A stretch of 64,000 bases of DNA, taken from a virus. Taxonomy: Duplodnaviria > Caudoviricetes. Below the pieces are notes generated by a model, which did no database searches, was not told the origin of the DNA, and saw only the letters and a program-made list of their open reading frames with translations. The stretch lies in the IMG/VR virus record IMGVR_UViG_3300033075_001228. One strand, 5' to 3'. The position numbers were made by a program, and so were the translations under genes. Shown piece by piece: positions 1 through 64,000 of the stretch; within the stretch, counting starts at the first letter, position 1; each line of letters opens with the position of its first letter.

Positions 1-291
1 GATGATTTTGCGTATTAGACCTTGGCTTTTGTCGCCACCGAGCACCTTGGTGACGTCAGCGACAGCTACGTCTCTTGCCTTTGACAGCGAAGAGATGCCG
101 CCAAAATTGATTGCTCTTAGCTTTTTGACGATGTCGATGGCAGCTGCCATCTGTTGCTTATCGAAGGCTTCAAAGATCATTCTGCTTCGCTCATCACGAA
201 CTATCTCTGAGATCAATCCATCGATAGATTCAAGGCGTTCTTGAAGCTGGTTAACTTGTTTGATCTCATAGCGTTCTTTAAGCGTTTTCAC
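1..291 (-). CDS. Hypothetical protein, 5' part only (runs off the left edge), MKTLKERYEIKQVNQLQERL...
   Basis: Open frame from GTG at 291 to base 1; GGAG SD upstream; CTATTTA motif at 326-320. Not in the ORF track because it has no stop in the window. Confidence 0.75.
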   Translation of the reverse strand, partial: MKTLKERYEIKQVNQLQERLESIDGLISEIVRDERSRMIFEAFDKQQMAAAIDIVKKLRAINFGGISSLSKARDVAVADVTKVLGGDKSQGLIRKII

Positions 292-353
292 TAACAACGT
301 CTCCTGTATTTACTCATGCTAAATAGGTTGTTACAGTTTACGTATAGGTAGGA

Positions 354-650
354 ATGAGCAGCATGCAGCCAATTGACAAGATCAGCAAGTCTTCATGGGC
401 GCTTCATGAGACAGTGAAAGACACCGTTGCAAATAACATCGTTTTAGCTGTCAGGAGCGGGCAAGTAGCCATTGAACAAAGCATCTTGGAAAGGTTGTTG
501 ACGATCGTTAGCTTGTCTGCTGATGAAGGTTACAACAAAGGCTTCAAGTCGTTTGCTAGGTCTGTTGATGAGGAGCTGAAAACCAGCAAGCCAACGGATC
601 CTGAGGCTTCAAAGCCAGCCAAAAACCAAAATCCTACGAAAAAAAAGTGA
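354..650 (+). CDS. Hypothetical protein
   Basis: 98-aa ORF, AGG-type SD, Lys-rich C-terminus. Confidence 0.7.
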   Translation: MSSMQPIDKISKSSWALHETVKDTVANNIVLAVRSGQVAIEQSILERLLTIVSLSADEGYNKGFKSFARSVDEELKTSKPTDPEASKPAKNQNPTKKK

Positions 651-692
651 CGATTTGGTCTTGGCTTCGTTCAATTTTTCGATAGGACACGA

Positions 693-1157
693 GTGATAAT
701 CGGGCAAAAACACTTGGTTAAGTGTCGATGTGTGCTGCCGCAGTTTAAGCAAGCGGCTCAGCCACCTCGGCATCAGTTCGTTGTGTTTTCAGTCATTGAT
801 AACGACGTAGTCAAACCAAAGTATGCCCAGTGTCCCAACTGCGGCCTGGTTCACAAGGTCGTTGAGATCTCTCGCTCAGAGATCATCAAAAGCAGGGAAT
901 CGATGCCATCGCTCATAACGATTGATGATATCAGGCCTTCCTTACCAGAAACGTTAGCTGCAGTCTTGGACAACAACCATGCTGATCTTCCAACCTGGGA
1001 AGCTGTTCAGTTCATAATTGAAAATAAACGTTGGGGAGAGTTTGTTGTCTTGACGTCAGACACCGAAGACGGTCAAAAGCAAGGCAAGTACGTTCGATTG
1101 ATCGGCGAACGGTTGTTTAAGGTTGACAACTATGTTCGTGACGAGGTTATCAAATGA
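693..1157 (+). CDS. Hypothetical protein with putative Zn-binding motifs
   Basis: CRC and CPNC motifs; ATGA overlap with the next gene. Confidence 0.7.
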   Translation: MIIGQKHLVKCRCVLPQFKQAAQPPRHQFVVFSVIDNDVVKPKYAQCPNCGLVHKVVEISRSEIIKSRESMPSLITIDDIRPSLPETLAAVLDNNHADLPTWEAVQFIIENKRWGEFVVLTSDTEDGQKQGKYVRLIGERLFKVDNYVRDEVIK

Positions 1158-1417
1158 GCAAGATGCTTTATGGTGAGCTTCAATCTGAAAAGCTAGCAGA
1201 TGAAAATCTGGTGTGTAGGCAGATTGTTCGTGAGATTTCACAGTTTGGTGTCACTGAACGACAACGAATGTTGATCATCTTTTTGCTCGCCCTTGAGATT
1301 GAGGATCAGGACAGGATGAGAGAAATCACAGCCTGCGTAAAAGATGTAGCAGGCGACGAGTTGTTCTTGTCAAACCAAAAGATTGAGGAGGCGTCAGGTG
1401 GGTCGTTCAACGTTTAA
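1154..1417 (+). CDS. Hypothetical protein
   Basis: 87-aa ORF, coupled to the upstream gene. Confidence 0.7.
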   Translation: MSKMLYGELQSEKLADENLVCRQIVREISQFGVTERQRMLIIFLLALEIEDQDRMREITACVKDVAGDELFLSNQKIEEASGGSFNV

Positions 1418-1994
1418 CTCTCAGCCTGCTATTAACGCTCATGATGACAGCCAAGTTGTGGTGATCAATGGGCAGATCGATAACTCCAGAATCGTGATGT
1501 TACACGGTGACGTTAACGAACACTCGATTTCGTTGGTCATCGCCCAGCTTCTTCAGCTGGCTAACACAAGCAGGAAACCAATCTATCTTGTTGTTTCAAC
1601 GTATGGTGGCTCGATCGATGAGATGTTTTGTCTCTATGACACGATCAAGCTGCTTCCTTGTGAAGTACACACGATTGCGTTAGGAAAAGTGATGTCTGCT
1701 GGCGTGTTGTTGCTTGCATCAGGAACCAAAGGAAAACGCATGATTGGCGCATCTGTACGGATCATGATGCATCCAATCTGGGGAAGCGCCTCTGGAAACG
1801 TTTTTGAAATTCACAACGAAGCAAAGGAATTTAGCAGGCAGCAAGAGCTATTTGTGGAAACGTTAGCGCGAGAAACCAAGCTAACGCCTGCGCAGATTCA
1901 AAAAATCATGAAAGCAGGGCACGATTTTTACATCATGCCTGATAAAGCCGTCAAGTACGGTATCGTTGATCGCATCTTTGCAAGCGTTCCTTAG
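1398..1994 (+). CDS. clpP: ATP-dependent Clp protease proteolytic subunit-like protein
   Basis: STYGGSIDE, LGKVMSAG (Ser), IMMHP (His), HDFY...AVKYGIVD (Asp); GTG start after GAGGAGG (track start 1383). Confidence 0.9.
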   Translation: MGRSTFNSQPAINAHDDSQVVVINGQIDNSRIVMLHGDVNEHSISLVIAQLLQLANTSRKPIYLVVSTYGGSIDEMFCLYDTIKLLPCEVHTIALGKVMSAGVLLLASGTKGKRMIGASVRIMMHPIWGSASGNVFEIHNEAKEFSRQQELFVETLARETKLTPAQIQKIMKAGHDFYIMPDKAVKYGIVDRIFASVP

Positions 1995-2039
1995 TTGTAA
2001 AGAAGCAAGTTTGGCGGTAGTTTTAAGTCACACAGTTGT

Positions 2040-3737
2040 GTGTCAAGAACACTGCGAATGAAAACACATACGATCAACGATTGGCAACAATACTTTCCTT
2101 TTAGCATCGTTCGCCCAGAACAGGAAAGGGCTGTTGATTTCATCACAAATGCTTTTCTAAATGAACAAAAGCGTTTTGTGATTGTTGAGCTCGGAACAGG
2201 CGTTGGCAAATCTGCAACTGGCGTTGCTGTCGCAAGGTATCTGGCCAGCCTGGCCAGGCCAGTCTCCGCTGAGGAGACGTCTCCAGGAACGTATATTCTT
2301 ACAACACAGAAAGTGTTGCAGGATCAGTACGTAAATGATTTTGGCAGCAACGGTAAAAACCTGTTGAGGTCAATCAAGTCTAGCTCAAACTATACGTGTA
2401 AGCATTACACAGATCAAACTTGTGCATCTTCTCGACGCTTGTTAACGCAGCTTAGAAAACAGCTGGCTGGCACAGATTTTTGGAACTGCTGCAAGGTCAT
2501 GTGTCCCTATGTCCTTGAGAAGCAGGAATTTCTAGATGCAAACATCGGTATCACGAACTTTTCGTACTTCTTGGCTGAGTCAGCTTACGCAGGGAAGATC
2601 ATACCAAGGGACCTTCTAGTCATTGACGAGTGTCATAACGTTGAGCTAGAGCTAGGCAAATTCATCGAAGTAACGTTTTCAGAAAAGTTTGCAAAGGATG
2701 TTTTGAAGGTTAGGGCGCCGCTTCTAAAGAAGAACGATGATGATAACGTAAAAGCTGTGTTTACGTGGGTGACCAAGTCATACAAACCAGCGTTGGTGAA
2801 GCACATCGCTAAGCTGGAGAAACAGCTAGAGAAAAGCGTTGCTAAGGAGCAAGGCCTGACAGACATTAGCAAGCAATACGAGATGCTGGACAAGCACATT
2901 TGCAAGGTCAACAGGTTGGTTGCTTCTTTCAACCCTGACAACTGGGTTGTAAACATTGTTGACCCGAAACCAGGAACTCGTTCTGGTCGCAAATATGAAT
3001 TTAAGCCAATCGATGTGTCAAGCTATAGCCATGACATGCTGTATCGTTTTGGTGCCAGGGTGTTGATGATGTCTGCAACGATCGTTGATCATGATATCTT
3101 CTGCCGGTCAATTGGCATAAACCCCAGCGATGCTGCGTTTTTGAGGATACCTTCCCCGTTTCCGATTGAGAATAGACCCATTCATTACCTTGGCGTTGGT
3201 AAAATGTCAATGAACAACATCGAATCAACGTTGCCAAAGATGGCTGAAGTTGTGTCTATGTTGATGGACCAACACCCAAATGACAAAGGGATTATTCATT
3301 GCGTGTCTTTTAAGGTAGCACAGTACCTTCGTCAAAATGTCAAATCCGACAGGTTGGTGATCCATGATTCGCTAAACAGAGACCAAGTTTTACGAGATCA
3401 CATCGACGGTTCTCGGCCGACCGTGTTGCTGTCCCCATCGATGATGGAAGGCGTCAATTTGGCTGATGACGCAAGCAGGTTTCAGGTGCTGTGCAAGGTT
3501 CCCTTTCCGTATCTTGGCGACAAGGTCGTGAAAAAGAGAAAGCTTCGTGATCCAAAATGGTACCCGTTTCAAACGGCAAAGGCTGTGATTCAGTCAATGG
3601 GCAGAAGCGTTCGAAACGAAAATGACCATGCGGTTTCCTACATCTTAGACGAGGACTGGGATTACTTCTTTAAGCTCAACCAAGCGCTGTTTCCAGATGA
3701 CTTCATCAAGTCATTTGTAACAAGCGGTCGTCGTTGA
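2040..3737 (+). CDS. DinG/XPD (Rad3)-family SF2 helicase
   Basis: Q motif RPEQ, Walker A ELGTGVGKS, DECH, MSAT, EGVNL, QSMGRSVR, Cys cluster compatible with Fe-S binding; true start may be the MKTH ATG. Confidence 0.9.
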   Translation: MSRTLRMKTHTINDWQQYFPFSIVRPEQERAVDFITNAFLNEQKRFVIVELGTGVGKSATGVAVARYLASLARPVSAEETSPGTYILTTQKVLQDQYVNDFGSNGKNLLRSIKSSSNYTCKHYTDQTCASSRRLLTQLRKQLAGTDFWNCCKVMCPYVLEKQEFLDANIGITNFSYFLAESAYAGKIIPRDLLVIDECHNVELELGKFIEVTFSEKFAKDVLKVRAPLLKKNDDDNVKAVFTWVTKSYKPALVKHIAKLEKQLEKSVAKEQGLTDISKQYEMLDKHICKVNRLVASFNPDNWVVNIVDPKPGTRSGRKYEFKPIDVSSYSHDMLYRFGARVLMMSATIVDHDIFCRSIGINPSDAAFLRIPSPFPIENRPIHYLGVGKMSMNNIESTLPKMAEVVSMLMDQHPNDKGIIHCVSFKVAQYLRQNVKSDRLVIHDSLNRDQVLRDHIDGSRPTVLLSPSMMEGVNLADDASRFQVLCKVPFPYLGDKVVKKRKLRDPKWYPFQTAKAVIQSMGRSVRNENDHAVSYILDEDWDYFFKLNQALFPDDFIKSFVTSGRR

Positions 3738-3792
3738 ACAAAATGGTTTACAGGATGCCCAGGTATGATAGTGTCATGTTGGAGGTTTTGTA

Positions 3793-4017
3793 ATGGATGA
3801 ATCGAGCGTTGTGTCAAAGTGGAATGAACTGAAGGTTCTTGTCGAGGCCCTTGAGCTTGACATGCAGAAAAATGCAAACGGAAATGCTTCTTCTGGGGTT
3901 CGTGTACGAAAAGGGCTACGTGATCTGAAGTCGCGCGCTGCTGAGCTTGTCAAGCTAACCATCAGCCTTGACAAGGAAAAGAAGGCCAACAAGCCGCCCA
4001 AGGAAAAGAAAGCCTAA
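3793..4017 (+). CDS. Histone H1-like Hc1-family protein
   Basis: KNANGNASSGVRVRKGLRDLK resembles the Hc1 core (GNKAAGxRARK); Lys-rich tail; GGAGG SD. Confidence 0.75.
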   Translation: MDESSVVSKWNELKVLVEALELDMQKNANGNASSGVRVRKGLRDLKSRAAELVKLTISLDKEKKANKPPKEKKA

Positions 4018-4105
4018 AGTGTCAAAGGGCTTTTGAAGCTTGTGTGGGTGCCTCATAGGCACCCACTGCTGTATGAACCTACTTATCGTTAGCGTCGGAG
4101 AAGTA

Positions 4106-4531
4106 ATGCCATCATCAAAAGCAGTGTTAAGAGACATCCATGATTTGGCCCTTAACCCAAAGGTAGCCTACAAAAACGTTAGACCTTCTGGTCGGCTGCA
4201 AAGCCAACATCACGTTGCTAGGCACATTGAGTCCGAGAAGCAAGACGTTGTTGCTGACGAAGCGTTGCTGGCTGATGTGGAAGTTAAACCTGTGACAACA
4301 AATCTAGATGAATTTGTTCTTGAACCCGCGATTGAGTTTGTTGCAGCGGAGCCTGTTCAATCAGTTGAGCAGCCAAGCTTTGTTCAGGTTGTTGAGCCCG
4401 AAGTAATAGCAACCGTAGATGTTGTTGAGGCTGCGGAAGCAGTTGAACCTGAGAAGCCTTTACGGCTAGCTAAACCAAAGCCAACTAACAAACTAAAGGA
4501 AACCAAAGCAACGCAGAAAAACAACAAATGA
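4106..4531 (+). CDS. Hypothetical protein, acidic/Pro-rich middle and basic C-terminus
   Basis: ATG (MPSSK) after GGAG is a likelier start than TTG 4040. Confidence 0.6.
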   Translation: MPSSKAVLRDIHDLALNPKVAYKNVRPSGRLQSQHHVARHIESEKQDVVADEALLADVEVKPVTTNLDEFVLEPAIEFVAAEPVQSVEQPSFVQVVEPEVIATVDVVEAAEAVEPEKPLRLAKPKPTNKLKETKATQKNNK

Positions 4532-4534
4532 ACG

Positions 4535-4819
4535 TTAGCTTATGTTACGGATCTTTTCAAAGATCCCCTTCTCAATCTGGCAGATTCTCATGCGGGTCAG
4601 ACCGTAAATTTGACCGATTTTTTGAAGCGTATGAGGTCCATCTTGCGCAGCAATGATGACGCAGTTGTTGCTTTCCGCGTGTTCAATCCACTGTGGGCAC
4701 GACTTGCGTAAGCAGTTTACGTTATGCTGAGCCTGTACGCGAAAGCACGTTGTACCGGGAACAACTTTCTGGTCGTCTGCTTTTTGAATAACGTTCAAGT
4801 GTTTTTTGCCCTTTTGCAT
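4535..4819 (-). CDS. Stand-alone sigma-70 region-4 HTH protein with a 4-Cys N-terminal domain
   Basis: PHTLQKIGQIYGLTRMRICQIEKGIFEKIR matches the region 4.2 consensus TLxEIGxxxxxTRERIRQIExKALxKLR. Confidence 0.8.
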   Translation of the reverse strand: MQKGKKHLNVIQKADDQKVVPGTTCFRVQAQHNVNCLRKSCPQWIEHAESNNCVIIAAQDGPHTLQKIGQIYGLTRMRICQIEKGIFEKIRNIS

Positions 4820-4840
4820 TGTTTGGTGCTCAGCTTGAGT

Positions 4841-4875
4841 TGGTATAATGTAACAACGAAGGCTCTTCGTGTACA
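4841..4875. promoter_or_regulatory. Overlapping divergent promoters
   Basis: + strand extended -10 TGGTATAAT (4841-4849) towards phoH; - strand TGTACA-N17-TACATT (4875-4847) towards the sigma-4 gene. Confidence 0.5.
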
Positions 4876-4934
4876 AAAAGGTTGGTATTTGAGCTAAATG
4901 AGTGTGTTAATACCACACGTTCAGGACAGGAAAA

Positions 4935-6317
4935 TTGAAGACTTACATCATTGATACTAACGTTTTGCTGAGTGACGCGAATGCGATGCATTCTTTTGAA
5001 GAAAACGATGTGATCATACCTCTCGTTACGCTAGAAGAGCTTGATGCGCATAAAACTCGGCAAGATGAGGTTGGGAAAACAGCCAGAGAAGTCAATCGAC
5101 GCCTTGACGACCTTAGGAAGCTCGGAAGCCTTAAGGACGGCATCAAGCTACCAAACGGCGGAACCTTAAAAGTAGTAGCAGTTGAACCAGGCGTCAAGCT
5201 AGACCTACCAGGCGAGCTTGATGCGACAAAGGTTGACAACATCATCATCGCCCTAGCTTATCAGCTAAGCCAAAAGAATGATCCGCAATACGTCCTAGTG
5301 TCAAAAGACGTAAACGTTCGAATCAAGTGCGACAGCCTTGGGATCAAGTGTGAAGACTACCTCAAGATGAGGGTGACGTCAGATCCGCAGAAGTTTTACC
5401 GAGGCGTGGAAGTCGTAGAGCTTGACGAGCAGCTGATCGATCAATTCTACTCTGCTGGCGAGCTAGTGCTGCCGCCAGCAGCCTGTAGTCAAAAGCTGTT
5501 TCCAAATCAGATCGTTGTGATCAAAAATGTTGTCAATGGACAGACAGTAAAGTCAGCAATCACCAGGCATCCATCGACTAATGGGCGTTTGGTTCCCGTG
5601 TCTAGGATTGAACAGGTTTTTGGTCTTAAGCCACGAAACAAGGAGCAAAGCTTTTCGCTGGACCTGTTGCTTAACCCAGACATCAAGCTGCTGACGCTAG
5701 TTGGCCCGTCAGGAACGGGAAAAACGTTGTTAGCACTGGCAGCTGCTCTTGAACAGCTGAAAGGAATTGGTACAAACGGAAAGTATGACAAGCTAATCGT
5801 CACACGACCAGTTCAACCAGTCGGAAAAGAGATCGGTTTTTTGCCTGGAACATTGGCTGAAAAGATGGAGCCATGGATCGCTCCTATCCGTGATAACCTT
5901 GCGTTTTTGATGAGCAGCAAACGACCGCCCCATAGACACGGAAAATCCTATGACGGAGGCAAACCTAGACACGACGACGGTACGTATCTTTCTTTGATGC
6001 AGGATCGTGGATTGATTGAGATTGAAGCGATCACGTTCATTCGTGGCCGTTCCATCCCAAATGCATTCATCGTCATCGACGAAGCCCAAAACCTTTCGAT
6101 GCATGAGCTGAAAACGATCATCACTCGTGCTGGTGATGGGACCAAGATTGTTTTGACAGGTGACATCGAACAGATTGATAACGTACACGTAGATGCGTAT
6201 ACAAACGGTCTTACGTACGCCGTGGAGCGCTTCAAGGATTATCCGATTGCTGGCCATGTCACCCTTCTTAAGGGAGAAAGAAGCACTTTGGCTACGCTTG
6301 CGTCTCAGATCCTTTGA
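4935..6317 (+). CDS. phoH: PIN-PhoH (PhoH2/YlaK-type) protein
   Basis: PIN motifs IDTNVLL, LEELD, DNIII, SKDVNVRIK; PhoH motifs GPSGTGKT, GFLPG, IRGRSI, DEAQN, GDIEQID. Confidence 0.93.
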   Translation: MKTYIIDTNVLLSDANAMHSFEENDVIIPLVTLEELDAHKTRQDEVGKTAREVNRRLDDLRKLGSLKDGIKLPNGGTLKVVAVEPGVKLDLPGELDATKVDNIIIALAYQLSQKNDPQYVLVSKDVNVRIKCDSLGIKCEDYLKMRVTSDPQKFYRGVEVVELDEQLIDQFYSAGELVLPPAACSQKLFPNQIVVIKNVVNGQTVKSAITRHPSTNGRLVPVSRIEQVFGLKPRNKEQSFSLDLLLNPDIKLLTLVGPSGTGKTLLALAAALEQLKGIGTNGKYDKLIVTRPVQPVGKEIGFLPGTLAEKMEPWIAPIRDNLAFLMSSKRPPHRHGKSYDGGKPRHDDGTYLSLMQDRGLIEIEAITFIRGRSIPNAFIVIDEAQNLSMHELKTIITRAGDGTKIVLTGDIEQIDNVHVDAYTNGLTYAVERFKDYPIAGHVTLLKGERSTLATLASQIL

Positions 6318-6344
6318 GCGTTTAGAAAGCTAGATCAAACACCA

Positions 6345-6381
6345 AACGCACCGGTAGTTGGCTCGTAGCTACCGGTGCGTT
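6345..6381 (+). terminator. Stem-loop after phoH
   Basis: AACGCACCGGTAG ... CTACCGGTGCGTT, 13-bp inverted repeat; weak U-tract. Confidence 0.65.
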
Positions 6382-6428
6382 GTATATTTGCGACAGAAGA
6401 TAAACGTTAGCTAACGTTTGGAGGTCAG

Positions 6429-7427
6429 GTGTCGGGCATTCTTGACAGCAAATCACGTGTTTTAGACACTGTCGTTACGTTAGAAGGACGACGGCAGATT
6501 GCTAACGCAGATCTTCAGATTAGGTACGTGTCGTTTACAGACGGAGCGACGTACTACAGGCCAGATCTTGTTTCTGGCTCTGCAGACGCATCGTCTCGCA
6601 TCTACCTAGAGCAGTGTCACCTGCCACAGGACTCTATCACGTTAGAGGCGGATGATTCTGGTAAGCTATCGCCGTTTGGAAACGCTGCTGGGCTTTCTGT
6701 TAAGGATGGTCAAATACTTGCGTATTCATTTGATGCATTGACAGCCTCTGTCCTTACTGGCTCAAGGCAAGAAGTAAGGATTCTTAAAGGTGACGAATTC
6801 GCTTCAACTGCTGCAACTTTGCTAGCGTCGTCAATTGATAACTTCACGAATCTTAGGTTGATAGGCACAAAAGACCTGATCTTTGAAGATGATGGCTTCG
6901 CTGCAGGTCCGTCACGCGTAGAGTTCACTATTCACAACAACAAACCAATCCCAGATGCAACGAGTCATGTAGCTCATATCAATCATCTTGAAAGTTTGTT
7001 TCAAGACGTCAGGCTTAGCAAGGTGATCAACTTCAGGTATCTCCCGCCGATCAACAAACTGAGCGACAATTCGATCGACAAAAAAGACCATAGAAACACG
7101 GGTCCACACCAGCTCGGTTACTACAAGCCCTGGGGCCGTTCACACGCTTCCGGGCTTTCACCTGCTCAGTTAGAGCATGAGCTTCAACACTACAAGAGCA
7201 TCGGGTACTGCAAAGAAGTTAACTTTGATCCGACGTCACGTGACAACAACCTCGTTGGCCAGTTTTTTGAGGTTGGGTTTAACGTCATGAAAAAACTTGA
7301 CGTTATCGATTACGGCTGGTATACGTGGAAAGGCGCTCGTCGCCACGCGTTTTTTGTCGGTAAGGTGATGACAGATGAAAATGGTTCACATACCTTCATT
7401 CACTTGTTTACGCTAGTGTTTGGGTGA
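6429..7427 (+). CDS. Putative virion (baseplate/tail-collar-like) protein
   Basis: N-terminus GILD..VLDTVVTLEGRRQIA is paralogous to the 16334 gene; sits in the structural block. Confidence 0.55.
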   Translation: MSGILDSKSRVLDTVVTLEGRRQIANADLQIRYVSFTDGATYYRPDLVSGSADASSRIYLEQCHLPQDSITLEADDSGKLSPFGNAAGLSVKDGQILAYSFDALTASVLTGSRQEVRILKGDEFASTAATLLASSIDNFTNLRLIGTKDLIFEDDGFAAGPSRVEFTIHNNKPIPDATSHVAHINHLESLFQDVRLSKVINFRYLPPINKLSDNSIDKKDHRNTGPHQLGYYKPWGRSHASGLSPAQLEHELQHYKSIGYCKEVNFDPTSRDNNLVGQFFEVGFNVMKKLDVIDYGWYTWKGARRHAFFVGKVMTDENGSHTFIHLFTLVFG

Positions 7428-7433
7428 TTCCAC

Positions 7434-9926
7434 ATGTACTTTAGGTTTAACCGTCGCTATGACCTGTTGACAGTTGGTGATGATTTTGCACACCTTCGTG
7501 CGGTCAAACCAAATGGCGACCTGGTCTTTGATCTGTATTACAGCATAAATCCTGGACACGCTGTTGAACACGAGGCGTTAACTGTCAAGGTCACCGTTCA
7601 GTCAAGGACGATTAAGCAAAGGCCTGTTTTAGAAAACACACACACAGGGTTTGTAGACACTCGAAAGCTCGTGGAAAATGTGTTGACACAGGTTCCAGCA
7701 GCCAAGAGCGCCATCAAGCAACAGTCTGAGTTTGTTGTTGCGACGCACAACAGCGACATATCAGCGCATATCAACAACGAAATTGTGGGTCAGCTGAAGG
7801 CAAAGGTTCATCCGAAAAACATCCAGCAACTAAACAAATCAACTATGAAGCTTGTGCAAGCTTCTGAGATAAAGGCCGCTGCGGATGCAAAGCCGGTGCT
7901 TCAGCAAGTTGCACATCAATTTGTTTCTGACGTTGATGCTATACACTCTGCGTCTATTGATCAGAATCCGACGCGGCTGATGCATGACATGATTGTCAGG
8001 CAAGGCCTGGATCCGTCGTACATCCTACAGATGACGCATCGTAGCGTACCATCTGTTGATTCTGTTGGTGGCATCCTTCGTTCGACCAGGGCTCCAGAGT
8101 TTGAAGAAAGTCCTGCCACAAAGCTTCTAAATTTCCACATCTTTGCGCCCGGAACTCATCTTAGACCAACCACGACCAGGCAGGTGCCTGACTCAAAGTC
8201 AGTTCACATTCTTGTCAACGAACCTAAGGTAACGTCAGAAATCTCTACTTCTGTTCTCATTCCTCGTCACGCTCGTTTTCTTGACGGCAAAGATCAATCG
8301 CACTTTTTTGTTAAGTTTGAGCTGTTGAATGGTCGCACTGGCGTTGCAGTTGATTCTGTCGTTCGCGCGTTGGATGTCGCCCGTCATGTGCAGCTTTACA
8401 ACACGCCAAAAAAGCCGCCAGTGGTTAAGGTGACTAAGTCTGAAGTTTCATCACGAGCCAACCTTGAGATTAAGCAAGTTGACCCTGGCGCTACTGCTGT
8501 TCGTGTGTACAAAAAGAATTTGCTACGCGCGGTTGTTGAAACTGACGACTATTCGTTGATTGGAACGTATGACGTTAAACACAATGAGCAGTCTTTGTTG
8601 GTTCAGGTTGATGTTCCAACAAACTCTACAGCAATTTACAGGGTTGTGCCTGTTGGCGCACAGGGTACGTTAGGGTTTGAGTACACTAACGTTGTCGTGA
8701 GACCCAAGAGGTTTAAGCCCGTGAAGGCGCTTTCGCTCACAGCGCAGCCAATTGACATAGGTGTACGTCTTGAGGCTCGTCACATTCCACAAAAGGTGGT
8801 TGCGATTGAGTTCAAAGCTAGGAACAAAACAGTCTTTGAAAAGGAATTTCGAAACGTTGGCGGCAGCCTTACGCTGGTGGACGACGCAGTTCGAACGTCA
8901 GACTTTGTCACTGTTGTTGACCGTGATGTTGCCCCTAACAACATTTACGAATACATCGCCAGACTTGTTTACGAAAGCGGCACGTTAGAAGAGTCAGGTA
9001 ACGCAGTGACAGAGTTTATGCAACCGACGCCTGGGAAGGTTGACACCAAGATTGAAAATCTGGTCGTTGATCAGATCGCTGAGCCTAACGTTACGTTTAC
9101 AATCACAACAAACATCATTGACAACAACCTAGACGTCGTAAAAACGCTGCTGCAACGTCGTGACATCTATGAGCTTTTTAAGGGTGATGTTACGCGTGAA
9201 CGAGAGTTTCTAAAAGACCTGATCGCACACAACGTTCAAAGGGTTGACCTTACGACCGGTCGCAGGGATGACTTTGGCATCGTAACTTCACTGTCGTTTT
9301 CTGACAACGATCTGAGAAAAAACCAAGCAATCCCAGCCTTGCAGCTTGGTCATCGTTACAGGTATGAGGTGACAGCATTGCTCCGTGCCCCCGAGACAAT
9401 GTTTGAAACGCTAACAAAGGAAAAGGTTGATGCTGTCACCAAAAAAACCTACGCGTTCAAGCCTGCTAAGTTTCTTCATCCAGTGACATTGAAGCGCGGC
9501 GTGATTGTGTCATCATCTGGTCTTAAGACGCGCTACTCAAAAGAGCCATTGGCGCACGGTGCGATTGGGGCCATTGAGTCAGTGGAAGTGTCGTTTGACA
9601 TAGAGCCTGCAAAAATCGTGGATCCTAGCGCAGCAAAATTCGATAAGTACTTAAACGTTATAACGTGGAAGGTACAGGGCTCAGTCGATCAGGTTGATCA
9701 CTTTTTGATCATGAAGGACGTTCACGGCGTTCGTACAATGGTTGGAAAAGCACATTCTGAGTTTCCTTATGGAAATTGTCAGTACTTGCACCCAGTCACC
9801 CGCAGGGACGAAGGCTCGTTTGAATACGTCATCGTTCCAGTGTTCAATGACTACAAGACGGGAACGCCTGTGGTGACAAATAACGTTGCTGTTGAATCGC
9901 TACCGAAAGTTAGAAAGTTGGTCTGA
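7434..9926 (+). CDS. Large putative virion protein with Fn3-like repeats
   Basis: 830 aa; repeated D...YxYxV beta-sandwich ends (NNIYEYIAR, HRYRYEV, FEYVIVPV). Confidence 0.55.
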   Translation: MYFRFNRRYDLLTVGDDFAHLRAVKPNGDLVFDLYYSINPGHAVEHEALTVKVTVQSRTIKQRPVLENTHTGFVDTRKLVENVLTQVPAAKSAIKQQSEFVVATHNSDISAHINNEIVGQLKAKVHPKNIQQLNKSTMKLVQASEIKAAADAKPVLQQVAHQFVSDVDAIHSASIDQNPTRLMHDMIVRQGLDPSYILQMTHRSVPSVDSVGGILRSTRAPEFEESPATKLLNFHIFAPGTHLRPTTTRQVPDSKSVHILVNEPKVTSEISTSVLIPRHARFLDGKDQSHFFVKFELLNGRTGVAVDSVVRALDVARHVQLYNTPKKPPVVKVTKSEVSSRANLEIKQVDPGATAVRVYKKNLLRAVVETDDYSLIGTYDVKHNEQSLLVQVDVPTNSTAIYRVVPVGAQGTLGFEYTNVVVRPKRFKPVKALSLTAQPIDIGVRLEARHIPQKVVAIEFKARNKTVFEKEFRNVGGSLTLVDDAVRTSDFVTVVDRDVAPNNIYEYIARLVYESGTLEESGNAVTEFMQPTPGKVDTKIENLVVDQIAEPNVTFTITTNIIDNNLDVVKTLLQRRDIYELFKGDVTREREFLKDLIAHNVQRVDLTTGRRDDFGIVTSLSFSDNDLRKNQAIPALQLGHRYRYEVTALLRAPETMFETLTKEKVDAVTKKTYAFKPAKFLHPVTLKRGVIVSSSGLKTRYSKEPLAHGAIGAIESVEVSFDIEPAKIVDPSAAKFDKYLNVITWKVQGSVDQVDHFLIMKDVHGVRTMVGKAHSEFPYGNCQYLHPVTRRDEGSFEYVIVPVFNDYKTGTPVVTNNVAVESLPKVRKLV

Positions 9927-12900
9927 TGTTCAAGTCTCTTAAAGCTTCTAACGGATCGTTTGCAGCGGTGGGAAACCTACAGGTTCAGCCAGCCGTCAAT
10001 GACCTCGGAAAAAACGTAAAGCAGCAGGCAACGTCGCCTGCTTCGTTGAAATCAAACGTAGCGCCAGCTCACCAAGCGATCATCGATACGTCGACAGTCG
10101 TTCATTCATCTGATGGGCTAAAGACAAACAAGGGTTCGTTGCAGTCAATTGCATCAGCTTTGATGTCTGACAAATCCTTCCTGCTGCCGCCGTACCACAG
10201 CAAAGTCAACAGCATCCTTCCAGGTTTTGCTAAAAACCTAGAGCCCACTAGCCAGCCAAATAAGCCGTCAGCTACAAAAGCAGCTAGCTTTAAGAGGTTT
10301 GAGCCTTATGAGCAGCTGACTGGCATTTCGCAAGAACGTCCCGAGGTTGTCATTCTGACAAACTTCTTACCTTTGTTTGTGAGCGACGTTGGTCATTCTC
10401 AGCCTTCGTTCATCCATCTTGTTGAAAACGGAGGAATTTACCCGTTCATGACAGACGCGGGAAGGTTTGTTGATACACATCTTCAGGCTAGAAACCTTCG
10501 TCACGTTGATGCAATTCATCTTGTGAGGAACATTCGTTCTCGTTATCCGACGGTTAGCGACCAGATTACGTCACGAAAACAAGCTTTTGAAGCAAGCGTT
10601 GATTCGTTGAAAGACAGCGCAAATTTTCTGTTAGGGCTAGTTCGTAGCCTGGAAAGGCAGAAAGAACATCTCGATCTTCGAGATGACATACACATCGTTG
10701 ATCCAGATGATGTCATCAACCAATACTCGCTGAATTTTTCACGTCTCAACACGGCAGGTTCTCCTGATAGCTTGCACTATTACGCCAGACGATATATGCC
10801 GTCGACATACTCCGTTGTGGACATGATGGTGCGGCTTGGGTATAACTTCAGCAACGTTAAAGGCAAGTTTTCATCAACGAAAATTTGGCTACAACTTCTT
10901 TATGAGATCAAAAACGTTTTAAGCCATCACTCGAATGAGTTTCTAGACGTTGATCCCACGTCGCAACGGCTTGATAGCAACGCAGCAGTTTTGTCAAAAC
11001 ACACTGCTGCAAAGTTTGGAATACGCCAAGCGCTGCCGGCCTTGAAGTCACTTAACGAGCTTAGCACGCTGCAGCCAGCCCAGGTTCACGCAGCGATTAG
11101 CAACGTCAACCAAGCCTGGAGGGTTTTATACCAAAACGTCCATTTCAAGTCAGCAGAGGCTCACATTGCCGCTCTTGTGAACCTAGTTTCAAAGGAATTT
11201 AGGTATTCATACGGCCTGTCGACGCCAGACGTTCAGCAGTCGTTGAGCAACCACTATGACTACAACGTAACATCGAATAACAATGAAAACGTGTTTGAGT
11301 ACGTGTTTGGAAGGTTTGGAAACAACATCACAGACTTTCCGTCTGAGCAAAGGCAGTCATTGGTGGGCCTTGCTCAGCAGCAACCAGCAGAGGACGTTGG
11401 GGTTTTGACGTTTGAGTCAAAGTATGTTGACGGCGACTCAGGAACGTTGACGCCAGGAGCTGCTTTCTTTGTCGACCAAGCGCTTAAGACTGACGGAAAG
11501 GAATTCGACACGCAAAGGCTTGACGAGCTGAGCCTTTTGTTTGAGAAAAAGCATAAGTCATTGGGCGTTGTTCTTCACGGCATGAACGCGTTAGCTGTCA
11601 AGGTTGGCGACCAGGTTGAACGTGTTAGCGCTCAGTTTTCATCATTGCTTTCAAGCCCTGTTGACTTGACCAACGAGATTCTAAAAAACCTTGTTGATGA
11701 ACAAACCGGGGCAACGTTGCCGTCTGCTGTCAACGACAACCTGGGGGCTGTTTATTCGTACGCTGTCAGCAACCCTGACGTAAAAGCTGCGTTGTTCTTG
11801 TACACGATTGCAAAAGTGACCAGGTCATACCACGCGACAATACCGTTCTTTGATCCTTCGTTTGACCTGTCGAAGGACAACACACCGCTGACTGACTTTT
11901 TGATTGCTAACGTTGTGTCAGCGCTAGGGATGAAAATTCCCGAGGCCCAGTCAGGCGTCCAGGCAGTCGCCGCTGCGCTGGGGCAAAATAAGCTGCCAGT
12001 GTTGACAAAGGACACAATTCAGGCATCGCTCAAGTCTGGAACACCGTTGACGAAATTCATTGAGTCAACGATGAAGCAAGTGTTGATGGCTTTCAAGGAA
12101 GACGACAAGGCGATGTTGAACCAACGAACAAGGTTCAACGGCTACCCTGACACGGTGGTGATGATGGTGATGTTTGATGCCATCATTCAAATGGTTCAGC
12201 GTTACAACAACCAGTCGTTGACGTCATCAAACCTAGGTCCGACTGCGTATGCGTTTGGAACGTTAACGTTCAACGTCTCAAGGACAAAAAACAACAACAA
12301 GGCGTCAGTCAACGAGCTGACAACGCGTCTGGAGAAAGAAGTTGCATTGACGCAAAAGCTTCTTTACGTAGTCTTAAATACGCTTAAAAAGCTGTCTAAC
12401 TCGCTACGAAACCAATCAAATTACCTCAAGAGCCCCGCAGCCGTCAACAAACTGCGTGAGATTTCTGAGGTCATCGGTGACTCACGCCTGTTGTCTATGC
12501 TGATGAGTGAGCAACAGATCATGTTGCTGTCGTCAACGGTCCATGATTTAGTTGATCGAATCTCGCAACGTGACGTTGCGTCTAGCAACGGCGACGTAGA
12601 CGGCGACGGCGACTTTGACGCAGATGATGAGTTGAAGGTGCTAGACGACTCAGTGGTGCTGCCAAAGCTACGAAACGCAATCTACGGTTTGATGAGCAGC
12701 AAGGAATATGCGTCATCGAAAGGCTACAACAAAAAGATCCTGACGGTCGGAATCCCGCTGGGATTTACGCATAAGCTAAAGCAACGAATCAGCGTCAACA
12801 AGCTGAAGAAAACTAGCTTTGCTGACAAACAAAGCGACATCGTGTCTGTTGTTGTTTACAAAGTTGATCTACAAAACAGCGACATCATCTACAGGCCGCA

Positions 12901-14032
12901 GCGGTTTTTGTTTGAGCTGTCAAGGTTTCCAGTTAGAAATGATAAGCATTTTCTGCCGTTGACAGAGAAGCCAACGTTAGATGAAATTGCACATTCCATT
13001 CCCACTAGGGACTTTGGGCAAGGGTTTGAACGTGGGTCTAGCCTGGAGTATTGGGCGTTAGATGCTAGTCGCGTAAATCGTTCACAAAAGCTTGCGTTCT
13101 CTGATGAGTCGTATTCCTTTTTGACAGAACACGAAAAGGCGCAGCTTATCAAGAACCATGTGCTAAGCTACCTGTTGGAGACGTATGTTAGGCTTTTGAC
13201 AGGCATCAGCGTTGCTGATTATCACTTTGATCTTGTCGATCAGCCAAGGCCAATGGGTGACGACATGGTAAAGCTGATCACTGAGCACTGCGTTGCAAAC
13301 GTTGTCGACCAGCTAAGCAGCAACCAGGTGACGTCACAGGCTTCTAAGGCGCCCTCGGGTGGCGTCTTGTTTGCCACGACCATGGCTAAAAAGCCAGGGT
13401 ATGTAGCCGGTAAGGCTGCCCAGGCAGTCTCTCAACCGTTGCTTAGCAATCCTGCAGGGGTTCCAGGCAACGTTTCCACAGCTGCTCAGCTGTATGGCAT
13501 TCAAGGTAAGCCTAGCGTGAAAACGCTTGAAGCTCAACTGGACATTGGGCAGCTTAGCACGAACCTTGCTGGCGTGTCCGCCAGAAACGTTCCGGCGGTT
13601 CTTCATAACCTTCGAAACATCAGCGGTTTGTCGCACATGCTTACGCCGTTGGTTGACCCGCTTTTGGTTTCTAAGCGAATTGTTTCACCTAAGCAGTTTG
13701 ATAGGGTCTTTAACGTGATCGTTGACCCAGACGAGTTTGAAATTGATTATGAGAAAACAGTCAAGACGCCTGACGGCAAGCAGGCGCTCGAGCAGATGAT
13801 AAAAACGGGTGATGTCATCGTGGAAGACGAAAATTACAAGGCCAAGCGCCTGTTAGGACGACCAACGTTCGTGGGGTTTGGTAAAGATCCGACGGGTCGT
13901 TCTTTCCCACAAGGAAGGGCTGCACCAAACGTTTCCTTGTATAGGTTTAGGGACAGGGACAAAAACCAAGGTGACATTGCGTTTGAAAAGTATTTTGTCA
14001 CCATTGAAACCTATGGCGATGATGAGGTCTAA
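9926..14032 (+). CDS. Large hypothetical protein (1368 aa), probably virion
   Basis: Long ORF with TGATG coupling inside the structural block. Confidence 0.6.
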   Translation: MFKSLKASNGSFAAVGNLQVQPAVNDLGKNVKQQATSPASLKSNVAPAHQAIIDTSTVVHSSDGLKTNKGSLQSIASALMSDKSFLLPPYHSKVNSILPGFAKNLEPTSQPNKPSATKAASFKRFEPYEQLTGISQERPEVVILTNFLPLFVSDVGHSQPSFIHLVENGGIYPFMTDAGRFVDTHLQARNLRHVDAIHLVRNIRSRYPTVSDQITSRKQAFEASVDSLKDSANFLLGLVRSLERQKEHLDLRDDIHIVDPDDVINQYSLNFSRLNTAGSPDSLHYYARRYMPSTYSVVDMMVRLGYNFSNVKGKFSSTKIWLQLLYEIKNVLSHHSNEFLDVDPTSQRLDSNAAVLSKHTAAKFGIRQALPALKSLNELSTLQPAQVHAAISNVNQAWRVLYQNVHFKSAEAHIAALVNLVSKEFRYSYGLSTPDVQQSLSNHYDYNVTSNNNENVFEYVFGRFGNNITDFPSEQRQSLVGLAQQQPAEDVGVLTFESKYVDGDSGTLTPGAAFFVDQALKTDGKEFDTQRLDELSLLFEKKHKSLGVVLHGMNALAVKVGDQVERVSAQFSSLLSSPVDLTNEILKNLVDEQTGATLPSAVNDNLGAVYSYAVSNPDVKAALFLYTIAKVTRSYHATIPFFDPSFDLSKDNTPLTDFLIANVVSALGMKIPEAQSGVQAVAAALGQNKLPVLTKDTIQASLKSGTPLTKFIESTMKQVLMAFKEDDKAMLNQRTRFNGYPDTVVMMVMFDAIIQMVQRYNNQSLTSSNLGPTAYAFGTLTFNVSRTKNNNKASVNELTTRLEKEVALTQKLLYVVLNTLKKLSNSLRNQSNYLKSPAAVNKLREISEVIGDSRLLSMLMSEQQIMLLSSTVHDLVDRISQRDVASSNGDVDGDGDFDADDELKVLDDSVVLPKLRNAIYGLMSSKEYASSKGYNKKILTVGIPLGFTHKLKQRISVNKLKKTSFADKQSDIVSVVVYKVDLQNSDIIYRPQRFLFELSRFPVRNDKHFLPLTEKPTLDEIAHSIPTRDFGQGFERGSSLEYWALDASRVNRSQKLAFSDESYSFLTEHEKAQLIKNHVLSYLLETYVRLLTGISVADYHFDLVDQPRPMGDDMVKLITEHCVANVVDQLSSNQVTSQASKAPSGGVLFATTMAKKPGYVAGKAAQAVSQPLLSNPAGVPGNVSTAAQLYGIQGKPSVKTLEAQLDIGQLSTNLAGVSARNVPAVLHNLRNISGLSHMLTPLVDPLLVSKRIVSPKQFDRVFNVIVDPDEFEIDYEKTVKTPDGKQALEQMIKTGDVIVEDENYKAKRLLGRPTFVGFGKDPTGRSFPQGRAAPNVSLYRFRDRDKNQGDIAFEKYFVTIETYGDDEV

Positions 14033-14035
14033 GCA

Positions 14036-16048
14036 ATGAGTGTCTCGCTACCTTCAAGGGAAGTGTATGCTGTCGACGTCCCGGAGGTGAGGGTGTTTGA
14101 TGGCTCGTTTGTCTATAACTTTTTCACCTTTGATGAAAGCGTTTCTGAGACCGGCGGCGTTCCCGCAAAGTTCCTGCAGCGTGACGCTGAGCAGATTGAT
14201 TCAGGTTTTTTGCAATACGCAACGACCCGAGCCCCTCGTTTAGTCAAGCTCTCATGGAAGGTGCCACGGTTAGTTGAGCCAGGAAACCTGGTGTCTGACC
14301 AAAGCCAGAGGGCACATGTTTTTTCGTCTAATGCACAAGATGGTTCGCTGATTGCTGACAACCTGGATAAGGTTGTGACAGAAGACCACTTCTCGTCAAA
14401 CAACTACGTTGCCGTCAGCTTTCATGATGGTGAAATTGACGACAAGATCCATTATCTTGTGTCTGGTTCGTACGTAGCGCAAACTACGTTTGAGCACCAT
14501 GACAACGATGTTGGCCACTACAAAGCAGCACATAGGCTGTCGTCATTGACGCCCAAACACATCAAGCCGCACTTTTTGTTTAGGTCGTTAGCGTCAGCTC
14601 CTCAGGCTCATGGAACTCGTTTCTTTGACAAGTCAGGCAAACGTATCTTTAACGATTACTTTCGTCGACTTAAGAAGGTTGTTGTCAACGCGCAGGTCAA
14701 CAGCAGGCTGTTTCACGACATAACAAACAGATCGATCCGTGACCCACACTCGCCGTTCGCGTCTGACATGCAAAACATGCATAAGTTTACGAGGAAGCTT
14801 AAGCATCAGGTCCAACAAAGGTCGTTGTCACAGGTCGATGAGGCTGATTTTAAGACCTTTGTGCCGTTCATCGACCTCAAGGTCCGGCGCACGGCACAAA
14901 GGTATGACCTTTCAGCCGCCGAGATCGTTGGATACATCATTGACAAGGTTGAGATCACGGAGTCTGGAGAGGCCAAAGAAAGCAGCCCAATCATCATTGA
15001 CAACCCGAAGATCAGCTCGACTGCTGACTTTTTCGTTCGCTACAACGCAACGTACGTGTATTCAATTCGAACCGTGGCTCAGTTTACGCTCCCGGCGATC
15101 GATGACGACACGGGTGACGTAGCAACGATCAAGGTGTTGATCAGCTCAAAGCCATCAAGCAAGGTCTACATCAAAACAGTTGAGAACGTGGCGCCTCCCG
15201 CGCCCGCCGACCTGAACTTTACGTGGGACTATGAGCGAATCAACCCAGCGACAGCTGACTTTGACCATGAGTCTGGGCAGCAGCTTCCGGGTACTGGCAG
15301 GCCGGGCAGCTTGATGATTCATTGGGCATTTCCGCCTAACTCTCAGCGTGACATCAAGAAGTTCCAGGTCTTCCGCCGTCGTGACGTCAATCATCCGTTT
15401 GAGTTGATAAAGATGTATGACTTTGATGACTCGTTGGTCAAGATGCCAAACGCAGAAAACCCTGATCCTTCGTTGGTTGAGCACCTGACGACGCCATGTA
15501 CTTTTTTTTACGATGATGATTTTCACGTAGGTGACCACAACTTCCATAGCCTCAACACCGACGCAACGTCGCAAGACAAACACCCTGGTTCATCAACGTT
15601 CATCTATGCAGTCGCTAGCATAGACGCACATGGGCTGACGTCAGGTTTTTCTGCACAGTATGAGGTGTGGTTTGACCAGTTTAAGAACAGGCTTCAAAAA
15701 CGTTTGGTTAGCCATACAGGTGCCCCAAAGCCGTATCCAAACCTTTACCTTGAGGCTGATACCTTTGTGGACACCATTCGCGTGTCTGGGCCAAACAGCA
15801 AGCGCATGAGCTTATACTTCAACCCGGAGTTTTACTACCTGTATGATGACAACGAACGCTTGACAAGTGTGCTAGCGACCAAGCAGGCTGGCGGCAGCTA
15901 CAAGCTACAGTTCATCAACACGGACAACCAGAAAAGCACAGTTGTGGATGTCGTCGTGAACGATATGATAAAAGCTGCACCATCTGTAGCTGCATCACCA
16001 GAGGTTCGTTTTGGTTCCCGTCGATCTGCCCCGCGTCGTTCTCGTTGA
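14036..16048 (+). CDS. Putative virion protein with an Fn3-like domain
   Basis: APPAPADL...LMIHW...FQVFRR...FIYAVASIDAHGLTSGFS. Confidence 0.6.
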   Translation: MSVSLPSREVYAVDVPEVRVFDGSFVYNFFTFDESVSETGGVPAKFLQRDAEQIDSGFLQYATTRAPRLVKLSWKVPRLVEPGNLVSDQSQRAHVFSSNAQDGSLIADNLDKVVTEDHFSSNNYVAVSFHDGEIDDKIHYLVSGSYVAQTTFEHHDNDVGHYKAAHRLSSLTPKHIKPHFLFRSLASAPQAHGTRFFDKSGKRIFNDYFRRLKKVVVNAQVNSRLFHDITNRSIRDPHSPFASDMQNMHKFTRKLKHQVQQRSLSQVDEADFKTFVPFIDLKVRRTAQRYDLSAAEIVGYIIDKVEITESGEAKESSPIIIDNPKISSTADFFVRYNATYVYSIRTVAQFTLPAIDDDTGDVATIKVLISSKPSSKVYIKTVENVAPPAPADLNFTWDYERINPATADFDHESGQQLPGTGRPGSLMIHWAFPPNSQRDIKKFQVFRRRDVNHPFELIKMYDFDDSLVKMPNAENPDPSLVEHLTTPCTFFYDDDFHVGDHNFHSLNTDATSQDKHPGSSTFIYAVASIDAHGLTSGFSAQYEVWFDQFKNRLQKRLVSHTGAPKPYPNLYLEADTFVDTIRVSGPNSKRMSLYFNPEFYYLYDDNERLTSVLATKQAGGSYKLQFINTDNQKSTVVDVVVNDMIKAAPSVAASPEVRFGSRRSAPRRSR

Positions 16049-16309
16049 TCAGGTCTTGGGCCTCATGTTCGTAGCTGGCATCATAGCGAAGAAGCTAAGA
16101 AGAAAATTGGTGCTTCTACTTCAATACGCAAACAAAAGGCTGTTCTTCAATGCATGAAAGATGGTACAGTATTGAGGGAATTTCCTTCATTGAATGAAGC
16201 AGCACAATTTGTAAACGGACATGCTGGTAAAGTGTCCGATGTGTTGTGCGGTCGTCGATATACGCACAAGGGATATGTATGGCGGTACGGTATGCTCAAA
16301 GTGGTTTGA
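16049..16309 (+). pseudogene. Homing-endonuclease C-terminal remnant (NUMOD3 + NUMOD1 DNA-binding modules)
   Basis: Translates as ...HHSEEAKKKIGAS..RKQKAVLQCMKDGTVLREFPSLNEAAQFVNGHAGKVSDVLCGRRYTHKGYVWRY..; no nuclease domain and no start before NUMOD3. Confidence 0.8.
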
Positions 16310-16333
16310 CCACAGACAGGGTTGAGGTGTAAC

Positions 16334-17050
16334 ATCGGATTTTTGGATCACACAACTAACAACATCGTCCTTGACGCAGTGTTGACTGACGTTGGTAGGC
16401 AATTTTTGGCACGCAACGACGGCAGCTTTTCTATCAGCAAGTTCGCCCTCGCCGACGATGAAGTCAACTATAACATCATCGCAAAGTACGGCAGGACTGT
16501 CGGCAGGGAAAAGATCGAAAAGAACACCCCGATCTTCGAGGCGCTGACAAACCAGCAGCACGCGCAGAAGTATAGGCTTGTCAGCGTGTCAAACCCTAAC
16601 CTGCTTCGCTTACCAACGATGTCGTTGTCAGGCGACTCAAACGTCGATGGCCAAAACAGCGTCATCACTTTGGGCAGAAACCAGCAAAAAACAGCTACTG
16701 CTACGGTTGAACAGACGATCCAGAACGAAACAACGATTGACGTAGAGCTGAGGGACCAGACGTTCATCGTTGAGGTTCCGAACCTCTTTTTGCAGATCTT
16801 GCGTCAGTCGCCAGAAAACATCGACGGCCAGCAACGCGCGACATACATCCTGACGCGTTCTCCTGCAGAAAACGCATTCGGCGGCAGCTCAGTGCAGTTT
16901 ACGCTATCCGTAAAGAGCCTGACAGATGCTTTGTTCACTGTCTACGGTACGACCGCTAACAAGGCAAGGATCAGGACGTCGATCAAGGTGACTGGCGTGC
17001 AGTCAGGTGCCGTCAAGGACATCAGTGTTGTCATCGATAAGAACCTATGA
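16334..17050 (+). CDS. Putative virion (baseplate/tail-collar-like) protein; probable ATC start
   Basis: (I/M)GFLDHTTNNIVLDAVLTDVGRQFLA..ISKFALADDEVNY; SD GAGGTG at 16324-16329; track start is TTG 16322. Confidence 0.7.
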   Translation: MGFLDHTTNNIVLDAVLTDVGRQFLARNDGSFSISKFALADDEVNYNIIAKYGRTVGREKIEKNTPIFEALTNQQHAQKYRLVSVSNPNLLRLPTMSLSGDSNVDGQNSVITLGRNQQKTATATVEQTIQNETTIDVELRDQTFIVEVPNLFLQILRQSPENIDGQQRATYILTRSPAENAFGGSSVQFTLSVKSLTDALFTVYGTTANKARIRTSIKVTGVQSGAVKDISVVIDKNL

Positions 17051-17226
17051 ACGAGCAAGTCGAAGTAACTGTCAAACACAGCGTTGGAGCAGAAGGAAGC
17101 GGTTGGTACGTCTGGGAATCGGAGTATCCAGAAGAGGGATATGTCTACTTTAGCGCCAAGCGTCCGACTGCTGATGAGCTAAGAACGATCTGCGAAAGCT
17201 ACGTTGAAGAAAAGAGCGCAAAGTGA
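17047..17226 (+). CDS. Small hypothetical protein (59 aa) MNEQVEVTVKHSVGAEGSGWYVWESEYPEEGYVYF...
   Basis: ATGA overlap with the upstream stop; below the track length cutoff. Confidence 0.6.
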   Translation: MNEQVEVTVKHSVGAEGSGWYVWESEYPEEGYVYFSAKRPTADELRTICESYVEEKSAK

Positions 17227-17362
17227 GTTTGCTCAGTACGATCGTGACAGAAAACATGATCAATGGTTCCAAACACGAGGCATGAGATTAGTTAGAGTGA
17301 TTGATATGGAGATCTTGAATCCGGATGCTCGGCCGTTGATCCTAGCACGAATGGAGGGCTAA
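17204..17362 (+). pseudogene. C-terminal remnant of a Vsr/DUF559-like endonuclease
   Basis: QYDRDRKHDQWFQTRGMRLVRVIDMEI matches the D..RD..L...G..V.R C-terminal motif; catalytic part missing. Confidence 0.6.
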
Positions 17363-17366
17363 TTCT

Positions 17367-18596
17367 ACGGCAACTTTTAAAGAAATTCTCCCGAGCGACA
17401 TCAAGTCGACGCGGTCGTTCTTGTCTCAGCTTATCGATGTCCTGCAAGAGGACATCAGTGGGTCAACGTCAAGGCGAAAGTATCAGGCGTTTGTCACCGG
17501 CGGCGTAGGGCCTGGTGTCACCAGCTCGTTGTTTCAAACGGTCTATGACCAGGACTTTACGCTTCAGACTGCTAACCCTGTTCTTGACATGACGATCGGC
17601 CTGTTCCCTGACGGGTCAACTGTGGCTTCGTCGTTTGCTGGAACTGATGCGGCTGGTAAGGAGTTGTTTCCATCATCGTCATTGATGATGCGAGAGAAGA
17701 TGGACATTTACAGGCAGTTTGCGTCAGCGCTGTTGGGCGACTCTACCGCGGCGTTCACAGCCGCGTTTGATTCATCAGACGTTAGCGATGAAATTGACGT
17801 TGCGTTGTTCATCGCCTTCAAGCGGTTGTTTGCAAGGGACCAGATCAAACGCGAGACGTTTGCAATGAAGTTTTTTCAGTCTGCTGCGATCAACTTTAAC
17901 TCAGCAGGAACGACCCCTTCTGAGACGCAGGCGCAGCCGCCCAACCTTTTCATTGGGTCGACGTCAGGCTCTGCGATCTTTACTGACATCGGCGCGGCGA
18001 CAAACAAGCTGACGACGTTCGGTGGACAGGTGGGCAACATTGTTGACTCAGCAAACACGACCAGAAACGTGGGGCTGGTGTTTTACGACCGTGGCATCGT
18101 GGTCTTGGACCTTACAAAGATCACTAGCGCAAGCCAGTTTGTGTCAGGGACGATTGACGCAATGCACTCGCTAGGCTCGCTTGTCCTTGGCGCGAACGGC
18201 ACACAGACACAGTTCAAGTCAAAGATGATTCCTGACTTTGTTGTCAGCGCGTCGATCGACAACGTTATCGACCACATTGCGTCCTGTAGGCTTGGTTCTG
18301 GTTCCTCGACGGCAATCACCTTCCAGAACACGACCAACATCAACAGTTCATTGATCTTTTGTAGGGCAGGCGCAGACGAGTTTAACTACTCATCCAATCC
18401 TACGTTCACCGACTCCAACAACAGGATCCAGGTCATTGACGTTGGTCAGGAAGACACACAACAGACGTTTACGTTCATCACAAGCGTCGGTTTGTATGAC
18501 GCTAACGACAACCTCCTCGCGGTTGCAAAGCTATCGAGGCCAGTAGAAAAATCGCCGGAGAGAGACCTGACCCTACGCGTCCGGTTGGATTTTTGA
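17367..18596 (+). CDS. Putative virion (baseplate-like) protein; probable ACG start
   Basis: C-terminal FNYSSNPT...FITSVGLYDANDNLLAVAKLSRPVEK..LRVRLDF; N-terminal (T/M)ATFKEILPSDIKS aligns with paralog 18768; track start is TTG 17421. Confidence 0.7.
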   Translation, partial: TATFKEILPSDIKSTRSFLSQLIDVLQEDISGSTSRRKYQAFVTGGVGPGVTSSLFQTVYDQDFTLQTANPVLDMTIGLFPDGSTVASSFAGTDAAGKELFPSSSLMMREKMDIYRQFASALLGDSTAAFTAAFDSSDVSDEIDVALFIAFKRLFARDQIKRETFAMKFFQSAAINFNSAGTTPSETQAQPPNLFIGSTSGSAIFTDIGAATNKLTTFGGQVGNIVDSANTTRNVGLVFYDRGIVVLDLTKITSASQFVSGTIDAMHSLGSLVLGANGTQTQFKSKMIPDFVVSASIDNVIDHIASCRLGSGSSTAITFQNTTNINSSLIFCRAGADEFNYSSNPTFTDSNNRIQVIDVGQEDTQQTFTFITSVGLYDANDNLLAVAKLSRPVEKSPERDLTLRVRLDF

Positions 18597-18767
18597 CGTT
18601 GCTAACGTCGCTGTGCATGTGGCTGCGGCAGCTTGGTTTCTTGTAGGGATGATTCTTTTTAAGGCTCATTCGTGGTGACGTATGCTTGAGATCCCGGCAA
18701 GAATCGCCAAAGCTTGAATGACGTTGCGGCCCCTGATCTCACGGGGTATAGTTAGTGAGGAAGCTGA

Positions 18768-21320
18768 ATGTCATTTTTCAAGGTAGGCCCAGGTGACGTA
18801 GAGTCGTTCACTGTTGTCACAAACCCAAGCAGGCATTTCACGTCGAGCTCTGTGGCTGGTTCAACAGGATCTGTGTACGTCTTCGCCAGGCGGTCGCACC
18901 TTGAAAAAGACGTTGCTCCTGTTTCTTCATACGTAGACTCCTTGCACATTGATGACGATTTTTCATCAATGTTACGAAGCCTGCAGCAGATGGGACGTTA
19001 TGCCCACGTCACTGGTTCGTCTGCTGCGTTTGTGCTGACTGCCAGCCGTGCGTTTCCAGGGATGATGCAGAGCTACCTTAACAAGGTCAATGCAAGCGAA
19101 ACGTCGCAGCGCAAGAGAAAGACGTTGGAGGTGTCAAGGACAACACCGACCGTTGATTTCTCGGCTGAGTCTGTCAAAAAGCTTGTCATAAAAGATCAGC
19201 TTTCACAATACTATCGCACAGTCTATCCATCTGCGCACTGGGGGTACACCAACTACAGCAGCTTGAATTTTTTCACTGCGTCGACCGTTCCTACGTCATC
19301 TTGCCTGCTGTACCCAAACGTTTCCGATGGCTTGGCGCACGATGGGTTTGTGACAGGAACGTACACCCCTAGCGGCGCTTTAAGCTTTGATTTCTACATC
19401 AAGCCATGCTACAGACCTGACCAGGTAGACGGCCAGTTTAAGGCAGGAACCATCTTTCATCTGTCGTCAACGTATGCATTGTCCTTGGTCACCGGGTCTG
19501 CGAAGGATGAAAACGGAAGGCCTCTAACATTTCGGTTGCAGCTTCAGCTGTCACACAGCGCTGATGTGCCACCGTCGATGCTACGCCCGAGCGGAAGCAA
19601 CCTCGCTAGCTTCGTCGTCGGCGGTGCTGCGACGGGAAGCCAACAGGGGTATGCGCCAGCGAACCTTGCATTTTTGTCCGACGACAACTCGTTGCTGTGG
19701 AACCGTTGGCACCATGTCGTTGTGCGATGGGGAACGTTAGCTGTCAACGAGGGAACAGGGTCGTTTAACATTGATGGCGTAGACCGTGGCGTCTTTGTGG
19801 TTCCTTCGTCGACTGTCGCCCCTCGGACCTTTCCAGCTGGCGGCCGCTCAAGCCCCGACGTCTTGGTCGTTGGCAACTACTTTGAGGGACTGAACTCTGG
19901 CACGGGATCGTTGTCATACTTCTTTGCGGCAGACCCTTCATCAAGGGAAGGCCTTGAAGAGATGGACGCAACCCCTAGCGTCAATGAGCCTAACCCTGCG
20001 CGTTACAGCTTCAACCACCCGTTGAACGCAGAGGTCCATGACCTTGCCATCAAACGTTACTACATGTCGGACTATGACCTTGAGACGTCATCGTCTGTCG
20101 GACCCAAGTCTATTGATAACGCAATAGCGTTTTATCTTCCACCATTCTTTGTTGATGAGTCGCCGTTTAGGCGTTCTGTGGCTGGCTTTGGCGGCATCCC
20201 ACAAACGCCTTTCTTTGCTGTCGACGGAACGACGAACGATCCTTTCAACGTTGCGCTCGCCTTCGGCGTCGCTGGTCATTACATCAATATTGAAAACTAC
20301 CTACGTGACTTTGGCTCAAACGTTTGGCCAAGGGCACACCACATGTCTGCAACAATCCTTAGCCAGACAGGCCAGGCTCGGACAGCGAACCAGTTTCTTT
20401 ACGATCAACCGTATGTCAGGCGAAGGAACCTTCTCATCCTTCCGTGCGATGACGGGCAGTTTGTGCCGAGCTACGAGCTGCTGGCATCAGAGAGCCTGAG
20501 GACGTCTGCTGTCGATGACCTTGGCAACGAGGACCTTAGCTTTGTGAACGTTGGCGCGTTGCTGCTCACAACGTCCCTATTGTTCTCGACAGATTTTGGC
20601 GGGGACAACTCGTTTGTGAACGAGTCGATCGGTTTTACGCCAGAAAATCCTGGGCTTCCGCCAGGGCGGGCGTTCAGTCAGTACGTTGCAAACCTTAACG
20701 AAGCAGTTGCGTCAGGAAGCTTTGATCCAGGGATCCAACAAGGCGCCGCCCTTGCGGTATTTCAACGTACTCGTGATCCGTCATCAAACCAGGTTACGTT
20801 TTTTGACATCAGTAACCTTTACTACGGCAAGCGGATCAAACCAGGGTCTGTTGAGCTTAGCGATCCCTCTTTGAGCGGCTCATCTGGAGCTGTCTCTGTG
20901 ACGTTGAAGGATGATGGTAGGGGTACGTTATACAGGGCAGACTGCTTTACCACTGCTTCCACGTGGAACTCTGTCGGGACTGTTTTCTATGATGAAGGCA
21001 TCATAGCCATCAAAAACCCACACCTCTATTTCTTTGGAAAGGAAGGGTTTGAGCTGACGTTAAAGGGCGAGCAAAACATTCACGTGATGACGGTCAGCGT
21101 CCTTGCTCCAGCAAACCACCTTAACTCTTCGTCAAACCCTAACTTCATGGTGGTGCCGCCTTCTGCGTCGCCAAACGATCCCGAGAGGGAGTTTGTATAC
21201 ATCACTGGCATCAATTTCCATGACGACAACCTTAATGTCATCATGAAAACCCAGCTTGCCCAGCCGATCGTAAAAAGACACGGCGATCGAATTCGTTTTC
21301 GAATCAAGTATGACTTCTAA
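18768..21320 (+). CDS. Virion protein with a LamG/concanavalin-like domain; paralog of the 17367 gene
   Basis: SFDFYIKP, RWHHVVVRW, FNIDG; C-terminal NSSSNPN..VYITGINFHDDNLNVIMKTQLAQPIVK..IKYDF. Confidence 0.65.
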   Translation: MSFFKVGPGDVESFTVVTNPSRHFTSSSVAGSTGSVYVFARRSHLEKDVAPVSSYVDSLHIDDDFSSMLRSLQQMGRYAHVTGSSAAFVLTASRAFPGMMQSYLNKVNASETSQRKRKTLEVSRTTPTVDFSAESVKKLVIKDQLSQYYRTVYPSAHWGYTNYSSLNFFTASTVPTSSCLLYPNVSDGLAHDGFVTGTYTPSGALSFDFYIKPCYRPDQVDGQFKAGTIFHLSSTYALSLVTGSAKDENGRPLTFRLQLQLSHSADVPPSMLRPSGSNLASFVVGGAATGSQQGYAPANLAFLSDDNSLLWNRWHHVVVRWGTLAVNEGTGSFNIDGVDRGVFVVPSSTVAPRTFPAGGRSSPDVLVVGNYFEGLNSGTGSLSYFFAADPSSREGLEEMDATPSVNEPNPARYSFNHPLNAEVHDLAIKRYYMSDYDLETSSSVGPKSIDNAIAFYLPPFFVDESPFRRSVAGFGGIPQTPFFAVDGTTNDPFNVALAFGVAGHYINIENYLRDFGSNVWPRAHHMSATILSQTGQARTANQFLYDQPYVRRRNLLILPCDDGQFVPSYELLASESLRTSAVDDLGNEDLSFVNVGALLLTTSLLFSTDFGGDNSFVNESIGFTPENPGLPPGRAFSQYVANLNEAVASGSFDPGIQQGAALAVFQRTRDPSSNQVTFFDISNLYYGKRIKPGSVELSDPSLSGSSGAVSVTLKDDGRGTLYRADCFTTASTWNSVGTVFYDEGIIAIKNPHLYFFGKEGFELTLKGEQNIHVMTVSVLAPANHLNSSSNPNFMVVPPSASPNDPEREFVYITGINFHDDNLNVIMKTQLAQPIVKRHGDRIRFRIKYDF

Positions 21321-21489
21321 TTTTGCTAAGGAATTTACGTAATGAAGTTAACGCGACCAGGGTTACGATTCAAACGTTAGCATTCCTAAAACACCAGTCA
21401 TTGGTACCAGGCAAATGTTGCTGTTTGATCCAAATCGACAAGTATTATCAATGAACGTTGTTGATCGGTGATGAAAGTGTTAGGTTAGT

Positions 21490-21885
21490 TTGGTTAAACG
21501 TCGTCGCAAACGTAAGGGACACTATCACACCGGAACGCATGAGTCTCCTAAGGCGGGTTCATGCAGGTACAGGTCTGGATGGGAGCTGTCTTACATGGTT
21601 CACTTAGACAACGATGAGTCTGTGAAATCATACCAGTACGAGGGCGTTTGCATCGAGTACGTCAGCAACAAGGGTTCAGGACGTACGCGAAAGTACTACC
21701 CAGACTTCCTTATCGAACATGTTGACGGTCGAAAACGTTTGGTAGAGATCAAACCAAAGAGAAGGGTCAGCCAAGCAAACGTTCAGAAGAAGCTGGCAGC
21801 CGCTGAAGCCTGGTCTGGCGAACACGGAGTGACCCTGGAAGTAGTCACTGAGGTTGAGCTTAGGGTAATGGGGTTGCTGAAGTAA
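21490..21885 (+). CDS. T4 gp4-like head-completion / TnsA-N-type PD-(D/E)xK nuclease
   Basis: YRSGWE, YYPDF, LVEIKP. Confidence 0.8.
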   Translation: MVKRRRKRKGHYHTGTHESPKAGSCRYRSGWELSYMVHLDNDESVKSYQYEGVCIEYVSNKGSGRTRKYYPDFLIEHVDGRKRLVEIKPKRRVSQANVQKKLAAAEAWSGEHGVTLEVVTEVELRVMGLLK

Positions 21886-21888
21886 AGT

Positions 21889-21917
21889 TTTACTAGGGTC
21901 ATCCTGGGTGCTATAGT
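21889..21917 (+). promoter_or_regulatory. Sigma-70-like promoter
   Basis: TTTACT-N17-TATAGT with TG extension, 5 nt before the resolvase GTG. Confidence 0.55.
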
Positions 21918-21922
21918 TCACG

Positions 21923-22537
21923 GTGTCGTTGATCATTGGTTTTGACGTAAGCACGTCTGTTGTCGGCGTCTGCGTGGTTGAGTCATCAAGAAAGTTAGAC
22001 AACGTCGGGTCGCACATCATCAAGCTTGACAGGATCGAGTTTAAGGGATGCAAGACGCTGTGGGACAAGGCAGACGCCGTTAGGTCGTATCTTTCAACGA
22101 TGCATAACGGCGGTACGTTAGGCGGGTATTCCGACAGCGTTAGGATCGTTCTAGAGGAACCATTGATGGGGTTTAGGACAGGAATGTCATCCGCGCAGAC
22201 GATCACAACGTTGATGCGTTTCAACGGGATCGTTAGCTACATCGCCAGGGACATCTTCAGGTCAGAGCCTGAGTACGTCAGCGCCGCCCACGCCAGGAAG
22301 CTGTGCGGCATCAAGCTGGTGAAGACTGCCATCGGCGGCCCACAAAAGGAACAGGTCTTTAGGCACATGACAGCAAACGACCTGTCACATGTCTCATGGC
22401 CAGCAAAAAAGAACGGTGAACCGGTCGATTGGTCTAAGGACGCATGTGATGCATATGTCATCGCTAGGGCTGCCCAGGTGAACGGTCCGTTTGTTGTAAC
22501 CAAAAAGAAAAAGAAGCCTAAACCATCTCACGATTGA
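21923..22537 (+). CDS. RuvC-like Holliday junction resolvase
   Basis: IIGFDVSTSVVG, VLEEP, KEQV, DACDAYVIA. Confidence 0.8.
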   Translation: MSLIIGFDVSTSVVGVCVVESSRKLDNVGSHIIKLDRIEFKGCKTLWDKADAVRSYLSTMHNGGTLGGYSDSVRIVLEEPLMGFRTGMSSAQTITTLMRFNGIVSYIARDIFRSEPEYVSAAHARKLCGIKLVKTAIGGPQKEQVFRHMTANDLSHVSWPAKKNGEPVDWSKDACDAYVIARAAQVNGPFVVTKKKKKPKPSHD

Positions 22538-22559
22538 GTGGTTACGATGGCCACACAAG

Positions 22560-23543
22560 GTGGCTGTCACAACTGTTTCAGACAAGATTGCGTTCATTGA
22601 GTCAGTCTTTGGCACTTGCAAGGTTGCCAGAAACAGCAAGAACGTAGAGGTCAGGTGCCCTGTATGCGCGCCTCGAGACCCGACAAAGAAAAAGCTTGCG
22701 ATACGCGTAGATGATGACAGGAATCATTGCTGGACGTGTGGCTGGCGTGCACACACGTTGGCGCCGTTGCTGAGAAAGTTCAGCTCGCCTGACAAGCTGA
22801 ACGAGTATCGAGCCAGGTTCATGTCTGATGATGAACGTAAGCGTTCGTTTAGGCTAGACGACAAGGAAGCTGAAAAAAAGCTGACGCTGCCGGGAGACTT
22901 TAGGATGCTAGCTCCTGGCTCGTGGGACCCAGACTCGTTAGCTGCGTATCGTTACCTGGTTGACAGGGGGCTTTCGTCGCGTGACATGTGGTTTTTTAAG
23001 GTGGGTGTCTCAGACGATCGAAGGTGGCATCGCCGCGTGATCGTGCCGTCGTTTGACAAAAACGGAGAGCTAAACTACTTTGTTGCTAGGGCGATTGACA
23101 GGCTGCGAAAGCCAAAGTACGACAATCCAGATCACGACAAACTCCCAGTCATCTTTAACGAGATCCACGTTGATTGGACCAAACGTTTGGTGATTTGCGA
23201 AGGGGTTTTTGACATGTTTAAGTGTGGCGACAACGTGGTGCCGCTGCTTGGCTCAGACCTTAACGAAAGATCTGCGTTGTTTAACTCGATTCTTGTCAAC
23301 GGCACGCCTGTGGCTGTGGCGCTTGACAGTGACATGTGGGAAACAAAAACGTTGCGCGCAGCAAAAAAGTTGGCTGAGTATGACATCGACGTAACGATCG
23401 TTGACACTAGGCAGTTTGGAGACCCTGGCTCAACGACCAAAGAGCAGTTTCAAATTGCTCTCTCTGGGGCCAAGGGCTTTGACTGGCGTTCGACCGTGCA
23501 GACGCGTTTGGGTCGTTCTTCACGTATCTCGTTGTCAATTTGA
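22560..23543 (+). CDS. DNA primase (Zn finger + TOPRIM)
   Basis: CPVC...HCWTC, RVIVPSF, YFVAR, KYDNP, ICEGVFD, ALDSD. Confidence 0.88.
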   Translation: MAVTTVSDKIAFIESVFGTCKVARNSKNVEVRCPVCAPRDPTKKKLAIRVDDDRNHCWTCGWRAHTLAPLLRKFSSPDKLNEYRARFMSDDERKRSFRLDDKEAEKKLTLPGDFRMLAPGSWDPDSLAAYRYLVDRGLSSRDMWFFKVGVSDDRRWHRRVIVPSFDKNGELNYFVARAIDRLRKPKYDNPDHDKLPVIFNEIHVDWTKRLVICEGVFDMFKCGDNVVPLLGSDLNERSALFNSILVNGTPVAVALDSDMWETKTLRAAKKLAEYDIDVTIVDTRQFGDPGSTTKEQFQIALSGAKGFDWRSTVQTRLGRSSRISLSI

Positions 23544-23612
23544 CTTGCTGCTTCGAGGGGCTCTAGCGACTTACGCTGCTATTTATCGCTCGAACACTTA
23601 GAGGTACAAGTA

Positions 23613-24617
23613 ATGAAGAAGCGAACGTCCATGCGTCCAAGCATCTCAGAAGCCAGGCTTCGAAAGATAGTGTACGAAGAGCTAGTGAGGGCTCAACTTG
23701 TCAACGAAGGGCTATGGGATGACGTTAAGGATGGTGCTCGTAAGCTATCAGCGTATGTAAGCAAGCAGTTTCAACAGGTTGCTGCAAAGTGGGCAAAGGC
23801 GATCACCGAACGGCTTGGCAAGATTGGAGAGATTCCAAACGAAGCTAAACAGATTTTGCAGGTTGTAAAGCAAGCCATGGCAGAGACCGGTGAATCGTTC
23901 AAGCTTGATGCTGGTCTAAAGGCTGCACAAGAGCTTGGAAAGTTGGGCTCTGATGGCGCGTTAGCAGTCGTGCAGCAGGACCTTGAGGGTCCCGTGCACG
24001 AAAAGGCAAAGAACGCCCAGGTCAAAGGTGAAGGGAAATACCTTCCAGGGATCTACGCTGTGTTGGCTGAAAACAGCTACGCAGCTCAGATGCCAAAGGA
24101 AAAAATCAATGAAGATCTCGGCGTAACAACCGTCTTGGGCGTAAGCCTTGCCATCATGGGAGGTCTTCCTATGTTGTTTAAGGGCTTGGAGAAATTGGCA
24201 CATGCGTTGGGCGCATCAGGAGCAGCTGCGCTTTTTGAAAAGGCTGAGCACGTGACGCATAGCTTTGAGCAGAAAACAGTTGACTTTGTGATGCCGTTTA
24301 AGCTAGCATATGCAGTGTACCTTGGCCTTTGGAAGATGGGCATCAAGCTGACGAAGGGCGAAGAGCCCCTGAATGAACTGGAGATTAAAGCCGAAGACGA
24401 AGGCAAGAAGGCCATGGCCCAGTGCAAAGGCTTGGTCTACAAGGTTCTGCTTATCTACTTTGCAATCCAGGGAATTGCTGGCGTTTTGAAGGCGGGAGCG
24501 TCGTTGCTCGGGTTTGTCGAGGGCACAGCCACCACCGTCAAGGGCATTGAGCTTGCCAGAGGAGCCGAGGAGATCGTGAAGCTTGTTAGGGCTGGCTCTG
24601 GCGGCATGGCTGTCTAA
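23613..24617 (+). CDS. Hypothetical protein with putative capsid-targeting leader and hydrophobic segments
   Basis: ISEARLRKIVYEEL..LVNE|G; hydrophobic stretches in the C-half; late-promoter motif upstream. Confidence 0.7.
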   Translation: MKKRTSMRPSISEARLRKIVYEELVRAQLVNEGLWDDVKDGARKLSAYVSKQFQQVAAKWAKAITERLGKIGEIPNEAKQILQVVKQAMAETGESFKLDAGLKAAQELGKLGSDGALAVVQQDLEGPVHEKAKNAQVKGEGKYLPGIYAVLAENSYAAQMPKEKINEDLGVTTVLGVSLAIMGGLPMLFKGLEKLAHALGASGAAALFEKAEHVTHSFEQKTVDFVMPFKLAYAVYLGLWKMGIKLTKGEEPLNELEIKAEDEGKKAMAQCKGLVYKVLLIYFAIQGIAGVLKAGASLLGFVEGTATTVKGIELARGAEEIVKLVRAGSGGMAV

Positions 24618-24653
24618 CGCTATCTCATGTGCGATAGAAACGTTTAAGCAGCT

Positions 24654-24682
24654 TAAACAGCATCGGTACGGTGCAGTACACT
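24654..24682 (+). promoter_or_regulatory. Sigma-70-like promoter
   Basis: TAAACA-N17-TACACT upstream of the nuclease gene. Confidence 0.5.
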
Positions 24683-24695
24683 GTTACAGTAGCCA

Positions 24696-25355
24696 GTGTT
24701 GAAAATCGCTCATATTGCTGACGTTCATTTTAGGGGTCTTAGCAGGCACAACGAGTACGTTCAGGTCTTTACCTCTTTTGCTTCGCAGGTAAAGAACCAA
24801 GGCATACAACACGTTTTTGTTGGGGGCGACATCTTTCACACAAAGACAACTGGTCTAAGCCCAGAATACATCGAGATCATGTCTTGGTGGCTGACGACCC
24901 TTTCAAAGGACGCCGAGCTGCACCTAACGTTAGGAAACCATGACGGTAACCTTGTCAACCTTGGAAGACAGGACGCTGTCACACCAATCGTGAAAGCGCT
25001 TAACAACCCACGTGTGCATCTCTACAAGGAGAGCGGCGTATACGAGTTTTCACCCGGATTCAACTGGTGTGTCTTTAGCCTGTTTGACGAGGAAGGCTGG
25101 TCTCGTGTCAAGCCAGTTCCAGGGAAAGTGAACATAGCTTGCTATCATGGGCCTGTGTTTGGTGCCCACACTGAATCAAATTGGTTGATCGAGGAAGGGT
25201 TGACCATTGAGCACTTTAAGGAGTATGACTTTGCTTTTCTAGGTGATATTCATCGTCTTCAGTTCCTTGATTACAGGGAGATAGAGCTAGTCATTGATGA
25301 AAATGACTTAGGCAGGTACCCAGGAGCAGTCGTTGTCCAAGAGGGAAGCGTTTAA
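24696..25355 (+). CDS. SbcD/Mre11/gp47-like nuclease, N-terminal part of a split gene
   Basis: HIADVH, GGDIFH, GNHD, CYHG, LGDIH; the following YPGS motif is absent. Confidence 0.88.
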   Translation: MLKIAHIADVHFRGLSRHNEYVQVFTSFASQVKNQGIQHVFVGGDIFHTKTTGLSPEYIEIMSWWLTTLSKDAELHLTLGNHDGNLVNLGRQDAVTPIVKALNNPRVHLYKESGVYEFSPGFNWCVFSLFDEEGWSRVKPVPGKVNIACYHGPVFGAHTESNWLIEEGLTIEHFKEYDFAFLGDIHRLQFLDYREIELVIDENDLGRYPGAVVVQEGSV

Positions 25356-25356
25356 C

Positions 25357-25668
25357 ATGGGTTGGCCGCAGTGCAGTATGGAAGGTTGTGACAACTGGCC
25401 TTCTGTTGGATACACGGGTGTTTGTTGTGAATGCATCAAAGATCCGAAGAAGGTAGAAAAAGCTGCGAATCAAATGGCTAAGAACGTTGCAGCCTGCACA
25501 AAGATAGAGCGAGAAGACCACATTCTTGTTTGTTGGTTAAGCAGGGAGCCACAAAAGTGCCTAGAGATGGTGCTGGAAGTTGTTCGCTCTGGAGAAACAG
25601 ACGTAAGAAAAGCAATGGATGTTGCGTGTCTTCAGTATTGGAGAACAATCAACACGGTGAAGCCTTGA
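25357..25668 (+). CDS. Cys-rich hypothetical protein inserted between the halves of the nuclease gene
   Basis: ATG 1 nt after the upstream TAA; CSMEGC..CCEC; TGA overlaps the downstream TTG. Confidence 0.7.
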   Translation: MGWPQCSMEGCDNWPSVGYTGVCCECIKDPKKVEKAANQMAKNVAACTKIEREDHILVCWLSREPQKCLEMVLEVVRSGETDVRKAMDVACLQYWRTINTVKP

Positions 25669-28241
25669 GCAAGAAAATTCGTATTCGTCTTAAGAGGGGT
25701 TGGATTGCTTACCCAGGCAGCACGGTTCAGCAAAACTATGCCGAAGACCAGGTGCATGGGTTTTTGACCTGGTCGATCAACTCTCGTAACGACTTTGACG
25801 TTAAGTTTTGTGAGCTTCCAAATCCGTGCCCGTTTGTGACGGTTCCGTGGGTAAGCAACGTTGATGCAACCCTTGACAATGTCAAGAAAACGTGTCCTCC
25901 AGGCGGAAGGTTTCGCGTCTACAGCACCGACCATATCTCGCAGCGAGAAATGATCGACTTGTCCTCTCGTTTGAAAGAAACGATGCAGGCTGTCGAGGTG
26001 ACATACAAGTCTGACAAACAGGTTAACCATGACGTTGTGGTTGCTGGCGCGACAACCCTAGCGAAGGGCGACCTTCGAAACACAGACGTGTTGGTCAAGC
26101 TGCTAAAAGAGCACAACGATTCAACAGCTGATGAATCAACGTGGGCAACAGTACAGGACTTGGTCAAGGGCTACGTGTCACGCTGCAGCCTTGATGATTC
26201 TGCCAGAAACACAACATGGTCTCTGCGACACCTCAAGTTTGACAACACGTTGGCATACGGAGAAGGCAACGTCATCAATTTTGAGAAGCTTAATGGCATC
26301 GTCGGCATCTTCGGTCCAAATCGTTCAGGCAAGTCGTCAATCGTTGGCACGATTATGTACGGGTTGTTTAACGGAACAGACAGAGGCTCGATCAAAAATC
26401 TACACGTGATCAACACTCGGAAACCGTACTGCTATTCACGAGCTGTCATCAACGTAAACGGCGTTGACTATGTGATTGAAAGGCAAACGGTGAAGATCGA
26501 GAACAAGCGCGGGCAGTTAAACTCTAGCACGGCGCTAAACGTTTTTCGAATGGAAAACGGTGAAGCGGTCGACCTTGCAGGCGAGCAGCGTCTTGACACC
26601 GAAAAGGTGATCAGAAAGTTGATTGGTAACGCAGATGACTTTTTGCTGACGTCGCTGTCAGCGCAGGACGAAATCAAGCTTTTCATCTCACACGGTTCAA
26701 CAAAACGAAAACAGATCCTCTCGCGTTTTCTGGACCTCGACGTCTTTGACCAGATGTATGACCTCGTAAAGAACGATCTCAACGTAACGAAGGCGGAGCT
26801 AAGGGTCTTGCCAGACCGCGACTGGGCCGCTGCTGACGCTGACGCACGTGAAAAGATCACGCTTTGTGACAACGAGATTGCGAAGAAAAATGCACAGGTG
26901 ATAGATGTTAACGACAGGCTGTCGACGTTAAAAAGGAAGGCTGAACAGCACCAAGGCTTTGCTGCTGTCACCCCAGAGCAGCTTGAAGCCCAGCGTTCTG
27001 TTGTCAAGGGTCTTGACAGCCAGGTAAACAATACGCTAAAGCAGCTTGCGGCTTGTGAAGAGAAGCTGGCTTCCCTTGTTGCTAAGTCACAAAAGATTGA
27101 AGGTCTTCAGAAAGAGTATGACGTTGATGATCTTAAGCGACGATTTGTGGCGTTTAGGGAGCTCGAGATGTCTGTCATTGCGCTTAGGCATGCCCATGAG
27201 CGTGAACAGGCTGAGCTTTTGCAACAGGAACGTTCGTTAAAGATCCTAGATGAAGTTCCGTGTGGTGACAGCTTTCCAACGTGCAAGTTTATCAAGAACG
27301 CACACCAGTCAAAGGGAAAGGTTGAACCGCAAAAGAAGAGGCTTGAAGAGGCGCAGGAAAATCTGCGTGCAGCAGAGGAAGCCTTAACAACGCTTAAGGA
27401 AGAAAACCTCGCAGAAAAGATAGAAAAGGCTGAGCTGCATGCTGGCGTTTATTTACGCCTTCAGATGGAGATTTCGCAAGTACGACTTGAGTTGGTAAAG
27501 CTGGACGCAAGCGCCAAGGACCTAAACGCGCAGCGTGTTCCTGCAAGACGCCAGCTAGAGATGCTTGAGCTCGCTGCCAAGAACTCTGAGAACGTAGAGC
27601 TTGTTGCGTTGAAGGCTGAGATCGATTCATTGCAAAATGACCTTAAGCGCCTTGATAGCGAAAAGCTGAATTTCGCCTCAGAACGAGGCAGAATTCAAGT
27701 TGTCCTTGACAGGCACACCCAAGAGCGCCAGCTTCGGGCTAAGACTGTCAGCAAGATGCAGGCGTTTGAGATGATTGCGTCATCCTTTTCAAGGAAAGGG
27801 ATACCTAGCGTGATCATCAGGTCTCAGCTTCCGGTCATCAACGCGGAGATAGCCAGGATCCTTAACGGCATGTTTGATTTTACCGTTGAGCTGGAAAATG
27901 ATGATGAGTCTGACGCCACAGAGGTTTACATCAACTACGGCGACAGCCGTCGCATCATTGAGCTCGGCTCTGGCATGGAAAAGATGGTTGCGTCAGTTGC
28001 CATTCGGGCTGCGTTGATCAACGTTTCATCGTTGCCAAAGACAAACATGTTCATCATTGATGAAGGATTTGGCGCACTTGACGACAGCGGCGTTGAGGCC
28101 TGTAACCGCCTGTTGGCTGCGTTGAAGCGGTATTTTAAGGCAGTCATTGTCATCACGCATGTTGAAGGCGTTAAAGACGCGGCAGACCTTGTGGTTGAGG
28201 TGACAAAGAACGAAAAGGACGCAAAGGTGACATATGTCTGA
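25665..28241 (+). CDS. C-terminal part of the SbcD nuclease fused to an SbcC/Rad50/gp46 ATPase
   Basis: WIAYPGSTVQQNYAE; Walker A GPNRSGKSS; coiled coils; SGMEK signature; IIDEGFGALD; ITH; TTG 25665 overlaps the upstream TGA (track start 25530). Confidence 0.88.
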   Translation: MSKKIRIRLKRGWIAYPGSTVQQNYAEDQVHGFLTWSINSRNDFDVKFCELPNPCPFVTVPWVSNVDATLDNVKKTCPPGGRFRVYSTDHISQREMIDLSSRLKETMQAVEVTYKSDKQVNHDVVVAGATTLAKGDLRNTDVLVKLLKEHNDSTADESTWATVQDLVKGYVSRCSLDDSARNTTWSLRHLKFDNTLAYGEGNVINFEKLNGIVGIFGPNRSGKSSIVGTIMYGLFNGTDRGSIKNLHVINTRKPYCYSRAVINVNGVDYVIERQTVKIENKRGQLNSSTALNVFRMENGEAVDLAGEQRLDTEKVIRKLIGNADDFLLTSLSAQDEIKLFISHGSTKRKQILSRFLDLDVFDQMYDLVKNDLNVTKAELRVLPDRDWAAADADAREKITLCDNEIAKKNAQVIDVNDRLSTLKRKAEQHQGFAAVTPEQLEAQRSVVKGLDSQVNNTLKQLAACEEKLASLVAKSQKIEGLQKEYDVDDLKRRFVAFRELEMSVIALRHAHEREQAELLQQERSLKILDEVPCGDSFPTCKFIKNAHQSKGKVEPQKKRLEEAQENLRAAEEALTTLKEENLAEKIEKAELHAGVYLRLQMEISQVRLELVKLDASAKDLNAQRVPARRQLEMLELAAKNSENVELVALKAEIDSLQNDLKRLDSEKLNFASERGRIQVVLDRHTQERQLRAKTVSKMQAFEMIASSFSRKGIPSVIIRSQLPVINAEIARILNGMFDFTVELENDDESDATEVYINYGDSRRIIELGSGMEKMVASVAIRAALINVSSLPKTNMFIIDEGFGALDDSGVEACNRLLAALKRYFKAVIVITHVEGVKDAADLVVEVTKNEKDAKVTYV

Positions 28242-28542
28242 GTGGCGTCCCTACTTACGCTCGCGGCTAATTTGTGAAATGCCGTCAGGCTTTTTTGTCA
28301 TCAAGCCTGACAATGTTGAGCATTCGTTGCCGTTAGGTTGCCCAGTCTGCGACAGGCTGTACAGGTCACAAGACGATGAAGCTTCTCATCGAGAGTTTTC
28401 GTGTTGCTATCTGTGCGCCCTCCAGTGGGCTCACCCTCGTCGGAAAGAGTGGCTTGCTGGTTGGAGGCCTTCTAGCGATGACGTAAAAGCTGTCGTTGCA
28501 AACAGGCCGATGATGTCAGTCATAATTGACGTAGGCAAATAA
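28234..28542 (+). CDS. Hypothetical protein with Zn-finger-like motifs
   Basis: CPVC ... CCYLC; overlaps the upstream gene. Confidence 0.65.
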   Translation: MSEWRPYLRSRLICEMPSGFFVIKPDNVEHSLPLGCPVCDRLYRSQDDEASHREFSCCYLCALQWAHPRRKEWLAGWRPSSDDVKAVVANRPMMSVIIDVGK

Positions 28543-28597
28543 ATGCATTTTTGACAGTCAGACGTCCGCGACCTAGTTAAGATATAACGAGGTTGTG

Positions 28598-28984
28598 ATG
28601 GCTGACGTTGATTTAAATGCATTAGGACAGGCGATTGACAGCACCTGGGGTAGGTCTTCTACCCCCAAGACTGCTTCATATTCTGTGAAGCTGACGATGC
28701 TTGCGCCTGACAGGCTGCAGCTGTCGTTTGCCGCGATCGTCAATTTTGCAAACGAAAAGCAGATGGTTGAGATGAAACGCGCCTATCAAGCAGAGGCTGA
28801 CGGCGTTGTTGCTGAGGTGATCAAGCGAGTCAAAGAGATCTACAAGGACCTGACAGGGTCTGCGCTAGCGTTGAAGCTGTCAAAAGAAAGCGTCAGCGAC
28901 TCTTTAGAGATCATCAACATGAACGCGCACAACGCCAAGCGGACTGCTTACTACAGGCGAAAGGCTGTGGTAGAGGTGGGCTGA
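28598..28984 (+). CDS. Hypothetical protein upstream of terminase
   Basis: GAGG SD and late motif upstream. Confidence 0.7.
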   Translation: MADVDLNALGQAIDSTWGRSSTPKTASYSVKLTMLAPDRLQLSFAAIVNFANEKQMVEMKRAYQAEADGVVAEVIKRVKEIYKDLTGSALALKLSKESVSDSLEIINMNAHNAKRTAYYRRKAVVEVG

Positions 28985-28985
28985 C

Positions 28986-30602
28986 ATGGGCAGCTCCACG
29001 TTTAACAGAGAAGATCAGATAAAGGAGATCGTTCGTTGCGGCAAGGACCCTGTCTACTTTATGAAGCGGTACGTGAGGATCCAGCACCCGACGCGCGGCA
29101 CGATCCCGTTTGACACATACCCATTTCAGGATGATTGTGTAGCAGCGTTTCAGGCTCACAGGTTAAACATAGTCTTAAAGTCACGTCAGCTAGGGTTGTC
29201 GACGGTTGGCTCAGCGTATGCTGTTTGGATGGCCATCTTCCAGAAGGACAAGAACATCTTGGTCATTGCAACCAAGCTGTCGACTGCCCAAAACTTCATC
29301 AAAAAATGCCAGGTCATCCTGCAAAACTTGCCCAAGTGGCTGCTGCTCCCGAGGTTTGAACCAAGCAAGCAGCAGATAAGCTTTAGCAATGGGTCGCAGA
29401 TCAAAGCAATCCCAACCTCTGACGACGCCGGCCGTTCCGAAGCGTTGTCGCTTCTCATCATTGATGAGGCAGCGTTCATTCGTGACTTTGATGAAATTTG
29501 GGCCGGCCTGTCGCCGACATTTTCCACGGGTGGTAGGGCAATCATCATGTCCACACCAAACGGCGTCGGTGGGCAGTATTACAAGCTGTGGACAGAGGCT
29601 GAGCTAGGACAAAACGGGTTTAACCCGATCAGGATCATGTGGCACCAACACCCTGAGCACGATCAGGAGTGGTTTGACAAGGAAACACGAAATCTCCCTA
29701 AGAAGAAAATAAGCCAGGAGTATTTGTGCGATTTCGTTGCTTCTGGCGACACATTTTTGCAGCCATCAGAGCTAGAGTCCCTTCGGAACAGCATCCAACA
29801 GCCGATGGAACGCCTTGGCGTCAAAAGGGAGATTTGGGTGTGGTCGCATCCAATCGTTGGGCACCAGTATGTCATATCAGCAGACGTGTCTCGCGGCGAT
29901 GCTCGTGACTTTTCAGCCTTTCACGTCATTGACGTGGACATGCGTGAGGTAGCAGCTGAGTACATGGGAAAGCTCCCACCGGAAAAGCTAGCTGACCTGC
30001 TGTTTGAGTGGGGGAAAAAGTACAATGATGCGCTCATCATCCCTGAGAACAACACGTTTGGTTACTTCGTAAACACCAAGCTTAGGGACACGGGGTACAA
30101 ACGGCTCTATTACCAGAACTGTAAAGGAGATCCGTTTACCTATATCCCCACAGATCCAGAAGAGCTGCCAGGGTTTCAAACAAATCCCAAGTCACGCGTG
30201 CAGGTGTTGACGAAGCTAGAGGAGATGATACGAAACGGCGCGCTTAAGACGTATTCTCAAAGGCTGTATGACCAGCTTCAGGCGTTTGTGTGGCAAGGCA
30301 ACAAGCCGATGGCATTGAAGGACAGCTATGACGACCTTGTCATCAGCCTTGCAATCGGCACATGGCTGCTTGAGGGTGCAAACGGCGCAAACCAGCAGCA
30401 ACAAAACATGGCATATGCCATGTTGAAGGCGACCGGGGTCTCGAGGCGTGACCAGTCGCAGATGCCCGGAGACATCATGGCTGCGCAGCCGCTAGTAAAC
30501 CCGCAGATCAGGGGAGTCAACCCACGAACGCTCCATAGGCCGCAGCACGCCTCCCAGGTGAGGTCAGCAGATCATTCCAACTTTGACTGGTTGTTCAGGT
30601 GA
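28986..30602 (+). CDS. Terminase large subunit (gp17-like)
   Basis: DPVYF, KSRQLGLST, IIDEAAF, STPNG, ISADVSRG, ENN, YDDLVIS. Confidence 0.95.
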   Translation: MGSSTFNREDQIKEIVRCGKDPVYFMKRYVRIQHPTRGTIPFDTYPFQDDCVAAFQAHRLNIVLKSRQLGLSTVGSAYAVWMAIFQKDKNILVIATKLSTAQNFIKKCQVILQNLPKWLLLPRFEPSKQQISFSNGSQIKAIPTSDDAGRSEALSLLIIDEAAFIRDFDEIWAGLSPTFSTGGRAIIMSTPNGVGGQYYKLWTEAELGQNGFNPIRIMWHQHPEHDQEWFDKETRNLPKKKISQEYLCDFVASGDTFLQPSELESLRNSIQQPMERLGVKREIWVWSHPIVGHQYVISADVSRGDARDFSAFHVIDVDMREVAAEYMGKLPPEKLADLLFEWGKKYNDALIIPENNTFGYFVNTKLRDTGYKRLYYQNCKGDPFTYIPTDPEELPGFQTNPKSRVQVLTKLEEMIRNGALKTYSQRLYDQLQAFVWQGNKPMALKDSYDDLVISLAIGTWLLEGANGANQQQQNMAYAMLKATGVSRRDQSQMPGDIMAAQPLVNPQIRGVNPRTLHRPQHASQVRSADHSNFDWLFR

Positions 30603-30609
30603 ATACTTA
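30603..30609 (+). promoter_or_regulatory. Representative copy of the putative late promoter MTAnTTA
   Basis: ATACTTA; other copies at 18748, 23579, 28573, 36841, 38824, 40008, 40876, 46531, 51556, 59795, 62613 and 326(-). Confidence 0.7.
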
Positions 30610-30627
30610 CAGACACAGAGGACGTTG

Positions 30628-31086
30628 ATGTCAAGAGCAAGCTTAAAGATCGAAGACCTAAGGCGCATGATCAAGGAAGAGATGGCTACGATTCACGAGC
30701 AGGTCGACCATGCTGCCATCCGCGACATTGTAAATGATGCACAGAAGCTGTTGTCTGCTGTAGAAACGTTCAAGCAGTCGGCTCCTGCGTCTGCCATCAA
30801 CGCAGTCACGCCTCACATTGACAAGCTGGAGCAGGTGTTGGAGGACATGCTCAACACACCAGCTTCTTACGTAACCAAGCCAAAGGTTGAACCGAAGAAG
30901 GTGTCGTTGCGCCCGGTGAAGCAGGAGGGTAGGATTCGTGCTCGCAGTCGCTTTGAAATGTATGAACACGGTGATCAGTGCCCAGAGTGTGGTGGCACAA
31001 TCATTTCTAAGCATGGGCAGTTTGAGCACCTGAAGTGTCGTGATTGCGGGTACGTTCCACGCGATGATGCAGGTAGTGTGAAATAA
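30628..31086 (+). CDS. Hypothetical protein with putative capsid-targeting leader and C-terminal Zn ribbon
   Basis: LKIEDLRRMIKEEM..IHE; CPECGG..CRDCG; ATG after GAGG. Confidence 0.7.
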   Translation: MSRASLKIEDLRRMIKEEMATIHEQVDHAAIRDIVNDAQKLLSAVETFKQSAPASAINAVTPHIDKLEQVLEDMLNTPASYVTKPKVEPKKVSLRPVKQEGRIRARSRFEMYEHGDQCPECGGTIISKHGQFEHLKCRDCGYVPRDDAGSVK

Positions 31087-31165
31087 ATCTAAGGTGAGCA
31101 GCCTTCGCTCGATGATGTAAGGTTTGTGAGGGAGAGCCCAACTTGAAATAGAAGGGCTAAGCAAC

Positions 31166-34100
31166 ATGGCAAAAAAAGAACAAGGAAGCCTGTTTCGACG
31201 CCTGACCCGCCTTTTTCGTTCAGGCCCAGTAGTCAAACGTAAGATTCGCGGCGTCGACACGACGATCGCCGTGCCCGATAAGACAAAGTCGTCGGGCGCA
31301 CTGCTGTTTCAGAAGTCGACGTCTCCTACGTACGCGACCATCACGTCGAACGCTTACAACCTCTCAGAGCGCCTGATGAGGTATCAAGATTTTCAAGAAA
31401 TGGAATATTCACTAGCGAAATCTACGCTTATCGCTGTCCCGAACGGCTTTAAGACTATCGGTGAGCTAGCTGAAGAGTGCGCAGCTGATCCTGAAAAAAC
31501 GTTTATCGTATATGCATACGATCACAACGTTCAGAAAATCGTTCCTGCAATTGGAAAGCAAGCTAGGCAAACGTGCGTTGATCGTGCTTTCAAGGTGACG
31601 TTTGATAATGGTAAGGAAATTACAGCATCTGCAGAGCACAGATTGATGCTTCGTGACGGCACATACCGTCGCGTTGAGGATCTAAAACCTGGCGACGCCA
31701 TGATGCCCTTCTACAGGAAGGACCTGTTTGCAAACGCTGAAGAGGGCACAAAAGGCTACTCATGGGTCTACACAATGGACGACAGGTTCAAGGGTTGGAC
31801 CAAAGAACACCAGTTGATTGCTGAGTGGGTGGCTGGTCGGAAGCTGGCCGACGATGAGTGCGTGCATCACATCAACTTTGTCAAGTCTGACAATCGTCCT
31901 GAGAACCTCAGGATCATGTCGAAGTCAGACCACGACTCATACCATGCCGCTATCAACAACAGCGTTAAGTGGGCGCCTGAGAACCATGAATGGATCGAGG
32001 AGTTCAAGAAGAACCATGCGACTTGGATGCGCGATAACGCCCCGACCTCGCGACGCGATGTGACGTTTGCCAGGATTCTTGAAACAGCAGAACGTGTTGG
32101 TTTTAGCATGCCAGCAATTAGCTCTGCGCTAGACGTTACCTGGACGCTAATCTACGATCGTCTTGTTAGCAATGGATTTTCAACGTTTGAGAAATTTGTC
32201 AAAGCATACAGCGCAGGTCAACGAGAATCGAATCTTTCGCCAGGTAAACCTGGGCTTTTGACCCGTGATCTATCGATTGACCTAATCAAACGAAATTTGG
32301 TTGCTGACGACACTAAACGATCGTTGTGTGTAAAGCTTGGCTGCACAGTTAACGTTCTTGATAAGTTTCTTGATCGCCGTGCTCAGACCACATGGTCTAA
32401 GCTTCGAGCATCTCTTGGATTTAAGGATGAAGAATCGTCCATCGTTAAAAATGTCAGCCGCCGCGCCCGCTCAGGAGGCAGACCCAAAGGTTCAATAACG
32501 TCTGGGATTACTTTTCAGCACGTTTGTAATGCATATACGCCAGGGTTGACCCGGGTTCGTCTTGCTAAAAAGCTAAAGACTAGTGCATCTGTTGTGATGC
32601 GTGCGTTAGGGGACGCTGGGTACAGGAAGTACAGCGTTTTTCAGAAAACTTACGATAACTGCAAGGTTGTCTCTGTCGAGTACGTCGGAGAGATGCCTCT
32701 CTATGACCTGACAGTCGACGGTTACAAGAACTTTGCAACCGACAGCGTGATCTCGCACAACACCCCTGAGATCGCTGCGGCCCTCGACATCTATGCAGAC
32801 GAGACTTGGGCGCAGGACGAAAAGGGAAGGGCGCTTCACGTATACTCTGACAACGAGAAGATCAAGGAGGTGCTTGAGGACCTCTTTTACAACACATTAA
32901 ACGTAGAGTTCGCCGGCCGGTCGTGGGTAAGAAACCTCGTCAAGTATGGCGATTTCTTTCTTTTCAACGATATCTCGCCTGAGTATGGCGTTGTCAATGC
33001 GTTTCCTGTGCCGGTCAACGAGATCGAGCGCGAGGAGAACTTTGATCGCGACGATCCGTTTGCTGTCCGCTACCGTTGGGTGACGCTCGGCAACAGGACC
33101 CTAGAGAACTGGGAGATCACGCATTTCAGGCTGCTAGGCAACGACATGTTCCTGCCATACGGTTCTTCGATCATCGAGCCCGCTCGCCGCATCTGGCGCC
33201 AGCTGATCCTGATCGAGGACGCGATGTTGGTGTATCGAGTCGTTAGGGCGCCAGAACGTAGGGTGTTCTACATTGACGTTGCCAACGTGCCGCCTGAGAA
33301 CGTGCCGATGTATGTCGAGGAGCAACGTAGGAACCTACGTACAAACCAGGTCATCGACAACCAGTCGGGTCGCGTTGACCTAAGGTATAACCCGCTTCCT
33401 ATTCACAAGGATACCCCAATTCCGTTGCTTGATGGTACTACGATGACGATCGAAGCGTTGTCGAGGAAGATGAACGAGGAAGTTGGTTGGGTTCCGTGGG
33501 TTTACTCGGTGCAGGATAAAACTCAAAAGCTGGTTCCAGGTAAGGTTATTTGGTGTGGGAAGAACTACACTGCAACAACCTTGATCAAGGTTTGGCTTGA
33601 CGACGGTTCATATGTTACCACAGCACCTGAGCATCCATTCGTTATGCGTGATGGTTCAGCGAAACGAGCTGATGGGTTGTTGGTTGGTGACAGTCTGATG
33701 TCAGCGTACCGTGACCTGAATAATCGCGGTTATGAACGTATTATTGAACCTTCTGGTGACCGCATTTCAACGCATGTTATGGTCGCTCGGGATGTTTATG
33801 CAGAAAAATGGTCAATGACTGACCAACCCGTTGTTCATCACAAGCATCCTGAACAGAAGGAGACGAATAAGCGCAATAATTCACCTGATAACCTTGAGGT
33901 CATGAACTTTTGGGAACACAAAAAGATGCATGCCGAGCACTGTGAGCTGACACTCAATACCCCTGAACGTTTAGCTGTTCGAGCGGTGCAGATGGCAGAA
34001 TACAACAGGTCGGCGCAGCACCGCGCTCGTACAATCGAAATCAATAAGCGTGATCGCAAGGCTGAGCGTATGGGTGAGGCATACAACGGAACAGACCTTC

Positions 34101-36823
34101 ATAAAGCACATAATGAAAATCGTCGACAGGGTCAGCATAAGTCATGGGATGCCAACAAAGCCAAGCGCTCTGAGGCAATGCAATGGATCATTCCTAATGA
34201 GGTCGTGGGGTTTGCGTTCGAAGCGATCAAAGCAAACCCAAAGATTGGTCGTGAAGAATTGACGAGCGCAATTAGGAATGACGCTAGCATGTGTTCCTTG
34301 CTAAAACAGGCAAACGCTCAGAACAATCGTTCGTTGCTGCGATTTCACGTCAATGCGATTGTTTCAAAGCTTGTTCGAACTAAGTGCATTCCAGATTCAA
34401 ATTACAGAACATTTCGTCAGTTCGCTGCGAATAATTCACCCCCCGTTAATCACCAGGTTGTTAAGGTTGAAATTCTTGAAAATGTTTCAGATGATGTCTA
34501 TTGCATGACTGTTGTCGGTCCTAACCATGAAGACGATCGACACAATTTTGCAGTTAATGGATTGGGTGGGGAAATACCAGACAACCAATTGAAATCATTA
34601 GTTTTTGTGTGGAACTCGGTTGATGAGGACTACTTCATCCCTGTTCGTGGCAGCGACACCGGGACAAGGATCGACACCTTGGCTGGCGGCCAGAACACGG
34701 CAGCCGTTGAGGACGTAGCATACATCCAGAAGAAGCTTTTTGCAGCGCTTAAGATCCCTAGGGCTTACCTTGGATATGATGAATTGTTGAGCTGCCTTAC
34801 AGCTGACGCTAAAGTGCCATTGTTGTCCGGAGAATCGGTGGGTGTTCATGATTTGGCCCAGCTCGATTGGTCTAAGAAACAAGATGTTTGGGTATACTCA
34901 GCTGATCCAACGACTGGCTGCATTGTCCCTGGACGTGTAACAAGAGCGTGGTTGACACGTGAGACGAATGAACTATATGACGTTGTCATTGATGACGGCG
35001 GCTGTGTTCGTGTAACCGCTAACCATCCATTCCTGTGTCGTGATGGCGTCTATCGTCGTGCAGATGAGCTAACTCCAGGCCAAAGCTTGATGCCTCTTTA
35101 CAGAAAACTGTCTTCCTTGGACGATGGCGATTTTCAAAATGGGTATGAAAAGGTGTTGGATAACGAGTCTGGGTCGTGGGTCTACACGCATCGTTTGGTT
35201 GCTAACGCGGGGCTTGTGGCTGATGATTCTTCACGCCTGAACGAACATTCATACGTAGTTCATCATGTAAACCACAACAAACGCGATAACTCTCCTAACA
35301 ACCTCATCAAGATGGGTAAGAGGGCTCACGCGCTGTACCATGCCACGCAGGCGAAGAACCTGTTGGCTGACTATTCGCGTGATCGCCTGCGTGCTGTGAT
35401 GCGTACCGATCAGTACAAGGCAAAACATAAGGTTGGTGTGAAGCGAGCTTGGGACGTAGATGATGGTTCACGTCGGCTTAATGTTGCTATGAACAATGCT
35501 AAGCATAAGCAAAAAAACGTTGACCTTGCGGCGGCTCGCGCAGTTGCTAACACCTGTGAAAATCGAAATGAATTTTACAGAAAGATTGGGCTAACGTACA
35601 CTGGCTTCCGCAACGCCTGTAAGAGGCAAGGTGTTAACCACGGTGAGTGGCTCACTAGCGTTTTTGGAAACAAAAAGCTGGGTATCAAGCGAAATCATTG
35701 CGTTGTTTCGGTCACAAAGGTAGTGTTGGATAAACCGGTGCCTGTGTACGACCTCGAGGTTGAAAATTGGCACAACTTTGCAGTTGACACAGGCGTCGCA
35801 GGTGGATCAATTATAGTCCACAACAGCAAGGCGACGTTGGCTCAAGAAGATATTCGTTTTTCTCGAACCATCAATGTCATCCAACGAACGATGCTGGCTG
35901 AGCTCAACAAGCTGGCGATCATTCATCTTTATGCGCACGGCTACGACGGCGAAGACCTTCAAAACTTTACGTTGCGGCTGTCGAACCCATCATCCGTCGC
36001 GCAGCAGCAGAAGCTTGAGCTGTGGAGGGCAAAGTTTGAGATCGCTGGCTCCCGTCCAGAGGGCGTTGTTTCAAACGAGTTTATCATGAAAGAAATCTGG
36101 AACCTTGACGACGACAAGATCCAGAAGATCATGCAGCAGCAGATCGATGAAAAGATCTTTGCAACCAAGCTTGAGTCAGCTGGAGCCGGCGGAGAAGGAG
36201 AGGCAGGCGGCGGAGAAGATTTGTTTGGTGGTGATCTAGGCGGCGCGGGCGGCGGCGGCGAGGCCGGAGAGGTGACGCCCGAAGAAACTGGCGGAGGTGA
36301 AGAAGAAACTCCACCTGAAGAAAATGCGGGGGAAGAGCCTGAAGAAGAAGCTGACCCCGGCGTCCAGCTTTTGACGTCAGGTGACGAGGAAGACGATCGA
36401 TTTCTTCAGCTCGCTAGCGACAATGATGGGCCAGCGATCAAGCCACAGAACCAGCTGGATAAAGCTCTTTACAACAGAGGCCGCCGTCGCACCCACGGCG
36501 CATCTAAGACGCATTTTCCTGACTTCGTCAAGATGACAGGCAACGATAGCGAGTCAATGAAGGACCCGACAGACAGCGGCTGGATGAAATCGGTCGTCAG
36601 CAACCCGTTAGGCGAGTCATACGCTGATAGGCCATCATCGCGGTTTAACGGCCTGTCTCCTGACATGTATGCAACGTTACGAAAGATGTCAGAGAAGCTT
36701 GGCATCGTTAACAAGCGTTCATCTGTGTTGTCAGAAGGAGTTGACGTACAAGATGAGATTGACGTTAGCCTAAAAGACGATGAAACTGATCTTGGCGACG
36801 ACTGGGATATCTCCGATGAGTAG
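31166..36823 (+). CDS. Portal protein (gp20-like) precursor with three inteins; about 684 aa after splicing
   Basis: Extein motifs PEIAAALDIYADE, IEDAMLVYRVVRAPERRVFYIDV, EDYFIP, LFAALKIP, QEDIRF. Confidence 0.95.
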   Translation: MAKKEQGSLFRRLTRLFRSGPVVKRKIRGVDTTIAVPDKTKSSGALLFQKSTSPTYATITSNAYNLSERLMRYQDFQEMEYSLAKSTLIAVPNGFKTIGELAEECAADPEKTFIVYAYDHNVQKIVPAIGKQARQTCVDRAFKVTFDNGKEITASAEHRLMLRDGTYRRVEDLKPGDAMMPFYRKDLFANAEEGTKGYSWVYTMDDRFKGWTKEHQLIAEWVAGRKLADDECVHHINFVKSDNRPENLRIMSKSDHDSYHAAINNSVKWAPENHEWIEEFKKNHATWMRDNAPTSRRDVTFARILETAERVGFSMPAISSALDVTWTLIYDRLVSNGFSTFEKFVKAYSAGQRESNLSPGKPGLLTRDLSIDLIKRNLVADDTKRSLCVKLGCTVNVLDKFLDRRAQTTWSKLRASLGFKDEESSIVKNVSRRARSGGRPKGSITSGITFQHVCNAYTPGLTRVRLAKKLKTSASVVMRALGDAGYRKYSVFQKTYDNCKVVSVEYVGEMPLYDLTVDGYKNFATDSVISHNTPEIAAALDIYADETWAQDEKGRALHVYSDNEKIKEVLEDLFYNTLNVEFAGRSWVRNLVKYGDFFLFNDISPEYGVVNAFPVPVNEIEREENFDRDDPFAVRYRWVTLGNRTLENWEITHFRLLGNDMFLPYGSSIIEPARRIWRQLILIEDAMLVYRVVRAPERRVFYIDVANVPPENVPMYVEEQRRNLRTNQVIDNQSGRVDLRYNPLPIHKDTPIPLLDGTTMTIEALSRKMNEEVGWVPWVYSVQDKTQKLVPGKVIWCGKNYTATTLIKVWLDDGSYVTTAPEHPFVMRDGSAKRADGLLVGDSLMSAYRDLNNRGYERIIEPSGDRISTHVMVARDVYAEKWSMTDQPVVHHKHPEQKETNKRNNSPDNLEVMNFWEHKKMHAEHCELTLNTPERLAVRAVQMAEYNRSAQHRARTIEINKRDRKAERMGEAYNGTDLHKAHNENRRQGQHKSWDANKAKRSEAMQWIIPNEVVGFAFEAIKANPKIGREELTSAIRNDASMCSLLKQANAQNNRSLLRFHVNAIVSKLVRTKCIPDSNYRTFRQFAANNSPPVNHQVVKVEILENVSDDVYCMTVVGPNHEDDRHNFAVNGLGGEIPDNQLKSLVFVWNSVDEDYFIPVRGSDTGTRIDTLAGGQNTAAVEDVAYIQKKLFAALKIPRAYLGYDELLSCLTADAKVPLLSGESVGVHDLAQLDWSKKQDVWVYSADPTTGCIVPGRVTRAWLTRETNELYDVVIDDGGCVRVTANHPFLCRDGVYRRADELTPGQSLMPLYRKLSSLDDGDFQNGYEKVLDNESGSWVYTHRLVANAGLVADDSSRLNEHSYVVHHVNHNKRDNSPNNLIKMGKRAHALYHATQAKNLLADYSRDRLRAVMRTDQYKAKHKVGVKRAWDVDDGSRRLNVAMNNAKHKQKNVDLAAARAVANTCENRNEFYRKIGLTYTGFRNACKRQGVNHGEWLTSVFGNKKLGIKRNHCVVSVTKVVLDKPVPVYDLEVENWHNFAVDTGVAGGSIIVHNSKATLAQEDIRFSRTINVIQRTMLAELNKLAIIHLYAHGYDGEDLQNFTLRLSNPSSVAQQQKLELWRAKFEIAGSRPEGVVSNEFIMKEIWNLDDDKIQKIMQQQIDEKIFATKLESAGAGGEGEAGGGEDLFGGDLGGAGGGGEAGEVTPEETGGGEEETPPEENAGEEPEEEADPGVQLLTSGDEEDDRFLQLASDNDGPAIKPQNQLDKALYNRGRRRTHGASKTHFPDFVKMTGNDSESMKDPTDSGWMKSVVSNPLGESYADRPSSRFNGLSPDMYATLRKMSEKLGIVNKRSSVLSEGVDVQDEIDVSLKDDETDLGDDWDISDE
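31409..32761 (+). mobile_element. Portal intein 1 (451 aa, Ser1, HNH endonuclease)
   Basis: EMEY|SLAKST...ASAEHRL..VHHINFVKSDNRPENL..LYDLTVDGYKNF..ISHN|TPEIA. Confidence 0.9.
33398..34615 (+). mobile_element. Portal intein 2 (406 aa, Pro1, block-F Cys, Trp-Asn end, HNH endonuclease)
   Basis: RYNPL|PIHKDTPIPLLDG...TAPEHPF..VVHHKH..NNSPDNL..VYCMTV..HNFAV..VFVWN|SVDEDYF. Confidence 0.88.
34793..35824 (+). mobile_element. Portal intein 3 (344 aa, Cys1, HNH endonuclease)
   Basis: DELLS|CLTADAK...TANHPF..VVHHVNHNKRDNSPNNL..VYDLEVENWHNF..IVHN|SKATLAQED. Confidence 0.92.
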
Positions 36824-36902
36824 TTACGTCATTATGATGCATAGTTACAGATGATTGACCAGGTGTTGTCGATTGAACTGTAACGCGAAGGGTTGACCAG
36901 TA

Positions 36903-37763
36903 ATGTCAAAGTCCCATAACAAAAAAAGAAACGTTGGGTTGCTATATGAGTTTTTGGTTGCGACCATCTCCCGAGCGCTTGTTGAAGGCGACCAGCGGCT
37001 ATCCTCTCGGGCGTTGCGCGTCCTAAAAAAGCACTTTAAGCCTGGCACGGAGCTGTACAAAGAGTTTCGTTTGGTCAATTCGCTTAGCCGTACGACTGTG
37101 ACAACCGAAGGAGTCGCGGTGTCAATCTTACGTGAGGCTAAACAAGCAGTAAGGTCACACGACGTTAAGGAGCTAGACAGGCAAAAGTCGCTCCTTATCA
37201 GGGACATCAATCACTTGATCAGGGACGAAAACTTTTACGACCAACACATCCAGGAATACAGAAGCCTGGCGACGATCCAGACGTTGATCAATGCCTGGCG
37301 TTCTGGCGATGACATTGGGGTCATTGCTGAGTATGAGGATCGCCTTGCGCGTCACCTGCTTGCTGAAAAAACGCCTCGCGTAGACACCCCGTTGTCAGAG
37401 ACATCGCCTGGCGAAAATAGGCTTTTGATGAAGGTGATGATGAAGAAGCTAAACGAGAAATACGCTGGTGTTCTTAACGAAATGCAGCGTTCTCTTGTTA
37501 GGGCTTACGCTTTCTCAACCGCAAACGACGACACTGTGACGATCAAGCTTAAGCTGGCAGAGGTAAAAACTGCGTTGCTAGAATCGATGGATGCGTTTGT
37601 GGCCAAAAATCCAGATAACGAATACGTTAACTCGAAGATGTCAGCGGCTCGTCAGCAGCTGCTTAACGAACAGATGGAATCAGTTGATGATGAAATGGTG
37701 GCTAGGTTTATGCTGTACGCCAGGCTAAACTCAGAGCTTTGCATGGAGGACGACAATGCTTGA
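36903..37763 (+). CDS. Head-module protein between portal and protease (possible prohead core component)
   Basis: 286 aa helical ORF; position in the head module. Confidence 0.65.
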   Translation: MSKSHNKKRNVGLLYEFLVATISRALVEGDQRLSSRALRVLKKHFKPGTELYKEFRLVNSLSRTTVTTEGVAVSILREAKQAVRSHDVKELDRQKSLLIRDINHLIRDENFYDQHIQEYRSLATIQTLINAWRSGDDIGVIAEYEDRLARHLLAEKTPRVDTPLSETSPGENRLLMKVMMKKLNEKYAGVLNEMQRSLVRAYAFSTANDDTVTIKLKLAEVKTALLESMDAFVAKNPDNEYVNSKMSAARQQLLNEQMESVDDEMVARFMLYARLNSELCMEDDNA

Positions 37764-38412
37764 AGCAAAAAACGATGTGAGGCTGCTAAGCTCTTGGGAG
37801 GTCTTTGACTACAACCTCGTCACAGAGGAGGTGTCGCCTGCACGCACCTTTAAGGACGAACGTGGGCAAAACGTAGATGTACCAGCGGTAAAAAAGTACA
37901 TCATGAAGGGGATCCTGCAGAAGGCGGACACCTTGAACCAAAACGGAAGGATCTATCCGCTGTCTGTGCTGGAGAGGGAGGTGAGGAACTACCAAAAGTT
38001 CATCATTGAGAACAGGGCGATGGGAGAGCTTGATCACCCTGACACCTCGGTCGTCAACCTGAAAAATGCTTCACACCTGGTCAAGGAAGCTTACATCAAA
38101 AACGGCACCGTGTACGGGACCGTTGAGATCCTCGACAAGACGCCGTCTGGAGCGATCCTTAAGGGGTTGATCGATTCTGGGGTAAAGCTCGGGATCAGCT
38201 CTAGGGGCGTTGGGTCGACTAAGAAGCAAGGCGAGTATTACGTTGTACAGGACGATTTCCAGCTGATCTGTTGGGATTTTGTATCGGAGCCATCAACCCC
38301 GGGAGCATTCATGCTCCCTGAAGGTAAGCAAATCAACGAAGTTGAATTGCGAAAGCTTCTTTCGAAGTCTGACAGGATCGATAGAACGCTGAATGAGATC
38401 TTGAGGAAGTGA
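37756..38412 (+). CDS. Prohead core protease (gp21-like)
   Basis: NQNGRIYP, GELDHP, LGISSRGVGS, DFVSEPSTPGA. Confidence 0.95.
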   Translation: MLEAKNDVRLLSSWEVFDYNLVTEEVSPARTFKDERGQNVDVPAVKKYIMKGILQKADTLNQNGRIYPLSVLEREVRNYQKFIIENRAMGELDHPDTSVVNLKNASHLVKEAYIKNGTVYGTVEILDKTPSGAILKGLIDSGVKLGISSRGVGSTKKQGEYYVVQDDFQLICWDFVSEPSTPGAFMLPEGKQINEVELRKLLSKSDRIDRTLNEILRK

Positions 38413-38416
38413 AAAC

Positions 38417-38818
38417 ATGACGCTTGACAATCAAAAAGGTGGAATCGGGTACGCGGCTGAGTTTCAGTCTTCAGCGTTGCCATACGTAACATCATCGACA
38501 GCTCCTGCCTCTGGATCACCGGTACGGTTTGATTTTCCTAAGGTGACGCGGTTTGTGACCGTTGCTAACCTTGGAACAACGACGCTTAGCTTTGGTTTTA
38601 CGCGTAACGGTCTTACGCTGAGCAGCAACAAGTATATCCTTAGCGGCAGCCAGGCTGTGACGCTGGAGCTGAGGGTAAAAGAGCTTTGGCTGCAAGGCGA
38701 AGGCGGCACCCCGCAGTACAGCCTTTGCGCTGGCCTGACAAACATCACTAGGGATGTGATGCCTGTGTTGTCAGGAACTCTTCCTGATGGAAATCCCGGG
38801 TGGCAGGGCGTAGGTTGA
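38417..38818 (+). CDS. Small putative virion protein
   Basis: 133 aa, beta-rich, SGS motifs. Confidence 0.6.
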   Translation: MTLDNQKGGIGYAAEFQSSALPYVTSSTAPASGSPVRFDFPKVTRFVTVANLGTTTLSFGFTRNGLTLSSNKYILSGSQAVTLELRVKELWLQGEGGTPQYSLCAGLTNITRDVMPVLSGTLPDGNPGWQGVG

Positions 38819-38835
38819 CGGATATACTTATCACT

Positions 38836-39528
38836 ATGCGGTGTGTGTATTTGATTCGTAACCTTATCAACGGCAAAGTCTATGTCGGTCAGACGAAGAA
38901 TTTTGCTCAACGTAAAGCAGGTCATCTGCGGCTAGCAAGACATCCACGGGCTGTTGGTGGAGAGAGGCCCCTCTATCGTTCAATGAGGAAGCACGGCATC
39001 GGTAATTTTACCTTTGAGCTGCTTGAGGAGTGTGAAGATCAGTTTGTTGATGAGCGTGAACAGTATTGGGTCGTTCATTTCGACTCGTTCAACCCGAAGA
39101 AGGGTTACAACCTGACGAACGGCGGTCAAGAATTTTCTGAAGAGTGCATTCATTTGATCTCAAAACGTACCCGTGAAGCCATGGCAAAAGGCGACCCTTC
39201 CTGGAAGGCACGTCAACGTGAGGCAATGAAGGACCCTGAGGTAAGGCGCCTGATCTCAGAGCGAACGAAGGCTGCGATGCAGCGTCCTGAGGTGGCTGAA
39301 AAATTGGATGCTTCTCGCGATGAAACATGGCGGCAGAGGATCAGCGAGACGTTAATGGGTCACGTAATTTCAGAAGAAACGCGGCAGAAAATCAGGGAAA
39401 CGTTGCGGTCTCGACCCAAAAAGAAGAAGCCATCATCAACATGCCAGAGATGTGGCGGTATGTTTGAGGTTCGAAAGAAAAATCAGCGGTACTGTTCTCA
39501 TCAGTGCTATTGGGGTCATGTGTCATGA
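38836..39528 (+). CDS. GIY-YIG homing endonuclease with NUMOD3-like repeats and C-terminal Zn finger
   Basis: VYLIRNLINGKVYVGQT, RE, GYNLTNGG, ISEETRQKI, CQRC..YCSHQC. Confidence 0.9.
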   Translation: MRCVYLIRNLINGKVYVGQTKNFAQRKAGHLRLARHPRAVGGERPLYRSMRKHGIGNFTFELLEECEDQFVDEREQYWVVHFDSFNPKKGYNLTNGGQEFSEECIHLISKRTREAMAKGDPSWKARQREAMKDPEVRRLISERTKAAMQRPEVAEKLDASRDETWRQRISETLMGHVISEETRQKIRETLRSRPKKKKPSSTCQRCGGMFEVRKKNQRYCSHQCYWGHVS

Positions 39529-39992
39529 AAACATCACGAGAACAACTAAAAGCGATTGTGAAGGAATGCTTGCTGGAGCTGCTTAGCGAGGGCATCGGTC
39601 CTGTCGCCGCACCTCGCTCCGTGCAACCACCAAAAGCTATCGCTGGCATCTCTGAGTCTAGGGGCGTCAGGCGTCAGCCAGCTTTTGACCCAAGGCTTGA
39701 TACGCCAGTGGGCTCTAGCAATGCTGCTCGGCAGCCTTCAGGTGCCCTTAAAGATGCAATCAAAAAGTCTGCTATGGGTAACCCCTTGCTGGAAACGATT
39801 TTTCGAGACACGGCAGAGACAACGTTGGCTGCACAGATGGAAAATGAAATTCCAACAACAGCCGCTTCGCAGCAGCAGCCTGGCTTTCAGGAGCAGTTTA
39901 ACGGCAACCCAGAGGATGTGTTTGGCGAAGCGACCAGCTCACGATGGGCACACCTTGCCTTTACAGAGCCACGCCTCAACAAAACGTCATAG
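39525..39992 (+). CDS. Hypothetical head-module protein
   Basis: MKTSREQLKAIVKECLLELLSE|G leader; ATGA coupling. Confidence 0.7.
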   Translation: MKTSREQLKAIVKECLLELLSEGIGPVAAPRSVQPPKAIAGISESRGVRRQPAFDPRLDTPVGSSNAARQPSGALKDAIKKSAMGNPLLETIFRDTAETTLAAQMENEIPTTAASQQQPGFQEQFNGNPEDVFGEATSSRWAHLAFTEPRLNKTS

Positions 39993-40045
39993 GCTTGTCG
40001 CTGTTGCATACTTAGCTTCAGCACAACAACCAGAAAGGTGCAACA

Positions 40046-40315
40046 ATGACTGTTAAGAAGCTGACGTCTAATTTGCTAAAAAAGATCATTGAAGAGGAAG
40101 TCTCCAAGGGCTTTGGCAAAATGAAAGACGCTGAGGACGTGGCAAAGGACTCTAAGGAGCTTGATGCTGACGAGCAGGCCGATGCACTCGAGAAGCGTAT
40201 TGACTATGTCAAGGCGTTAAAGATTGAGGAAAGCCGCCTTGTGAGGCGCCTGTCAAAGCTTCGTGAGGCTAAAAAGTTTCACCTGAAGAAGATTGTTTCA
40301 GCCGTCTCAAAGTGA
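40046..40315 (+). CDS. Hypothetical head-module protein
   Basis: KLTSNLLKKIIEEE leader; late motif upstream. Confidence 0.7.
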   Translation: MTVKKLTSNLLKKIIEEEVSKGFGKMKDAEDVAKDSKELDADEQADALEKRIDYVKALKIEESRLVRRLSKLREAKKFHLKKIVSAVSK

Positions 40316-40339
40316 AAGGCTGGCAGTAAGGGGAAAATC

Positions 40340-40849
40340 ATGTCTGGAACTGGAAAATACACAGTCTATGCGCCGCCAGCCAGCGACAAAAACACGCTTT
40401 TGAACAAGCTGTTTCGCAGCAACGACGCTACGCTTAAGTCACCCACGCAGGACCTGGTTGGCAAGGAGACGGATGCCAGGGAGCTGGTTGTTGACCTAGC
40501 AAAGGCAAGCTTGACCCCTGCGCATCAGGTTGGAGACCTAGGTCATTTTCCTTCTGGTGTCGACCTTAACTTTGCTGGAGCGCCAAACCTAAGCGACGTT
40601 CAGTGGGCAAACCCAGGGGATCCCGCAAACTCATTTGCGCCTGACATCTCATCTCCCGGACCTGGAAAAACAAACGGTCTCGATAAGGATGCAGATCCTC
40701 AGGTTAAGGTTGTGGACCTCAAACCATCGTATGTTCCAGGGGCGCCTGGAACTGGCACCAAGTCACCGTCTGAGACGAATGCTAAGGTTGTTGCTGCGAA
40801 CCTGCTGGGCGTTTCTACCAAGCTTGGCGACTCTGGCGGCAACGTTTGA
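40340..40849 (+). CDS. Hypothetical head-module protein (Pro/Gly-rich)
   Basis: 169-aa ORF with SD. Confidence 0.65.
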   Translation: MSGTGKYTVYAPPASDKNTLLNKLFRSNDATLKSPTQDLVGKETDARELVVDLAKASLTPAHQVGDLGHFPSGVDLNFAGAPNLSDVQWANPGDPANSFAPDISSPGPGKTNGLDKDADPQVKVVDLKPSYVPGAPGTGTKSPSETNAKVVAANLLGVSTKLGDSGGNV

Positions 40850-40897
40850 GAAACTTAAGTTTGTGTTGTTGGTTGATAGTTACTTTGGAACGTTAGC

Positions 40898-42760
40898 ATG
40901 ACCATCTACGAAGAAGCGCTAGCAGACGTCAAAAAGATGAAGGAAGTCGCTGAGGCAAACGCCAAGCGTTCTATCCTTGAGGCTGTGACGCCAAGGATCA
41001 GGAACCTTATTGAGAGCGAGCTGCTACGTGAGAACGGCGACGAGGCAACAGATTCATTGAGCGAAGATGAAGGCGGCGACGCCAAAGACAAGCTTCTGAA
41101 TGACATCGTTGATGCATCTGCGTCTGACCCTGACATTGCTGATGCAATCACGCCGCCTGACGCAGAAGGCAAGGTGACGTTGGACCTTGATGCGATGCAG
41201 CTTGATCAGGAGCCTAACGAAGAAGCGTCGGAGTACGAGCTAAGCAATGAGTCATTTGATGCGCTAGCGCCTGTTCTTAAGGCGTCTAGCATCGGTCGTG
41301 AACGTGAGTTTGAGCTCGCGGTGTTACGAACCGGTGAAGACATAAAGAGGTTTGTGGCGGCTGGTTCGTTGGTCAGGGAGTCCAAAGGGTTTCAAACTAA
41401 AATCAACGAGATGATTCAGCGCGTGGAGGATATGTATGACTACGTGCAGGAATCACTATCAGATCCTGCAAAGGGTTCATACGAAACTAAGTTAGAGTCA
41501 TACTTCAAGGAACTAAGCAAGCTCCAGGAGTCAAAAATGTCGATGAAGAAGCTAATGAATGAAGAAGATGTCACGTTGAAGCTCACCGGCCTTCCGGACG
41601 AGATTGATCTTGACTCTGTTGGCGTTGATCTGATCACTGGTGACGAGTCTGGCGACGACGCTGAGGGTGAAGACCTCGATGTTGACGTTGGTGACGATGC
41701 TGAGGGATCTGATGACTCTGGCGACTCTGGTGACTCTGACGACCTTGATCTTGGTGACCTTGACCTTGGCGGTGACGAGGGGTCGGAGGACAATGACGAG
41801 GAAGGCATGGGCGAGAGCCGTAGGCTGAGCGACAACACGATCGTTGAGATCGATAGCGGCATGCTTCGTCGTGAGATCAGGAGGATGCAACGCCTCCGCG
41901 AGGAAGCTGCTCCGTCTGTCGACGGAAACGGCGTCTCAAGCAAGGAATTTGACGACTTCGGAGATGCTTCTAGCGATGGTAATGCGCTTGATGTCAACAC
42001 GCTTGGGGAGTCAGACGAGGACCTCGAAGAGCTTGAGCTAGTCGATGAGGACGACATGGTCCAAGTTGGTGATCGACGCACCCGTAACGACAAAGGCGGC
42101 AGCGCAACGTCAGTTCCTAGCGTAGACAAGAGCAACCCAGGAATGGCTGCTGAGTCGCTTCGCCGAAGGGCACGTTTTGAGGCCCGCCTTCAGGAGCGTG
42201 CAAGGGCCCGAGCTGTCGCCCTCAAGAAGGAAGCAGCAAGCCCACGAAACAAGAACAACCATCGTAAGCTTGCGTTGCTGAAGCGAGAGTACGCTGCGGT
42301 TGCAAAGCGATTTAACGAGTCGCTTAAGCGCCAGAACAAGATTTCAACGTTGTTGGCAGAGTCTGCCAACCTCGTCAAAGGACGCACCAACAATGGTCGT
42401 CTTGCACGGACAGCGGAGAACCAGTCCGTCAAAATGCTCCGCGATGAGTTGGCAGAAGCAAATCTGATCAACGTGAAGCTGATGTTCACCAACAAGCTGC
42501 TGCAGAACGAGTCCTTGACACCGCGCCAGAAGGCACAGGTGATCGAGCAGCTCGATGCCGCACAGACCTCAAGGGAAGCCAAGCTTGTCTACGAGAGCCT
42601 GTCAAAGACGCTTGCTGGTCCAACATCAAAGTCCTTGAACGAGAACCGTGACCGTCGTGTCATCGGGTCTTCCTCTAGGGCTACGCAACCGGCCTCTACA
42701 CCAGCCTTGAACGAAGGATATGAGGCGGCTCGTTGGGCCAAGCTCGCAGGTATCAAGTGA
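40898..42760 (+). CDS. Prohead scaffolding protein (gp22-like)
   Basis: Directly upstream of the capsid gene; acidic low-complexity middle, coiled coils, many LxE sites, C-terminal RWAKLAGIK. Confidence 0.75.
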   Translation: MTIYEEALADVKKMKEVAEANAKRSILEAVTPRIRNLIESELLRENGDEATDSLSEDEGGDAKDKLLNDIVDASASDPDIADAITPPDAEGKVTLDLDAMQLDQEPNEEASEYELSNESFDALAPVLKASSIGREREFELAVLRTGEDIKRFVAAGSLVRESKGFQTKINEMIQRVEDMYDYVQESLSDPAKGSYETKLESYFKELSKLQESKMSMKKLMNEEDVTLKLTGLPDEIDLDSVGVDLITGDESGDDAEGEDLDVDVGDDAEGSDDSGDSGDSDDLDLGDLDLGGDEGSEDNDEEGMGESRRLSDNTIVEIDSGMLRREIRRMQRLREEAAPSVDGNGVSSKEFDDFGDASSDGNALDVNTLGESDEDLEELELVDEDDMVQVGDRRTRNDKGGSATSVPSVDKSNPGMAAESLRRRARFEARLQERARARAVALKKEAASPRNKNNHRKLALLKREYAAVAKRFNESLKRQNKISTLLAESANLVKGRTNNGRLARTAENQSVKMLRDELAEANLINVKLMFTNKLLQNESLTPRQKAQVIEQLDAAQTSREAKLVYESLSKTLAGPTSKSLNENRDRRVIGSSSRATQPASTPALNEGYEAARWAKLAGIK

Positions 42761-42810
42761 GCCAGGCTTTTTGATTTGATTTCATACCAAACACGAAAGA
42801 AAAGGACACA

Positions 42811-44706
42811 ATGAAGTTTTTCACTATCGATCAGTTGGCAGCTGGCATCAAGGACCGCCACGTCGGCGCCGAGCGTGCTCGCCTTGTTGAGAAGTGGAGC
42901 CGCACCGGCCTGCTTCGCGGCCTCGACGGCAACAGGCGTGAGACGATGGCACAGCTGCTTGAGAACCAGGCAGCACAGGTCCTCAAGGAGTCAAACGCTT
43001 TGTCGACCGGCGGCGGTGCGCTTGCATCGTCCGGACAGGTCCAGGGCTTCTCGAACATCGCTTTCCCGATCGTTCGACGCGTGTTCGGCGGCCTTGTCGC
43101 CAACGAGCTCATCTCGATCCAGACGATGTCCCTGCCTTCAGGCCTCATCTTCTACATCGACTACACCTATGGTTCGAACGTAGGCACCACGCAGTCAGAC
43201 TCAGGCACGTTTGAGACGTACTCTCGCGGCCAGTCGATCTACAACAACCCAGCGGGCCGCGGCGTGCAGTCAGGCTCTTTGGCGACCGGCGGTATGTACG
43301 ACCTCGTCAACGTCGGCTACACCAAGGTCCACTCTGGAACCATGGGCGTCTCCGGTAGCACCGCAGACGTCGGTGCATGGGGCGGCGTCAACGGCGATAC
43401 CTGGTCTTCAGGCCTTGTCCTCTCGGACTCTAGCCAGATGTCAGGCACCAACGGACGTATGTTGGGCTACGATCCTCAGGTCGAGGTTGACCTCGGTTCG
43501 AACGTTCTTGACGTTACCTTTGCACACCTGTCTGTTTCTCAGATCCAGACTGTGATTCCAAAGGGTGACTTCCTCGCTGTTGAGCAGATCTCGATCTTTG
43601 CGTTTGCAACGACCAATGGTGCAGTCGCATGGGGCGAGAGCTACCAGTCAGGCCGCGGCGTCATGAACCTTCGCCGCCTCAACAAGCGCGGAAACTGGAG
43701 CGGCTCGGTCTTCACGCCGGCTCCGCTCAACGGAACGCACATCCAGGTGGTCCTTAGGATCACCCCAGGCAGCACGGTTCCGGTCCTTGGCGCGACCACG
43801 AGGCTAAGCATGGCAATCGCTGACGAGGTTCAGCGTACTGACGGCACTGCGGGCGGCATCGGCTCGACCTTGACTGTTCCGTCGTTCGAGTCTGACTTTG
43901 GTACGTCACCGACCCCGGTGATCCCAGAGATCGACATCAAGATCGAGTCGATCGCAATCACCGCTACGTCGCGAAAGCTGCGTGCAAGGTGGTCGCCGGA
44001 AATGGCACAGGACCTCAACGCGTACCACGCCCTGGACGCCGAGGTCGAGCTGACCAGCATCCTCAGCGAGCAGATCGCTCTCGAGATTGACCGAGAGATC
44101 CTCAACGACCTGGTACTCCAGGCAAACGGCGCGAACATGTACTGGAGCCGTGCACCGGGCAGGTTCGTCAACAAGCTGACCGGCCAGGCACAGACCTTGG
44201 CATCAAGCCTCAGCATCGGTCCGCAGTTCACCGGCACCATCCGTGAGTGGTATGAGGGCCTGATCGAGACCGTCATCGACGTGGCAAACACCATCCATCG
44301 TAAGACCTTCCGAGGCTCTGCGAACTTCATGGTGACTGGCCCAGACGTCTGCACCATCCTGGAGAGCTCTGTGCTCTACAAGCCGAAGTTTTCGCTCGAC
44401 GGCGAAGGCCAGGTCGGTTCTCCGTTTACCATCGGAGCCGAGGCGATCGGCACGGTGTCGAACAGGTTCACGGTCTACAAGGATCCTTACTTCCCAAGGA
44501 ACAAGATCCTCGTCGGCTACAAGGGCGGAAGCTACCTGGAGACAGGCTATGTGTACGCTCCGTACGTCCCGCTGATCGTCACGCCGACGATCTTCGCTCC
44601 GGAGGACTTCACGCCTCGTAAGGGTGTGATGACCAGGTACGGAAAGAAAATGGTCAGGAGTGACTTTTATGGGACTGTGACCGTACTTGACATGAACATA
44701 ATTTAA
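42811..44706 (+). CDS. Major capsid protein (gp23-like)
   Basis: KWSRTGLL, LLENQ, FPIVRRVF, SRKLRARWSPEMAQDLNAYH, EIDREI, GYVYAPYVPL, FTPRKGVMTRYG. Confidence 0.97.
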   Translation: MKFFTIDQLAAGIKDRHVGAERARLVEKWSRTGLLRGLDGNRRETMAQLLENQAAQVLKESNALSTGGGALASSGQVQGFSNIAFPIVRRVFGGLVANELISIQTMSLPSGLIFYIDYTYGSNVGTTQSDSGTFETYSRGQSIYNNPAGRGVQSGSLATGGMYDLVNVGYTKVHSGTMGVSGSTADVGAWGGVNGDTWSSGLVLSDSSQMSGTNGRMLGYDPQVEVDLGSNVLDVTFAHLSVSQIQTVIPKGDFLAVEQISIFAFATTNGAVAWGESYQSGRGVMNLRRLNKRGNWSGSVFTPAPLNGTHIQVVLRITPGSTVPVLGATTRLSMAIADEVQRTDGTAGGIGSTLTVPSFESDFGTSPTPVIPEIDIKIESIAITATSRKLRARWSPEMAQDLNAYHALDAEVELTSILSEQIALEIDREILNDLVLQANGANMYWSRAPGRFVNKLTGQAQTLASSLSIGPQFTGTIREWYEGLIETVIDVANTIHRKTFRGSANFMVTGPDVCTILESSVLYKPKFSLDGEGQVGSPFTIGAEAIGTVSNRFTVYKDPYFPRNKILVGYKGGSYLETGYVYAPYVPLIVTPTIFAPEDFTPRKGVMTRYGKKMVRSDFYGTVTVLDMNII

Positions 44707-44714
44707 TTGAACGT

Positions 44715-44740
44715 TATCAACCACTTAAGTGTGGTTGATA
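44715..44740 (+). other. Hairpin directly after the capsid stop
   Basis: TATCAACCAC-TTAAGT-GTGGTTGATA. Confidence 0.55.
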
Positions 44741-44760
44741 TGGTCAATTGAGACTAGCTT

Positions 44761-44794
44761 GAAGGCCCTATAAACGTAGGGCTTTCGCTTTTAT
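44761..44794 (+). terminator. Rho-independent terminator
   Basis: GAAGGCCCTA-TAAACG-TAGGGCTTTC followed by GCTTTTAT. Confidence 0.7.
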
Positions 44795-44836
44795 ATTCAG
44801 TAAACAATCAACTGTAAAAGTGTTATGGTATAAACC

Positions 44837-45763
44837 ATGGAAGATAGAACCTGTAGGGAGTGCAACGAGGTGTTCAATGATCCTGAGCAAGTCAGGCGTC
44901 ACTTAAGAAAACATGGGATGACGTTTCAGCAATACTCGCTCCGACATTTTTATGGAGGTGTAGAGCCAACCTGTAGGTGTGGTTGTGGCCAAAAAACGGC
45001 TTGGAATGTGGCATCAAAAGGCTACGCTGAACACATACTAGGTCACCATGCATGGGGACGAAAGAAATCAGACGATGAAAAGCGTCGTATTGGTGAGAAG
45101 AACGCTGCCAATATGAAACGATTTTATGAAGAACACCCTGAACTTGCTGAAGCTCAAGCTTCTTTGATGAGACAACATTTGACACCAGAAATTGAAGAGC
45201 AACGCATTGAAGCAACTCGCCAAGCATACGCAGCCATGTCAAGTGCCGATAAACAAAGTTTTCGTGATAGAACGCGGCAACGCTGGATTGCTGGTGAGAT
45301 GAATGAGCCGCACGCAAAGGCAGCAGAAACATTCAAACAGAAGTCAACTAATGGTGATTACGATTTCTCAGAGCGGAACGAGAAGCTATCGAAAGTCATC
45401 TCTCAGAAATACGTCGATGGCACGTGGGAGTTTACAAAGGGTACATACGTCTCGACTAAATCTGGTCGCGAGTGCTACTATCGTTCCTCGTGGGAGTTGC
45501 TACTGATGCAGGAGTTGGATATTGATCCTGATGTCGCTGATTGGGAGAGCGAGTTCACATCAATTCCGTACGTATTTGATGGTTCACAACATCGCTATGT
45601 TCCAGACTTCAAGGTTGTGAGATCAGCGATCACACAGATCGTGGAGGTCAAGCCAAAGAACTTACGAAATATAGAGCGTAACATCGCTAAGCGTCAAGCA
45701 GCGCTAGCATATTGTGAGCGATTGGGGTGGCAGTATGTTGAGTGGGAACCAGCGACGAATTGA
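44837..45763 (+). CDS. Putative homing endonuclease: C2H2 finger + CxCGCG + NUMOD3-like + TnsA-N/gp4-like nuclease
   Basis: CRECNEVF..HLRKH, CRCGCG, KSDDEKRRIG, YRSSWE, RYVPDF, VEVKP. Confidence 0.8.
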   Translation: MEDRTCRECNEVFNDPEQVRRHLRKHGMTFQQYSLRHFYGGVEPTCRCGCGQKTAWNVASKGYAEHILGHHAWGRKKSDDEKRRIGEKNAANMKRFYEEHPELAEAQASLMRQHLTPEIEEQRIEATRQAYAAMSSADKQSFRDRTRQRWIAGEMNEPHAKAAETFKQKSTNGDYDFSERNEKLSKVISQKYVDGTWEFTKGTYVSTKSGRECYYRSSWELLLMQELDIDPDVADWESEFTSIPYVFDGSQHRYVPDFKVVRSAITQIVEVKPKNLRNIERNIAKRQAALAYCERLGWQYVEWEPATN

Positions 45764-46434
45764 AATGCTGCGCGTCGTCTGGGTCTGACAACGGGATGGG
45801 TCGCCTGAAGGGCGAATTATCACCCAACTTCGGACAAAGGAGAACCGCTGAGCAGCTCAAGAATTATTCGGAGGGCTCACGGAAGCGATGGGAACGGCAC
45901 GGTGAGAAGCTACGTGCCATGATGCAGACGCCTGAATATAAGCATTCCCAAACAATTGCTCAACGAAAATCGTGGGAAAATTCACCTGATCGTCGAATCA
46001 AAACTGCTTTTAGCGTCAGACGTTTCTGGTCATCCGACTCAGAGCTGACGAAACACCGCCGCCGTGAGGCGTCAGACCGAGCAATCGCCCTGCTCGAGGA
46101 GAACAAGATCGGGCCTCGTGCACCGTTCAAACAGATGTGGGTCGACAACCCATTCACGGGCAAGGAGGAGTTCATGCACTCGAGCTGGGAGACGGGCTTC
46201 CTGATGAGGTGCATCCACGAGGGCTACCCAGTCACCAAGGCACACGGCATCGTCATCGACTACCAGCAGGCTGACGGCTCATGGCACCGCTACCTGCCGG
46301 ACTTCAAGTCGATCGAGGAGAACGTCCTGTTCGAGGTCAAGGGCAACCTAACGGAGAACGACGAGCTCAAGCTCCGTGCCGCTGAGGCCTTAGGCTATGA
46401 AGTCGTCCTGGTTCGGGATACTTACGAACAGTGA
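45742..46434 (+). CDS. Second putative homing endonuclease with TnsA-N-like nuclease; start uncertain
   Basis: GELSPNFG, HSSWE, RYLPDF, FEVKG. Confidence 0.72.
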   Translation: MGTSDELKCCASSGSDNGMGRLKGELSPNFGQRRTAEQLKNYSEGSRKRWERHGEKLRAMMQTPEYKHSQTIAQRKSWENSPDRRIKTAFSVRRFWSSDSELTKHRRREASDRAIALLEENKIGPRAPFKQMWVDNPFTGKEEFMHSSWETGFLMRCIHEGYPVTKAHGIVIDYQQADGSWHRYLPDFKSIEENVLFEVKGNLTENDELKLRAAEALGYEVVLVRDTYEQ

Positions 46435-46563
46435 TGGTTCGTTTAGGTTAGTTTCATTGGCTTTGCATGAGCTAGCAACCATTTGATGACTTGTAAACCG
46501 ACATCGTTCATATGATTTGGTTCGATGACGATACTTAGCAGAGGCTAGGACAGGAGAAAGACG

Positions 46564-47031
46564 ATGGCACAGGTTGGTAACAGGGGTTTCATTGACGACG
46601 GCAGCTCAAACCTGACCGTCGCTGGTTCGACGACGACTACTTCTCTTTTGAACAACCCATTGACCCTCGCGGGCAGCGGGACGGTGTCGATCAGCTCACC
46701 AGCGTTTTACTACGTTCCTGCGTCCGGGGCGTCCGGCATGGGGTACTTCACCGGTTCAGTGCCGGCGCCGTCATCCTGCCCAGGTTCAATGTTGATGATC
46801 ACGGACACATACGGCCTGTTCAACTGGTTGCTGACAGGATCAGCGTACCAGAACGGCAAGGCCTTGTTCGTTCGTCCTTCTGGCTCGTTCCCTGGCATTG
46901 CTGTGTCGGCCCTTGGCGGCGGCACCGTCAGCATCCAACCGAGCGGTTCGATCATGATGATGTCAGACGGGTTCCGTTGGTGCATCATCGGCGGCACCGG
47001 CTCCTTCTCGCTGGCCGGCAACAACCTCTGA
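46564..47031 (+). CDS. Small Ser/Gly-rich putative virion (head decoration-like) protein
   Basis: GGAG SD, late motif, capsid-like codon usage, followed by a hairpin. Confidence 0.6.
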   Translation: MAQVGNRGFIDDGSSNLTVAGSTTTTSLLNNPLTLAGSGTVSISSPAFYYVPASGASGMGYFTGSVPAPSSCPGSMLMITDTYGLFNWLLTGSAYQNGKALFVRPSGSFPGIAVSALGGGTVSIQPSGSIMMMSDGFRWCIIGGTGSFSLAGNNL

Positions 47032-47055
47032 TCTAACACCTCGGGGTGTTTGGTG

Positions 47056-47093
47056 GCCCGCTGGTCTTCTTTTGGCCAGCGGGCAGGGTTTTA
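47056..47093 (+). terminator. Putative terminator hairpin
   Basis: GCCCGCTGGTC ... GGCCAGCGGGC then AGGGTTTT. Confidence 0.6.
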
Positions 47094-47124
47094 TATTCAA
47101 TCCCGTAAAAAGTTTTCTGGTCCT

Positions 47125-47153
47125 TGTACACGGTTCCTGTGCCGTGTTACTGT
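47125..47153 (+). promoter_or_regulatory. Sigma-70-like promoter
   Basis: TGTACA-N17-TACTGT with TG extension. Confidence 0.5.
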
Positions 47154-47210
47154 CTTCTTACTCGGTGAGGCAATGTTCTCATCGATGAAATGAGCATTTG
47201 GAGACAATAC

Positions 47211-47486
47211 ATGAACGACCAGACCAGAAACAAGAACGCCCGCATCGCGACCCGTACCGACAAGACCGGAAAGCTTCGTACTGAGACCCAGCGACGCGAC
47301 ATCGATTCGCCGCGCATGGCGGTCTCGACTGACAAGCGAAACAACAGCACCAACCTGTTCATCGACTTTCCGCAGTTTGACGGCGACGATGTCCGATACG
47401 TCCGGTTCAACGGCCGTGAGGCACGCTCGCTCTATCGCCTGCTTCGTAAGCACTACGGCCAGGCTGGCAAGTCACGTACCGCCTGA
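47211..47486 (+). CDS. Small basic hypothetical protein
   Basis: ATG after GGAG; flanked by a promoter and a terminator. Confidence 0.7.
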   Translation: MNDQTRNKNARIATRTDKTGKLRTETQRRDIDSPRMAVSTDKRNNSTNLFIDFPQFDGDDVRYVRFNGREARSLYRLLRKHYGQAGKSRTA

Positions 47487-47510
47487 TCAACACCAACGTA
47501 TGAGGCACAT

Positions 47511-47539
47511 GCCGGCTGCGTAGCTGCAGCCGGCTTTTT
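47511..47539 (+). terminator. Rho-independent terminator
   Basis: GCCGGCTGCG-TAGC-TGCAGCCGGC-TTTTT. Confidence 0.8.
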
Positions 47540-47557
47540 CTGTCAGGAGAACCAGCA

Positions 47558-48133
47558 ATGAAGCTGACAAAACGTGATGCACTTGCGCTTAGCAACCTGT
47601 TTGCTGTACACCAAACGCGATGGAGCCTTCCTCAGTGTCTCTTTGAGCTTCGTGACAGCCTCGAGGCGTACCTGCTAGGCGATCACAGTCAAATCTCTGA
47701 CGAAGAGCTTGATGAGCTGTGCATTGACGAGGAAGGAGCAAACGCTGCATCCTTTGACGATGATGATTTTGTCATCACGGAAGATGACGATAACCTTAAG
47801 AAGATGCCTTTTCTTTCGGCATCTGCGCTTGCTAAGCTTGACACCTGTCGCGCCAAGGTGATCGGCTCGTCAGTCGACGATCCTGATGTGACCGTGGCGT
47901 TGGGTTTTGCCCAGGGCAAAAACGGCAGGTGTCGCTTAACGATCAACACTGTCAAACACGGGTCGTCTAACACGGTTGTGTTTTTTCCAATGATGTTAAG
48001 TCGTGACGGCAGCTCATTCAGCTTTGCTGAAAAGGTCGGCGCCGGCAACGCGTGGCACACCTTCCACGTTTCAAAGTTCCCGCGCTCTTGGACAAAGCTG
48101 CTGGCACCTAACGTTACCTACGAAGTCAAATGA
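47558..48133 (+). CDS. Hypothetical protein
   Basis: AGGAG SD; 191 aa. Confidence 0.7.
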   Translation: MKLTKRDALALSNLFAVHQTRWSLPQCLFELRDSLEAYLLGDHSQISDEELDELCIDEEGANAASFDDDDFVITEDDDNLKKMPFLSASALAKLDTCRAKVIGSSVDDPDVTVALGFAQGKNGRCRLTINTVKHGSSNTVVFFPMMLSRDGSSFSFAEKVGAGNAWHTFHVSKFPRSWTKLLAPNVTYEVK

Positions 48134-48507
48134 AGCTAACCTTAAATCCCAAAGAGCAGCTGGCGCTATACGGCTACCTTCACCTTAAGCTAGGAAGCAA
48201 GGCTGATTCGTCTGATCCTGAGACCGTGCACCTGCAGCAGGTGTACCTGCGTCTTAGGTCGGCGATCGTGTCGAGCCTCGCAAGCTGCGACAATGTAAAC
48301 GACTTTGACGTCTGGATGAAGGTGCAACAGGCCAAACTGGCGCTCCTTGACAATTCCTCCGACAAACAGAAGGAAACCCCCGCAGGGCCCTCCACGCCGG
48401 CGCCTAGTGACATCTTGACTGACGATGAGGATGAGCTCGCGAGCGGTTCATACCCAAAGCCACAACGAACGTCATCGCCTGGGAAACATCGGCCTAAGAA
48501 AAGGTGA
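48130..48507 (+). CDS. Hypothetical protein
   Basis: ATGA coupling; 125 aa. Confidence 0.7.
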   Translation: MKLTLNPKEQLALYGYLHLKLGSKADSSDPETVHLQQVYLRLRSAIVSSLASCDNVNDFDVWMKVQQAKLALLDNSSDKQKETPAGPSTPAPSDILTDDEDELASGSYPKPQRTSSPGKHRPKKR

Positions 48508-48580
48508 AACCTCGACCCAGGATGTTGTATCTATAGATCAAAAGGAGATAGGACAAGTCAGGCCTGTTTTCACCTTTTAT

Positions 48581-48937
48581 GGGGGCGAAAAGGTTTCGAC
48601 GTGGCACAAAGATCCATTGCAGCAGGCACCGGTGCACGAGGGTCGGTTAAAACCCAAGTGAACGTTAGTTGCCAACGATAACGGCATCGTTTCCCTCGCC
48701 CACGCGGCCTGAGGGATTGGGTGTCCTGGTCGACCTCGAAACAGAATGACCGGGTGGCGCCAGCCGACGCTGGCAAAAACGTCGCCGGACGCTAAACGGA
48801 ACGTCTCACGGCCGAGACAGACGCTAAACAGTACGACCTAGCCTTGCCCGAAGGCGATCAAAGAGAGGGCCAAGCCTGTGGATGATGTGGTGGGACGGCG
48901 TGTTGCGGACGTGGGTTCGACTCCCACCGCTTCCACC
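48581..48937 (+). ncRNA. ssrA: tmRNA; tag reading frame 48671-48712 encodes (A)ANDNGIVSLAHAA*
   Basis: 5' GGGGGCGAAAAGGTTTCGAC; 3' GTGGGTTCGACTCCCACCGCTTCCACC; G3-U70 pair; TAGTT-GCC resume context. Confidence 0.95.
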
Positions 48938-48973
48938 GTGTTTTAATTGAACGCTTTCAACGTATGAACAGAC

Positions 48974-49240
48974 GTGAGCAAAAGGTCAAAAGACCGATCG
49001 AAATCTAAGATCATGAGAAGGCCTAACGAGCAGCGTAACGCTGAGCTAATCCGTGTCCTTTCGCAGGATGTGTCAGGCATGGTTTTGAGCATGGCGTTTA
49101 AGGTTGTTACGTCAAACGGCTTTAAGCTACACGTCCACAGCCTGAACGGTGAACGCAGGAGTAGGCTCGTTGAGCACGACATGCTCAGGATCAACGTTGA
49201 GGTGACCGCAGGAATAGTTCGAAAGGCTTGGGTAGGCTGA
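48974..49240 (+). CDS. Hypothetical protein
   Basis: 88-aa ORF; start uncertain. Confidence 0.5.
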   Translation: MSKRSKDRSKSKIMRRPNEQRNAELIRVLSQDVSGMVLSMAFKVVTSNGFKLHVHSLNGERRSRLVEHDMLRINVEVTAGIVRKAWVG

Positions 49241-49271
49241 GCCGTGGTATACATAACGGAGGGTACAAAGC

Positions 49272-49451
49272 ATGTCTGCAACAACTGAGGCGCTTTACGA
49301 CAAGATTCGTCAGCTTGAGAACGAGATCAAAGTGATCACTGAGTCAGGGCACGATCCAAAGGTTGCGCGAGACCTGCTCAAGCAGCTACAGGAGCAGCTA
49401 CGCTCGGCAAACGAGGCCTTGACGGAAGGCAAGACCCTGCTAAAAGGTTGA
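49272..49451 (+). CDS. Small coiled-coil protein (59 aa) MSATTEALYDKIRQLENE...LTEGKTLLKG
   Basis: GGAGG SD; ATACATA motif upstream; below the track cutoff. Confidence 0.7.
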   Translation: MSATTEALYDKIRQLENEIKVITESGHDPKVARDLLKQLQEQLRSANEALTEGKTLLKG

Positions 49452-49490
49452 CCTTTACCTTAGACAAGCGTGTTGGTTACCATCTAACCG

Positions 49491-50084
49491 ATGGCACCAC
49501 ACGGCTACATTCCTTTAATCAAGCAGAGACTTTACGCATCTGAGAGGCCCTCATTTCTGGAGGTCGGCGTCGACCGAGGCGTAACGTTTCTGTCGGTTGC
49601 TACGTTTTTGGCTCGGACAAAGCCTCAGTTTGTTGCTGTCGGCGTTGATGTCCTTGTTCAGGAGGCAACGCAGCTGCTCCTTAACAACCTTGACCTCCAG
49701 CAAGGGCAACAGGCATACCTCGTTAACGGTAACAGCCTTAGCGTCTTGCCGCAGATGGTCGAGCAGAAGATGAAGTTTGACGTCATTGTTCTTGACGGTG
49801 ACCACAACTATCACACTGTCTCAAACGAGCTCCGGCACGTCGCTGCGCTTCTAGGCGACAACGGAACAATCATCATTGATGACTATGACGGTAGGTGGTC
49901 TGAGAGGGACCTCTGGTACGCCGAGCGCCTCGGCTATGAAAATGTCATAGACACGACAAAGAAGGTTGAGACAGAAAAACACGGGGTCCGCCCTGCCGTT
50001 GATGAATGGCTAAGCGAGAACCCATCGTGGCGTCTCAGCAAGCCTATTCAAGGTGAGCCTGTCGTTTTGTCGAGGCTGGCATGA
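49491..50084 (+). CDS. Class I SAM-dependent methyltransferase (Methyltransf_24-like)
   Basis: FLEVGVDRG, GNS, FDVIVLDGDHNY, IIIDDY, GVRPAVDE. Confidence 0.85.
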   Translation: MAPHGYIPLIKQRLYASERPSFLEVGVDRGVTFLSVATFLARTKPQFVAVGVDVLVQEATQLLLNNLDLQQGQQAYLVNGNSLSVLPQMVEQKMKFDVIVLDGDHNYHTVSNELRHVAALLGDNGTIIIDDYDGRWSERDLWYAERLGYENVIDTTKKVETEKHGVRPAVDEWLSENPSWRLSKPIQGEPVVLSRLA

Positions 50085-50686
50085 GGCTCAAGCTGGTTCC
50101 ACTTGCAGCCGTGCTCGTTGCCTGTCACTGCGTTGATGCTCCAGCTGGTGCTGCCAACGTCAGCCAACCTGTTTCATCGCCTCCCGCGGCTACGTCAGCT
50201 GAAAAGCAACGCCCCAGAAACGTTTTGATCGTAGGCGACTCAGAGGCGTGTGCAGTCGGCGCGGTTGCATCTGACGTAGCAAACGAACAGGTTCCGCCAG
50301 ACAACGTTAATGTTTCGTGCAAGGCTGGTTCGACAGTCCAATACTGGAGCGGCCTGCACATGAAACACGCGTTGAGCCTCTACCCGGCGTCTGACGTTGT
50401 GTTGGTGTTTTTGGGGACAAACCATTACACGTCTAGGTCTGCGCCTGACGTCAAGCCTTTGCTTAGCGAGCTCGCCGCTCGTCGCCTTCCGTGTGTTTGG
50501 GTGGGGAATGTTGCCGTTCACGGAAAGTCATGGCCGATCAATGCCTTGCTAAAGGCAGCCGTTAGCCCACCTTGCAGCTACTTTGACTCTGAACGCGTAA
50601 AGCTCCAGGACGGCGTGCACCCGGACAGGACAAACGCAAAGCTGTGGTTGAGACAGGTTTGGGCAGCGATTCCACGAAAGGCGTAG
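50081..50686 (+). CDS. SGNH/GDSL hydrolase, putative lipoprotein
   Basis: Signal peptide with lipobox LVAC; GDS, FLGTN, DGVHP. Confidence 0.8.
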   Translation: MRLKLVPLAAVLVACHCVDAPAGAANVSQPVSSPPAATSAEKQRPRNVLIVGDSEACAVGAVASDVANEQVPPDNVNVSCKAGSTVQYWSGLHMKHALSLYPASDVVLVFLGTNHYTSRSAPDVKPLLSELAARRLPCVWVGNVAVHGKSWPINALLKAAVSPPCSYFDSERVKLQDGVHPDRTNAKLWLRQVWAAIPRKA

Positions 50687-51543
50687 GGTTCAACGTGAAC
50701 GAAGACGACAAAAAGAAAGAACTTACTGAAGCTAAGCTGAGGTCTGTCGGCGTTGGGCAGGATGCTGTTGACGCTACGACAAACAAGGTCATGACAAGCA
50801 AGATCTCAGCGACTGACCTGAAAGCAGTGCTTGATGCCAAGTACGGTAAAGATGTAGAAGCTATGTTAAACAACACAGAAGGTGAGCGTGCTGATGCTTT
50901 TGAAAAAGCTGTCGTGTCGCTTGACATCGTTGCTGAGCTGAAGCGTCGTCTTGAGCAAAAGAAGAACGAAAATAAGAGCGACATCTATGATCAAAAGCTT
51001 CGTGATGACCTTAAAGAAGATGTGCAGCTTTCAAGGAATGTTGTCCGTGCCTTGATTAAGGAAAAAGAAGCCGTCGATGAGATCATGGAGCTAGCCATGC
51101 AACGACAACAAGACAAATGGATTGTGTTTGCTCCAGTTAACGGCTTGACGCCTAAGGATGCTGCCAAACGTGTCCTTAAACTCAAGGAGGAGTATGCTGA
51201 CGTTGAGCCCGTTGACCTGACTGATGCGTTAGATGACGTTGTTCCTGTTAGTGATGTTTACGTTGAGTGCATTCATCCGATCTTCAACGTTTCAAAGCCG
51301 ATAACTGAACAAAACGTGCCGCGTCAGATTTGGTTTGTTGTTCCTCCCACACCGTCGCCAAGGCAAGAAAGCAACGTTCTATTACGATATGTCAACGTTG
51401 ACAGCATGCCTAGGGAACTAAAGGATGTTGTCTCGTACTACATTAGCTTGAAAAACGACGACAACGCAACGTCTAGAAGCAGGTTTCGTGACGCTGTCGT
51501 TAACCTGATGAAATCAGCGGAGGCATCGTTAGACGATTCCTGA
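50644..51543 (+). CDS. Hypothetical protein; true start probably slightly downstream
   Basis: Long charged helical ORF. Confidence 0.65.
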   Translation: MVETGLGSDSTKGVGFNVNEDDKKKELTEAKLRSVGVGQDAVDATTNKVMTSKISATDLKAVLDAKYGKDVEAMLNNTEGERADAFEKAVVSLDIVAELKRRLEQKKNENKSDIYDQKLRDDLKEDVQLSRNVVRALIKEKEAVDEIMELAMQRQQDKWIVFAPVNGLTPKDAAKRVLKLKEEYADVEPVDLTDALDDVVPVSDVYVECIHPIFNVSKPITEQNVPRQIWFVVPPTPSPRQESNVLLRYVNVDSMPRELKDVVSYYISLKNDDNATSRSRFRDAVVNLMKSAEASLDDS

Positions 51544-51566
51544 CAACCAGTGAGCATATTTAAGAA

Positions 51567-52358
51567 ATGCGAACGCTTTACGTTGGTCTCTCAGGAGATG
51601 ATGTCAGGGCTTGGGAGTATTTTCTTCTTGGAATAAACCCATCCAGTGCAATTGTTGTTGATGGTGTATTTGACCAGGCGACGGCCGACGAAACAAGAAG
51701 GTTCCAAACAAGCGTAGGTTTTTCAGGCAAGGACGTTGACGGCGTCGCCGGTCCTGGGACGCTTGGAAAGGCAATGCAGCTTGGTTTCAACCCGTTGCAA
51801 GACGACAGGTTGACAGAAGACGGCCCCAACTGGCCACTTGCTCCAGCTCATGGGCCGATGCCAGCAGCTGAACGTCTTCAAACGTTTGGAACGTTTTCGT
51901 TTAGGCCCGCTGGAACAGCTGCAAACCCAGAGGCGATCGTCATGACAGACGACTGGGCAAAAAACAACATTGTGACCGCAGACGTCCCGCAGCTGCGAAA
52001 GCTCCGCGGCGTGAGCGGAAAGGTGCAGGTCCATGGGCTTCTAGAGAAACAGCTTGTCTCATTGTTTGATGCGTGGGAAGAGGCTGGTTTAGGTGACAGG
52101 CTTCTTACGTGGGGTGGTTCATGGGTGCCAAGGTATGTCCGAGGCTCTAGGACGCAGCTATCAAACCACTCCTGGGGAACAGCGTTTGACATCAACGTGC
52201 AGTGGAACATGCTCGGCACACAACCTGCGCTCAAGGGGCAAAAGGGTTCAGTGAGGGAGCTAGTCAAGGTGGCGTACGAGCACGGTTGGTACTGGGGTGG
52301 GTGGTTTAAAGGAAGACCTGATGGGATGCATTTTGAAGCCTTCAAAGTTGTAACGTAA
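51567..52358 (+). CDS. Endolysin: peptidoglycan-binding domain + M15 peptidase
   Basis: SGDDV..VDGVF..FQ..VDGVAGPGT; SNHSWGTAFDIN; DGMHFE. Confidence 0.88.
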   Translation: MRTLYVGLSGDDVRAWEYFLLGINPSSAIVVDGVFDQATADETRRFQTSVGFSGKDVDGVAGPGTLGKAMQLGFNPLQDDRLTEDGPNWPLAPAHGPMPAAERLQTFGTFSFRPAGTAANPEAIVMTDDWAKNNIVTADVPQLRKLRGVSGKVQVHGLLEKQLVSLFDAWEEAGLGDRLLTWGGSWVPRYVRGSRTQLSNHSWGTAFDINVQWNMLGTQPALKGQKGSVRELVKVAYEHGWYWGGWFKGRPDGMHFEAFKVVT

Positions 52359-52376
52359 CATATACCTACATAGAAA

Positions 52377-54041
52377 ATGGCACTTATAACAGATCCAGAT
52401 TTTCTCACTGGCAGCATTGCTGACGATGGAACAAAGAACGTATTCATCAACACAACAGGCAGAACAATCAAGTTATATCAAACTGGTGCTTTGTCTACAG
52501 ATGGTGTTACGCTTAAGTGTGTGTATTCGTTCCTTAAAGAGCAATGGAAGAACGATCCAAATAACCAGAATTTAGCTGCGTTTCCGTTTCCGATGACACC
52601 GATTACCGATGAGAGCTTTGAGCTCATCGATGGGTGGGATTTTGCTAACGATTCTACGAGGTATTTGCTTAGGACTGCTGGATGGACTGTTAAAAATCAA
52701 TCTGCTGGTGCAGTTACGCAAAAATGGGCTGGAATCATTGGTCTAGGTAGTGTTCCTAGCACTGCTCAGCTTTACTACGATCAATTGTCCGGCGCTATCA
52801 ACATGCAGTTGACTGGGCAAGTCAACCAGGCCATTCAGATCTTAAGCGATTCAAACGGTGATGGAAACTTCGACTCTAACAACAGATCTAGCTTTAAGCT
52901 TTTTGTACGTGAGTATGCTCAGTTGTACGGCGGAGCAAGCTTGGTTGATATCGGTGTTTCGACGATGGACAGCCAGGCCTATCGTTTTCCGATCGCTGCA
53001 TCTACAGATCTTAAGATAACCCACACTGACAACCAGGTCTCTGGAACCAATTATCCATACAACGAGATATTGGTTAGGTACTTTACTGGTTCATTCAAGC
53101 GAGACGTTGATACGACCAATCTACCTCGCTCATTTGGCATTGTGATTGATGTTGGTACGCATTCGGGGTGCGATGGGCAATTCACAGCCGGACAAAACAC
53201 ACTTACGTCTTCAGCTGGTGGTATCTCTGGTTCTAACTTTGTCAACGGCACGCTCGTCATTCATTCTGGTTCAGCCAAAGGAACGTACAACTTAGCGGGC
53301 GGCGTCCCACAGGCGGGGGATCGGATCAACATTTCAACAACATTTCCTACGTCAATGACGAGCGCGTCGTATACGCTCTACAAGTCTGCGAGCTTAGGAG
53401 CGACTGCTGAACAAATCTATGAAAAGGTTCAGTATCTTTTACGACAGAATACACATATCAACTCAATCGCCACAGGTTCAACAAGTATAATTGGTAAAAC
53501 ATCTGACCTGTTGCTTCGATTTGTCGGTGACACGTTGGAAGCGGGTACGTTAAACCCCGTCAACCCAGCTTCAGGTAGCGCAAACGGAGTTATCATTGAA
53601 GGATTTTCAACGTCTGACACGAACAGGTTGACGTTTAGGGACATCGGAGGAACGAACAGAACGTACCCGTTCGTTGCGACATTGACGTTGAACTTTGGAA
53701 CAAATCTTATCAACGATGCAAATGCGAAGTATTGGGTCTATTTCACAACCCTTCCTGGCGGTAGCGATGATTTCGGTCAAGCAAACGCAGTGTTAGTTTT
53801 GGATAATTCAAACCTGGTGATGTCCGGTAACATCAGCGCTCAGTCATCTGTCCAAAGATCTTTCAACTATGACGGTAATAACCAGGGAGGTAGAACCCCT
53901 GGAACAGATGCTAGCGTGACAGCTATCGCTATTGGATTGGAAACAGGCCAATATGTTCGTGCTGAAGGAACGATTGCAAGATCGACAAGTAACACAATTT
54001 CTCTTGTCGCACCGTTGGAACGTAACTACAGCAACGCGTGA
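52377..54041 (+). CDS. Putative fibre/virion appendage protein
   Basis: 554 aa, Ser/Thr/Gly-rich beta protein. Confidence 0.6.
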   Translation: MALITDPDFLTGSIADDGTKNVFINTTGRTIKLYQTGALSTDGVTLKCVYSFLKEQWKNDPNNQNLAAFPFPMTPITDESFELIDGWDFANDSTRYLLRTAGWTVKNQSAGAVTQKWAGIIGLGSVPSTAQLYYDQLSGAINMQLTGQVNQAIQILSDSNGDGNFDSNNRSSFKLFVREYAQLYGGASLVDIGVSTMDSQAYRFPIAASTDLKITHTDNQVSGTNYPYNEILVRYFTGSFKRDVDTTNLPRSFGIVIDVGTHSGCDGQFTAGQNTLTSSAGGISGSNFVNGTLVIHSGSAKGTYNLAGGVPQAGDRINISTTFPTSMTSASYTLYKSASLGATAEQIYEKVQYLLRQNTHINSIATGSTSIIGKTSDLLLRFVGDTLEAGTLNPVNPASGSANGVIIEGFSTSDTNRLTFRDIGGTNRTYPFVATLTLNFGTNLINDANAKYWVYFTTLPGGSDDFGQANAVLVLDNSNLVMSGNISAQSSVQRSFNYDGNNQGGRTPGTDASVTAIAIGLETGQYVRAEGTIARSTSNTISLVAPLERNYSNA

Positions 54042-54050
54042 TTGGAACGC

Positions 54051-56330
54051 ATGCCAGTAATTCGCGATATATCATGGTCATTTGAATCAGTCACAACAGA
54101 TGCTGGGGTAACTGTTCCGATGCCCGCGTATGAGGGTGACGATTTGCTTCTAGCCTTCATCCAGAGCGATACTGGAGCTCCTACTGTGACTGCGACTGGT
54201 TGGGCACAGGTATTTACGCGCAGCAATACTACGTCATTGACTGTGCTAAGAAAGATTGCAACTGGTTCTGTGGAACCAGCAACTGTAACGTTTGCAGCAA
54301 CTGTTAACGAAACGTATAACGGAGCGATCGTTTCAATCAAGAATGTTGATACGGCAACACCGATCAACGTTTCAAATAACGCAAACCAAGCTTCAGCAAA
54401 CAAGTTTGCATTTCAAGCAGTCACCACAACACGTGACAACTGTTTATTGATATGTGCTAGCGCAAATTCAGCAGTTGGGGTACCGTCGATCATTGAAGGT
54501 CCTGTTATTGGGATCTTGGGTGCAGATGGAGCAGCTGAGTCTCAAGGAATAGGTTGGACGATCGCGCCCTTTAGCGGTTCAACAAACGGTATCACCACTA
54601 GCATCAGCTGCTCTAACGTTGCCGCTGGTGCAGGTGTAAAAGCAGTCATTGCTATCAATCCGCCGTTGACTGGAACGTTGTTTGTTCCAACGTACTGCGC
54701 TAGTGATAGTTCGGTTTATGTGGATCCGATCAACGGAACGACTGCGTACAACGGCAATGCTGCGTTGGCTGCCACGGCTGATACATTGTTTGGTACTTCG
54801 TTAAACAGCATCACTGTTGCAGATGCGACTGTCGCTGCGGCTGCTGACACGGGTCTGAATTCGTTTCATTCAACCGGTCAACTAACTACGCCGTCTGCGA
54901 CCTCAAGTTGGGGTGGGGCGACTGTTGATTTGGCGGCGGGTAATAACGTAAACGTTACTGGGAAAAATGTCTTGGTTCACGTCGGGCCTTCGACCTCTGG
55001 ACAGACGCAGCGTTTTCCGACTGTTTCTTCAAGTCGTAAAGGAATTGCTTTTGGAATGTTGTCGTCAGCAGGCAACTATAAGGTCTGGTATGTTCACGGA
55101 AATGGAACACCTTGGGGTCAATCAAGAGATGTTCCATTGGTCATTAATTCAAGCGCCGTAACGAGCTCAGTGCTTCAGTCAGCAGGAACGTTTAATGCTG
55201 CTGCTGCTGATACATTTGGGTTTTGGGTATCATCAACAGGTGTTTCCACCACAATTTGGCAGTTTGCATCGTTGTGGGTGCTTGATACCACGATCATCGC
55301 TGGCGGTAATGTATCAGGATCAGTCAATATTGAAGGCATAACTAACGCCGCCGCCCGCGGTCATGAACGTCGATCTGTGATCCAACAAGGAGCAAACCAA
55401 GCGCTTGTTCTTCAGCCGTTACAATTTGGGAACGGTGGTACTAATCCAATTTACCTTGATCTAGACGCTACTGCCATAGAATTTCCACGTCAATACAACC
55501 TGTCAAAAAAGCAGATCGGTTACTGTAGCGCTGATAACGTAGCTGGTTTAACGTATTACGCTGGCAGCGGTGATACCATCAAGCATCGCAACAGCGTTGT
55601 TTCGTCACCATCGCAGTATCATTGGAGAATGCACGTTTCATCATCAGCTTCAGCCTCATATGATTTTTCTGGCCTGTCGATCATCGGCGCCGGTGATGTT
55701 CAGTTACGTAATGTGACAACGTTCTCTGACGTATCGTTTACCAATTGCGGCGTCATAACGCAAAACTCAGCTTCGCTATCAAGCTGTAACATCTCTAATA
55801 GCATTACATCATCGGCGGTCGTTTCAAACAACCCAGGCGGGATCTCCGATTGTGTATTCACCAGTGCTGGAACTGGTCACGCGATTGAGATTACGTCCGT
55901 CGGCGCATTTACGTTTTCTGGTAACGTTTTTTCTGGTTACGGTAGCACTGGCACCACTGACGCTGCCGTGTACAACAACTCTGGTGGTGCCATCACGATC
56001 AACGTGGTGAATGGTGGTAGTACTCCAACGTATCGTAATGGTGCTGGTGCTTCAACGACTGTCAACAACAACGTTAACGTTACGTTGACGGGTCTTAAGA
56101 ATCCAACTGAGGTTCGTGTATTCTCTGCGGGAACACAGACGCCTTTGGCTGGTCAAGAAGATGTAACGCTGGGTGAATTTACATTTTCAGTTGGATCAGG
56201 GGTAGCGGTTGATATTTCAATACTGTCGTTAGGATATCAAAACATGAGGATTTTAACGTACAGCACAACCTCTGACGTAACCCTTCCTATTTCACAACAG
56301 GTTGATCGACAATATGAGAACATAGCGTGA
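54051..56330 (+). CDS. Putative fibre/receptor-binding protein with a beta-helix-like C-half
   Basis: S/T/A/N-rich; repeated FS/FT..C turns; likely ATG start MPVIRD. Confidence 0.6.
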   Translation: MPVIRDISWSFESVTTDAGVTVPMPAYEGDDLLLAFIQSDTGAPTVTATGWAQVFTRSNTTSLTVLRKIATGSVEPATVTFAATVNETYNGAIVSIKNVDTATPINVSNNANQASANKFAFQAVTTTRDNCLLICASANSAVGVPSIIEGPVIGILGADGAAESQGIGWTIAPFSGSTNGITTSISCSNVAAGAGVKAVIAINPPLTGTLFVPTYCASDSSVYVDPINGTTAYNGNAALAATADTLFGTSLNSITVADATVAAAADTGLNSFHSTGQLTTPSATSSWGGATVDLAAGNNVNVTGKNVLVHVGPSTSGQTQRFPTVSSSRKGIAFGMLSSAGNYKVWYVHGNGTPWGQSRDVPLVINSSAVTSSVLQSAGTFNAAAADTFGFWVSSTGVSTTIWQFASLWVLDTTIIAGGNVSGSVNIEGITNAAARGHERRSVIQQGANQALVLQPLQFGNGGTNPIYLDLDATAIEFPRQYNLSKKQIGYCSADNVAGLTYYAGSGDTIKHRNSVVSSPSQYHWRMHVSSSASASYDFSGLSIIGAGDVQLRNVTTFSDVSFTNCGVITQNSASLSSCNISNSITSSAVVSNNPGGISDCVFTSAGTGHAIEITSVGAFTFSGNVFSGYGSTGTTDAAVYNNSGGAITINVVNGGSTPTYRNGAGASTTVNNNVNVTLTGLKNPTEVRVFSAGTQTPLAGQEDVTLGEFTFSVGSGVAVDISILSLGYQNMRILTYSTTSDVTLPISQQVDRQYENIA

Positions 56331-56356
56331 TGCTATGTGTAGTATAAGCAGCAGGC

Positions 56357-56743
56357 ATGGGATACCAATTTGATGGCGCAAATAAGCTGATCATATTGAC
56401 AGCTGGAACGACATCATTCTCAGCCACAGATCTGTATTCACGATGGAAGGATTGGGTTCAAATATCCGACAACTCTAAGTACATATTTGCATTTACTAGC
56501 GTTGCTGGTGATCCCATAGGTTCCGGGCAAACGATTGCACCATACATCTTTCTCAACACGATTGATGGATGGCGAATTCGTCCGCAAGAAGTTGATCACG
56601 AGCTGCGGATTAGTGGAAACCTTTATTCGAACGACTCGTCGTTACCTTTGTTCGTGCAAACATTGGGTGATTACACAGTAACGATTATCATTGAACGCTC
56701 TAGCGCCGCGATCGTTGTTGGTGGTGGACGTGTGCTGAGGTAA
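56357..56743 (+). CDS. Hypothetical fibre-cassette protein
   Basis: DLYSRWKDW...IDGW resembles VYSFLKEQW...IDGW in the 52377 gene. Confidence 0.65.
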   Translation: MGYQFDGANKLIILTAGTTSFSATDLYSRWKDWVQISDNSKYIFAFTSVAGDPIGSGQTIAPYIFLNTIDGWRIRPQEVDHELRISGNLYSNDSSLPLFVQTLGDYTVTIIIERSSAAIVVGGGRVLR

Positions 56744-56746
56744 TCT

Positions 56747-57505
56747 ATGTGGTTTACACGCATGGATCAGGGTTTTAGGGGTTGGTTTGCAGCTGTTAAT
56801 CCAATGGGAACATTAGCAACTGGCTTATCGTCTAGTAGCTTTACAATCACAGTTCGTAATCCAGCAGACACAGCTTCAAGTACGCCAAGTGCCATTGAAT
56901 CAGGAAAACCCGGTCTTTATCGATTTGATGTTACATCATCGTATTTTTTGACACATGGTACAGGCGATTATGGGGTCGTGATTGAAGTCACCAACGGTTC
57001 GAACTCTGACGTGCTGTCGAATGTTTTAAGTGTTTACCAACATGATTTTGATACGTTGTTGTCATCATCGATCAGTATTTCATCGTCAAGCATTCAAACG
57101 TTAGTTTCAGCAACGTGGGATGCTAACATGAGTTCACATATTTTGTCTGGGACTGCTGGTGTGATGCTTAGAAGCGCGAGCTTGGGCCCGACACCAACGA
57201 TCGATTACCAACAAATTGCAACGTCTGTTTGGAATGAGCAGCTATCATTGCACACTGAACAAGGTTCCACAGGATTATCACTGTCTCAAGTATCTGGTAC
57301 TATTAGCTTGATTTCCAGCTCTGTTGGTCGTATGTCTGGTACGTTAGGTTTTCTTTACGACATAAACTTCGGTCGTTGGAGAATCATTTCAAATGAAATG
57401 ATCTTCTACAAAGATGATAATGCAACTGAGATAGTTAGATTTGCTCTTAAGGACAGCGCGGGCGCACCAACAATGGAGTCAGTCTTTGAGCGTGTTAAGA
57501 TCTAA
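56747..57505 (+). CDS. Hypothetical Ser-rich virion protein
   Basis: 252 aa; repeated (A/V)W..H...G(T/S)xG. Confidence 0.6.
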   Translation: MWFTRMDQGFRGWFAAVNPMGTLATGLSSSSFTITVRNPADTASSTPSAIESGKPGLYRFDVTSSYFLTHGTGDYGVVIEVTNGSNSDVLSNVLSVYQHDFDTLLSSSISISSSSIQTLVSATWDANMSSHILSGTAGVMLRSASLGPTPTIDYQQIATSVWNEQLSLHTEQGSTGLSLSQVSGTISLISSSVGRMSGTLGFLYDINFGRWRIISNEMIFYKDDNATEIVRFALKDSAGAPTMESVFERVKI

Positions 57506-57530
57506 CTAGCTAAACGAAAAGGCTTCAGTT

Positions 57531-57884
57531 TTGAAGATCATCACACGCGGGTTTGGTGGCATAGGCCAAAATAGCATAGTGACGCTGGGGTATGGTCCCA
57601 GCGTTGTTCAAGCTGTTGTTGATGGCATTGTTGAAATTTTCAAACCTCGCCAATCAGGCCGTCGCTCATCATCGTATGAACATGAGCTTGAAGATGTTAT
57701 TACCGTGTGGGCAAAATTGATTGAGGTCAATGAAATTCAACCAAAGCATGATATCGTTGGAAAGCAAATAGTTACACCTGACGAAAGCTCAACGTTAAAT
57801 GTCATGGTTGAGTTTGTGAAATCAGTTGTTGAACGTTTAATAAGACGAGTGACAGTTAGTTTTGTGCGTAACAAACGATCATAG
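57531..57884 (+). CDS. Hypothetical protein
   Basis: 117-aa ORF, TTG start. Confidence 0.55.
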   Translation: MKIITRGFGGIGQNSIVTLGYGPSVVQAVVDGIVEIFKPRQSGRRSSSYEHELEDVITVWAKLIEVNEIQPKHDIVGKQIVTPDESSTLNVMVEFVKSVVERLIRRVTVSFVRNKRS

Positions 57885-57923
57885 TCATCGTTAGATTTAG
57901 CTGTTCACAACATAAATACTAGC

Positions 57924-58430
57924 ATGGATCACACTGATAGCATTGATGTAGATCTTGACGAACAAACAGAGCTGTTATTCAAGGTTAAAATCGAGGGAGC
58001 TAAGCAGGAAAAAGCAACAGTTAGGTTAGTGTGTGAAGGTAGCGATCACGCGTTGTTGTTTTCTGGCAAGTCGTTAGGACATGATGATTTGGTTCAATTC
58101 ATCATTCCTAGCCTAGCCTCAAAGACAAATGAGGGCCTTCACTCTGCCAAGATTGAAGTTATGATTGAAAATCGTTACTTCGTTCCAGTTAGCTTTTCGC
58201 TTAACGTAAAGAAAACCATCAAAGTTGTCGCTGAGTCAGTTACAGAAGCTAAGAAGTTTTTTCAACCAAACGTCGTGGTGAAAGCTGAACCAGTAACACC
58301 TACGTTAAAAGAACGTTACGTTCAAAAGTCTAAATTGGTCGAAGTCCAAAAGCCAGTTGAAGATCTTAACGAAGAATCGATCCTGACGTTAGCCAGCAAA
58401 TTCTTGCAGAAAAGCAAAACGAAACGCTAG
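57924..58430 (+). CDS. Hypothetical protein
   Basis: 168-aa ORF. Confidence 0.65.
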   Translation: MDHTDSIDVDLDEQTELLFKVKIEGAKQEKATVRLVCEGSDHALLFSGKSLGHDDLVQFIIPSLASKTNEGLHSAKIEVMIENRYFVPVSFSLNVKKTIKVVAESVTEAKKFFQPNVVVKAEPVTPTLKERYVQKSKLVEVQKPVEDLNEESILTLASKFLQKSKTKR

Positions 58431-58474
58431 CACCTTAGTAGCTATCAACGTTCCATACATATCGTTGAGGCTTG

Positions 58475-59680
58475 ATGGCAACGTTTACAGAAACGCTTAA
58501 CCCGACGCCGTTTGGGTTTTTTGACTCTGACGCTCAGTTTCAAACTGAGGCTGACGGCATGGTTACGTTTGTGAAACGTAAGCTAGGTGATGACGTGTTG
58601 TCTGTTGAGCTTACGAAGAAGGAGATCTGGGCGTGTTTTGAGGAGGCGTGCTGCGAGTATAGCCGCCTTGTGCACGAGATGAAGATCCAGTCTGAGCTTG
58701 TAAACGTCCTCGGCTTGCCAACTGGATCGACTGACCTGACAAACATCTACCCGCGCCAGTCGCTAGAGTTTTTGATTCGTCAAGCTGAGCCGTATGCAGC
58801 CGAGGCGTTCCTGGGCGGACCGTACGATGCGCAGCTTGGTTACATCGATCTGGTCCAAGGCCAACAGGACTATGACATCTATGATGACATCAAGAGCTTC
58901 GAAAGCGGAACCGTGGGGCAGAACCTCTGGCTCTCGATCCCGTCTGGTTCCCGCGGCCGCATGAAGATTGTTGAGGTGTTTCACTTTGAGCCGCTCGCCG
59001 CGCAGCACTTCCTTCTGAACGCAAGCAACATCACAAACTTCCTGGCTACAAACTTTAACTACGAATCATACGTCAACAGCACCGTCTTCTACGTGTTGCC
59101 CGTGTTTGAGGATGTATTACGTCGTGGCATGCTTGAGACTGCTTTTCGGGTGCGCAGGTCAAACTATAGCTACGAGATCATCGGCAGCCGCCTAAGGATC
59201 TACCCGGCGCCAGTGACAGACCTGCAACAAGGAAAGCTGTTCATTAAGGTGTTTGCTCAGCCTCCAAACCCCGTCAACCCGAGCGGCATCGGCGTCTCTG
59301 GCAGCGTAGACTCTACGTTGTACGGGATCTCTGGCCCTAGCAACGTTCCGCTTAACAACCTTCCGTTCACCACGATCACCCAGCCTGGTCGTCAGTGGAT
59401 CAGGCAGTACACCTTAGCGTTGGCAAAGGAGCTGCTGGGCCTGATCAGGGGCAAGTTTCAGACCGTGCCGATCCCGAACGCCGACCTGACGTTAAACGGT
59501 GAGGTTCTTCGTGCAGACGGTCGTGAGGACCAGGCCAGGCTGCGAGACCAGATCAAAGAATGGCTCGCAAAGCTGACGAACCAGGCGTTGATGGAGCAGC
59601 AATCGACACTCGCCGAACAGCTACAAAAACAGTTGAAATTTGTCCCCATGCCGTTGGGCAAAGCGATAACGATTGGGTAA
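58475..59680 (+). CDS. Neck protein (gp13-like)
   Basis: KRKLG..LSVEL, WIRQYTLALAKELLGLIRGKF..LNG. Confidence 0.8.
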   Translation: MATFTETLNPTPFGFFDSDAQFQTEADGMVTFVKRKLGDDVLSVELTKKEIWACFEEACCEYSRLVHEMKIQSELVNVLGLPTGSTDLTNIYPRQSLEFLIRQAEPYAAEAFLGGPYDAQLGYIDLVQGQQDYDIYDDIKSFESGTVGQNLWLSIPSGSRGRMKIVEVFHFEPLAAQHFLLNASNITNFLATNFNYESYVNSTVFYVLPVFEDVLRRGMLETAFRVRRSNYSYEIIGSRLRIYPAPVTDLQQGKLFIKVFAQPPNPVNPSGIGVSGSVDSTLYGISGPSNVPLNNLPFTTITQPGRQWIRQYTLALAKELLGLIRGKFQTVPIPNADLTLNGEVLRADGREDQARLRDQIKEWLAKLTNQALMEQQSTLAEQLQKQLKFVPMPLGKAITIG

Positions 59681-59806
59681 AGGTAGGCTACTGTGAAAAT
59701 GCTCATCGAAAGCAACAGGGGAAATATTCTTCGATCTTCACTACCAAATTAACAAGGCTGGCGCCATTGAGCCCGCCCACGCGCAGCCCCTCGCCTAGTT
59801 AGACTC

Positions 59807-60103
59807 ATGAAGCTAAAACTTGGAGAGCTTAAAAAGCTGATCGAAGCGTTGGTCGAAGGAACCATTGAGGTTTCGCCGCGCGGCCTAAGACCTGGTGACG
59901 TTTTGAACGGTCGATTGATTGCTCATGTGACCGTAGATCAAAAAAACAAAGGTTATGTTTTTGTAACTTACGATGACGGATCATCTGTTCGACTTCGAGC
60001 ACATAACCTCAAGTATAAGCAGGTGCCACGCATAGAACGTTCAGGGACGGAGAGCGATAAATATCTTCCCAAGATACCAGCAGGATGGGGTTCAAAGGGA
60101 TGA
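59807..60103 (+). CDS. Small protein with putative capsid-targeting leader
   Basis: MKLKLGELKKLIEALVE|G; late motif 5 nt upstream. Confidence 0.7.
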   Translation: MKLKLGELKKLIEALVEGTIEVSPRGLRPGDVLNGRLIAHVTVDQKNKGYVFVTYDDGSSVRLRAHNLKYKQVPRIERSGTESDKYLPKIPAGWGSKG

Positions 60104-60606
60104 TCATACGACTTGGTGATCTGCGACGCATCATCAAAGAAGCCTTGCGAGAGGGCCCTGGGATTCGTCTTATCAGGGTTGGCGGCCTTAGCCCAGTGAA
60201 GCAGACGAACTCAGCAGCTCCTGAACGTAAGGGAGTTTGGGCGTTTATTTGGCCTTACCACGACGTGTTCCTGCTTGGTTCAACCGGCCCGGAGGGCGTT
60301 CACCCAGGGGAAGGAAAGACTCGCTTCGATCAGCTGAAAAGAGAGGGATGGCGTCGTTTCGTGCATCGCGGCATCATCTATACACGGCTTCCAGTTCCAG
60401 GCGCTGAAGTCGTCAACGGCTGGCATAAAACTGATGGTTCGGCGCTCGCAGCTTACATGACAAAGAACTTTGCGTCAATGACCAAACAGATTCGACAGAT
60501 GCAAAAGCAGGGTAAGCTTCACAGGAACGATGTAAACCCATTCAAGGTGTTCTCTAAGGACCAGTTTGAGGTGTTTGTCCCTCGACCTGACGAGGAGGGC
60601 TTCTGA
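60100..60606 (+). CDS. Protein with putative capsid-targeting leader
   Basis: MIIRLGDLRRIIKEALRE|G; ATGA coupling. Confidence 0.7.
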   Translation: MIIRLGDLRRIIKEALREGPGIRLIRVGGLSPVKQTNSAAPERKGVWAFIWPYHDVFLLGSTGPEGVHPGEGKTRFDQLKREGWRRFVHRGIIYTRLPVPGAEVVNGWHKTDGSALAAYMTKNFASMTKQIRQMQKQGKLHRNDVNPFKVFSKDQFEVFVPRPDEEGF

Positions 60607-61283
60607 TGGCGCGCCTTTTCATCACCCCCCGAGAGCTAAACTTCATCAGCGATATCACAAAAGAGATCATCAAAGATGTCATCGGCCAACGCATCTACTA
60701 CTACCCGATCTCTGAGGCCAAGACGCTTACGCACGGTGTCTACAATGAGTCGATGCAGAAGGTGTTCGACAACCCTATCATCATCGATGCGCTTGTCGAC
60801 AGCAACTTTCAGGCTGACACAAAGATCGGTGCGTTTGGAATCGACCAACAGTATAGGTTGGAGGTCTACGTACAGTACCGTGACCTGGTCGCGAAGGGCA
60901 TCAACATCCAGATCGGAGACTTCTTTTCGTTCAGCGACATCTTCTATGAGATAACCGATGAAACGTTCATGAGGAACATCTACGGCCAGGCTGAGCACCG
61001 TGACGGAATAAAGATAGTCGGCACCAAGGCCCGTGCAGGCCAGTTTGAGGCCTTGCTACGTGGTCCAACTGACATCGCACGTCCTGAGCCAGACGCAGTC
61101 CAGAGGACGTTTGAGCAGCAACGTGGTCGTGTAGAAAACTCTGAGGGCCCAACGGGAGACGTTAGGGACCTCGTGAAAGAGGGTGTGTTGGATGAATCGC
61201 TGACTGGACCAAAGGAGGTGTCGCCTCGCGGAGCGGGAAGCGATGCATCACACCATGGCTCAAGCTTCTATGATGATGAATGA
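60606..61283 (+). CDS. Neck/head-closure protein (gp14-like)
   Basis: IGQRIYYY..VYNES..FGID..IGDF..YEI; position after gp13-like. Confidence 0.65.
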   Translation: MARLFITPRELNFISDITKEIIKDVIGQRIYYYPISEAKTLTHGVYNESMQKVFDNPIIIDALVDSNFQADTKIGAFGIDQQYRLEVYVQYRDLVAKGINIQIGDFFSFSDIFYEITDETFMRNIYGQAEHRDGIKIVGTKARAGQFEALLRGPTDIARPEPDAVQRTFEQQRGRVENSEGPTGDVRDLVKEGVLDESLTGPKEVSPRGAGSDASHHGSSFYDDE

Positions 61284-61292
61284 GGTCAGCAG

Positions 61293-62588
61293 ATGGCAAC
61301 GCGTTTCAACAACAAAGGCAGACCAAACCTAGGGGTTTCAAACCTGCCGACTGGGTATGAAGGCGCCTCTGCACCTGACGACCTGACGATCCCAGCGGTT
61401 GGAATTGAAGACGTAGACGTAGGGCTGTTCAACCTTTTTGACAAGGAGATTGGGCTGACGGTGTCTGCAAGCGACCACAACAGGTTGGAGCTGAAAAAGG
61501 TCCCAGTGATCTTTTCTTCTGCGGAAAAGTGGGCGCTTAGCAAGCGACAGCGGGGGTTTCGCGATCAGACGAACTCTCTCATCTTGCCGTTGGTTACTGT
61601 AGTTCGTACGACTGTTCAGCAGCTTAATGATGACATAACTGGCCGAGGCATCAACCAACAGACAGGTGAGATCCATGTTCAAAGACGCTTAGATAAATCG
61701 GACAGAGGATACCAAGGCCTAATAAACAGGCTGATGCTGAATCACCAGACCAACCTCGCAGTGTCACCAACGCAGGCTGACACGGACCAGCTGTCAACAA
61801 ACCGTTCACTAGGCTCGTTGGCTTCAGATCCAACGGTTCGTGAAGGAGGGCTGATGCTGGCCGACCGCAGGAACGACGTGTATGAGACCCTGGTGCTTCC
61901 TGCTCCGCAGTTTTTCACTGCGGTGTATGAGGTTACGCTTTGGGCGCAGTACGTGTTTCAGATGATGCAGATCCTTGAACAGCTCATCGCTTCGTTTTTG
62001 CCTCAGGGAAACGCCTGGCGTGTGGAGACAAAGAAAGGCTACTGGTTCGTTGCGACCGTGGACGGTAACGTCTATAACGCGGAAAACAACTTTGAAGACA
62101 TGTCGCAGGAGGAAAGGCTGATCAAGTACAAGTTTACGATCAAGCTTCCTGGCTACATCCTGGCCACGAACGTCCCAGGCGCTCCAGTTCCGATCAAACG
62201 CTACGTATCATCGCCATCAATCTCATTTGACCTTGATGCCGGATCTAGCGAGGCCGTAGACCCGAGCCTGGTTGATGAGCCTTTTCTCGGCTCTGACGAC
62301 CCTACGTTGCCGCTTGATAGCTCTACGAGGCGCGCAGACCAGAGGAACACTGGACGCACGCGGCTTTACCCATCAGACGGAAACGTGTCGCCGGACGACC
62401 CTGCGTTGTTGAACAGGCCAAGGGGTCAACCGTTGGCCAGGTACAAGAAGTTAGAGACCCTGGACGGCAACGGACGTAAGACGACCAAATTTGTCAGGGT
62501 ATCATCCACAAATACGTTTGCCGGAGAGACGGTTTTTGCGCCTGACGCGGACCTTGGCTGGTTTACGATCGTAGTCAACAAGGGCTGA
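61293..62588 (+). CDS. Tail completion / sheath terminator (gp15-like)
   Basis: KVPVIFS..EKW..LILPL..YEVTLW..QILEQ..GYI; precedes the sheath gene. Confidence 0.65.
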   Translation: MATRFNNKGRPNLGVSNLPTGYEGASAPDDLTIPAVGIEDVDVGLFNLFDKEIGLTVSASDHNRLELKKVPVIFSSAEKWALSKRQRGFRDQTNSLILPLVTVVRTTVQQLNDDITGRGINQQTGEIHVQRRLDKSDRGYQGLINRLMLNHQTNLAVSPTQADTDQLSTNRSLGSLASDPTVREGGLMLADRRNDVYETLVLPAPQFFTAVYEVTLWAQYVFQMMQILEQLIASFLPQGNAWRVETKKGYWFVATVDGNVYNAENNFEDMSQEERLIKYKFTIKLPGYILATNVPGAPVPIKRYVSSPSISFDLDAGSSEAVDPSLVDEPFLGSDDPTLPLDSSTRRADQRNTGRTRLYPSDGNVSPDDPALLNRPRGQPLARYKKLETLDGNGRKTTKFVRVSSTNTFAGETVFAPDADLGWFTIVVNKG

Positions 62589-62652
62589 TCTAGGTTTTCG
62601 AACGAACGCACAATAGTTATTGTAGCGTTGATACGCTTAGAGGAAAACCGTA

Positions 62653-64000
62653 ATGACCGAACAGACTTTTAGGTCTCCGAACTTTTACGAACGTGAGATC
62701 GACCTCTCAGCCCCACAGCTGCGCGGCCCCGTTGGAACACCTGCCGGTGTCATCGGAACAGCCAACAAAGGCCCTGCATTCGTGCCTGTCACAGTTGCTA
62801 ACTTTGACGAGTTTGTTGCTACGTTTGGCAACCTTGACCCGAAGAAGTTTGGTCCTTATGCTGTCAATGAATTTCTAAAGCATCGTTCAGCGTTGACATA
62901 CCTGAGGGTGCTAGGCGCGGGAGCAAACAGCACTGACACGCACATTGCAACCACAGTTCAAAAGGGTCGGGTCAACAACGCAGGCTTCTACCTCGAGGGG
63001 TCGGCAGCCGCGCACGACAGCAGGGGCCGCCACGTAGGCGCAGTCCAGTTTTTGGCGGCCCGTCACATGTTGCAGACGAACGAAGCGTTTGGCCTGCCGA
63101 TGTTCACCGACAACCGCAGCTTTAGCGGCGGCTTTGCAAACGTTGTTCGCGGCATGGTTTTGATGGCGTCTGGAGCCAGGATGATGGTTCTTGACGGCAA
63201 CGAGAGTGCGGTCGGAGCGTTCACCGCGGCTGGCCCAGACGACCTTGCAACGCCTGTAGGCGGCAAGTTTAAGCTCGTCATCTCGTCTACGCTTGGCAAC
63301 GGATTCGTCAACACTGACAATAACCCTGGCGTCAGGATCCTGACCGCGTCGCTGGACCCATCGTCATCAGACTACTTCGGAAAGATCCTGAACACAGATC
63401 CAGACAGGTTTGTCCAAGAGCAGCACCTGCTCTACAGCGACTTTGCTGTCGACGACGAGCTTGCGACAGCTGTGTCTGTCGCTGTGCTGTCGGGTTCTGA
63501 GTCGACAAGCTCGACCTCAGGTGACACGAGCCTGGTCTTTAGGAAGGCGTTCGGAGCGTTTGACACCAGGTACCAGACGCCGCGTTCAACGATGTTTATC
63601 TCGCAGCCGTTCGGTGCGACAGAGTACGACCTGTTCTACTTCGAGTCGCTGGACGATGGAGAGTTTGCGAACAAGCTCTACAAGATTTCGATCACAAACA
63701 TCAAGGCTTCTCTTGATGAGGCCAAGCCGTATGGCACCTTCACAGTGCAGATTAGGGACTGGAATGACACAGACGCTAACCCGTTGGTCCTAGAGTCGTT
63801 CCCTAACTGCTCGCTTGATCCTCAGGCAGAGAACTATGTCGCTAAGCTAATCGGCGATCGAAAGGTCTACTACAACTTTGACTCATCGCTGCTCGAGGAA
63901 CGTCGCGTAGTGATGACAGGCAAGTACCCGAACGTTTCCAAGCTGGTTAGGGTTCGGGTCTCTGACCAGGTAGAAAACGCGCTCGTTCCTCAAAAGTCTC
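62653..64000 (+). CDS. Tail sheath protein (gp18-like), 5' part
   Basis: MTEQTFRSPNFYEREIDLS..GVIGTANKGPAFVPV..FDEFVATFG..TYLRVLG; open to the window end. Confidence 0.9.
   Translation, partial: MTEQTFRSPNFYEREIDLSAPQLRGPVGTPAGVIGTANKGPAFVPVTVANFDEFVATFGNLDPKKFGPYAVNEFLKHRSALTYLRVLGAGANSTDTHIATTVQKGRVNNAGFYLEGSAAAHDSRGRHVGAVQFLAARHMLQTNEAFGLPMFTDNRSFSGGFANVVRGMVLMASGARMMVLDGNESAVGAFTAAGPDDLATPVGGKFKLVISSTLGNGFVNTDNNPGVRILTASLDPSSSDYFGKILNTDPDRFVQEQHLLYSDFAVDDELATAVSVAVLSGSESTSSTSGDTSLVFRKAFGAFDTRYQTPRSTMFISQPFGATEYDLFYFESLDDGEFANKLYKISITNIKASLDEAKPYGTFTVQIRDWNDTDANPLVLESFPNCSLDPQAENYVAKLIGDRKVYYNFDSSLLEERRVVMTGKYPNVSKLVRVRVSDQVENALVPQKS

Follow-up and report, generated by a model that had tools for sequence, protein, structure and literature searches.

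RESULTS

Two conserved genes without a canonical start codon

The window analyzed here, the whole stretch of 64,000 nucleotides, contains two conserved genes whose reading frames appear to begin at ATC and ACG, each just downstream of what is left of a homing endonuclease gene. This raises the questions of where translation of these genes starts and why ATG should be missing from them. The features of the region are as follows.

14036..16048, + strand: g0, conserved upstream gene, 670 amino acids (open reading frame list; orthologues lie 5' of gene 1 in relatives)
16049..16309, + strand: C-terminal remnant of a GIY-YIG/NUMOD free-standing homing endonuclease, 86 codons and TGA (Pfam, PHROG, alignment with L011)
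16324..16336, + strand: start region of gene 1 (class A junction), Shine-Dalgarno GAGGTG, spacer TAAC, start ATC (sequence)
16334..17050, + strand: gene 1, conserved, 238 amino acids, function unassigned, start placed at ATC (alignment of the N-terminus with homologues)
17047..17226, + strand: small ORF, 59 amino acids (homologues in L007, L010, and L023)
17204..17362, + strand: C-terminal remnant of a putative DUF7487 + PD-(D/E)XK (Vsr/DUF559-like) homing endonuclease, about 45 homologous codons and TAA (blastp)
17353..17369, + strand: start region of gene 2 (class B junction), GGAGGG, TAA, 4-nt spacer, start ACG (sequence)
17367..18596, + strand: gene 2, conserved, 409 amino acids, start placed at ACG (alignment of the N-terminus with homologues)

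The window comes from an uncultured giant phage of a jumbo-phage group, and the comparison set consisted of about 120 wild relatives from IMG/VR, whose loci are labeled Lnnn. At gene 1, GAGGTG (16324-16329) is followed by a 4-nt spacer, TAAC, which contains a TAA stop, and then by ATC (16334-16336), which aligns with the methionine of MGFLDH in Flavobacterium phage immuto, Microcystis phage Mel-JY01, and 72 IMG/VR junctions. At gene 2, GGAGGG (17353-17358) lies inside the last codons of the upstream remnant, whose TAA stop at 17360 is separated by a 4-nt spacer from ACG (17367-17369); this codon aligns with the methionine of MA(T/I)FKEILPSD, a comparison that covers about 59 distinct orthologous junctions. 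Counted by gene, each odd codon falls exactly on the methionine of about 70 orthologues. The gene 2 frame has a TAG at 17343, and the first ATG, GTG, or TTG after it is the TTG at 17421. The codons that follow the odd starts are under purifying selection, with a pN/pS of 0.15 for codons 2 to 19 of gene 1 (among ATC loci) and of 0.25 for codons 2 to 18 of gene 2 (among odd-start loci) at a pS of 0.82 to 0.89 over the N-terminal codons of the two genes, indicating that these N-termini are translated. An earlier note on this DNA had placed both genes, deprived of a canonical start, exactly behind the remnants of two different endonucleases, and alignment, Pfam, and blastp confirmed this; the two starts were also said to be the only ones of their kind in the window, and a window-wide scan indeed found no other gene needing a near-cognate start.

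Of the neighboring reading frames, g0 matched no Pfam or PHROGs family and ends in TGA, after which the endonuclease remnant continues in the same frame. The 59-amino-acid ORF, whose ATG overlaps the stop codon of gene 1 (ATGA), is conserved in some relatives and is not part of an endonuclease. The product of gene 1 is probably part of the virion, and the C-terminal domain of gene 2 is shared with the 850-amino-acid gene at 18768. Neither gene matched a Pfam or PHROGs family, and a PDB sequence search with both was empty. Their AlphaFold models are of intermediate confidence (pLDDT 70 and 71), and comparison of the gene 2 model by Foldseek and VIA-align gave weak matches (best Z 4.6), several of them to phage tail or baseplate chains that did not rise above unrelated rows. 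The designation "baseplate" in the earlier note therefore found no counterpart in Pfam, PHROGs, the PDB sequence search, or the fold matches of gene 2 (Z below 5) and is conjecture based on gene order. At the DNA level, none of the 50,697 phage records searched gave a match, and the relatives among known phages (immuto, Mel-JY01, and RM378) are related at the protein level only.

Remnants of two different endonucleases precede the odd starts

The segment upstream of gene 1 (16049-16306) matches the Pfam family I-HmuI_NUMOD-like (E = 5.2e-9, above the Pfam cut-off), NUMOD1 weakly (0.033), and an HNH endonuclease PHROG (1e-7). It is 51% identical to residues 150 to 235 of an intact 238-amino-acid endonuclease found at the same site in L011, in which GIY-YIG occupies residues 2 to 87 (E = 1.5e-12). 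Pfam gave no GIY-YIG match for the segment in the window; the catalytic domain is missing, and the segment is therefore a remnant and not a working endonuclease. Among the relatives, this GIY-YIG/NUMOD endonuclease is distributed patchily at one intergenic site.

The remnant upstream of gene 2 (17204-17359) was recognized by blastp (E = 2e-8 to 1e-7) from its similarity to residues ~250 to 290 of intact endonucleases of ~300 amino acids (L024, L044, L063, and L022). These intact relatives match the Pfam family DUF7487 (E = 1e-8 to 7e-27), and their sole nuclease match is a weak one to REase_MTES_1575 (E = 0.0067, in L063). By eye, their motif DAYV...VELDGxFWHG resembles Vsr/DUF559; the remnant in the window comprises the last ~45 residues, downstream of this motif. 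A sequence search found no relative of the Vsr-like endonuclease with a solved structure. Two endonuclease cassette ends thus lie side by side in one window, at neighboring conserved genes.

The start codon follows the type of junction

Gene 1 begins with ATC at all six loci that have the junction AGGTGTAAC-ATC (class A) and at none of the 73 elsewhere, and in all six class A loci a GIY-YIG/NUMOD endonuclease that has decayed precedes the gene. Gene 2 begins with ATC, ACG, ATT, or GTC at 13 of 13 class B junctions (GGAGGN-stop-N4-codon), which follow either a DUF7487 + PD-(D/E)XK (Vsr-like) endonuclease or what remains of one; ATG, GTG, or TTG was found at none of them. Grouped by endonuclease, near-cognate starts of gene 2 occur at 13 of 16 junctions behind a Vsr-like endonuclease versus 0 of 66 others. 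The Vsr-type junctions outside class B use GTG (L020 and L033) or TTG (L068), the five GIY-YIG endonucleases that abut gene 2 all keep ATG, and every junction outside classes A and B uses ATG, GTG, or TTG. The co-occurrence of odd starts with an upstream endonuclease, as put forward in the earlier note, is thus borne out in the relatives, with Fisher P values of 1e-12 and 4e-9 for the links between junction and odd start; the junctions are not independent, each class descending from one origin, and the counts overstate the independent support. When the class A and class B contexts were scanned with the start codon left free, no canonical codon was found. Since weak starts occur only where a particular endonuclease or its remains lie just upstream, the odd start belongs to the end of the mobile element. 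The endonuclease stop is only 1 to 4 nt away from the start codon, so that recombination cannot easily split them.

Six distinct loci agree in every base of the class A sequence AGGTGTAAC-ATC, even though synonymous sites close by have reached saturation (pS 0.89), a sign that the start region itself is under selection; the motif is not a repeated signal within the window. The class B codon varies among ATC, ACG, ATT, and GTC, with, for example, ACG in L024 and ATT in its close relative L126. Odd codons have been kept where the endonuclease has decayed or been replaced (the window, L016, L011, L057, and L023). Where relatives of the gene 1 endonuclease are still intact (L011 and L066), they adjoin ATG, and all six ATC loci hold remnants only. 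A position-by-position comparison of class B with cassette-free alleles showed differences at codon 1, the third position of codon 7, and the first position of codon 14, the latter two being confounded with lineage and base composition.

On a quick tree of gene 2 with moderate support, class B alleles are dispersed among ATG alleles that lack the cassette, as would be expected of a mobile element subject to gain and loss, and the same samples hold both cassette-bearing and cassette-free relatives. The closest pair with and without the cassette, L063 and L061, showed no similarity gradient beside it (identity is flat at ~77%), and hence no recent homing event is visible.

Weaker start codons are paired with stronger Shine-Dalgarno sequences

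For gene 1, the median duplex energy with the anti-Shine-Dalgarno sequence is -9.5 kcal/mol at ATC compared to -6.0 kcal/mol at ATG junctions. For gene 2, the median duplex energies are -5.4 (ATG), -7.2 (GTG/TTG), and -10.0 kcal/mol (near-cognate codons), and the start region in the window reaches -9.8 kcal/mol. At the odd codons, the Shine-Dalgarno sequence is placed as GAGGTG plus 4 nt or GGAGGG plus 8 nt, with energies of -9.5 to -12.3 kcal/mol. The relation of weaker start codon to stronger Shine-Dalgarno sequence extends across all junctions, including those free of endonucleases.

DISCUSSION

Probable translation from near-cognate codons at a cassette end

We consider it likely that genes 1 and 2 are intact and are translated from near-cognate AUC and ACG codons on a start region that stems from the 3' end of an endonuclease cassette. 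The ribosome would be positioned by a Shine-Dalgarno sequence of unusual strength within the final codons of the free-standing homing endonuclease gene, and the initiator tRNA would read AUC (gene 1) and ACG (gene 2) as methionine. Shine-Dalgarno sequence, endonuclease stop, short spacer, and odd codon would jointly make up the 3' junction of the cassette and be inherited along with it. In Escherichia coli, AUC and AUU initiate at about 1 to 2% and ACG at 0.1 to 1% of the level of AUG, with an N-terminal methionine (bioRxiv 10.1101/063800). Initiation at ATC and ACG themselves, like the reason for the avoidance of ATG, is something we infer from the comparisons above. Against it stands the 50- to 1,000-fold loss of expression that such codons cause in E. 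coli, which would be severe for a virion protein, although the stringency of the host may differ. No tRNA able to explain the odd initiation was found in the window.

Canonical codons nearby also count against near-cognate initiation, and the true starts might be TTG 16322 for gene 1 and either TTG 17421 or an upstream in-frame codon for gene 2. A TTG is present at -4 of gene 1 in four of the six class A loci, a TTG at +18 of gene 2 in 6 of 12 class B loci, and in four loci whose endonuclease is intact (L004, L044, L063, and L070), gene 2 is preceded at a distance of 14 codons by an in-frame ATG or GTG that could yield an extended protein. None of these codons is conserved across its class, however, which makes their use improbable and disposes of the possibility, raised in the earlier note, that orthologues use the TTG codons: position -4 is CTG in L063 and TTA in L070, two loci in which gene 1 lacks any ATG, GTG, or TTG from the upstream stop up to codon 19, and the +18 TTG is absent in L011, L044, and L063, where no canonical codon occurs until +33 to +58 (in L011, none from -4 to +54). 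Moreover, TTG 16322 overlaps the Shine-Dalgarno sequence of gene 1 and has none of its own, the upstream ATG/GTG codons likewise lack one, and a start at 17421 would drop 18 residues that are under purifying selection. We regard it as very improbable that a group I intron or ACG-to-AUG editing re-creates the start in the RNA, or that a +1 frameshift fuses gene 2 to the upstream ORF. That ORF always ends in frame -1 with respect to gene 2 (stop plus 4 nt), so that a +1 shift would join the frames, but the product would carry about 300 amino acids of endonuclease in front of a conserved protein, and the P-site codons GGC, GGG, and GGA re-pair poorly in +1. The repair at the RNA level suggested in the earlier note found no intron in its favor: the Intron_gpI covariance model gave no match in positions 15800-17600 of the window at E values of up to 5, intron families gave none at E values of up to 1 in the window or in seven relatives, some with intact cassettes (L004, L063, L022, L070, L007, L016, and L011), and the base before GCA is not consistently the G that a group I 3' splice site requires. 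C-to-U editing could not repair ATC, ATT, or GTC, and the predicted RNA fold at either start showed nothing above shuffled sequence. Assembly errors or dead genes are scarcely credible, given that odd codons recur at the same junctions in independent metagenome assemblies (TAG-aaaa-ATC in the contigs behind L147 and L149, TAA-acca-ACG in those behind L140, L141, and L145) and that both genes are under purifying selection.

Why ATG is avoided

If initiation is near cognate, the absence of ATG calls for a cause of its own. It is quite possible, along the lines of the earlier note, that the Vsr-like endonuclease recognizes the start of gene 2 including its ATG, so that ATG copies are cut and converted back and carriers keep a non-ATG codon; outside wobble positions, only the start codon could change with no effect on the protein. 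ATG occurs at 0 of 16 junctions behind DUF7487/PD-(D/E)XK endonucleases across four distant lineages (class B, with near-cognate codons, and L020, L033, and L068, with the GTG and TTG starts described above), while all five GIY-YIG endonucleases next to gene 2 keep it. The class B codon has switched among ATC, ACG, ATT, and GTC, and ATG, one step from ATC, ACG, and ATT, is nevertheless never observed there; that cassette-bearing and cassette-free relatives share samples also fits. Immunity accounts less well for the odd codons that outlast decay or replacement of the endonuclease, and for gene 1 it has to contend with intact endonucleases beside ATG in L011 and L066 and with six ATC loci that hold only remnants. 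In its fuller form, the proposal is that the endonuclease family targets the invariant ATG and first codons of an essential gene, that carriers are immune through a near-cognate start at the price of a stronger Shine-Dalgarno sequence, and that ATG revertants are cut and converted back; we regard this as possible but doubtful. If true, the weak start codon of an essential gene would be actively maintained by a selfish element.

The family specificity is explained equally well by graded Shine-Dalgarno compensation, and a reasonable possibility is that a weak codon offsets a strong Shine-Dalgarno sequence and reinitiation, restoring the right dose without any immunity. The C-terminal Leu-Gly-Gly of the endonuclease (CTC GGA GGN) happens to form a near-perfect Shine-Dalgarno sequence, with the stop 4 nt before the start, and reinitiation together with strong ribosome binding would make ATG unnecessary or excessive. 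The inverse relation of Shine-Dalgarno and start-codon strength at all junctions, even without an endonuclease, the persistence of odd codons after endonuclease decay, and the invariance of the 13-nt class A start region next to saturated synonymous sites all argue for such balancing. On the other hand, a Shine-Dalgarno gain of ~4 kcal/mol is unlikely to offset a loss of 50- to 1,000-fold (E. coli figures), and balancing leaves unexplained why ATT or ATA never replaces ATC in class A and why ATG is absent among the 13 class B junctions. Causality may also be reversed, the weak codon having come first and the Shine-Dalgarno sequence having been strengthened later. That ATG was lost through a founder accident and its absence then carried along by the element seems unlikely.

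Relation to known systems

In T4-like phages, genes for free-standing homing endonucleases (seg and mob; "intronless homing") sit between conserved genes, adjoining or overlapping them; they spread with flanking DNA by co-conversion, are found in some relatives but not in others, and degenerate at the site of insertion (PMC2988022). Of the two families found here, one is GIY-YIG/NUMOD, to which the seg genes also belong, and the other is a putative PD-(D/E)XK type; both may home as well. The review of the T4 systems treats the endonuclease genes' own starts and their coupling, with no downstream host gene losing its ATG (PMC2988022), and our literature search found no description of near-cognate host-gene starts behind homing endonucleases. 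What distinguishes the present junctions from seg and mob is that the neighbor's Shine-Dalgarno sequence and near-cognate start are part of the cassette end. The bypass in T4 gene 60, with its mobA cassette, likewise ties an oddity in the translation of an essential gene to a homing endonuclease cassette. Unlike gene 60, genes 1 and 2 have no coding gap and no matching take-off and landing codons, and the oddity concerns initiation, not elongation; a ribosome hop of the gene 60 type was rejected on inspection for lack of a matching landing codon.

In E. coli, infC and pcnB start with AUU, a near-cognate codon read by the initiator tRNA (bioRxiv 10.1101/063800). The genes described here differ from these in belonging to a phage virion module, in using ACG and GTC as well, and in being tied to a mobile element. 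The AUU of infC serves autoregulation by IF3. Judged from the sequences, natural ACG, ATC, ATT, and possibly GTC starts would be added to a very short list of bacterial-type near-cognate sites. It appears that the end of a selfish cassette can capture the point at which translation of an essential neighbor begins, and that the neighbor is then held to a near-cognate codon in lineages that have diverged to saturation at synonymous sites. This offers a testable case of target-site immunity at a start codon or of dose control by a weak codon and a strong Shine-Dalgarno sequence. Gene callers limited to ATG, GTG, and TTG would truncate or miss such conserved genes in many phage genomes; in the window, they would give a gene 2 product of 391 instead of 409 amino acids, or add an MRCN extension.

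Layout of the two start regions and the endonuclease remnants

All genes in the region around genes 1 and 2 lie on the + strand, and re-inspection bore out the coordinates and sequence that the earlier note had given for both odd starts, ATC in gene 1 (238 amino acids [aa]) and ACG in gene 2 (409 aa).

16046-16048, +, TGA that ends the 670-aa gene (from the sequence)
16049-16306, +, 86-codon open frame with NUMOD-type motifs, directly after the 670-aa gene
16334-17050, +, gene 1, with start region GAGGTG-TAAC-ATC, ATC at 16334, and frame open to 17050
17047-17226, +, 59-aa open reading frame (ORF), its start overlapping the gene 1 stop (ATGA)
TAA at 17360, +, end of a 52-codon frame
17367-18596, +, gene 2, with ACG at 17367, four bases after the TAA at 17360, and frame open to 18596

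Near the two genes, canonical starts are limited to TTG 16322, which falls within the Shine-Dalgarno sequence, and TTG 17421, 18 codons downstream. In a window-wide scan, no further gene needed a near-cognate start (here, a codon other than ATG, GTG, or TTG). The 59-aa ORF is conserved in three relatives' loci from IMG/VR (L007, L010, and L023; 54% identity).

The 86-codon piece matches the Pfam family I-HmuI_NUMOD-like (E value of 5e-9). Locus L011 has an intact 238-aa GIY-YIG/NUMOD endonuclease at this position, and its last 86 residues share 51% identity with the piece, which is therefore the DNA-binding tail that remains of a homing endonuclease after loss of the catalytic domain. The remnant follows the TGA of the 670-aa gene directly and in frame (16046-16309 for TGA and remnant together), and readthrough would append the DNA-binding tail; the position looks coincidental, since the homologous remnant in locus L063 has a different frame (GTGA overlap). 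The 52-codon piece matches the C terminus of intact ∼300-aa proteins in six relatives (L004, L044, L063, L070, L022, and L024) that contain DUF7487 repeats and a weak match to PD-(D/E)XK restriction endonucleases; the earlier label, "Vsr/DUF559-like," suits their motif on visual inspection, but no model bore it out. In relatives (L004 to L122), the junctions before gene 1, between genes 1 and 2, and after gene 2 are three consecutive insertion hot spots (gaps of 77 to 1,141, 7 to 2,275, and 8 to 1,665 nucleotides [nt], respectively), occupied by GIY-YIG/NUMOD and DUF7487/PD-(D/E)XK genes; tandem pairs occur in L012, L024, and L057.

ATC and ACG as the probable start codons

The nearest named relatives, Flavobacterium phage immuto, Microcystis phage Mel-JY01, and Rhodothermus phage RM378, are all distant, and both annotated homologues align from codon 1 (MGYLDN versus IGFLDH; MS..FK..D versus TATFKEILPSD). 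In IMG/VR, gene 1 was found at 40 relatives' loci and gene 2 at 80 (36 to 87% identity), several of them from contigs of 270 to 370 kb, the size of jumbo phages. When each distinct junction was counted once, gene 1 had ATG as codon 1 in 72, TTG in 1, and ATC in 5, with a sixth ATC locus found by pattern scan; codon 1 of gene 2 was ATG in ∼59, GTG or TTG in 10, and near-cognate in 11, to which pattern scans added two further near-cognate junctions.

The TTG at −4 of gene 1 is not conserved (CTG in L063 and TTA in L070), and in neither of these loci does a canonical codon precede codon 19. Ahead of gene 2 in L011, an in-frame stop lies at −4, and canonical codons are absent until +54; they are absent until +33 in L044 and +58 in L063. 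In odd-start loci, pN/pS over the 17 to 18 codons after the odd codon was 0.15 for gene 1 and 0.25 for gene 2, with synonymous sites near saturation (pS of 0.89 and 0.82), a substitution pattern that marks these codons as clearly translated. Independent assemblies share identical junctions, making an assembly artefact unlikely. The earlier note's core observation, odd starts directly behind endonuclease remnants, is confirmed.

Odd codons go with particular endonucleases

All six gene 1 ATC loci have a common junction, AGGTGTAAC-ATC (class A), behind a decayed NUMOD remnant, and an IMG/VR scan that allowed any start codon gave nothing but ATC in the gene 1 context. All near-cognate gene 2 starts share another geometry (class B), GGAGGN, stop, four bases, and codon 1, and every such junction is behind a DUF7487/PD-(D/E)XK endonuclease or what is left of its C-terminal codons.

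Codon 1 at class B junctions
ATC: L004, L044, L150, L011, L057, L070
ACG: window, L016, L063, L022, L024
ATT: L126
GTC: L023

Codon-free scans of IMG/VR and the metagenome collection detected no ATG, GTG, or TTG in the class B context. Three more distant endonucleases of this family at the gene 2 site adjoin GTG (L020 and L033) or TTG (L068), so that ATG occurs at none of the 16 junctions behind the family; it is kept at all five gene 2 junctions adjoining GIY-YIG endonucleases. Fisher tests of odd codon against endonuclease were extreme, but each junction class has a single origin, leaving few independent events, an estimated four or so endonuclease lineages and several codon changes within class B. 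The association between odd starts and specific upstream endonucleases is real. In a quick gene 2 tree, class B alleles were scattered among cassette-free ATG alleles, as expected for gain and loss of an element.

Two contigs from sample 3300015607, L007 and L048, probably belong to one phage: the GIY-YIG endonuclease truncated at the L007 contig end and the opening piece of L048 are 98.7% identical. This phage would have ATC at gene 1 and, behind a GIY-YIG endonuclease, ATG at gene 2.

The window and L016 are the two loci with the class B endonuclease cut down to a stub (17286-17362 in the window; the gap between genes 1 and 2 in L016). In both, a short ORF runs uninterrupted from the Met of the GM(R/K)LVR motif as far as the stop that precedes ACG by 4 nt and might keep translation running into the gene 2 start. 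Both stubs also close with a mini-ORF in which GAG GGN TAA comes after ATG or TTG.

Initiation and the absence of ATG

The strong Shine-Dalgarno sequence sits within the last codons of the endonuclease, whose stop is in the spacer; in class B these codons are CTC GGA GGN (Leu-Gly-Gly). Median anti-Shine-Dalgarno duplex energies for gene 2 were −5.4 kcal/mol with ATG, −7.2 with GTG/TTG, and −10.0 with near-cognate codons, and for gene 1, −6.0 with ATG and −9.5 with ATC. Such graded pairing would be expected if the odd codons work as starts and protein dose is under stabilizing selection. In Escherichia coli, AUC and AUU initiate at ∼1 to 2% of the AUG level and ACG at 0.1 to 1%, with an N-terminal Met (bioRxiv 10.1101/063800), so initiation at the odd codons is possible yet costly, unless the host is more permissive. 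RNA folding at either start showed nothing special, and the window contains no tRNA. The earlier suggestion that the start is restored at the RNA level is not supported; a search of the window and the intact cassettes (endonuclease gene plus junction) found no intron. Both frames would be connected by a +1 shift in the upstream ORF, but the product would be a 300-aa nuclease fused onto the gene 2 protein, and the codons re-pair poorly.

Two explanations for the absence of ATG are about equally likely. Target-site immunity, proposed in the earlier note, would account for ATG being missing behind one endonuclease family and kept behind another at the same junction, and for a class B codon that drifts among near-cognates but never to ATG. 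It fits less well with odd codons that last in five lineages where the endonuclease has decayed or been replaced, or with gene 1, where relatives with intact endonucleases (L011 and L066) have ATG and every ATC locus has remnants only. That persistence after decay would instead suit expression balancing, as would Shine-Dalgarno strength graded against start-codon strength and the invariance of the entire class A start region, although balancing accounts poorly for ATG never appearing. The earlier note's interpretation is supported in part, and immunity and tuning both fit the data. In the closest pair with (L063) and without (L061) a cassette, from the same sample, identity is only ∼77% and similarity shows no gradient, so no recent homing event can be read from it.

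The elements are ordinary free-standing homing endonucleases, a type covered in a T4 review (PMC2988022). Neither that review nor the literature searches yielded a description of a host gene kept on a near-cognate start that belongs to the cassette junction.

Other features of the window

The C-terminal ∼90 residues of gene 2 are shared with an 850-aa gene at 18768 (18768-21320; overlapping tblastn matches), and the first, sequence-only reading placed a gene 1 paralogue at 6429-7427. The sole RNA family match in the window is a phage-encoded tmRNA gene at 48581-48938 (+; Rfam RF00023, 90.7 bits), with the tag peptide ANDNGIVSLAHAA.

Follow-up and report, generated by a model that had tools for sequence, protein, structure and literature searches.

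The window, that is, the whole stretch of 64,000 nt of viral DNA that we analysed, carries on its plus strand three tightly coupled genes, which encode the N-terminal half of an Mre11/SbcD nuclease (N-half), a 103-aa Cys-rich ORF, and the remainder of Mre11 in fusion with Rad50/SbcC (C-half). The N-half gene (24696-25355, +) encodes 219 aa, from a GTG start to a TAA stop (25353-25355), and contains phosphoesterase motifs I-V, which comprise every metal-binding motif: IADVH (24714-24728), GGDIFH (24822-24839), GNHD (24933-24944), CYHG (25140-25151) and GDIH (25242-25253; residues 183-186), all on the plus strand. The protein matched Pfam PF00149 (Metallophos) with an E-value of 4e-9 and 37.6 bits against a cutoff of 21.5, an SbcD-like PHROG family (4e-13) and SbcD/Mre11 structures of the PDB (E-values from 5e-6 to 1e-4). 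Residues D9, H11, D45, H48, N81, H82, H151, D184 and H186 were invariant among 32 homologues, and the mean column identity of these 32 N-halves was 74%. After GDIH the N-half ends in an acidic tail, EIELVIDENDLGRYPGAVVVQEGSV (25278-25352, +), 25 aa long with a net charge of -4 and missing in unsplit relatives. The Mre11 nuclease domain is not encoded here as a single polypeptide: everything from the YPGS strand onward lies, beyond the TAA, in the next gene but one.

This latter gene (25665-28241, +) encodes 858 aa from a TTG at position 25665, a start that we chose by homology; gene callers used the GTG at 25626 (871 aa, P0004). The protein opens with (M)SKKIRIRLKRGWIAYPGSTVQQNYAE, and its basic N-terminal head, (M)SKKIRIRLKRG (25665-25700, +; net charge +6), is also missing in unsplit relatives; the mean column identity of 40 such heads was 66%. 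It is followed by the YPGS motif (25710-25721, +), the strand that in unsplit relatives comes right after GDIH-x(11-20). We obtained matches of the C-half to Pfam SMC_N (PF02463; 4e-11, 43.1 bits against a cutoff of 40), AAA_23 and SbcC_Walker_B, to an SbcC-like PHROG family (4e-62) and to a Rad50 structure of the PDB (2e-10). The features of a Rad50/SbcC ABC ATPase are present: Walker A (26313-26339, +), the signature in the variant form GSGMEK (27966-27983, +), Walker B (28047-28073, +) with the D-loop, the H-loop, and a long coiled coil in between, at whose apex there is no CxxC zinc hook and the sequence reads PCGDSFPTC (C-x6-C, 27258-27284, +). The first-pass annotation had described the locus as a naturally split Mre11/SbcD with the second half fused to Rad50, in which the phosphoesterase stops shortly after GDIH and the YPGS motif begins the ATPase ORF. 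All of this is confirmed.

The distance from the N-half stop to the C-half start is 309 nt, so that the spacing previously reported is real, its length of 310 nt needing correction by one nucleotide. Both halves are in the same frame, in which the gap has four stops. The 103-aa Cys-rich ORF (25357-25668, +), hereafter the cargo ORF, has its ATG 1 nt past the TAA of the N-half, and its TGA overlaps the TTG of the C-half (TTGA, 25665-25668), an arrangement from which it may be translationally coupled at both ends. The same overlap of the inserted gene with the downstream half was found in four relatives (L147, L148, L092 and L100), and in two of them (L147 and L148) homologues of the cargo protein, 51-60% identical to it, lie between the same two halves. 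The scan for promoters and terminators gave none between the halves.

At its N-terminus the cargo protein carries a CX4C-X11-CX2C motif, and three helices are predicted for it; it may be a zinc-knuckle-like small phage protein. It matched no Pfam or PHROG family, all its Atlas feature matches were below 0.9, and its fold model (pLDDT 74) had no PDB match at an E-value < = 0.001 and no Atlas match with TM > = 0.5, so that we dropped the idea of a known fold among the structures searched. We also dropped the ideas that it is an endonuclease remnant (hhalign against the L092 endonuclease gave a probability of 0.1%) and that the Cys4 motif is an adaptor specific to the gap, given that remote members of the family (P0134, P0136 and P0141) sit among small phage ORFs arranged in arrays, with no Mre11 gene near. 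As to homing endonucleases, the gap of the window contains neither one nor a recognisable remnant, and the 103-aa ORF has no nuclease similarity. The first-pass annotation had seen no recognisable endonuclease between the halves, which holds for the window and does not hold for the family, because in two relatives one is present at the exact site. In these (L092 and L100) the gap is occupied by ORFs of 301 and 307 aa that gave matches to PHROG homing-endonuclease families (6e-13 and 6e-10) and a weak one to Pfam Vsr, and that overlap both flanking genes. The endonuclease locus L092 and the endonuclease-free locus L095 share 83% DNA identity on both flanks, and the gap of L096 holds an ORF of 72 aa. 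The endonucleases of L092 and L100 are as far apart from each other (56%) as are their host genes (56-64%); these two endonucleases are therefore possibly long-term residents or later arrivals, and not the original cause of the break.

The homologue search gave approximately 1,170 homologues. We found the same break in more than 100 homologue clusters from many samples, and the identical arrangement in 4 contigs, including two from different runs (SRR7164319 and SRR32380200). Against GenBank phages, megablast gave zero matches, and the best tblastn matches, which were to a Microcystis phage and to uncultured huge phages, reached 26-30% identity; no cultured relative was found. More than 100 C-half homologues, 857-876 aa in length, open with M[ST]K.[RK]I[RK].K[KR][PG]W..YPGS. 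Precisely, in 35 independent split loci the N-half tail had a mean charge of -5.4 (range -3 to -8) and the C-half head a mean charge of +5.0 (range +2 to +8), the tail pattern [VI]E[LI].ID[ED].[DE]L..YPGAEV.. being conserved across them. The acidic end of the N-half and the basic start of the C-half, both pointed out in the first-pass annotation, are hence a property of all these loci, and because the charges are so consistent among independent loci, the opposite-charge pattern is not chance. As a separate observation, the YPGA of the tail resembles the YPGS strand after the head, of which it is possibly a duplicate; the position of this motif is not conserved in P0095, a protein described below.

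In the more distant relatives the gene is one ORF of about 1050-1064 aa, and the break point shows only a short hairpin, GDIH..FLGYRDGKPWIGYPG. In these unsplit loci (L005-L066 and L103-L146) an N-terminal Mre11-like and a C-terminal Rad50-like part form one chain, so that the search for the unsplit gene in relatives, proposed beforehand as a check, gave a positive result. The insert was absent from all of the approximately 85 unsplit outgroup loci. One unsplit protein does contain it: P0095 (locus L151) has 1076 aa with a continuous 33-aa insert, which aligns without gaps to the joined tail and head of L091 (z 7.3), a score reached by 0 of 500 shuffles. We set aside a single-sequence AlphaFold model of P0095:1-440, its pLDDT being 36. 

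For the phylogeny we used a maximum likelihood tree of 45 rows, from which the tail-stop-start-head module was left out. The distribution of the two forms on it is patchy: the split/fused label needs 5 changes, 4 of them imposed by starred branches. The split L126 falls inside a fused clade (98*), and its DNA flanks match fused loci only; L097 and L151 are fused, yet nested among split forms. P0095/L151 has this nested position both in a larger tree (0.97) and within the 98* set of the 45-row tree, for which reason it is probably a secondary re-fusion. The deep nodes of the larger tree are weakly supported (0.57-0.70) and, consequently, the direction of the split/fused changes is not fixed.

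We considered whether the two ORFs could still yield one chain, through intron splicing, ribosomal bypass, read-through, frameshift or protein trans-splicing. The halves do share a frame in the window, L001, L002 and L067, and in L001 and L002 a TGA followed by a GTG is their sole separation. Against a joined chain, the 309-nt gap is interrupted by the four in-frame stops and codes for a conserved protein, and the Rfam scan of positions 24000-29000 (E < = 1) gave zero matches, while the folding of 25300-25700 was not above shuffles (MFE z 0.00); on these two results we dropped a group I or group II intron, and the halves of relatives directly adjoin or overlap each other. The type of junction varies among the relatives, and one recoding device would not account for all of them: there is a spacing of 0-1 nt, overlaps of 1-14 nt in another frame, spacers of 16-42 nt or inserts of 0.2-0.9 kb, and a 4-nt overlap of start and stop was seen in 16 of the 35 split loci. 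Split intein features were equally absent from the window, as the first-pass annotation had stated, since there is no intein Pfam domain, no HINT block and no +1 nucleophile, the residue after the head being Trp or Tyr (Trp in the window) and not Cys, Ser or Thr. Moreover, a HINT fold would seem to need more than the 25 residues of the tail and the 12 of the head. A joined product is, in our opinion, very improbable. We give slightly less credit still to a decaying pseudogene or an assembly artefact, suggested by the unusual architecture alone and already refuted by the conservation of the break and of the residues: the catalytic residues are all invariant, the mean column identities of N-halves and heads are 74% and 66%, and the break recurs in more than 100 clusters and in identical form in contigs of different runs. 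As far as can be judged from sequence, then, neither splicing nor an intein nor an assembly artefact, the last a point on which the first-pass annotation depended, is the cause.

The first-pass annotation had also proposed that the halves re-dock non-covalently, and had suggested a joint structure prediction as a check. The two chains were placed together with an ipSAE of 0.91 in 3 of 3 runs (best control 0.00), on alignments that we supplied, a score that may mirror the memory that the model has of the single-chain Mre11 fold. In the benchmark of the ipSAE mark, 58 of 80 solved complexes and 2 of 110 mismatched pairs attained it. The partner had a pLDDT of at least 72, and at least 87% of the contacts agreed between runs. 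The predicted interface includes both tail and head (N-half residues 195-203, 205, 208 and 210-217; C-half residues 2-21), with predicted contacts of residues 179-182 and 188-192 of chain 1 with residues 13-16 of chain 2. In the model, the score shows that the halves complete one fold and says nothing on the need for the tails. The re-docking is to this extent upheld, as a prediction, and we infer from the modelled interface that the chains would dock via their tails.

Taken as a whole, we consider it probable that the locus is a genuine fractured gene, a split single-chain Mre11-Rad50 with co-folding halves and an origin in an endonuclease cassette. The ancestor would have been a single-chain phage Mre11-Rad50 (SbcD-SbcC fusion). 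One clade would then have gained, in the beta-hairpin between GDIH and YPGS, a module of about 35 codons consisting of acidic tail, stop, start and basic head; as the module carries a stop and a start within this hairpin, the nuclease fold would be built from two polypeptides. The N-half (219 aa) would bring all the metal ligands and the second chain the other core strands, the capping region and the complete Rad50 ATPase, and the two would co-fold into one phosphoesterase domain. The acidic EIELVID and the basic KIRIRLK may form an antiparallel pair, by which the hairpin is lengthened and the halves are clasped, and translation of the downstream gene would be coupled to the stop before it. 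The most likely source of the break, and of its spread, is a free-standing cassette with a Vsr-like homing endonuclease, which some relatives still have in the gap; most lineages would have lost the endonuclease, so that the halves abut, and in the lineage of the window the gap would now be occupied by the 103-aa Cys-rich phage gene, which is unrelated to the endonuclease and would be coupled on either side.

The order of events could have been the opposite. A fused Mre11-Rad50 may have evolved a three-stranded mini-domain in the GDIH-YPGS hairpin, and a point mutation or an indel may then have put a stop and a start in a turn, endonucleases and cargo settling later in the gap because it was a harmless landing site beside conserved target DNA. 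The gapless alignment of the P0095/L151 insert with the tail and head of L091 is in favour of this order, as are L001 and L002, in which one substitution at the TGA-GTG junction could switch between states, and the unrelated nature of what the gap contains (endonuclease, 103-aa ORF, 72-aa ORF of L096). However, P0095/L151 looks re-fused given its nested position, none of the approximately 85 unsplit outgroup loci has the insert, L126 shows the arrival of the module, as a unit, in a fused backbone, and according to the published model it is the endonuclease element that, on invading, supplies the stop and the start. We regard the insert as the first step as unlikely. In fact, the unsplit outgroups lack the insert and the sole unsplit form in which the insert is continuous lies within the split ones, so that the tails more likely arrived with, or after, the homing-endonuclease cassette than as a pre-existing domain later broken. 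Of the first-pass suggestion that the gene was broken inside a small inserted domain, the insertion relative to unsplit relatives therefore stands, and the order of domain before break does not.

A further reading, combining several of these elements, is speculative and in our view rather improbable. The gap would be a slot in which ordinary phage cargo replaces the endonuclease, the Cys4 protein would be tied to the enzyme (through TTGA-dependent translation of the Rad50 chain, or by binding or modulating the nuclease), and the tail-stop-start-head module would be a laterally transferable heterodimerising cassette, as in L126, reusable as a split-protein clasp. Under the preferred explanation, a fractured gene of endonuclease origin, the locus would be a richly sampled case in which a selfish endonuclease breaks an essential enzyme gene for good and short complementary tails make the break harmless. 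Its states can be seen side by side: unsplit genes, split genes that have the endonuclease, no endonuclease or other cargo, and an unsplit gene that has the insert in one piece (probably re-fused). The family could also supply small natural clasp peptides.

With the class of fractured genes the window shares one domain spread over two adjacent ORFs of the same strand, extra residues at the break and an inserted gene overlapping the downstream start (TTGA, 25665-25668); the endonuclease between the halves is found in L092 and L100, not in the window. The passages of Dassa et al. 2009 (PMC2677866) on an SbcD-like locus describe an intein-less fractured gene of two adjacent ORFs, with 25 extra C-terminal residues upstream and 9 extra N-terminal residues downstream between consecutive conserved motifs, and a Vsr-like homing endonuclease between the halves whose 3' end overlaps the downstream start. 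Compared by this description, the window is alike in its tail of 25 aa and head of about 11-12 aa, and L092 and L100 in a Vsr-like gene with the same overlaps; the window differs in that its gap holds the 103-aa Cys-rich gene and no endonuclease. These passages concern one locus and SbcD-like halves only, Rad50 and SbcC being absent from the main text. The novelty of the break had thus been overrated in the first-pass annotation, this SbcD-like break with 25 and 9 extra residues having been in print, in the passages cited, since 2009. The split arrangement is already known and reveals no new mechanism, and only the cargo gene is a local novelty. The split-intein fractured genes described in passages of the same work share the layout of N-part, free-standing endonuclease and C-part; unlike them, the window has no intein blocks and, consequently, its halves are not ligated.

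The analogy with NrdA of phage Aeh1 (nrdA-a/mobE/nrdA-b; Crona et al. 2011, Nucleic Acids Res 39:1381, PMC3045599), drawn in the first-pass annotation, is apt. There, an essential enzyme is cut by a free-standing homing endonuclease, the tails at the break are unique, of opposite charge (pI 10.4 and 3.8) and essential for activity, and the downstream gene overlaps the inserted gene, as in the window. The enzyme is a different one, mobE is of HNH type whereas the endonuclease of the relatives of the window is Vsr-like, and the charges of the Aeh1 tails, basic upstream and acidic downstream, are the reverse of those of the window. The Aeh1 tails are unneeded for the binding of half to half and are needed for a dimer of heterodimers, whereas those of the window would, by the prediction, lengthen a native hairpin inside a single domain; since the Aeh1 tails serve a higher-order assembly, the tails of the window could have another role. 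Owing to its range of states, the family would be a good natural test system for the 'tails as assembly domains' of Crona et al. The T4 topoisomerase gp39/gp60, split by mobA, is similar as an endonuclease-associated split with tails and different in its enzyme; the passages on it in PMC3045599 report tail-like extensions with a similar charge distribution and a speculative tail role. Lastly, single-chain Mre11/Rad50 fusions are abundant in aquatic viral metagenomes (Yoshida, Claverie and Ogata 2011, Virol J 8:427; PMC3175470) and, unlike them, the gene of the window is cut again inside the nuclease domain, which leaves the nuclease in two chains and the fusion junction kept.

The locus has phage-like surroundings, a primase gene (22560-23543) and a large terminase gene (28986-30602), and consists of three genes packed end to end on the + strand. 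The first (24696-25355; GTG start, TAA stop, 219 aa) encodes the N-half, a calcineurin-like phosphoesterase (PF00149, E 4e-9) that also matches the PHROG SbcD-like family and solved SbcD/Mre11 chains; motifs I to V are present, the last being GDIH (residues 183-186), and beyond them the protein is extended by an acidic tail of 25 residues. The second, hereafter the cargo (25357-25668), has its ATG 1 base past the N-half TAA and encodes a Cys-rich product of 103 aa. Homology places the start of the third gene, which encodes the C-half, at TTG 25665, overlapping the cargo TGA as TTGA. The C-half opens with a basic head, SKKIRIRLKRG, followed by WIAYPGSTVQQNYAE, the stretch that unsplit relatives have after GDIH; some 190 residues further on, a complete Rad50/SbcC ATPase follows (SMC_N, E 4e-11; PHROG SbcC-like, 4e-62; PDB Rad50, 2e-10). 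Gene callers had started this gene at GTG 25626 (871 aa, P0004), which would give a 43-nt overlap with the cargo; comparison with over 100 homologous relatives speaks for TTG 25665. The first-pass annotation had thus described the locus correctly except in trivial details, namely that the gap is 309 nt instead of 310 and that the codon for the first C-half residue is TTG.

The Rad50 part has two unusual motifs: C-x6-C (PCGDSFPTC, 27258-27284) at the apex in place of the usual CxxC zinc hook, and GSGMEK (27966-27983) in place of the ABC signature LSGGE/Q. Both variants are kept in the family consensus and in the inspected relatives (e.g. DDVPCGD.FPTCKFIKDA in loci L092, L097 and L100).

Among the best homologues of the downstream protein, more than 100 have a length of 857-876 aa and an N-terminus that reads M[ST]K.[RK]I[RK].K[KR][PG]W..YPGS. 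We compared tails and heads in the 35 loci in which both halves were readable. In all of them the upstream protein ended in [VI]E[LI].ID[ED].[DE]L..YPGAEV.., with a tail net charge between -3 and -8 (mean -5.4), and the head that opened the downstream protein had a charge of +2 to +8 (mean +5.0); the charge pattern noticed in the window is hence a recurrent one. A 4-nt overlap between start codon and upstream stop was seen in 16 of these 35 loci, and the catalytic residues of the N-half were invariant across homologues. The two-gene arrangement is conserved and selected.

We considered whether the halves could be joined by splicing or recoding, or separated by an assembly error. The data speak against both explanations. 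The region 24000-29000 gave no Rfam match even at E<=1, the gap RNA folded at the level of shuffled sequence (z 0.00), and four stops lie within the gap in the reading frame common to both halves; the earlier remark that intein motifs are lacking agrees with a Pfam search of the locus, which detected no intein domain. The identical locus occurs in four contigs, the two places displayed being from different sequencing runs, and the same break recurs across a large family.

In most split relatives the gap is empty, and short spacers separate the halves in L086, L118 and L126. In L092 and L100, the gap holds ORFs of 301 and 307 aa, each overlapping both flanking genes. Their PHROG matches are homing-endonuclease families (6e-13 and 6e-10), and they have a weak match to Pfam Vsr. 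L092 has 83% DNA identity in both flanks with its endonuclease-free relative L095, and the segment between these flanks measures 941 nt in the former vs 52 nt in the latter; its boundaries fall within the codons for tail and head. The two endonucleases have diverged from each other (56%) as much as their host genes (56-64%), therefore they have probably long been associated with the site; they are a possible cause of the first break.

Other ORFs were observed in or near such loci. L096:2400-2618 is an unrelated 72-aa gap ORF; its product shows a CxxC...HxxC pattern and matches nothing in Pfam or PHROG. The Mre11-Rad50 gene of L097 is unsplit, with a backbone closest to split forms; immediately upstream, and running into its start, is a GIY-YIG homing-endonuclease gene (PF01541, E 1.6e-7; L097:515-1282). 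In syntenic relatives, small ORFs of 130-135 aa (L147:1533-1925, L148:2003-2410 and L151:943-1347), 3-4 genes upstream of the Mre11 N-half, match the TnsA-like N-terminal Pfam family (Tn7, endonuclease-fold); that of L151, the window's nearest relative, also matches DUF7487, a family weakly matched by the L092 gap endonuclease. The L151 portal gene, downstream of the terminase, has precomputed Intein_splicing matches (L151:9026-9231).

The cargo showed no family, fold or endonuclease similarity in Pfam, PHROG, structure and endonuclease comparisons. Its six close cluster representatives (49-100% identity, the 100% one being the cargo itself) have 36 invariant positions, which include C6, C11, C23 and C26 (CX4C-X11-CX2C) and a helical C-terminal part, and in L147 (56%) and L148 (49%) a homologue likewise separates the N-half from the C-half, the gene overlaps being those seen in the window. 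When 1.84 billion representatives were searched exhaustively with a profile, only 15 proteins were returned, several of which have only the N-terminal 45-residue motif in common; where the context was readable (P0134, P0136 and P0141), they were packed closely among other small phage ORFs, with no adjoining Mre11 gene. We read the cargo as an ordinary small phage gene in a former endonuclease slot, where the overlap of its stop with the downstream start may be part of what retains it. The N-terminal motif, MGWP.C..GC.NWP..G.TG.C..CI.DP..V, is an undescribed mini-domain; it also heads a small, phage-only set of proteins of 92-334 aa with unrelated C-terminal parts (P0136, P0140, P0139 and P0141; loci L152 and L155), encoded in arrays of small overlapping ORFs.

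A search for the unsplit gene, proposed with the original observation, found it in more distant relatives as single ORFs of about 1050-1064 aa, in L005-L066 (identity <=45% when the entire downstream protein is compared) and L103-L146 (45-51% across the first 230 residues of that protein). Single-chain Mre11/Rad50 fusions are also known in Mimivirus and aquatic viral metagenomes (PMC3175470). In the unsplit relatives only a short hairpin lies between GDIH and YPGS (e.g. GDIHKQQFLGYRDGKPWIGYPGT), so the split clade has about 35 extra codons, namely tail, stop, start and head. To map the split we used a 45-row maximum-likelihood tree of both halves, leaving out the module's own columns. The split/fused label required five changes, of which at least four were forced by well-supported branches. 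L126 is split, with a typical acidic tail and basic head, yet is nested (98) in an unsplit freshwater clade, to whose members it is 53-97% identical over its whole length and >=80% identical in about half of the 60-residue windows. Its DNA flanks (71-77% identity) match unsplit loci only, while a 156-nt module (L126:3896-4051), with a 42-nt spacer left between stop and start, is unmatched and, by this comparison, looks laterally acquired. Conversely, L097 and L151 are unsplit yet nested among split forms. So patchy a distribution is what one would expect of a mobile cassette that homing inserts and recombination removes.

The first-pass annotation had proposed that a mini-domain was inserted first and broken afterwards, an order that we kept as a rival but consider unlikely. 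Its best evidence is P0095, encoded in L151 in synteny with the window, which is an unsplit chain of 1076 aa with a continuous 33-residue insert; this gave a gapless alignment with the joined tail and head of L091 (z 7.3, a score reached by 0 of 500 shuffles). P0095 is nonetheless the window's nearest neighbour in the tree (support 86) and is placed inside the split clade. Nothing but TGA-GTG lies between the in-frame halves of L001 and L002, therefore one substitution could re-fuse them. We thus read P0095 as a secondary re-fusion.

As suggested with the original observation, the two chains were predicted together; the N-half was modelled with the first 190 residues of the downstream protein, using a separate alignment for each chain. 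The complex had an ipSAE of 0.91 in three of three runs, vs 0.00 for the best of three controls (58 of 80 solved complexes attain the ipSAE mark, as do 2 of 110 mismatched pairs), with partner pLDDT >=72 and >=87% contact agreement between runs. The highest-confidence predicted contacts were those of a single Mre11 fold: downstream residues 33-38 paired with N-half residues 4-7, which form its first strand, and 13-16 with N-half residues 179-182 and 188-192. Also within the predicted interface were all of the head (2-12) and the greater part of the tail (195-203, 205, 208 and 210-217). If the register L191-I14/D192-W13 were extended outward, which is our own step and not tool output, E195, E197 and D201 would face K10, R8 and K4, in a longer antiparallel hairpin with cross-strand salt bridges. 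The high score may reflect the model's memory of solved Mre11 structures, because the halves belong to one well-known fold; a second caveat is that we supplied the alignments ourselves. As modelled, the prediction shows two chains completing one domain with tail and head at their interface, and its score is silent on the need for the tails.

The original observation is therefore confirmed and its interpretation supported in part. The arrangement is already published. In Dassa et al. 2009 (PMC2677866), intein-less coding regions were searched for internal Vsr-like genes, and an SbcD-like fractured locus is described with 25 extra C-terminal residues in the upstream ORF and 9 extra N-terminal residues in the downstream one, placed between consecutive conserved motifs, and an endonuclease overlapping the downstream start, the same arrangement as in the window. 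In the split NrdA of phage Aeh1, mobE insertion created oppositely charged tails that are essential for activity, yet dispensable for binding between the halves (Crona et al. 2011, PMC3045599), and similar tails were predicted in other fragmented genes, e.g. T4 gp39/gp60 (PMC3045599). The window's split is a further instance of this published arrangement, to which it adds another type of cargo and a large comparative set, in which the split outlasts endonuclease loss, moves between backbones and was probably re-fused at least once.
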